64,000 nucleotides of DNA, taken from assembly GCA_964016885.1 (NCBI GenBank), contig CAXHJY010000195.1, positions 1-64,000 of the forward strand, in the 5' to 3' direction. Position 1 is the first letter of the stretch, and every line of letters begins with the position of its first letter. The notes beneath the pieces are model-generated. The model searched no databases, was not told the origin of the DNA, and saw only the letters and a program-made list of their open reading frames with translations. Made by a program: the position numbers and the translations under genes. Source of the DNA: Eledone cirrhosa. Taxonomy: Eukaryota. Of the stretch, positions 1-64,000 are shown piece by piece.

Positions 1-330
1 CCAGAATTAATAACAGAACAGACTCACTGATTGGTTGGTTTTCGCTTCTGTGTATTTTATATCGGTTAATTTAATTTATTCGGTCCTCAATGTAACTACA
101 GATACAATATAGACACAAACACATATATATAGTCTAACAAAGATCTTTCGTTGCACATCTGCAACATCGTCAGTGGTGCTATTATGTTTCCTCCTGTTGT
201 ATTGTATGCCTACGCCATCTTAAATTAACCGATATAAAAGACACAGAAGCGAAAACCAACCAAACAGTGAGTGTGTTCTGTTATTAATTCTGGCAATATT
301 ATTACACAAATATGACCCTCCCCAAGTATA
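1..330. mobile_element. Penelope-like pLTR family B, head-to-head inverted pair (minus arm about 1-220, plus arm about 221-330)
   Basis: 1-70 is the reverse complement of about 222-293. The same sequence recurs at 26248-26488 and 39632-40230. It ends at a (TA)n tract. Confidence 0.7.
138..176 (-). ncRNA. Minimal type I hammerhead ribozyme (family B)
   Basis: Minus strand reads CA-CUGACGA-U-GUUGC agaugu GCAAC-GAAA-GAUC-UU-UG. Core, 5-bp stem II and palindromic stem III are present; stem I is short. Confidence 0.65.
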
Positions 331-492
331 ACATATATATATATATATGCATATATAACATATATATATATATATGCATATATATATATATGCATATATA
401 ACATATATATATATATATATGCATATATATATATTATATATATATGCATATATATATATATATGCATATATATATATGCATATATATATATA

Positions 493-530
<38 letters not shown>

Positions 531-562
531 TATGCATATATAAATATATATATATATATATA
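331..562. repeat. (TA)n microsatellite with GC interruptions
   Basis: Direct reading of the sequence. Confidence 0.95.
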
Positions 563-1007
563 CATGTAAGTGTAGTTTATGTATGTCATGAGCATTAGCT
601 GTGCTATACCAAGAAAACAGGAAGGCGAAATATATATAGGTGCCCCTTAGCGAAGCAGATTTCAATATGTGGTGGAAAATTATTCAATGATAAAAGAAAT
701 GTGAAATCTTCTTCTTATGAAGGCATCATCCATCTTCACCTATCGTTTCGGATTGACAGAGATCACACCGAACTTCTTGTTTCTTCTGATAAACTCTCGC
801 CAACATGAGCTTCTTGTGAAACATCAAGGCATTTTGCTTTTGAAAATAAATATCAACGGAAGCCTCTCTCAAAGTTCTACTGGCGCCAAAGAGAATTCTC
901 TGATTTCAGTCTTTCATCCATTTCTGAAACTCTTATAAAACATTTTGATCAGTTTTAAAGACCGACATTTTTTTTCTGCTGGAACATAATTTTGAATAGA
1001 GTTCCCT

Positions 1008-1068
<61 letters not shown>

Positions 1069-1134
1069 ATACATATGTACATATATATATATATATATAT
1101 GAATATATATATATATATATACATATGTACATAT

Positions 1135-1177
<43 letters not shown>

Positions 1178-1204
1178 CACACACACACACATATATATAC
1201 ACAC

Positions 1205-1239
<35 letters not shown>

Positions 1240-1259
1240 TATATATAGATATATATATA

Positions 1260-1335
1260 TGTATGTAAAAGGTAAACAGAAATAACAACACAATCGGTAC
1301 AGTATATGGAAGGGATATATTAGGTTAATGCAAAG

Positions 1336-1367
<32 letters not shown>

Positions 1368-1421
1368 CTCATGTGTGTATGGTATGTGTATATATGTGTG
1401 TGTATGTATGTGTATATATGC

Positions 1422-1452
<31 letters not shown>

Positions 1453-1528
1453 CTTTGCATTAACCTAATATATCCCTTCCATATACTGTACCGATTGTGT
1501 TGTTATTTCTGTTTACCTTTTACATACA
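1260..1528. mobile_element. 3' termini of Penelope-like pLTR family C in divergent inverted orientation, within microsatellite
   Basis: 1260-1338 is the reverse complement of 1450-1528. It matches 8040-8105 and 34170-34245, which carry an HHR. Confidence 0.65.
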
Positions 1529-1550
1529 TATATATATATATGTGTGTGTG

Positions 1551-1675
<125 letters not shown>

Positions 1676-1733
1676 GTATATGTATATATATATATGTGTG
1701 TATGTGTATATATATATATATAATGTATATATA

Positions 1734-1764
<31 letters not shown>

Positions 1765-2945
1765 ATATGTATATATGTGTGTGTATATATATATATAGAT
1801 ATATGTGTGTGTGTCTGTATAGATTAAAATATAAACTATTTCAATCATATTATAACATAATCAGCTCAGTATGCCTTTATACAGGCTAAAATATATATTT
1901 TGCAAAGCTTTGTACAAAGTTATATTTAGTTATAATACTATGCAGTATAATATTATATATGTATATTAAGAACATAGTAAGCAAGAAATATATTTAAGGA
2001 AAATATTGTTTTACTTAGAGTTTGCTCAGTCTGAAAGAATGATGAATGAAAGACACAGTTGAACTTGTCGAGATTTGAACTCAGTGTACAGAGAACCGGA
2101 ACAAATACCGAGGTTTTTAATCCGGCACTGTAACATCCATGTAAAGGGGAATAAACCTATAATTAAAACCAACAACTTATGAAGTTGACACACTCCATAG
2201 TGTTTCCTGGTTTCTCACTTTTATGTGACTTTCCTGGGGCTCCTTATTTTTATTTAAAAGATATTATGAACTATTTTTTCTTCAATAACATTTAACCAAA
2301 TCAAGGGTTTAAAGGAACCGACATCAAAGGAGAATTAATTCTTTGATTAGGAACATAGTAAACCGTTTAATATCAAAAGTACCGTTGTAGGCTTTATTAA
2401 AGTTGTGTATACATAAACTAAACTATATTCATAATCAACCATATGTTTTAAAAGGGTATTATTGGGGTCATTTTGTTGATTACTACGATTAACTACCATT
2501 TCGTGCCGGTTGCTTCAATCCCTTGAGTTTCGTATAGAAGCTCTGTTGTACTTGAATAAGGTAATCAACAAAACGAACAAGATATTTTTAAAATCAACAC
2601 AAGACTGACTTCCGGTGATTAACTTTAGAAAGCAGTATGGTCTTCTAAGTAAACAACTTAAATGACATGTCTGTAATGTACTCTGGAGTGGGAAAAATGT
2701 TCTGCATTAAAAGATGAATACGTATGACAGAGTCAAATGATGACTGTTGTCCATTTGCAACCATGCAGCACGTCTTGTTTTCATATATATATATATATAT
2801 TCACTGCCAGAAGGGGGACACTCAGCAGTCAACTTGCTGCTACCAAGATGAAAACTACTATGAAATCCCACACTGAATTTTATACTTGAATTTTCAAATC
2901 TCAAATTTTAACTCTTCTTATTATTAATTTTTCTTAATATTAATC

Positions 2946-2993
2946 AACATTTGAAAAGATGGCTTTTGCAGACCCATCGAAATCGGTCATTTT
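2946..2993 (+). ncRNA. Putative minimal type I hammerhead with U3-A8 variant core
   Basis: AACAU-UUGAAAA-GAUGG cuuuugcagac CCAUC-GAAA-UCGG-UC-AUUUU. Stem II is a perfect 5 bp; stem I has one mismatch. Downstream 2990-3137 recurs at 38888-39138. Confidence 0.5.
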
Positions 2994-3131
2994 TTATACC
3001 CTTTATTCTTTCCTTACCTTATAAAATTATATGTTTTTTCACAAAAAAGTATTCTGTCTCTTATATATTCCATGTGCCATTACCAACCTCAATTTTCTCT
3101 ATAACCTTCGTTTTGTGTAGAAACTTACACT

Positions 3132-3174
<43 letters not shown>

Positions 3175-3179
<5 letters not shown>

Positions 3180-3435
3180 CGTTTCTGAATTTGTTTAGCA
3201 AGATTCTTTATCTGAAATCGTGTGTTGAAAACCGATATTGTTATACTTTGGGAGGTCATGTTGCCAATAAGAAACACACGCACCAGTTGCTTTCACTTCA
3301 ATTTATTATAAGAAATTTATAATAAGAAATTTATAAATTTATAAATTTATTATAAATTTATTATAATAAATTGAAGTGAAACAACTGGTGCGTGTGTTTC
3401 TTATTGGGCAACATGACCCCTCCCAAAGTGTAGCA

Positions 3436-3440
<5 letters not shown>
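3175..3440. mobile_element. Penelope-like pLTR family A termini, head-to-head inverted pair
   Basis: GGTCATGTTGCCAATAAGAAACACACGCACCAG is followed by its reverse complement. Both flanks are (TA)n. Confidence 0.7.
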
Positions 3441-3467
<27 letters not shown>

Positions 3468-3472
<5 letters not shown>

Positions 3473-3745
3473 GTAAATAGGGAGAAAAATACGATTATTA
3501 GGAAGAAAAATTTTTTTTTTCCTTTTATTTTTTTCTCTTTCTTCTGGGTTAGAAAATATTTAAGACAAAATATTTTACTTTGTGTGAAGTGTTAAGGAAG
3601 GTATTAGTTAATTTATTTATTAATTAACAATGGCATTTATTTATTTATTTTAAACATTTTCTAACCCAGAAAAAAGAAAAAAAGAAAAGGAAAAAATATA
3701 TTTTTCTTCCTAATAATCGTCTTTTTCTCCCTATTTACATATATA
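3468..3745. repeat. Foldback inverted repeat, arms about 95 bp
   Basis: ATGTAAATAGGGAGAAAAA...CTGGGTTAGAAAA versus TTTTCTAACCCAG...TTTTTCTCCCTATTTACAT. Confidence 0.8.
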
Positions 3746-3783
3746 CATATTCCAACTCGTGTGCTCCTTCTCCACATTTTATA

Positions 3784-3856
<73 letters not shown>

Positions 3857-4014
3857 ATACTTTGGGAGGGTCATGTTGCCAATAAGAATACACGCACCAG
3901 TTGCTTTCACTTCAATTTATTATATATTTATAAATTTATAAATTTACAAATCTACAAACTTATAAATTTCTGGTTGGTTGGTTGGTTCCACAACCAGATA
4001 GTTGTTTTATATAT

Positions 4015-4059
4015 AGTCATAGTCCTTTCGTCACACACTCTGTGACCTCTTCAGTGACT
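4015..4059 (-). ncRNA. Type I hammerhead ribozyme (family A)
   Basis: AGUCA-CUGAAGA-G-GUCAC agagugu GUGAC-GAAA-GGAC-UA^UGACU, with 5-bp stems I and II. Confidence 0.8.
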
Positions 4060-4139
4060 GGGCACACAACACACACACAGAAACAAAATGGCGTAGGACA
4101 GAAGAAAGGAAAGGCACAGAAACAAAGAAAGGAATCCCC

Positions 4140-4184
4140 AGTCACTGAAGAGGTCACAGAGTGTGTGACGAAAGGACTATGACT
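4140..4184 (+). ncRNA. Type I hammerhead ribozyme (family A)
   Basis: Same motif as 4015-4059, on the plus strand. Confidence 0.8.
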
Positions 4185-4406
4185 ATATATAAACAACTAT
4201 CTGGTTGTGGAACCAACCAACCAACCAGAAATTTATAAGTTTGTAGATTTGTAAATTTATAAATTTATAAATATATAATAAATTGAAGTGAAAGCAACTG
4301 GTGCGTGTGTTTCTTATTGGCAACATGACCCTCCCAAAGTATAACAATATCGGTTTCAACACACGATTTCAGATAAAGAATCTTGCTAAACAAATTCAGA
4401 AACGAA

Positions 4407-4470
<64 letters not shown>

Positions 4471-4640
4471 CCCGGGTTCAATCGGGGGTAACCACAGTAA
4501 GGTACTCAATACATAGCAGACTATAAATATTTAATATAGAAATGAAACAGTTCATTTTTATATTAAATATATATTTATATATATATATATACACACACGT
4601 ACATATATATTTATATTCTCACACACACAAACACACACAC

Positions 4641-4681
<41 letters not shown>

Positions 4682-4686
<5 letters not shown>

Positions 4687-4786
4687 AACGAGTAGGACCC
4701 CGACGGCTGAGCTCAAGCCGTTTCGACGGTTAATTCTGGACTCGAAACGGCTTGAGCTCAGCCGTCGTGGTCCTACTCGTTCCTAT
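4682..4786. repeat. 45-bp inverted repeat containing the 3' half of a hammerhead
   Basis: Arms 4682-4726 and 4742-4786 have one mismatch. Each arm reads GAAA-CGGC uugagcuca GCCG-UC; the CUGANGA box is absent. Confidence 0.75.
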
Positions 4787-4862
4787 TACCCACTCTACTA
4801 CCCTAAGTATTGAGTACTTTGGTGCGTTATGCTCCACCTGGTTCCTTACCACATTTCCTTCG

Positions 4863-4906
<44 letters not shown>

Positions 4907-4909
<3 letters not shown>

Positions 4910-5200
4910 ATATTAACAAATGGAAACTATATTTATAAAACCATATTTATGTTATTATACATATTTCAAGGGCCACCAAGGCAAATTATGGTGCGCTTTC
5001 ATCAGATAAAATACAATACAGATTTGTTTTATAAATAAATATTGACATACCCTGAAAAAAGACAACCTTAAATACGGTTTTATAAATATAGTTTCCATTT
5101 GTTAATATATTGTATATTTACTCCACAAACTGTTGAGTGCTATATATCAGTTATAAACATTTTTAAGCTTGTTGAATCCCAACAAATTAAATATAACCTC

Positions 5201-5202
<2 letters not shown>
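4907..5202. mobile_element. pLTR family D, head-to-head pair; HHR at about 4948-5013 on minus strand
   Basis: Minus strand reads UAUUUUAU-CUGAUGA-stem II-GAAA-UAUGUA-UA-AUAACAUA. The family recurs at 20467-20817 and 42680-42965. Confidence 0.7.
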
Positions 5203-5258
<56 letters not shown>

Positions 5259-5879
5259 GTTGCCGCCTATGATAAATATAAGCAGTATAAAACTATTTTA
5301 TAGATTCCACTTTTTTGCTTCGTTAAACATTTCATTACAGAATTGTCTCGAAACCATTTTTTTTTTTGGGGGGGGGGGGGGGGGAGTAGCAAGTATTATA
5401 CAAGCTGTTAGTTTTCTAGTAGATGTTTACAATTTGTTTCGTGAAGTATGAACCAAATACTTTATAGATAATTCAATAAAGATTGGCAGATCTCTAAAAA
5501 GAATGTCTAAATCGTGCCTTTCGCATAAACCAATCTTATAGGAAACGTGCACTACATAAGAAATTATTAGTTTGAGCTGTTGTTGATATCTGGACATGGA
5601 TATCATTGGTCTACATAGGAATAGCGGAACAATGCAACACCGGCACGTTATTGTCAATAATTGGTAAAGTTGAGCTAGCTAAAACTACAATTCATAGTGA
5701 TAAATGAATGACATTGGAAAAGGGTTTTGTTTAACTCGTTAACGTATCCGCTTAGCCCAGTGATTAATTTCACTCATTAACGTGGCTGCTTAGACTACTA
5801 GAAAGAAAAAGTGAAATTTCCTTATATTATACACTGTCTTTAAAAAAAAAACACATTGAATAATGTAGTATTTGGTACA

Positions 5880-6690
5880 CTAGGCGGTTCAAATGGATTT
5901 GAAGGAGGTACTCATACTCCCAGTATTAATTGCAATAAAGAAATAACGCCATGACCTTTTGACACGATCTAACTCGACAAAACAATCCAGAATGTTGAAG
6001 CGGTGGTCCTGTGGGTGATAATATAGAGTGGACACATGGAATAAAGGGCCTAAATTATAAAGGATTTGTCATGTGGATGGGAGTAGTGTATGGTGAGTCC
6101 TGTAAAGGGAGAGGAGGGCGTTTGTATTGTTGTAAGGTCCACTAATCAGTCACCTTGATGGCAGTACGAGACTGTGTTGCTAGGCCCACTATAGTCCACT
6201 CGGCTGACATTAAAGTTGAAGTCAATCAACAGAACAAACGAGATATTTTAACCTTCATTAGAAGATTCACTTCCGGTGATTAACTTGAGGAAGAAATATG
6301 GTCTTAAGGGATATTTCTGTAATATGCCTAGTTGAGCAGGGATTGGGGGAGGAGGCTGAGAAGAAGAGTAGAGCTGGGATATGGAGGAGGGGGCTGAGAA
6401 AAGGAGTAGAGCTCGGATTTGGAGGAGGGGGCTGAGAAAAGGAGTAGAGCTAGGATTGGGGGAAGTGAGAAGAGGGGTAGAGCTGGGATTGGGGTGAGAG
6501 GAGGAGTAGAAAGATAGTAACACGCCTGAGGAAGGAGCCCCGCGAGGTGCGGTGGTTGTTCCAGCGGATGTCGTGGCCATTCTCCGCGGCAAAACCTTCG
6601 TCATTTTGTCCGCGGGGTGCACAGTCTCTCCCCTCCTCCCTCTCCTCCGTTTTCCTTTCTTCCGTTGCTTAGTTTCTTTTATTATTTTTT
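5880..6690 (-). pseudogene. Degenerate N-terminal part of a Penelope-like ORF, plus pLTR-like end
   Basis: Frameshifted motifs SPEVNLLMK (compare E..LL.KGLNF) and HPQDHRFNILDCFVE. 6580-6650 resembles 33700-33810. A related degenerate copy lies at about 2540-2670. Confidence 0.4.
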
Positions 6691-6697
6691 CTTTCTA

Positions 6698-6887
6698 TGG
6701 CGGTTGATTGGCAGTATCGGTAGAGGGTCGGACGCCATGCTTTGATGCATAGAGTTACGGCCCTTGCCATTCTGAGTTCAAATCCCGTCGAGGTTAACTT
6801 TGCCTTTCATCCTTACGGGATCGATAAAATAAAGTACCAGTAATACTCTGGGTAATTGCTGGCCTTGTGCCAAAAGTAGAAAAAATT
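6698..6887 (+). mobile_element. tRNA-derived SINE family 1 (about 185 bp)
   Basis: A-box TGGCAGTATCGG, B-box GAGTTCAAATCC, central CTTTGCCTTTCATCCTTACGGGGTCGATAAAATAAAGTACCAG; dozens of copies in the window. Confidence 0.9.
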
Positions 6888-7431
6888 ATTTTTTCTTTCT
6901 ACTTTTTCTTCTTTTCCTTCTCAGTGTTTTTCGCTTCCTTATTGCCATGAAAGGGGTTGGCCCGCAGTTGAAGCTCTATATCAAATATTGACACGGAATT
7001 GACAAGGTATGAATACAGTTGATCATATGATAGTACTATTAATACCAACGCGGAGATAAACAACAGCAACAACAACAACAGCAATAACAGCAACAATAAC
7101 AAGATCTGTACAAATACAAATGTCAATACATTAATGCTATTTCGTGTATATTATTCAATTTAAAGTCATTGTAATAGAAATCAGAGTAGACAATGAACTA
7201 AACCACCAGACCAAACGAACAACAGAACAAATAAGAAAGAAAGACAAACTAACAATAACAATTACTGTGTATCAAGTGACAATAATAATATATATCGTCT
7301 GCTTGGAGTTGCCACCGACAGATAGTATTAGCAATTGGAAAGACCAATGGAAACATTGTTTCCTCGGTCCGATTTGATGAGCTCCACCCCACTCGTGAAG
7401 CAAATGAGGTCTGAGATCTTATCGATGGACT

Positions 7432-7484
<53 letters not shown>

Positions 7485-7489
<5 letters not shown>

Positions 7490-7755
7490 GTAAGTATGTA
7501 TGTATACGTACATACATATATGTATACAGACGTACAGTAGCATGTATATATATACATACAGGCACACATATATATATGCACGTATCAGTTTACCGAACAT
7601 TTATTATAGCATATATATATGTGTGCCTGTATGTATATATATACATGCTACTGTACGTCTGTATACATATATGTATGTACGTATACATACACATACTTAC
7701 ATTTAAGTAAGTGCCGTACTAAGAGTGAGAAATGAAATTTCGTTTCATTCTATTC
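7485..7755. repeat. Inverted repeat of a dispersed element end
   Basis: 7486-7545 is the reverse complement of about 7640-7704. The same element occurs at 41455-41660. Confidence 0.7.
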
Positions 7756-7756
7756 C

Positions 7757-7795
<39 letters not shown>

Positions 7796-7881
7796 GTGTG
7801 TGTGTATATGTGTGTGTGTATATATATGTATTAAATATTTGAGGTCCTGGATACGTATGACATATATAGCAAGGTTAATGG

Positions 7882-7996
<115 letters not shown>

Positions 7997-8126
7997 TGAT
8001 ACTTGGGGTAGTAGAGTAAGGTGATATTAAATATGTAAGCAAAAGGTAAACAGAAATAACAACACAATCGGTACAATATATGGAAGGAATATATTAGGTT
8101 AACGCTTGAAATAGCAGGAAGAGGGG

Positions 8127-8162
8127 TCTTAACGTTTCGGACGCTAGTCCTTCATCAGAAGA
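8127..8162 (-). ncRNA. Minimal type I hammerhead (family C) within pLTR at about 8000-8210
   Basis: UCUU-CUGAUGA-A-GGAC uagc GUCC-GAAA-CG-UU^AAGA. Stem III is reduced to the palindrome AACGUU. Confidence 0.75.
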
Positions 8163-8289
8163 AAGAATGAGAAATAAGATAGATTGAGGGGACGAGCGGG
8201 TTGGACGCATATGTGTGTGTGTGTGTGTGTGTGTGTTTTAACAAAGGAAGAGGAGAGGAAACGCACGTGTCATGGGTGATATTATAATA

Positions 8290-8472
8290 TTGTCTCTACT
8301 TTAGGCACAAGGCCAGCAATTACCCAGTGCATTACTGGTACTTTATTTTATCGACCCCGTAAGGATGAAAGGCAAAGTCAACCTCGGCGGGATTTGAACT
8401 CAGATCGTAAAGGGACGTAACTATGCTGGAATGCTTGGCGTCCGACCCTCTATGATACTGCCAATCCACCGG
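8290..8472 (-). mobile_element. SINE family 1
   Basis: Full-length reverse complement of the consensus. Confidence 0.9.
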
Positions 8473-8747
8473 GTGATATTATAATATTGGCAACAAGTAA
8501 AACTCTCCGCGGTCATCAGCCGTCGAAATTGACGTACACAGGTTTGACCCCTACCAACGTTACTGCTGGTTCATCTACTGTCACAGTGTCTGGCAAAATA
8601 GTCAGGCACTGTCTTTGGACTGTTTTTGTCTCAATACTCCAATCACTTCACCCTCAAGTTACAGTCCACTATCGTTTCTACACATATATAAGTCTGTGCT
8701 CTAGCACGGCTGTAGACTAATGAGTAAAACTAATAAAAGAATATATG

Positions 8748-8823
<76 letters not shown>

Positions 8824-9556
8824 TATATGCACATATGTATATGTGTGTATATATATATGTGTGTGTGTATGTGCATATATATGTGCGTGTGTGTGTGTGT
8901 GTGTGCGCGTATATGCACATATGTATATGTGTGTATATATATATGTGTGTGTGTATGTGCATATATATGTGCGTGTGTGTGTGTGTGTGTGCGCGTATAT
9001 GCACATATGTATATGTGTGTATATATATATGTGTGTGTGTATGTGCATATATATGTGCGTGTGTACATACATATACCAGAAATACTATTTAACCGAAACA
9101 CTTGTGTAATAAAGAGAGTCAATTGTTTGACCTTTCGGTAGTAGCGCTACTTATCAGGAGGTGAACTAACCTATTAGCCTTTTGGGCAGAAAATCTAGTG
9201 TATATTCTCGACACCAGGGGGAACTTTGACATTTCGAGTTAAATATCCTCTTCAAGAAATACTATAAAATACACCTGTAGCTTTTTTTAACACATTATAT
9301 ATGACCTCGTTCTCTCATACTACATCCTCTCATTTACTCTGTCTCTTAACACATCCTGAGATACTCGTAACTGTGTATGTATGTATAATGGTGTATATTC
9401 GTGTATACACACTGCAGACTTCCAATTTATTAACATCTTTACAGTTATTCTGTCTATACATACTCCGAGATACTCATTACTGTGTACGTGTATATATACA
9501 CCCCACAAAACTCATAACTTTGAATGTATGTATAATGGTGTCTATACGTGTATATA

Positions 9557-9627
<71 letters not shown>

Positions 9628-9965
9628 TGCAAGCTTCCATTACATTAACATCTCAGTTATTTTGTCTCTATACACACCCCGAGATACTCATAACTGTGTA
9701 CGTATGTATAACGGTTTGTATACACTCGACATAATCATAACTGTGTACGTATAATGGTGTATATATGTGTTTGTATTTATATACACTGCGGACTTCCAAT
9801 ACATTAACTCACAGACAAAAAAAAAGTTTGATGTTAAAAGATCCTTTTAACTGCTCAATAGATGTCATTGTTTTCCAAATGTTTTCATATTTTTGTTTCT
9901 TTTGCCTCTCTCTCTCTCTCTTTCTCTATCTATTTTTGTATATATATATGTCTATATCTATCTAT

Positions 9966-10021
<56 letters not shown>

Positions 10022-10359
10022 TATCTATTTTTGTATATATAAATATATATATGTCTCTATCTATCTACCCCCCCCCCCATTCTCTCTCTCTTCCTCCCCC
10101 TCTCTCTTTTCCCCACTTTCTCTGTCCCTATTTTTCTTTCTCTCTCAAGTGGTGATGGCTATGTGAAGTCTATATGGTCACTCAACCTTCTAGAAATAGC
10201 AGCCAATCTCCCATCAATTACACCATGTAATCTTAAAAAAGAGAAGCGTCTTAACTATTACTTAACTATTCATAAAAAAAAAAAGACACAGGGTTTACGA
10301 CTGAGAAGCTTCTGTCATAAGTCTGATCAATCGCGATCGACTTTGGGCTAAACAACGAT

Positions 10360-10541
10360 TTCTAGTATAAGCACAAGGCCAGTAATTTGGTGGGGATGGG
10401 AAAGTCGATTTATCGACCCCAGTACGTTACTGGTACTTTATTTTATCGACCCCGTAAGGATGAACTTAGATCGTAAAGGACCGTAACTCTATGCTGCAAA
10501 GCATGGCGTCCGACCCTCTACCGATACTGCCAATTCACCGC
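10360..10541 (-). mobile_element. SINE family 1 (long-tail variant), inserted at the end of another dispersed repeat (about 10160-10356)
   Basis: SINE consensus with an internal deletion. CTAAACAACGAT occurs on both sides, a candidate target-site duplication. Confidence 0.8.
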
Positions 10542-11409
10542 TAAACAACGATAATAATAACGTTATGACTACAAACGTGGTTTTCACCCAAGACGGTTGT
10601 CAAGATACGAGGATTTCTATCTTCAGATTTGATATTATCCAGACCGGTGTCTTAAGTTACAAGAATTATTTATGTTCTATCAAACTCTACATCCTTATGA
10701 GTCGTTGTTAACCAAACAGGAGTTTGAACCCCACTTAAACCCACATTTTATTATTTTTATTATTGATATAATAATTGTTTCTACTTTTGGCACAAGGCCA
10801 GCACTTACCCAGTGCATTACTGGTACTTTAGGTCAATCCCATTCCAACTTAATAGAAAACAATAACAATAGAAAGTAAAATCCTAAATCAACTTTATAGG
10901 AAGTATCATCTTTAAAAGATTAAAACACTTACATTCCACATAACCCATTGAAATCCAACATTTAACGCAAGCTTTATTTTCTTAGATGTATTTTTTCAAT
11001 TATAAATTCATTCATTTTTTTTTTTTTACGCTACAAAGGGGTTTTCTTTCATTTTCTTTTATCGTTCTATGAAATCTCTATTCAGTATTACAAACCTCTG
11101 CCAAATGTTTATCGTTTCAAAATATACTATTGTGTCCCTTGAATTTCCCAAAATAGTTTTTTTTTTCTTTCCTGTTTCATGAAGAATTAGGTCAGTGTTT
11201 TTGGTTAATGTAGTGTGTCAATGTGATGCTGAATCACAGCTCTGTTAGTCATATCTATTCCATGTCGCACTCAATTGACCCCCCCCCCCCCTCAGGTCAA
11301 TACTCACATTTGCTTAATGGCCAGAGATTTTTCTTTTTTTTTTTGCAAACTGCAGCTCCCCAGCCATTAGTGAGTTGCAATATAAATATAATAGGTCGCG
11401 ACCTTTAAA

Positions 11410-11650
11410 AAATCTACAAAAATAAGGTTGTAATACAAAGATATACCAAATATTGGGTCCTAATACAAAGATCTACAAAATATTGGGTCATAATACAAAA
11501 AATCTATATAACATTTTGTCACAATAGAAAAAATCTACAAAACAGGGTTTTGATAGAAAATAATTTACAAAACATTGGGTCGTAATATAAAAATCTACAA
11601 AACATTGGGTCGTAATATAAAAATCTACAAAATATTAGATCGTAGTAGAA
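11410..11650. repeat. About 30-bp minisatellite
   Basis: AAAATCTACAAAACATTGGGTCGTAATATA, about 8 degenerate copies. Confidence 0.85.
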
Positions 11651-11708
11651 AATGCAGCTCTTGTCGTAGGTCACATAGTAAAATAAAAAAAAAACCATTG
11701 CTATATGT

Positions 11709-11823
11709 CAGGGTTTCCAAACCTGGGCGATTTTAACTGTTGGGTGGGCGATGAGCTACTGAACAGAAAATGATGGGTGATTGGAAACTTTGGTGGCCGA
11801 TATAGGATCTGAGTATTAAGAAG

Positions 11824-11863
<40 letters not shown>

Positions 11864-12474
11864 ATACAATAACAGAGATAGTTTAAAGCTAAACTCTGAC
11901 TGGTAACCATCTCACTCAACAAACATTAGGTTATATTTTAATATGAACCCAATTTAAGTGTTTGGGGTGCTAACAATATGTATTATGTGGAAAAGCCAGT
12001 TGTATTATTTTATGAGATATAATTAAAGTTAAAATACATCTCTCTTTCCAAACAATTGTTTCATTATAAGTTTTCTACAAATTGGGAGAATATTTCCAGT
12101 TTATGTAGAAGCCTAATATACATTCATATTTAGGTGGGCGTTTATAAATCATCAGTGGAAGCCCATTAAACTTTGATAAAGAAAAAAATTCTTACCGCAG
12201 TCAAAAATCGTGTCTGTTAAGTTGCTCCTTCTCGCCTCGAATGACCGCCAAATTTGAATATATATATATATATACATACATATAATACCAGAAAAATAAT
12301 ATTCAAAGGAGAACCTGTATTAAAAAGCAGGAGGCTATATGAGAATAGAAAACCAGTAACAAACTTTTAACAAACTTTTTTGGTATGTTTTTTAATATTT
12401 ACTATACAGGTAGGTAGCAGAAAATATTTCCATCTGAAAGCGGGCGATGATGCAAAAAAGGTTGGGAACCCTTG
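11709..12474. mobile_element. Non-autonomous hAT (Charlie-like) DNA transposon
   Basis: Terminal CAGGGTTTCCAAACCT and AGGTTGGGAACCCTTG form an imperfect TIR, with repeated subterminal GGGCGA. No clean 8-bp TSD is seen. Confidence 0.5.
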
Positions 12475-12603
12475 GTTTAGGTGATAGAATGTCAGACTAG
12501 GGGTCGAGTAATTGATGGTTCCACTCTCTGACATTGCACTATCTGACCCAATGGACAAGATAATTCAAACTCAAATTGGCTCTATCCGCTTACTTTTAAG
12601 TCG

Positions 12604-12800
12604 TGTTGTTGTTAGAACCCGGTCAACCTTGACTGAGCAGATGATAACATATCATCGAAGACACTCCAGTTATGACCATCATGTTCTTCTCTTGAACATT
12701 GTATATCTAGGACTACATTATCGAAAACGTCTTCGATCGAAGACGGAAGAGTGTAATTTGAGGAAAACTTAGTTGTTATTTCTTGCATGTCAAGTGACCA
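12604..12800 (+). mobile_element. Dispersed repeat, unclassified (SINE-like); related to 10160-10356 (-) and 50985-51060 (+)
   Basis: Shared degenerate CCCAGGTC...GAGCAGA...TTCCAGCCATGACCATC-like sequence. Confidence 0.45.
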
Positions 12801-13227
12801 TTTTGAAGTTTCGTTCGAGGTTCACTTATGTGTAAGTAGACGCGATATGTAAATTACAACTCAATTCTGTAAAATTAACGAGTGTTTCTTTAGTTTGGAG
12901 CAGCTGAATCCTGTAAGTCCTCTTATTGTTTTTGACCATTGTTGGAACCCCTATATACAGACACAGTTCAACGAATTGAATGCTCACCACAAAGATTCTC
13001 CTTTTTATATCTGAAACTTTGATTGCTTTCAAAGTCCTGGTTTATTAAAAACGAGCCAGTTAACCAGACACATGCCATTACAGAAGTCCGGCGAGCTTTT
13101 TATTGCAGAGTCGGACCACATCGATACAGATTGAACCTTGAGCTGATCAATCACGAAACGTGCGTCACACCTCAGTAAACGTAATGAAAATCTAACACTT
13201 CGGCCTTTTCATTATTTAGTATTATAC

Positions 13228-46538: not shown

Positions 46539-46642
46539 ATACATATATATGTGTGTATATATACATGTATATATATATGTATACATATATATGTGTGTAT
46601 ATATACATGTATATATATATGTATACACACATATAAACACGC

Positions 46643-46683
<41 letters not shown>

Positions 46684-46719
46684 CATACTAATGTAGACTT
46701 ATAATTCTAGTGGTGTTTT

Positions 46720-48015
46720 TATTGGCAGTATCGGCAGAGGGTCGGACGCCATGGGTAATTGCTGGCCTTGTGCAAAACGTAGAAACAGTTATTCTATTGA
46801 TATTTCCTACCATGACACAAGTAACCTTAGTTCAGTAGAAACTGTTATTAAGGTCTTCTGGGAGGAATATGGATTTTCTATTAGAATATATACTTTTGTT
46901 TGATTACATAGTATTATATTTATTCGCCATGCTTTGCAGCACAGTTACGTCCCTTTACGGACTGAGTTCAAATCCCGCCGAGGTTAACTTAGCCTTTCAT
47001 CCTTACGGGGTCGATAAAATAAAGTACCAGTAATGCACTGAGATAATTGCTGGCCTTGTGCCAAAAAGTAGAAACAATTATTTATGTGAGTGGATTGGCA
47101 GTATCGGTAGAGGGTCGGACGCCATGCTTTGACGCATAGAGTTACGGCCCTTGCCATTCTGAGTTCAAATCCCGCCGAAATCAAGCCAAGAAATCAAGCC
47201 AGAATCAGTTCCCGTATGGGCAAGACAAGGTCAGCCAACCAGACACTGCCCACAACAGGACAACCCGTCTAACTCATGCTAGCATGGAAGAACGGATGTA
47301 AAAATATGATTTTTGCACTGGGTAATTTCTGGCCTTGTGCCAAACGTAGAAACAATTATATTTATTAATTATATATATATAGAAGAAGAAGAAGAAGATC
47401 TAATTAACAAGTCTGGACAACGTTATTTGTCATAGGGTCGGACGCCATGCTTTCCAGCATAGTTACGTCCCTTTACGATCTGAGTTCAAATCCCGCCGAG
47501 GTTTACTTTGCCTTTCATCCTTACGGGGTCGATAAAATAAAGTACCAGTAATGCACTGGGTAATTGCTGGCCTTGTGCCTAAAGTAGAAACAGTTATTTG
47601 TCATCGGAAAGGGCGGTGGATTGGCAGTATCGGTAGAGGGTCGGACGCCATGCTTTCCAGCATAGTTACGTCCCTTTACGGTCTGAGTTCAAATCCCGCC
47701 GAGGTTCACTTTGCCTTTCATCCTTACGGGGTCGATAAAATAAAGTACCAGTAATGTACTGGGTAATTGCTGGCCTTGTGCCTAAAGTAGAAACAGTTAT
47801 TTGTCATTGGAAAGGGCGGTGGATTGGCAGTATCGGTAGAGGGTCGGACGCCATGCTTTCCAGCATAGTTACGTCCCTTTACGGTCTGAGTTCAAATCCC
47901 GCCGAGGTTCACTTTGCCTTTCATCCTTACGGGATCGATAAAATTAAGTACCAGTAATGTATTGGGTAATTGCTGGCCTTGTGCCTAAAGTAGAAACAGT
48001 TATTTGTTATCGGAA
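46720..48015 (+). mobile_element. SINE family 1 cluster, including a 203-bp-period tandem (47433-48015)
   Basis: Copies at about 46720, 46925, 47088, 47433, 47610 and 47813. Confidence 0.9.
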
Positions 48016-49466
48016 ATTAACAGATTCGCTGAAGTGAATAGAAAGAGAAAATATGATTCGAATCATTTCGCTTGAGGAAGGTTTCTTCTCTGAACACCCT
48101 CTGTTGTCCAACTCTCCTGATATATATATATATTTTTTTTATCACCGTCTTCATTTCAAATTCTTCCGAAGTCAAAATTTTGCGCTTCGTACTTCCGATG
48201 CCGATAAAACAAAGTATCAGTGAAATACTGAGGTCGATGTAACAGTCATTCAAATAGAACATTCTAGATGTGAATGGAATTATAATAGAAGGCTAAGACT
48301 AAAAAAAAAAGGTTTCACCAATATACGCTAGCTACAAAAAGCAATCTGTTCGCCTCAGTACACAGCTTTAGAATATACATTTAACTAACTAATTAACCAA
48401 CAAGACTATCCTCTAGGTAGATTACAATCTTGATATCGTTTATCTGAAGAAAATATCTGATGTTATGGAGTCAATATCGGGCTCTCTATGGCAGGGCTTC
48501 ACCTAATCATAGTAGTTAGCCTAAAAGTCGCCATTTTAGACAGGAAATGCGCCAAAAGTGCGAAGAGCGTTCACTGTTACTTTTCTTTAATCTTTAATGC
48601 TCCCTCTTCCCCCTCTCTCTCTCTTTCTCTTGCTCTCTCTTATTCTCTCTTTCTCTTGCTCTCTCTTATTCTCTCTCTCTCACTCCCCCTCTCTCTCTCT
48701 CTCAGCCTTTCTCTCTCTTACTACCTTTCTCTTTTATCCCCCTCTCTCTCTTCTATCTATCTCTCTTATACACACTCTTTATGTATCTATCTATCTATTT
48801 ATCTTTCTTTCCCTGTTTTTCTTACACTCCCTCCTTCTCTCATTCACTCTCACTCTCACTCCCTGTTTTTCTTATAATCACCCCTTCCCTTGCTCTCTCT
48901 CTCTCACACGCACGCGCACTCTTTCATTTCGTTATTTTCTGCTAAAATATTCTTCTTTCTGTCATTCTGTCCATTTTTCTTTATTTCGTTCTTTCCCACC
49001 TATATTTTCTCTCATTTTTCTTTAACACTCTCTTTTACTCTTTCTTCTAGCCCTCTGTGCTTTCTTCCTTTCTATACCCCCTCTCTCTCATCTCTCACCT
49101 CCCTCTCTCTATCTCTCTCAATCGTGAACATTCTTTCTCCACTTGTTTTCTATTTCCATTTTATCAGCTCCACCACCACCACCAACAAAAACACCACCAC
49201 CAACAAAAAGACCACCACCACCACCAACAAAAAGACCACCACCAACAACAACAACAACAACAAAAACACGACCACGAACAACAACAACAAAAACACCACC
49301 ACCACCAACAACAACAAAAACACCACCGCCACCACCAACAACAAAAACACCATAACCACCACCACTATCATTACAGCCGCCACCTCCACCATCACCACAA
49401 CCACCATGACACCCATCAATACAGCACCACCACCGGCAACACCACCATCGCCACTCCCAGCAACCC

Positions 49467-49514
<48 letters not shown>

Positions 49515-49689
49515 AACACCACCAAAAGAAATTGACCAAAGAAGAAATGTATTTATTTATATAAGTTAAAAAAAATGTCGAGAGTATTTGTCTCTTAATT
49601 CTAGTCTGTTCCATATAACAACAAGTCTTTTCAATAAACATTTCATTCTGATTTATTTAAAGACCGACATAAATAGCTTTAATGTTATT

Positions 49690-50300
49690 ATTCGAGCAGC
49701 TGTTGTCACGTGTGGAACGGATCCGGCTATTGACCGAATCCATAGTGAATATAACCCCACCGCCTTCTTTTAACTGGGAAGGGCAGGCAGTTTTCCTCTG
49801 TCTGGTGGTGGTAGCGAAAGAGGTTGTGGGATGGACCACGTTGAAAGGACTGAAGACCAATCTCTCATCAACATTTTCAAGTTTCACTTGGAAAGAAAGG
49901 TGAAGGTGGAGAGAGAAGTGCTGCCCTCCAGTACATTTGCTAAAAGATAGGTGAATGTGACAAGAATGACCCGCGTGAATGGGCCTACTCTAAGTATGTG
50001 CCTGTAGGCTAGTTAACTGAAGGAGGAGAGAGATACCCTTCCCAGGTGCCCTCGACGAGTCGGGTGTTTCAGGATTGGTGAGGAACCTGAGTCGACAATG
50101 GGTGGTTCACTCCCCTATAGGGGAATTTATTTTGTTACATTTTTATAAATTTTATTTTTATGTTCTTTCATTGTTAAATCGGTTTTGTTATTGTGTATTT
50201 TCACTCAATTTTATTATAAAACCCCACTGTCTCTGTCTTTGTATTGTCCCCTATATGTCGGCCCTTGTGGCCAATAAATGAAATCATTATTATTATTATT
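49690..50300 (+). mobile_element. Tx1/L1-clade LINE 3' fragment
   Basis: EQLLSRVERIRLLTESIVNITPPPSF...GQAVFLCLVVVAKEVVGWTTLKGLKT is homologous to the 57887-58831 product; ends AATAAA...(ATT)n. Confidence 0.85.
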
Positions 50301-50306
50301 TGATAA

Positions 50307-50700
50307 TGGCGGTGGATTGGCAGTATTGGTAGAGGGTCGGACGCCATGCTTTGCAGCATAGAGTTACGGCACTTTATGGTCTGAGTTCAAATCCCGCTGA
50401 GGGTAACTTTGCCTTTCATCCTTACGGAGTCGGTTAAACAAAGTACCAGTAACGCACTGGGTCGATTTATTCGACTTTCCTCTCCTCCAACATTGTTAGC
50501 CATGTGCATAAATTAGAATTGGCAGTATCGGTAGAGGGTCGGACGCCATGTTCTCCAGTATAGTTACGTCCCTTTACGGTCTGAGTTCAAATCCCTTCGA
50601 GGTTCACTTTGCCTTTTATCCTTACGGGGTCGATAAAATAAAGTACCAGTAATGCACTGGGTAATTGCTGGCCTTGTCCGAAAAAGTAGAAAGAATTATT
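50307..50700 (+). mobile_element. Two tandem SINE family 1 copies directly after the LINE (ATT)n tail
   Basis: Consensus matches at 50307-50520 and 50517-50700. Confidence 0.85.
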
Positions 50701-51099
50701 TATAATGCTCAGATTCTTAGGTCTGTGGCTTGGCAGAATTGGTAGAGCGTCGTACACTATGATGGTGGTGGCGGTGGTGTTGGTGGTGATCGTGATGATG
50801 GTAGTGGTGGGGGAACCATCTACAACAGGCTCAAAGACTTACAAACACGCAAATACACATAGACATATGCATACAGATGCACACACATGCACGTATACAT
50901 AATATATGCATACTCACACATATGCACTCACACAGACAGACTTACACATACAATATACAAGCATTTCGACATATTTGTGTATAGCTATTTAACCCCAGGT
51001 CGGCACTGATAGAGCAAACATAGGACGAAAGGCCTTCCAGCCATGACTATCCTGACCTATCGTGACTACATACTTAAAAGTGCTCTTCCACCCACCCAC

Positions 51100-51130
<31 letters not shown>

Positions 51131-51202
51131 CATTATGAAGAGAGAAGAAACATTTAGATATAATTAGTAATAAAATGTATCATACCTAAACTGCTCCTAA
51201 AT

Positions 51203-51292
51203 TCCTCGACTACGTAGTTTCGTGGCATAAACAAAAACAATATATCATAAAGATATAGAGTCCTTGCGAGGTCTGCCGACTTATCAAGAGGA
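51203..51292 (-). ncRNA. Type I hammerhead, U3-A8 variant core
   Basis: Reverse complement of 52627-52716. Confidence 0.8.
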
Positions 51293-51797
51293 TACCTCAT
51301 TTTACTAGTCTCAAGAACGCGTCTACACGACGTGAGAAAGAATCCCAAAAGGCGGAGGGGGAGATAGTCACGCGATATAACGGTCGAGAAACAGAGCTAA
51401 GCCTCTTATAACCCCGAAGAAAATACCACGGAGGCGGAGGGGGTATTTATATCGAGGCCGTAGAAGAGGTGGTGAAGAAGGCGAGAAGTATGAGTAATGG
51501 AAGCTTTCCAGCTGTCCCCACACTTCAAAGATTGCTCGACCAGAGGGAGTTATTAACAATATATTTAGAAACACACAGATACATGCGGACACACACATAT
51601 ATACATGAATGCATCCGCACCCAACTGTGAGTTAAGGGTGCCAACTTCACCGATGTTGCTCAATGAATGACTGGGACAGACCAATTCAGTTGAACTAGAC
51701 TGAACCAGTATCAGAGTTAAAAATACATTATGAAGAGAGAAGAAACATTTAGATATAATTAGTAATAAAATGTATCATACCTAAACTGCTCCTAAAT

Positions 51798-51887
51798 TCC
51801 TCGACTACGTAGTTTCGTGGCATAAACAAAAACAATATATCATAAAGATATAGAGTCCTTGCGAGGTCTGCCGACTTATCAAGAGGA
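51798..51887 (-). ncRNA. Type I hammerhead, U3-A8 variant core
   Basis: Identical motif 595 bp from the previous copy. Confidence 0.8.
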
Positions 51888-52626
51888 TACCTCATTTTAC
51901 TAGTCTCAAGAACGCGTCTACACGACGTGAGAAAGAATCCCAAAAGGCGGAGGGGGAGATAGTCACGCGATATAACGGTCGAGAAACAGAGCTAAGCCTC
52001 TTATAACCCCGAAGAAAATACCACGGAGGCGGAGGGGGTATTTATATCGAGGCCGTAGAAGAGGTGGTGAAGAAGGCGAGAAGTATGAGTAATGGAAGCT
52101 TTCCAGCTGTCCCCACACTTCAAAGATTGCTCGACCAGAGGGAGTTATTAACAATATATTTAGAAACACACAGATACATGCGGACACACACATATATACA
52201 TGAATGCATCCGCACCCAACAGTGAGTTAAGGGTGCCAACTTCACCGATGTTGCTCAATGAATGACTGGGACAGACCAATTCAGTTGAACTAGACTGAAC
52301 CAGTATCAGAGTTAAAAATACATTATGAAGAGAGAAGAAACATTTAGATATAATTAGTAATAAAATGTATCATACCTATTGGTGGTATTTTCTTCGGGGT
52401 TATAAGAGGCTTAGCTCTGTTTCTCGACCGTTATATCGCGAGAAGAAACATTTAGATATAATTAGTAATAAAATGTATCATACCTATTGGTGGTATTTTC
52501 TTCGGGGTTATAAGAGGCTTAGCTCTGTTTCTCGACCGTTATATCGCGTGACTATCTCCCCCTCCGCCTTTTGGGATTCTTTCTCACGTCGTGTAGACGC
52601 GTTCTTGAGACTAGTAAAATGAGGTA

Positions 52627-52716
52627 TCCTCTTGATAAGTCGGCAGACCTCGCAAGGACTCTATATCTTTATGATATATTGTTTTTGTTTATGCCACGAA
52701 ACTACGTAGTCGAGGA
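52627..52716 (+). ncRNA. Type I hammerhead, U3-A8 variant core
   Basis: UCCUC-UUGAUAA-GUcGGCA...UGCCAC-GAAA-CUACGUAG-UC^GAGGA. Confidence 0.8.
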
Positions 52717-53221
52717 ATTTAGGAGCAGTTTAGGTATGATACATTTTATTACTAATTATATCTAAATGTTTCTTCTCTCTTCATAATGTATTTTTAACTC
52801 TGATACTGGTTCAGTCTAGTTCAACTGAATTGGTCTGTCCCAGTCATTCATTGAGCAACATCGGTGAAGTTGGCACCCTTAACTCACAGTTGGGTGCGGA
52901 TGCATTCATGTATATATGTGTGTGTCCGCATGTATCTGTGTGTTTCTAAATATATTGTTAGTAACTCCCTCTGGTCGAGCAATCTTTGAAGTGTGGGGAC
53001 AGCTGGAAAGCTTCCATTACTCATACTTCTCGCCTTCTTCACCACCTCTTCTACGGCCTCGATATAAATACCCCCTCCGCCTCCGTGGTATTTTCTTCGG
53101 GGTTATAAGAGGCTTAGCTCTGTTTCTCGACCGTTATATCGCGTGACTATCTCCCCCTCCGCCTTTTGGGATTCTTTCTCACGTCGTGTAGACGCGTTCT
53201 TGAGACTAGTAAAATGAGGTA

Positions 53222-53311
53222 TCCTCTTCATAAGTCGGCAGACCCCGCAAGGACTCTATATCTTTATGATATATTGTTTTTGTTTATGCCACGAAACTAC
53301 GTAGTCGAGGA
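53222..53311 (+). ncRNA. Hammerhead copy with a core mutation (UUCAUAA, G5C), probably inactive
   Basis: Same as 52627-52716 except G to C at 53229 and one change in the stem II insert. Confidence 0.7.
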
Positions 53312-53552
53312 ATTTAGGAGCAGTTTAGGTATGATACATTTTATTACTAATTATATCTAAATGTTTCTTCTCTTTTCATAATGTATTTTTAACTCTGATA
53401 CTGGTTCAGTCTAGTTCAACTGAATTGGTCTGTCCCAGTCATTCATTGAGCAACATCGGTGAAGTTGGCACCCTTAACTCACAGTTGGGTGCGGATGCAT
53501 TCATGTATATATGTGTGTGTCCGCATGTATCTGTGTGTTTCTAAATATATTG

Positions 53553-53638
<86 letters not shown>

Positions 53639-54564
53639 TTAAAACAATGAAATTAAACACAAAACTGTTAATTCATAGTAAAACATTATTTTACGATCGT
53701 TTCTGGGGGGGGGGGGTAGTCGTCTGCATGTTCATTTAATTATTGATCTATGTAAAACATATTACAAAATATCATGGTGAGAAAATAATACATACGTCTT
53801 CACTGCCCGCCGTCTTCAGAAATATATATATATATATGTATAAACACATACACATACCAACACATATAACACAGTACCCATCAGAAATGACGGGGTTTAT
53901 AGTAAAAAGTATTTAATTTAATAATTCCTTGATACAACATTCTATGTGAAAACACTTGAATCTTCGAGTTTTCCTTGACCTCAATCTAGCGTTCTAACAC
54001 ATCTGCTGCACTGACACTGGCGTATTGGGCCTCTTAACAAACCTAAAGTCATATCAACTTTGTAATGCCCCGTCTCCCTACCGCTTTATTTACGTTCGAA
54101 CCCCCTGATGCTCTAACGGCTCCAGATCTTGGCGGTAATAGTAAAAATAGTGGTTTTGAATTTAAATAGTGCGATTTCGAACAAACGTGGTCGAAACATA
54201 TTTTTAAGAAATGTAGAAATGCTGTAAAACTCTCAACGTCATACTCCGCACGAAACTGCATCATTTAAGGTAAGGAAGAAAACTCTAACCCCTTCATTCT
54301 TTTCCTGAGTGTTCTCAACCTCCAAGGAACATGATCTTATCCTCCGAATCATTGACGTACTGAGGAAATTTTACATAAGGATCTTAAAAACATACACGAG
54401 TTTTTAATTACGTAGATTGTTGAGGAACCATCCTGTCCTCTGCCGGGACCACCAGGCAGACTGACCCTTTCATTTATAGTGGTGGCATATGGCGTAAGTT
54501 TACTTAAACTTTAGTAACATATTGAGATTAAAATTCCAAGACTTCTACTTGTAGAATTATGATT

Positions 54565-54745
54565 TTGGCAGTATCGGTTGAGGGTCGGACGCCATGCTTT
54601 GCAACATCGAGTTACCGCCCTTTAGAGTCTGAGTTAAAATCCCACCGAGGTTAACTTTGCCTTTCATCCTTACGGTGTCGATAAAATAAAGCACCAGTAA
54701 TGCACTAGGATAATTGCTGGCCTTGTGCCAAAAGAAGAAACTATT
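54565..54745 (+). mobile_element. SINE family 1
   Basis: Consensus match. Confidence 0.85.
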
Positions 54746-54877
54746 ATATTTTAAATAGTCTTTATAATGTTCCTATAGTCCCTGAATGTTTAGATTCTTT
54801 CCTGTAGCTTCATCAGTGTGATCATCGTTTACGATTAAATATCTAAGTGTAATGTAACTAGTATTTAAAAGTAATGG

Positions 54878-55270
54878 GTGTTGTTATGACCGAAAGAATT
54901 ACGATCGCGAATACAAGCGGCCGAAATGGGGTTCCTCCGAAGGCCCTTTGGAATAACGCTACACGATACAGTGCGTAGCTCGGAGATCAGAAAGTCGCTC
55001 CAGGTAGAGCCATTACTTCTCCGAATTGAGAGATCACAGTTCCAATACTACGGACAAGTGGTTAGAATCGGTGAACAGAATCGCTGGAGAGATTTTACAG
55101 GCAAAACCAGCTAGCAGGAGATCAAGGGGTAGCAGAGCCCGAGAAAGAACATTGGATAACATCCATGATCTTGGCTGGTCTAGTTTGGGTATCTAGTCGG
55201 ATCAGTTGGAGACGCTACTTCTGACAGGACCCGCTAGTAGGAGTGTTTGAGGACTCTGCCCCAAGAAGAA
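54878..55270 (+). pseudogene. RTE-clade LINE ORF C-terminal fragment
   Basis: RSRIQAAEMGFLRR.FGITLHDTVRSSEIRKSLQVEPLLLRIERSQFQYYGQVVR. Confidence 0.85.
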
Positions 55271-57391
55271 CAAGAGTTCGTATACAATTAACTAAGTGGG
55301 TGTGCGGTACCTCGGATTTGAATGTATTGGGTGTTACAATTCAACGTCAGATAATTCAACCATAAATATTGTTGAAAGTTTCAGAAAGTTTAGTTTTTCA
55401 GAGAACCGTCTGGTTTATTGATTATTTAATGAAGATTTGAAGATCGATATAATCTATAGTTTTATACACCTGTTTTATTTTGTTGAATGTAAAGAGTTGG
55501 AAGTGTTATCGAAAATCGATCCGAGGTTTTGTTTTTGTTACTTGCTCAATTAATAAGTATGTAATAAAGTAATATTTATTTGTTGGTTGTAAAAGGTTTA
55601 AGAGAACACTGAACCATGAAATCTAAACGGGGGCAGCAAGTTTATATTGACCCTGCTTTCCCCTTGCCAGAAAGCGGGTTTAGATTACCGACAGGTAGGA
55701 TTTAAATCAATTTCAAAGTACCTCTCCCTCCACACACACCACCTCCCCACCTTCCACATACACACCCCACCATCACTCACACCCCCACCACCACTCACTC
55801 AACACCCCCATCACCCTCCTCACCAAGCAAGTTTGGTGGGGTTGCCGGTTTAGTCGCCGACGACCCGACTATGAGGCAGGTTGTACTGGGTTACGTTACC
55901 ACTATCACTTGAGAGTGACCTGACATATATATATATATACATAGATACATATATACACACTCACATACATACATATGTACATACATACATATATATACAC
56001 ACTCACATACATACATACATGTATGTATGTATGTATGTATGTATGTATGTATGTATGTTTATGTCAGGTCACCAGTTGGTGCTACTGGTAACATGTATTC
56101 CAGTACAACCTGTCCCATGGTCGGGTCGTTGGCGACTAAACTGGCAACCCCACCAAGGTTTCTTGGTGAGGAGGGTGACTTTGGACATCCTGCAGGACTA
56201 AAAACAAAACCTGTCAAAGAGCAAAGGAGCTCTTAAGAGTCAATGGCCATCCAAAATCACCGGGAGAGATGACCCCTTAGCCTTTGTCAAGGCAGAATTC
56301 TAGGAGAAGGAAAACTCTGATATAACACCTGCAACCCTGATGCTATCCAATGGTGTTGACGTGTTCTTCTTTTTGGTAAATATCATCTTGGTTAAGAGAG
56401 TGGGACTGGCTTTGTGCAGTGCCTTTGCTCACTATAAAAGCTTCACGGCACAGGCATTGCTTTATATCTGGAGATCTCTCTGCACTTGTCGCCACATGGT
56501 ACCATGGGCCCAGCACTATGTGTCAATAATTGTCACAAGTGTAGTGTTTGTACCAGAGTTTTCAAGTCGCTGGCTGGACTAAAAAGTCACACTCGTTCAG
56601 CGCATCGGTAGGGGTTCTCCTACATGGATATAAAGTAGTGGCCGTACTCGAAAACGAGTTGGCAGCCACCATGTATGTATATGTATGTGTATTAATGACA
56701 TTTTTTTCATATTTTCTAATGTGTCACGTGTTTTATGCAATACACATCATAACATGTAAGAATTAATATTTATCATTTTAACTAAATCAGAAGGAGGTGG
56801 TGGGCTTAATATGAACGGTAAAGGAATAATTTGACACCAGGTTCAAGTTAGCTCCGATGGGAAGGGGCCAATATGAAAGCGATTCCAGATTATCTTGAGG
56901 TAACTTAAAATAGGGGGAAAAGGTGGGGTAGCTTTGAAATGTTTATACCAAGGCTGTTATCAATACAGCTCTATCGTTAGCAATACAGCAATTTCACAAT
57001 CCTACTTTACATAACGTCTTATATTTCAGGATATCTTAAGAAATTTTCTTCGGACAGTTCTTCTGGTGCATCTTAAAATAATGACAGTGCCTGTAGTATT
57101 TCCTAATTAATCAACGCTTCTGTATTTATAATTTCCCGAACACATCAGCTGAGAACTTTGCGGTAATATAACCTGATCTCGCATCTAATTAGTATGGGAG
57201 TTATTTGGCGTCCATCACAGACGAACACACATCAAATAGCTTACTCCTGTGAGCATTCATGGGTGAAGTGTCATTTCAGACGGCTACTATTAAATTTATT
57301 TCAACGAAAACATCGACAGGAGCTGGTCAGGGAGTTTACTTTTCCTGTGTCTTGTTCTGACTTCAATGAAACTTTCAACTTTGAATAATAA

Positions 57392-57580
57392 TAATTTTCT
57401 ACTTTTTATCACAAGGCCAGCAATTACCCAGTGCATTACTGGTACTTTATTTTATCGACCCCGTAAGGATGAAAGGCAAAGTTAACCTCGTCGGGATTTG
57501 AACTCAGAATGGCAAGGGCCGTAACTCTATGCGTCAAAGTATGGCGTCCGACCCTCTACCGATACTGCCAGTCCACCGCC
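57392..57580 (-). mobile_element. SINE family 1 adjacent to a LINE tail
   Basis: Consensus match. Confidence 0.9.
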
Positions 57581-57587
57581 TTTTTGA

Positions 57588-59070
57588 ATAATAATAATAA
57601 TAATGATAATAATAATAATAATAATGGTTTCTTTATTGGCCACAAGGGTAACACGAAGAAAAACATTAGAGACGGCACAGAACTGTACAGGACGATACAA
57701 AGTAGGTTTTGGTCGTGTAAACAGGTTATAACAAAATCGGGCTAGAAATCAAAAAAATTCAAACAACAAAAATTCCCCCAAAAGGGGGAAACCTCCGAGG
57801 GTCACTCGAGGCGAAAACCACACAAAAAACACCACGGCCACCCTGACAAGGGCAAGCGCCCTCTCTCAGTTTTCCCATTGCTCAGTCTACAGGCGCATAC
57901 TCAGAGCGGGTATGTTCACTCGGACCAGACTCGCCACTTTCACCCACCTTTCAACAAACTTACTAAAAGACAGCACTTGCCTCTCCACCCTGATTTTCCT
58001 CTTAAAGTGAAACTTGAAAAAGTTAATCCGGGATTGGCCGAAGAGGAAAGTGTCCGTCTTCAACCCTTTCAACCTTGTCCACCACACAATCCCTTTCGCC
58101 ATGGCCACCAAGCAGATGAAAACTGCCTGCCCTTCCTCCTCTTTAAAGGAGGATGGCGGGGTTATCTGCACAATGGACTCAATCGATAACCGGATCCGTC
58201 CTACACGTGACAGCAGCTGTTCGACATAGCTCCACAATTCAGCAATCCTCGGGCACTGAACGAGTGCGTGCAGGACGGTTTTGTCGCCCTGCGCGCATCT
58301 CGGACAGGCTCGGCTGACAGCACCTCCGTGCCTGTAGAGCTTATCCTGAACCGGCAACGATCTCCGGTAGCACTGCCAAGACAGGGATTTCTGGAAGTTG
58401 TCCATAGGCCCCGGTTTGAAAGTTCTCTTGAAGAGAGCGAACAGCTGATCGTCTTTGACACCCTGGGTCTCCCCGAGAACGTCGTCGCTCTTTCCTTCCA
58501 CCAGCCCTCTATAGAACGCCGAGGTGGATGTTCCACCGATACTAGTGCCCAGCTGGTAGGGGGTGGTGAGCGCTTGGAGACATTCTAGCTTCCAACCGCT
58601 ATCCCTCGGTCTTTTCCTGATCCAGGACTGTAGCTCCGTCAAGGAGACGAGCTGGGGAAAAGCGCGTCTGGCAAACGGCGACCACACCTGTTCACCGTCA
58701 AGGAAGCACCAGAGATGTCGCAGCCTCAGCGCATGTTTGCGCATCATCATCCACGGCATGCCTAGTCTTCCACGCAACGGGTGTTGGCAGCAAATTGATC
58801 GTCTGACCATGGGAGCACGTCCCTTCCACAAAAAGCGGAAGAGTTGGGTGGGGGGAAAGGTACGACGGTCAGGCGGTAGTAGATGACGGACGCTATGTAC
58901 GCATTCACCACCTCATCCAGACCTTTCAGAGACAGCCTCCTCTCGGCCCATTTCTGGGTGAGAGAGGCCACCCTGCTCGTCACCTCGCTCCAGTTTTTCT
59001 CCATCTGGAGGTCCGGACCGAACCAGACCCCGAGCAATTTAACCGGTACATTTGTGACAGGTACATAAAG
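57588..59070 (-). mobile_element. 5'-truncated Tx1/L1-clade LINE (RT thumb, zf-RVT-like CCHC, 3' UTR, (ATT)n tail)
   Basis: VKLLGVWFG...WAERRLSLKG, RGRLGMP and CPRCAQGDKTVLHALVQCP motifs; frameshift near 58860. Confidence 0.9.
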
Positions 59071-59121
59071 CGACTTACTGGAAGCGAGCAAAAAAACGTC
59101 CGATCAGACCAATAATAATAA

Positions 59122-59302
59122 TAATTGTTTCTACTTTTGGCACAAGGCCAACAATTACCCAGTACATTACTGGTACTTTATTTTATTGACCCCGTCATGA
59201 TGAAAGGCAAAGTTAACCTCAACGGGATTTGAACTCAGAATGGCAAGGGCCGTAACTCTATGCGTCAAAGCATGGCGTCCGACCCTCTACCGATACTGCC
59301 AA
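59122..59302 (-). mobile_element. SINE family 1 within (AAT)n
   Basis: Consensus match; CCAATAATAATAATAAT occurs on both sides. Confidence 0.9.
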
Positions 59303-59447
59303 TAATAATAATAATAATGATGATAATGATAATGATCTGTGTAATATCAATATGATAGAGGGGACATAGTGTATTGAACTGGGTATGAGATCAACAGTTA
59401 ATGATTATTGAATTCAAAGATATCTCAGTGAGAAGGTCGGCTTCATA

Positions 59448-60040
59448 CGACCCAACTTAAACACCATCTGAAGACAGATCATCTGTGTAAGACCCAACCT
59501 AAACACCATCTGAAGACAGATCATCTGTGTAAGACCCAACCTAAACACCATCTGAAGACAGATCATCTGTGTAAGACCCAACCTAAACACCATCTGAAGA
59601 CAGACCATCTGTTAAGGCCCAACTTAAACACCATCTGAAGACAGACCATCTGTTAAGGCCCAACTTAAACACCATCTGAAGACATACCATCTTTTAAGGC
59701 CCAACTTAATGAAGACAGACCATCTGTTAAGATCCAACCTAAACACCATCTGAAGACAGACCATCTGTTAAGGCCCAACTTAAACACCATCTGAAGACAG
59801 ACCATCTGTTAAGATCCAACCTAAACACCATCTGAAGACAGATCATCCGTTAAGATCCAACCTAAACACCATCTGTTAAGGCCCAACCTAAACACCATCT
59901 GAAGACAGACCATCTGTTAAGGCCCAACCTAAACACCATCTGAAGACAGACTATCTGTTAAGGCCCAACCTAAACACCATCTGAAGACAGATCATCTGTT
60001 AAGACCCAACCTAAACACCATCTGTTAAGACCCAACCTAG
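59448..60040. repeat. 41-42-bp minisatellite
   Basis: CCCAACCTAAACACCATCTGAAGACAGACCATCTGTTAAGG, about 15 copies with deletion variants. Confidence 0.95.
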
Positions 60041-60389
60041 AACCCGGTGGGGTGGGGGGCATCAAAAGAGATTTTTTTAAATTTCTTGATCTAAAATTGA
60101 AACGAAACAAAACAAAACAAAATAAAAAACAACTTCCTGAAATATATTATTTATTCTGAATTACCAAAGATTCAGTAAATTTAATTCTGCAGCTGAATAA
60201 TCATGAACAACCAATTTAGATGTCATACCTGCTGCTGGTGATTAATTAATTACTTAATTAATTTGTACTAAACTACAACTTGTAATATAGCTTCCACTTG
60301 ATGACACTGGGTGATCTCTTCAGTTTTCACTCCATAAAACATGGCGTCATGGCCAGGCAATACTTTAACGACCAACAGCAGAAAATAAT

Positions 60390-60770
60390 ACTTTCTGATT
60401 TAGACAAAGGCCAACAATTTTAGGGGAAAGGGAAAGTCGAGTAAATGGACATCAGTGCATTACTGATACTTTATTTGATCGACCCTGTAAGGATGAAAAG
60501 CAAAGCTAACCTCGGCGGGATTTGATTCAGAACGTAAAGGGTCGTAGCTCTATGCTGCAAAGCATGGTGTCCGACACTCTACTGATACTGCCAATTCACA
60601 GCAGAAAATAAGGGATTGTTTTTCAATACCAATATCACTTCTTTTGATTGGCAGAATCAGTAGAGAGTCAGACACCATGCTTTGCAGCATAGAGTTATGG
60701 CCCGTTGCGTTCTCAGTTCAAATCCAGCCGAGGTTAGCTTTGCCTTTCATCCTTACAGGGTCGATATAAT
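60390..60770. mobile_element. Divergent pair of SINE family 1 copies
   Basis: Minus copy 60390-60600, plus copy 60647-60770. Confidence 0.8.
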
Positions 60771-60836
60771 CGATTATATGACTTCCCTCAAAGATTTGTG
60801 GTTTCGTCGCTTTATTAGAAATCAATATTTTGGTAC

Positions 60837-61166
60837 TACATTGTACCCCTGGCATTCGCGGTTCCGATTATTTGCGGAATTTTCCTCAGAACCTAACTAA
60901 CAATTGTACGTGGAAACCACTGCATATTCGCGGAATCGTACATATCTTCCGCGATAATTTTTGGTGAGGCGGCTTTTTTCGTGGCAATATGTATTCTTTA
61001 ACGCTAAATTATTAATAACGATATACCGTATTTGCCGGTCTATATTTTACGTTACGTTTTGACGTTTATAGGCATTTTTATGGACCACGTCCAACATTCG
61101 CGGGGTTTTCCCTCTTGGCGGGTACTCTAGGAACGTAACCCTCGCGAATACCGGGGGACAACTGTA
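60837..61166. mobile_element. Tigger/pogo-like MITE with TA TSD
   Basis: TA-CATTGTACCCCTGGCATTCGCG and CGCGAATACCGGGGGACAACTG-TA form imperfect TIRs; second copy at 43025. Confidence 0.75.
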
Positions 61167-61841
61167 GTTCATAATTGATTATATTATCATACTTCCTACA
61201 AAGATTGGTGGTTGGGTTGTTATTCTTGAAATCAATGTTTTGTTACTAGTTCATATTTCATTACACATCTTACGTCTAAGTTTATGAAACCCACAGATGT
61301 CCAGAGCCTAGGGTGTCTGATTTTAATCCGATGGGTCAGCAGTTTGCGCCCATTTTTGCCACTTAGTCAGGGAGAAAAGAACTGTATTTATTGTCCTTTA
61401 TTTTTCGGGTGTCTAAAACAGGTGGCAACAAGGGTGGAAGTTATCCACAAAACAAAAGACCTGACCCGAATGCTTATAACAGAATGAACTCCTTTAAAAC
61501 ACTCAAGTCTACCACCCATTGAAGTTGCATCTTTGTGTTTCTTGATATTGGTTTATTTACAGATTGGACGGAGTGCTTTTAGTTTCTTATGAAACTGAAA
61601 CTAACGTTCGTATTCATCTAGAATAGTTGCTGTAATTGGTTAGGGAATGTTTGGTGAATTCAGGCTAAAAGGTGGGGTGAACCTGTTAATGTTTATTTTT
61701 CAGTTTCTGTCAAGTTTTAGATTCATTTGTGTATAGAATTGTGCTGTTTAGTCATATATTGCTTTGCCAGAAAATACTGCGGAAATTTACCGGCTTATGT
61801 TGCTGATTCGATTGTTAGTTTTTATTATTATGATGATTTGA

Positions 61842-62830
61842 AGGCGGTGGATTGGCAGTATCGGTAGAGGGTCGGACGCCATGCTTTGACGCAAAGAGTT
61901 ACGGCCCTTTCCATTCTGAGTTCAAATCCCGCCGAGGTTAATTTTGTCTTTCATCCTTACGCGGTCGAGAAAATAAAGTAATACCAGTAATACACTGGTT
62001 AATTTCTGGCCTTGTGCCAAAAGTAGAAACAATTATTATGATGATTTGAAACTACCTTTGAGTTCTGCTTCTTTCCAAATCATGCCGAGTGTCAACCCGG
62101 TACCCGGTACCCGAGGTAATATTTCATAATTGTTTCTACTTTTGGTACAAGACCAGCAATTATTACTGGTACTTTATTTTATCGACCCCGTAATGATGAA
62201 AGGCAAAGTTAACCTCGGTGGGATTTGAACTCAGACCATAAAGGGCCGTAACTAGTCTGAGTTCAAATCCCACCGAGGTTAACTTTGCCTTTCATCCTTA
62301 GGGGGTCGATAAAATAAAGTACCAGTAATACACTGGGATAATTGCTGTTCATAATACACACATTTTACAATCAATTGTCACACAAATGATGCCAAAAGGG
62401 CACAAATAACAGTAAATGACCTTGCAAAGTTTTTAAATTGATAATTGTTTCTACTTTAGGCACAAGGCCAGCAATCACCCAGTGCATTACTGGTACTTTA
62501 TTTTATCGACTCCGTAAGGATGAAAGGCAAAGTCAATATCGGCGGGATTTGAACTCAGATCGTAATGGGACGTAACTATGCTGGAAAGCATGGCGTCCGA
62601 CCCTCTACCGATACTGCCAATCCACCGCACCCAGTTTTTAAATTGATAATGCCCTTCTTAGGACATGGGCAGTGCCAGTCAGTTTTCTGTATCTCTTGCA
62701 GCGATGGCTTTCCAGGTATTAAATCCCGCCGAGGTTTGCTTTGCCTTTCATCCTTAAGGGGTCGATAAAATAAAGTCTCAGTAATGCACTGGTGGTAATT
62801 ACTGGCTTTGTGCCAAAAGTAGAATCAATT
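61842..62830. mobile_element. SINE family 1 cluster (61842-62037 +, 62127-62253 -, 62254-62348 +, 62441-62628 -, 62720-62830 +)
   Basis: Consensus matches. Confidence 0.85.
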
Positions 62831-63669
62831 ATTAATATTTAATTTGGATGACTGGGATGTTTGTTTACATACAGCTGTTTTCTTTGGAACTTTGAATTGA
62901 AAATCTTCGACATCGATCTGACGTGTGAAAGGATACATACGACAGGACAACTTTTTCTTCCTCGTCTTTCCCAATTAATTTTCAAAAATATTTTCAAGCA
63001 GAAATCATCAATTAATGACCTTTCATAACCAATTACTTACCTGCCTGAAAACAGAAGATTTTTAATTGAGTTATCTAAACACACACACACACGTACACAC
63101 GTACATACGTGCACACACACACGTACACACATGCGCACACACACACACGTACACATACGCACACACACATATACATGCACACGCACACACAAACACGTAC
63201 AGACATGTATATATGTATATATATATATATTATAGAAGATGTGTGTAAAAGTGTGTGTGTATGTGTGTGTGCCTGTAAGTGTGGGTTTTAGCATGTTTAT
63301 GTATTATATTAGTGTGTGAATGTGCTTTACTTAGATAATAGAGATACATTCTCCATTCTGTCCGCCGAGGCAGCGATGCAGTCAGCGCGTGGGGCCCCGT
63401 GTTCTTATAATAGTGAGAGATAGGAAGAGCGGGAAAACGGGGTGATGATAGTGGGAGTTTGGTTCCTCTGTGTTCAGACTTGGTGTACGCGTGGGCGTAA
63501 TTTTACACTTATTTTCGGCTTTTTCCAGAAAATAATAGAGATGTGTATGAAGACATGTACGATATGTTTGCGTATAATAGACACATATATAGTTGTTACC
63601 ATGTCTACTTTAAGCTGTGATATGATCACAGCTTAAAACAGATATATGTATATTTATTATACATAAACA

Positions 63670-64000
63670 TCTGAGTTCAAATCCCACCAAGGTTTGCTTT
63701 GCCTTTCATCTTTACAGGGTCGATAAAATAAAGTACCAGTAATGCACTGGTTAATTGCTGGCCTTGTGCCTAAAGTAGAAACAGTTATTTGTCATCGGAA
63801 AGGGCGGTGGATTGGCAGTATCGGTAGAGGGTCGGACGCCATGCTTTCCAGCATAGTTACGTCCCTTTACGGTCTGAGTTCAAATCCCGCCGAGGTTCAC
63901 TTTGCCTTTCATCCTTACGGGGTCGATAAAATAAAGTACCAGTAACGTACTTGGGTCAACGTAATTGACTTTCTACTACCCCAAGAGTGTTGGCCTTATG
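63670..64000 (+). mobile_element. Tandem SINE family 1 dimer
   Basis: Two copies joined by the same linker as at 47597-47611. Confidence 0.9.

Follow-up and report, generated by a model that had tools for sequence, protein, structure and literature searches.

A high-copy, non-coding 595-nt repeat with a U3-A8 hammerhead core in Eledone cirrhosa: inverted arms, two paired fixed ends and a probable Penelope-like mode of insertion

In the window, a 64,000-nt stretch of DNA from Eledone cirrhosa (contig CAXHJY010000195.1, positions 1 to 64,000), a non-coding 595-nt repeat has probably inserted recently. The repeat carries a U3-A8 hammerhead motif, is present in high copy number and likely belongs to the non-autonomous Penelope-like elements, as a non-LTR retrozyme. 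Copies are dispersed through the genome in (TA)n, mostly as two head-to-head arms with 3' ends at two fixed sites, and many sequence variants are common to all units of an insert. Transcripts of such an element would self-cleave to a monomer, which would likely circularise and likely be copied into (TA)n from the two fixed sites by a borrowed Penelope-type enzyme.

The locus in the window consists of two arms, of 2.1 and 1.8 units, facing head to head and set in (TA)n (Table 1). The first-pass annotation had described tandem units. The period of 595 nt and the near-identity of the units (>99%) are borne out, but the arrangement is not a plain tandem, as the arms are inverted and the junction carries a 108-nt duplication. 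The arms are not identical to each other, differing at several bases. The minus-strand interval put forward earlier as a 595-nt monomer lies exactly between the two cut sites of the left arm. There is no RT and GIY-YIG reading frame between the repeats, as the units abut directly and contain no long ORF; the longest open frame in an arm is 87 codons from stop to stop, and the longest started by ATG encodes 76 aa. No tRNA gene was found in 50000-55000.

Table 1. Features of the 595-nt repeat insert in the window (unit numbering: position 1 = 52490)
Feature	Position	Strand	Remark
(TA)n target microsatellite, left flank	51104..51127	none	From the sequence; copies generally have TA flanks
Left arm, 2.1 units (unit positions 242-595, 1-595, 1-302); 3' end at fixed site A	51128..52378	-	
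Hammerhead motif, intact U3-A8 core	51203..51292	-	
Hammerhead motif, intact U3-A8 core	51798..51887	-	
Predicted 595-nt monomer between the two left-arm cut sites	51208..51802	-	Fold z=-7.0; putative release
5'-to-5' inversion junction	52379..52489	none	Spans 108-nt duplication: 52332-52440 again at 52440-52548
Right arm, 1.8 units (1-595, 1-469); 3' end at fixed site B	52490..53553	+	
Hammerhead motif, intact U3-A8 core, palindromic stem III, predicted cut after 52711	52627..52716	+	
Predicted 14-bp hairpin extending stem II	52652..52688	+	One-sided (wobble) changes preserve the pairs in the different subfamilies
Site A read through inside unit, about +80 from cut	52785..52791	+	Fixed 3' end in other copies
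Site B read through inside unit, about +245	52954..52960	+	Second fixed 3' end in other copies
TATA-like box, then CCCCTCCGCC box; possible internal promoter, speculative	53063..53081	+	Motif alone
Hammerhead motif with G5C (53229), predicted inactive	53222..53311	+	
(TA)n target microsatellite, right flank	53554..53634	none	From the sequence

Four type I hammerhead motifs are present at a spacing of 595 nt. The claim that every unit carries a UUGAUAA hammerhead is correct for three of the four, which read TCCTC-TTGATAA-GTCGGCA-46 nt-TGCCAC-GAAA-CTACGTAG-TC^GAGGA (as RNA, UCCUC-UUGAUAA-GUCGGCA-46 nt-UGCCAC-GAAA-CUACGUAG-UC^GAGGA). The fourth, the outer motif of the right arm, reads TTCATAA in place of the core; among 198 segments sampled, one had this G5C variant. 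As in type I hammerheads, three stems surround the core and a GAAA box and an NUH triplet are present, but UUGAUAA stands in place of the canonical CUGANGA box. As had been foreseen, a CUGANGA search misses the family. The Rfam hammerhead model, suggested as a check, also misses it, with no hammerhead hit at E values of up to 10. The pattern tried for a C3-G8 version of the motif had no match in the genome.

Stem II does contain an insert of the size first noted (about 45 nt, in fact 46 nt), which is better described as a predicted 14-bp hairpin prolonging the stem. Stem III is a 10-nt palindrome, for which a duplex between copies of -12.9 kcal/mol is predicted. The predicted active fold lies 1.1 kcal/mol above the minimum. 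Against shuffled sequences, the whole monomer folds with the z-score given in Table 1 and the ribozyme region by itself with z=-2.25; in the wider context of 52600-52740, stem I is absent from the predicted fold. In 17 hand-picked copies, 92% of cells are paired and the pairing is lost on sliding, but covariation in the same copies, including the stem II extension, did not exceed that of shuffles. The core and stems are identical between copies that are only 74% alike overall. Judged from its sequence, the U3-A8 motif is likely to be self-cleaving.

A strict motif pattern gave 6,961 exact matches in the 3.0-Gb genome and the reversed control none, in agreement with the original proposal of a retrozyme-like non-coding family with a conserved, compensated core. 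As the first 100 matches listed form 50 clusters, the total corresponds to a rough estimate of 3,500 inserts. The best-scoring copies are 98-100% identical. The natural monomer is 595 nt long in 54/88 cases and 591 nt in 16/88, and whole arrays have common length variants of 591, 590, 588 and 565 nt. Up to five motifs occur consecutively on one arm (locus L109). An older subfamily, of 72-84% identity, has an unchanged core and unchanged stems. This conservation among genomic copies had been set beforehand as a test by the first-pass annotation, which also asked whether the unit ever occurs as free multimers; it does.

Like non-LTR retrozymes, the family has non-coding tandem units, at least two in a row, each with one type I hammerhead, dispersed at high copy number. 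Like non-autonomous Penelope-like elements, it has partial tandems, 5' truncation, an inverted 5' copy, a tail at one end and a microsatellite target; target-site duplications are unreadable because the inserts lie inside (TA)n. The family is best classed as a non-autonomous Penelope-like element of the retrozyme type, young and high in copy number, whose rare core is already known. The first reading overlooked three features that tie the element to Penelope-like retrotransposition: the inversion of the arms, the TA target and the pairing of two fixed ends.

None of the six sequencing runs listed as containing the unit is an RNA run, which is evidence neither way on expression. Two of these runs (X4 and X6), from two other studies and under other organism labels, each contain one contig of 620-621 nt, at a depth of about 8, whose sequence makes a single circuit of a 591-type unit. 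These contigs would fit an RNA circle as well as a relative or trace DNA, and they are not counted as a circle because a collapsed tandem from trace DNA gives an equal picture.

Inherited variants, taken here as those common to all units of an insert, avoid the ribozyme. None of 95 distinct inherited variants falls in the 13 core positions, and one falls in the 43 core and stem positions, where about seven are expected (p=0.006). With single-unit variants as the control (17/277 events), the same depletion is borderline (Fisher p=0.052). The bulged base of stem II, which was left out of the stem count, does vary.

To define the insertion ends, 149 clusters were mapped and 34 were dropped (at a locus edge or duplicated), leaving 115 that were complete and distinct. 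Two more were removed, one with the architecture of its neighbour (L089, neighbour L086) and one comprising two adjoining inserts (L111), and 113 inserts were scored. The loci had been chosen by best score or by motif presence, which favours long arms. Over 100 loci carry dispersed short arrays with fixed 3' ends, variable 5' ends and their own flanks and junctions. The 3' ends lie at one of two sites, separated by about 167 nt, A (unit 296-304, about +80 from the cut) and B (unit 462-473, about +245), and nearly always run into TA repeats.

The main family comprises 84 of the scored inserts, 52 two-armed and 32 one-armed. Among the two-armed inserts, 49 have one end at A and the other at B, one is A+A and two have an off-site end; the lone A+A insert lacks a TA run at its right end and may be interrupted. 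A+B pairing is therefore seen in 49 of the 50 inserts having both ends on site (p=9e-14 against 0.5). The one-armed inserts end at A in 15 cases, at B in 13 and elsewhere in four. In the older subfamily (29 inserts, mostly retrieved with a query covering B and to that extent biased), the 19 two-armed inserts comprise 14 A+B, one B+B and four with an off-site end. The sole B+B insert (L133:811-1723) has site A altered in both arms and resembles a natural test of a site A mutant.

At the junctions, 34/49 overlap by 1-9 nt. Neither arm is contained in the other in 17/49 inserts, and both arms exceed one unit in 13/49. The 5' ends show no pile-up at the cut site (3/124, p=0.40); the next 30 nt hold 12/124 (p=0.02), a mild excess that is not taken as a finding. 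Seven 5' ends map to the second CCCCTCCGCC box, the boxes in the window being at 52559-52568 and 53072-53081. A 508-nt unit (L123:973-1730) seemingly arose by deletion between two CCCCTCCGCC boxes.

A long hairpin is predicted immediately 5' of each fixed end, in the main family as well as the older one (52712-52790 and 52895-52950 in the window). On the folding models these hairpins are a possible enzyme-binding module, and the pattern is not clearly present in the coding families folded. Pairing of sites A and B in one helix was also considered and is unsupported: it is predicted, with a probability of 0.97, for the local main-family fold, but the helix is absent from the predictions for the older subfamily, for most whole monomers and for four coding families.

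The distribution of variants within inserts bears on the template. In a sample of 80 inserts of at least 94% identity, units diverge by 0.56 per 100 nt within an arm and by 0.57 between opposite arms, against 2.13 between inserts. In the 42 inserts where at least three units overlap, the variants divide into 101 common to every unit, 15 missing from a single unit, 3 present in some units and 129 confined to one. In L109, private variants are present in all 7-8 covering units, on both arms. Variants in all units imply a one-unit bottleneck at some stage of the lineage, for which the simplest account is a circle that was copied round repeatedly, starting at both ends. The pattern favours twin priming on one monomer template, likely circular, as the origin of an insert, and a homogeneous parent array outwith the sample could also be the source of variants common to all units. 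Thirty-five single-unit variants recur in other inserts and could be inherited mosaics. No indels were found at the cut site in about 211 segments, and these clean columns, together with the lack of a 5' pile-up, argue against jumps between linear monomers. A linear monomer was rejected as template on the latter ground, and arms that each exceed one unit cannot be yielded by one pass over a linear monomer.

Under the Penelope-like retrozyme explanation, which we consider probable, transcripts of tandem units would be cleaved after GUC, probably in a dimer formed via the palindromic stem III, and the monomer would be ligated. A Penelope-like RT/GIY-YIG enzyme, itself probably a dimer, would cut both (TA)n strands, and one end would prime at site A and the other at site B on one template. 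Each copy would run round the template, for up to about five turns, and the two cDNA ends would join, mostly via microhomology of 1-9 nt. A one-armed insert would be the outcome if a single end primes. Tentatively, and at somewhat less than even chances, twin priming may be obligately asymmetric, a dimeric Penelope-type enzyme acting on one circular retrozyme RNA such that one DNA end always starts from A and the other from B, both rolling round the circle. In L1 elements, 5' inversions arise by twin priming, in which two target-strand primers act on one RNA and the inverted arms are joined by microhomology; the 595-nt inserts differ in having two fixed start sites and arms that cover partly the same sequence.

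An explanation that we regard as unlikely, though the strongest of the rivals, keeps a non-autonomous Penelope-like element and the two priming sites but takes an uncut multimeric transcript as template (or a linear monomer with template jumps), the hammerhead being weak or acting at another step. Uncleaved RNA is reported as the main substrate of a reconstituted system in vitro (PMC11167929), one of nine Xenopus retrozyme dimers was cleaved in vitro and eight were not (bioRxiv 10.64898/2026.07.22.740005), and clean cut-site columns without a 5' pile-up fit uncut RNA as well as a circle. The recurrent single-unit variants, if inherited mosaics, would fit it also. However, the great excess of variants in all units over those in all but one or some would require a one-unit bottleneck, and entire arrays with common length variants also argue against it. 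The inverted arm could instead be formed by self-priming or fold-back, as in the model for rotifer Penelope elements (PMC3846280), with site B or A a DNA resolution site and no second RNA priming site. Fold-back at the junction would be near perfect in a few inserts: both arms start at one position (loop 0) in 3/49 and within 25 nt in 7, some arm starts near the unit boundary being approximate in this scoring. Most of the others would need loops of 70-560 nt, apart from those in which neither arm is contained in the other, and the one-armed ends are about equally divided between A and B. Trimming before joining could hide containment, but fold-back seems to us quite improbable.

The least credible explanation, and one that is largely refuted, is a satellite that spread as DNA and whose resemblance to a hammerhead is a decayed remnant or a coincidence, or else a fold-back artefact of the assembly at the locus. 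The absence of an Rfam match and the departure of the core from CUGANGA are in its favour, as is the position of the window at the start of a high-numbered contig (C222). Against it stand the many loci with fixed 3' ends, variable 5' ends and their own flanks and junctions, the unchanged core and stems at 74% overall likeness, and the base differences between the window arms. In addition, both ends recur in one sequencing run (X1), which may be the assembly's own sample, as loose ends into AT repeats at 52790-52791 (A) and 52955 (B).

A helper was sought among coding Penelope-like elements of the genome by means of a GIY-YIG scan (150 scored of 10,597 candidates), from which 30 loci and 28 larger stretches were examined. 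None of the coding elements in the roughly eight Penelope-like families sampled resembles the unit at the nucleotide level, and searches that started from three other families likewise gave no such element. Shuffle z-scores between the unit and coding families are at most 4.6 and may stem from AT-rich sequence. The two sequences matched by a short-stem II pattern both proved to be copies of the unit with deletions.

Three coding Penelope-like families in the genome use a U3-A8 core; the clade names are presumably Neptune and Nematis. One, represented by L101 (G000:C1:145868500-145877000) and L173-L252, is a very young coding family with a period of 4,979 nt and copies 98-100% alike. It encodes RT and GIY-YIG domains in one frame, has a U3-A8 hammerhead in both repeats and is inserted in TA targets; 67 scored copies have 98-100% protein identity. 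Its inserts have two fixed ends, at +82 and +150 (68 nt apart), and by our own reading 11 of 13 two-armed inserts have one end of each, five inserts having been retrieved with a query covering the longer end. This family is a candidate for in vitro work. A second coding family (L313-L342, e.g. L315:901-1910) has a UUGAGAA core and a palindromic stem III, with about 160 nt between its two ends, and its endonuclease is one that we take to be of the Nematis type.

Other Penelope-like families (L103, L218 and L108) also have one short and one long end on opposite arms, with a 38-nt tail in L103 and L218, and such pairing may be general among Penelope-like families. At L119:311-1275, the 5' end of an older unit adjoins, head to head, a truncated arm of another coding family with a canonical core. 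This single case may be a mixed-arm insertion or a nested event; no such junction was present in 29 further copies of that coding family. At L386:290-2960, nine tandem 311-nt units, each with a canonical CUGAUGA hammerhead motif, and an inverted copy form an array of a second, ordinary retrozyme-like family.

The family was thought at first to be perhaps undescribed; its U3-A8 core is already in print, and the coding families above use it too. Natural U3-A8 hammerheads have been reported, with cited in vitro activity (PMC3088659), and U3-A8 occurs in about 1,300 Schistosoma Penelope-type hammerheads, which have a long bulged helix II, a palindromic helix III and low activity in vitro; circles were proposed there as templates for more-than-unit copies (PMC4209133). 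The Eledone motif shares with these published hammerheads the U3-A8 pair (found in Schistosoma Cercyon), the long bulged helix II, a short helix I and a short palindromic helix III that suits dimers. The published motifs differ in being mostly single or in the pLTRs of coding elements, whereas the Eledone units form free non-coding multimers.

Non-LTR retrozymes were defined with circles of 170-400 nt (Cervera and de la Pena 2020, PMC7229834) and are described as non-autonomous Penelope derivatives of 51-972 bp (Li et al. 2026, bioRxiv 10.64898/2026.07.22.740005). The earlier remark that the unit is longer than usual retrozymes does not hold against the latter range, within which 595 nt falls. 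Metazoan non-LTR retrozymes are similar in their non-coding tandem units with one type I hammerhead each, low GC, thousands of copies, strongly self-paired monomer and coding Penelope-like elements alongside. In contrast, the Eledone unit has a U3-A8 core and a 46-nt, hairpin-extended stem II and is longer than the 170-400 nt RNAs. Its inserts are mostly two-armed with fixed paired ends; the word 'inverted' is absent from the main text of PMC7229834.

In PMC8557442 and PMC3846280, Penelope-like elements are described with an inverted 5' copy, a tail of 30-40 bp that is often one-ended, microsatellite targets and a self-priming model. In the reconstituted system, a predicted dimer cuts both strands and starts at two internal sites bounding the tail, the start site has no strand bias and ribozyme cleavage is dispensable for insertion (PMC11167929). 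The 595-nt inserts resemble the endonuclease-bearing elements of these three papers in their 5'-truncated partial tandems, inverted 5'-end copy, tail at one end, two initiation sites bounding the tail and AT-rich or (TA)n target. They differ in that the tail is about 167 nt instead of 30-40 nt, the unit has no ORF, and the pairing of a short and a long end is near-obligate, where the published descriptions call it 'optional'. Searches of openly accessible papers gave no account of the 595-nt family, of near-obligate end pairing or of variants extending across both arms; the family may be listed in supplementary files of the papers cited. The ribozyme variant and the element class are already known, and the insertion anatomy is the less ordinary part.

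The origin of inverted and tandem inserts, the nature of the tail and the place of retrozyme circles as intermediates are presented as open questions in PMC8557442, PMC11167929 and bioRxiv 10.64898/2026.07.22.740005. With thousands of near-identical, short, ORF-free inserts and start sites separated widely enough for scoring by eye, a very young family brings these questions within reach of counting and of a small in vitro assay, and the young coding Penelope-like families in the same genome add to this. If correct, asymmetric twin priming would explain the inverted pLTR, one-sided tail and tandems of Penelope-like elements in one step, and would be genomic evidence for retrozyme circles as a template for reverse transcription. 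Surveys of retrozymes that rely on Rfam or on a CUGANGA search can overlook a family that numbers thousands of copies.

Elsewhere in the window, a repeat of about 200 nt, which we take to resemble a cephalopod SINE, is present in many copies, some of them tandem (46898-48042, 50300-50737, 54560-54747, 57404-57588, 59120-59303 and 13830-14358). In addition, a 341-codon open frame lies outside simple repeats at 57887-58912 on the minus strand.
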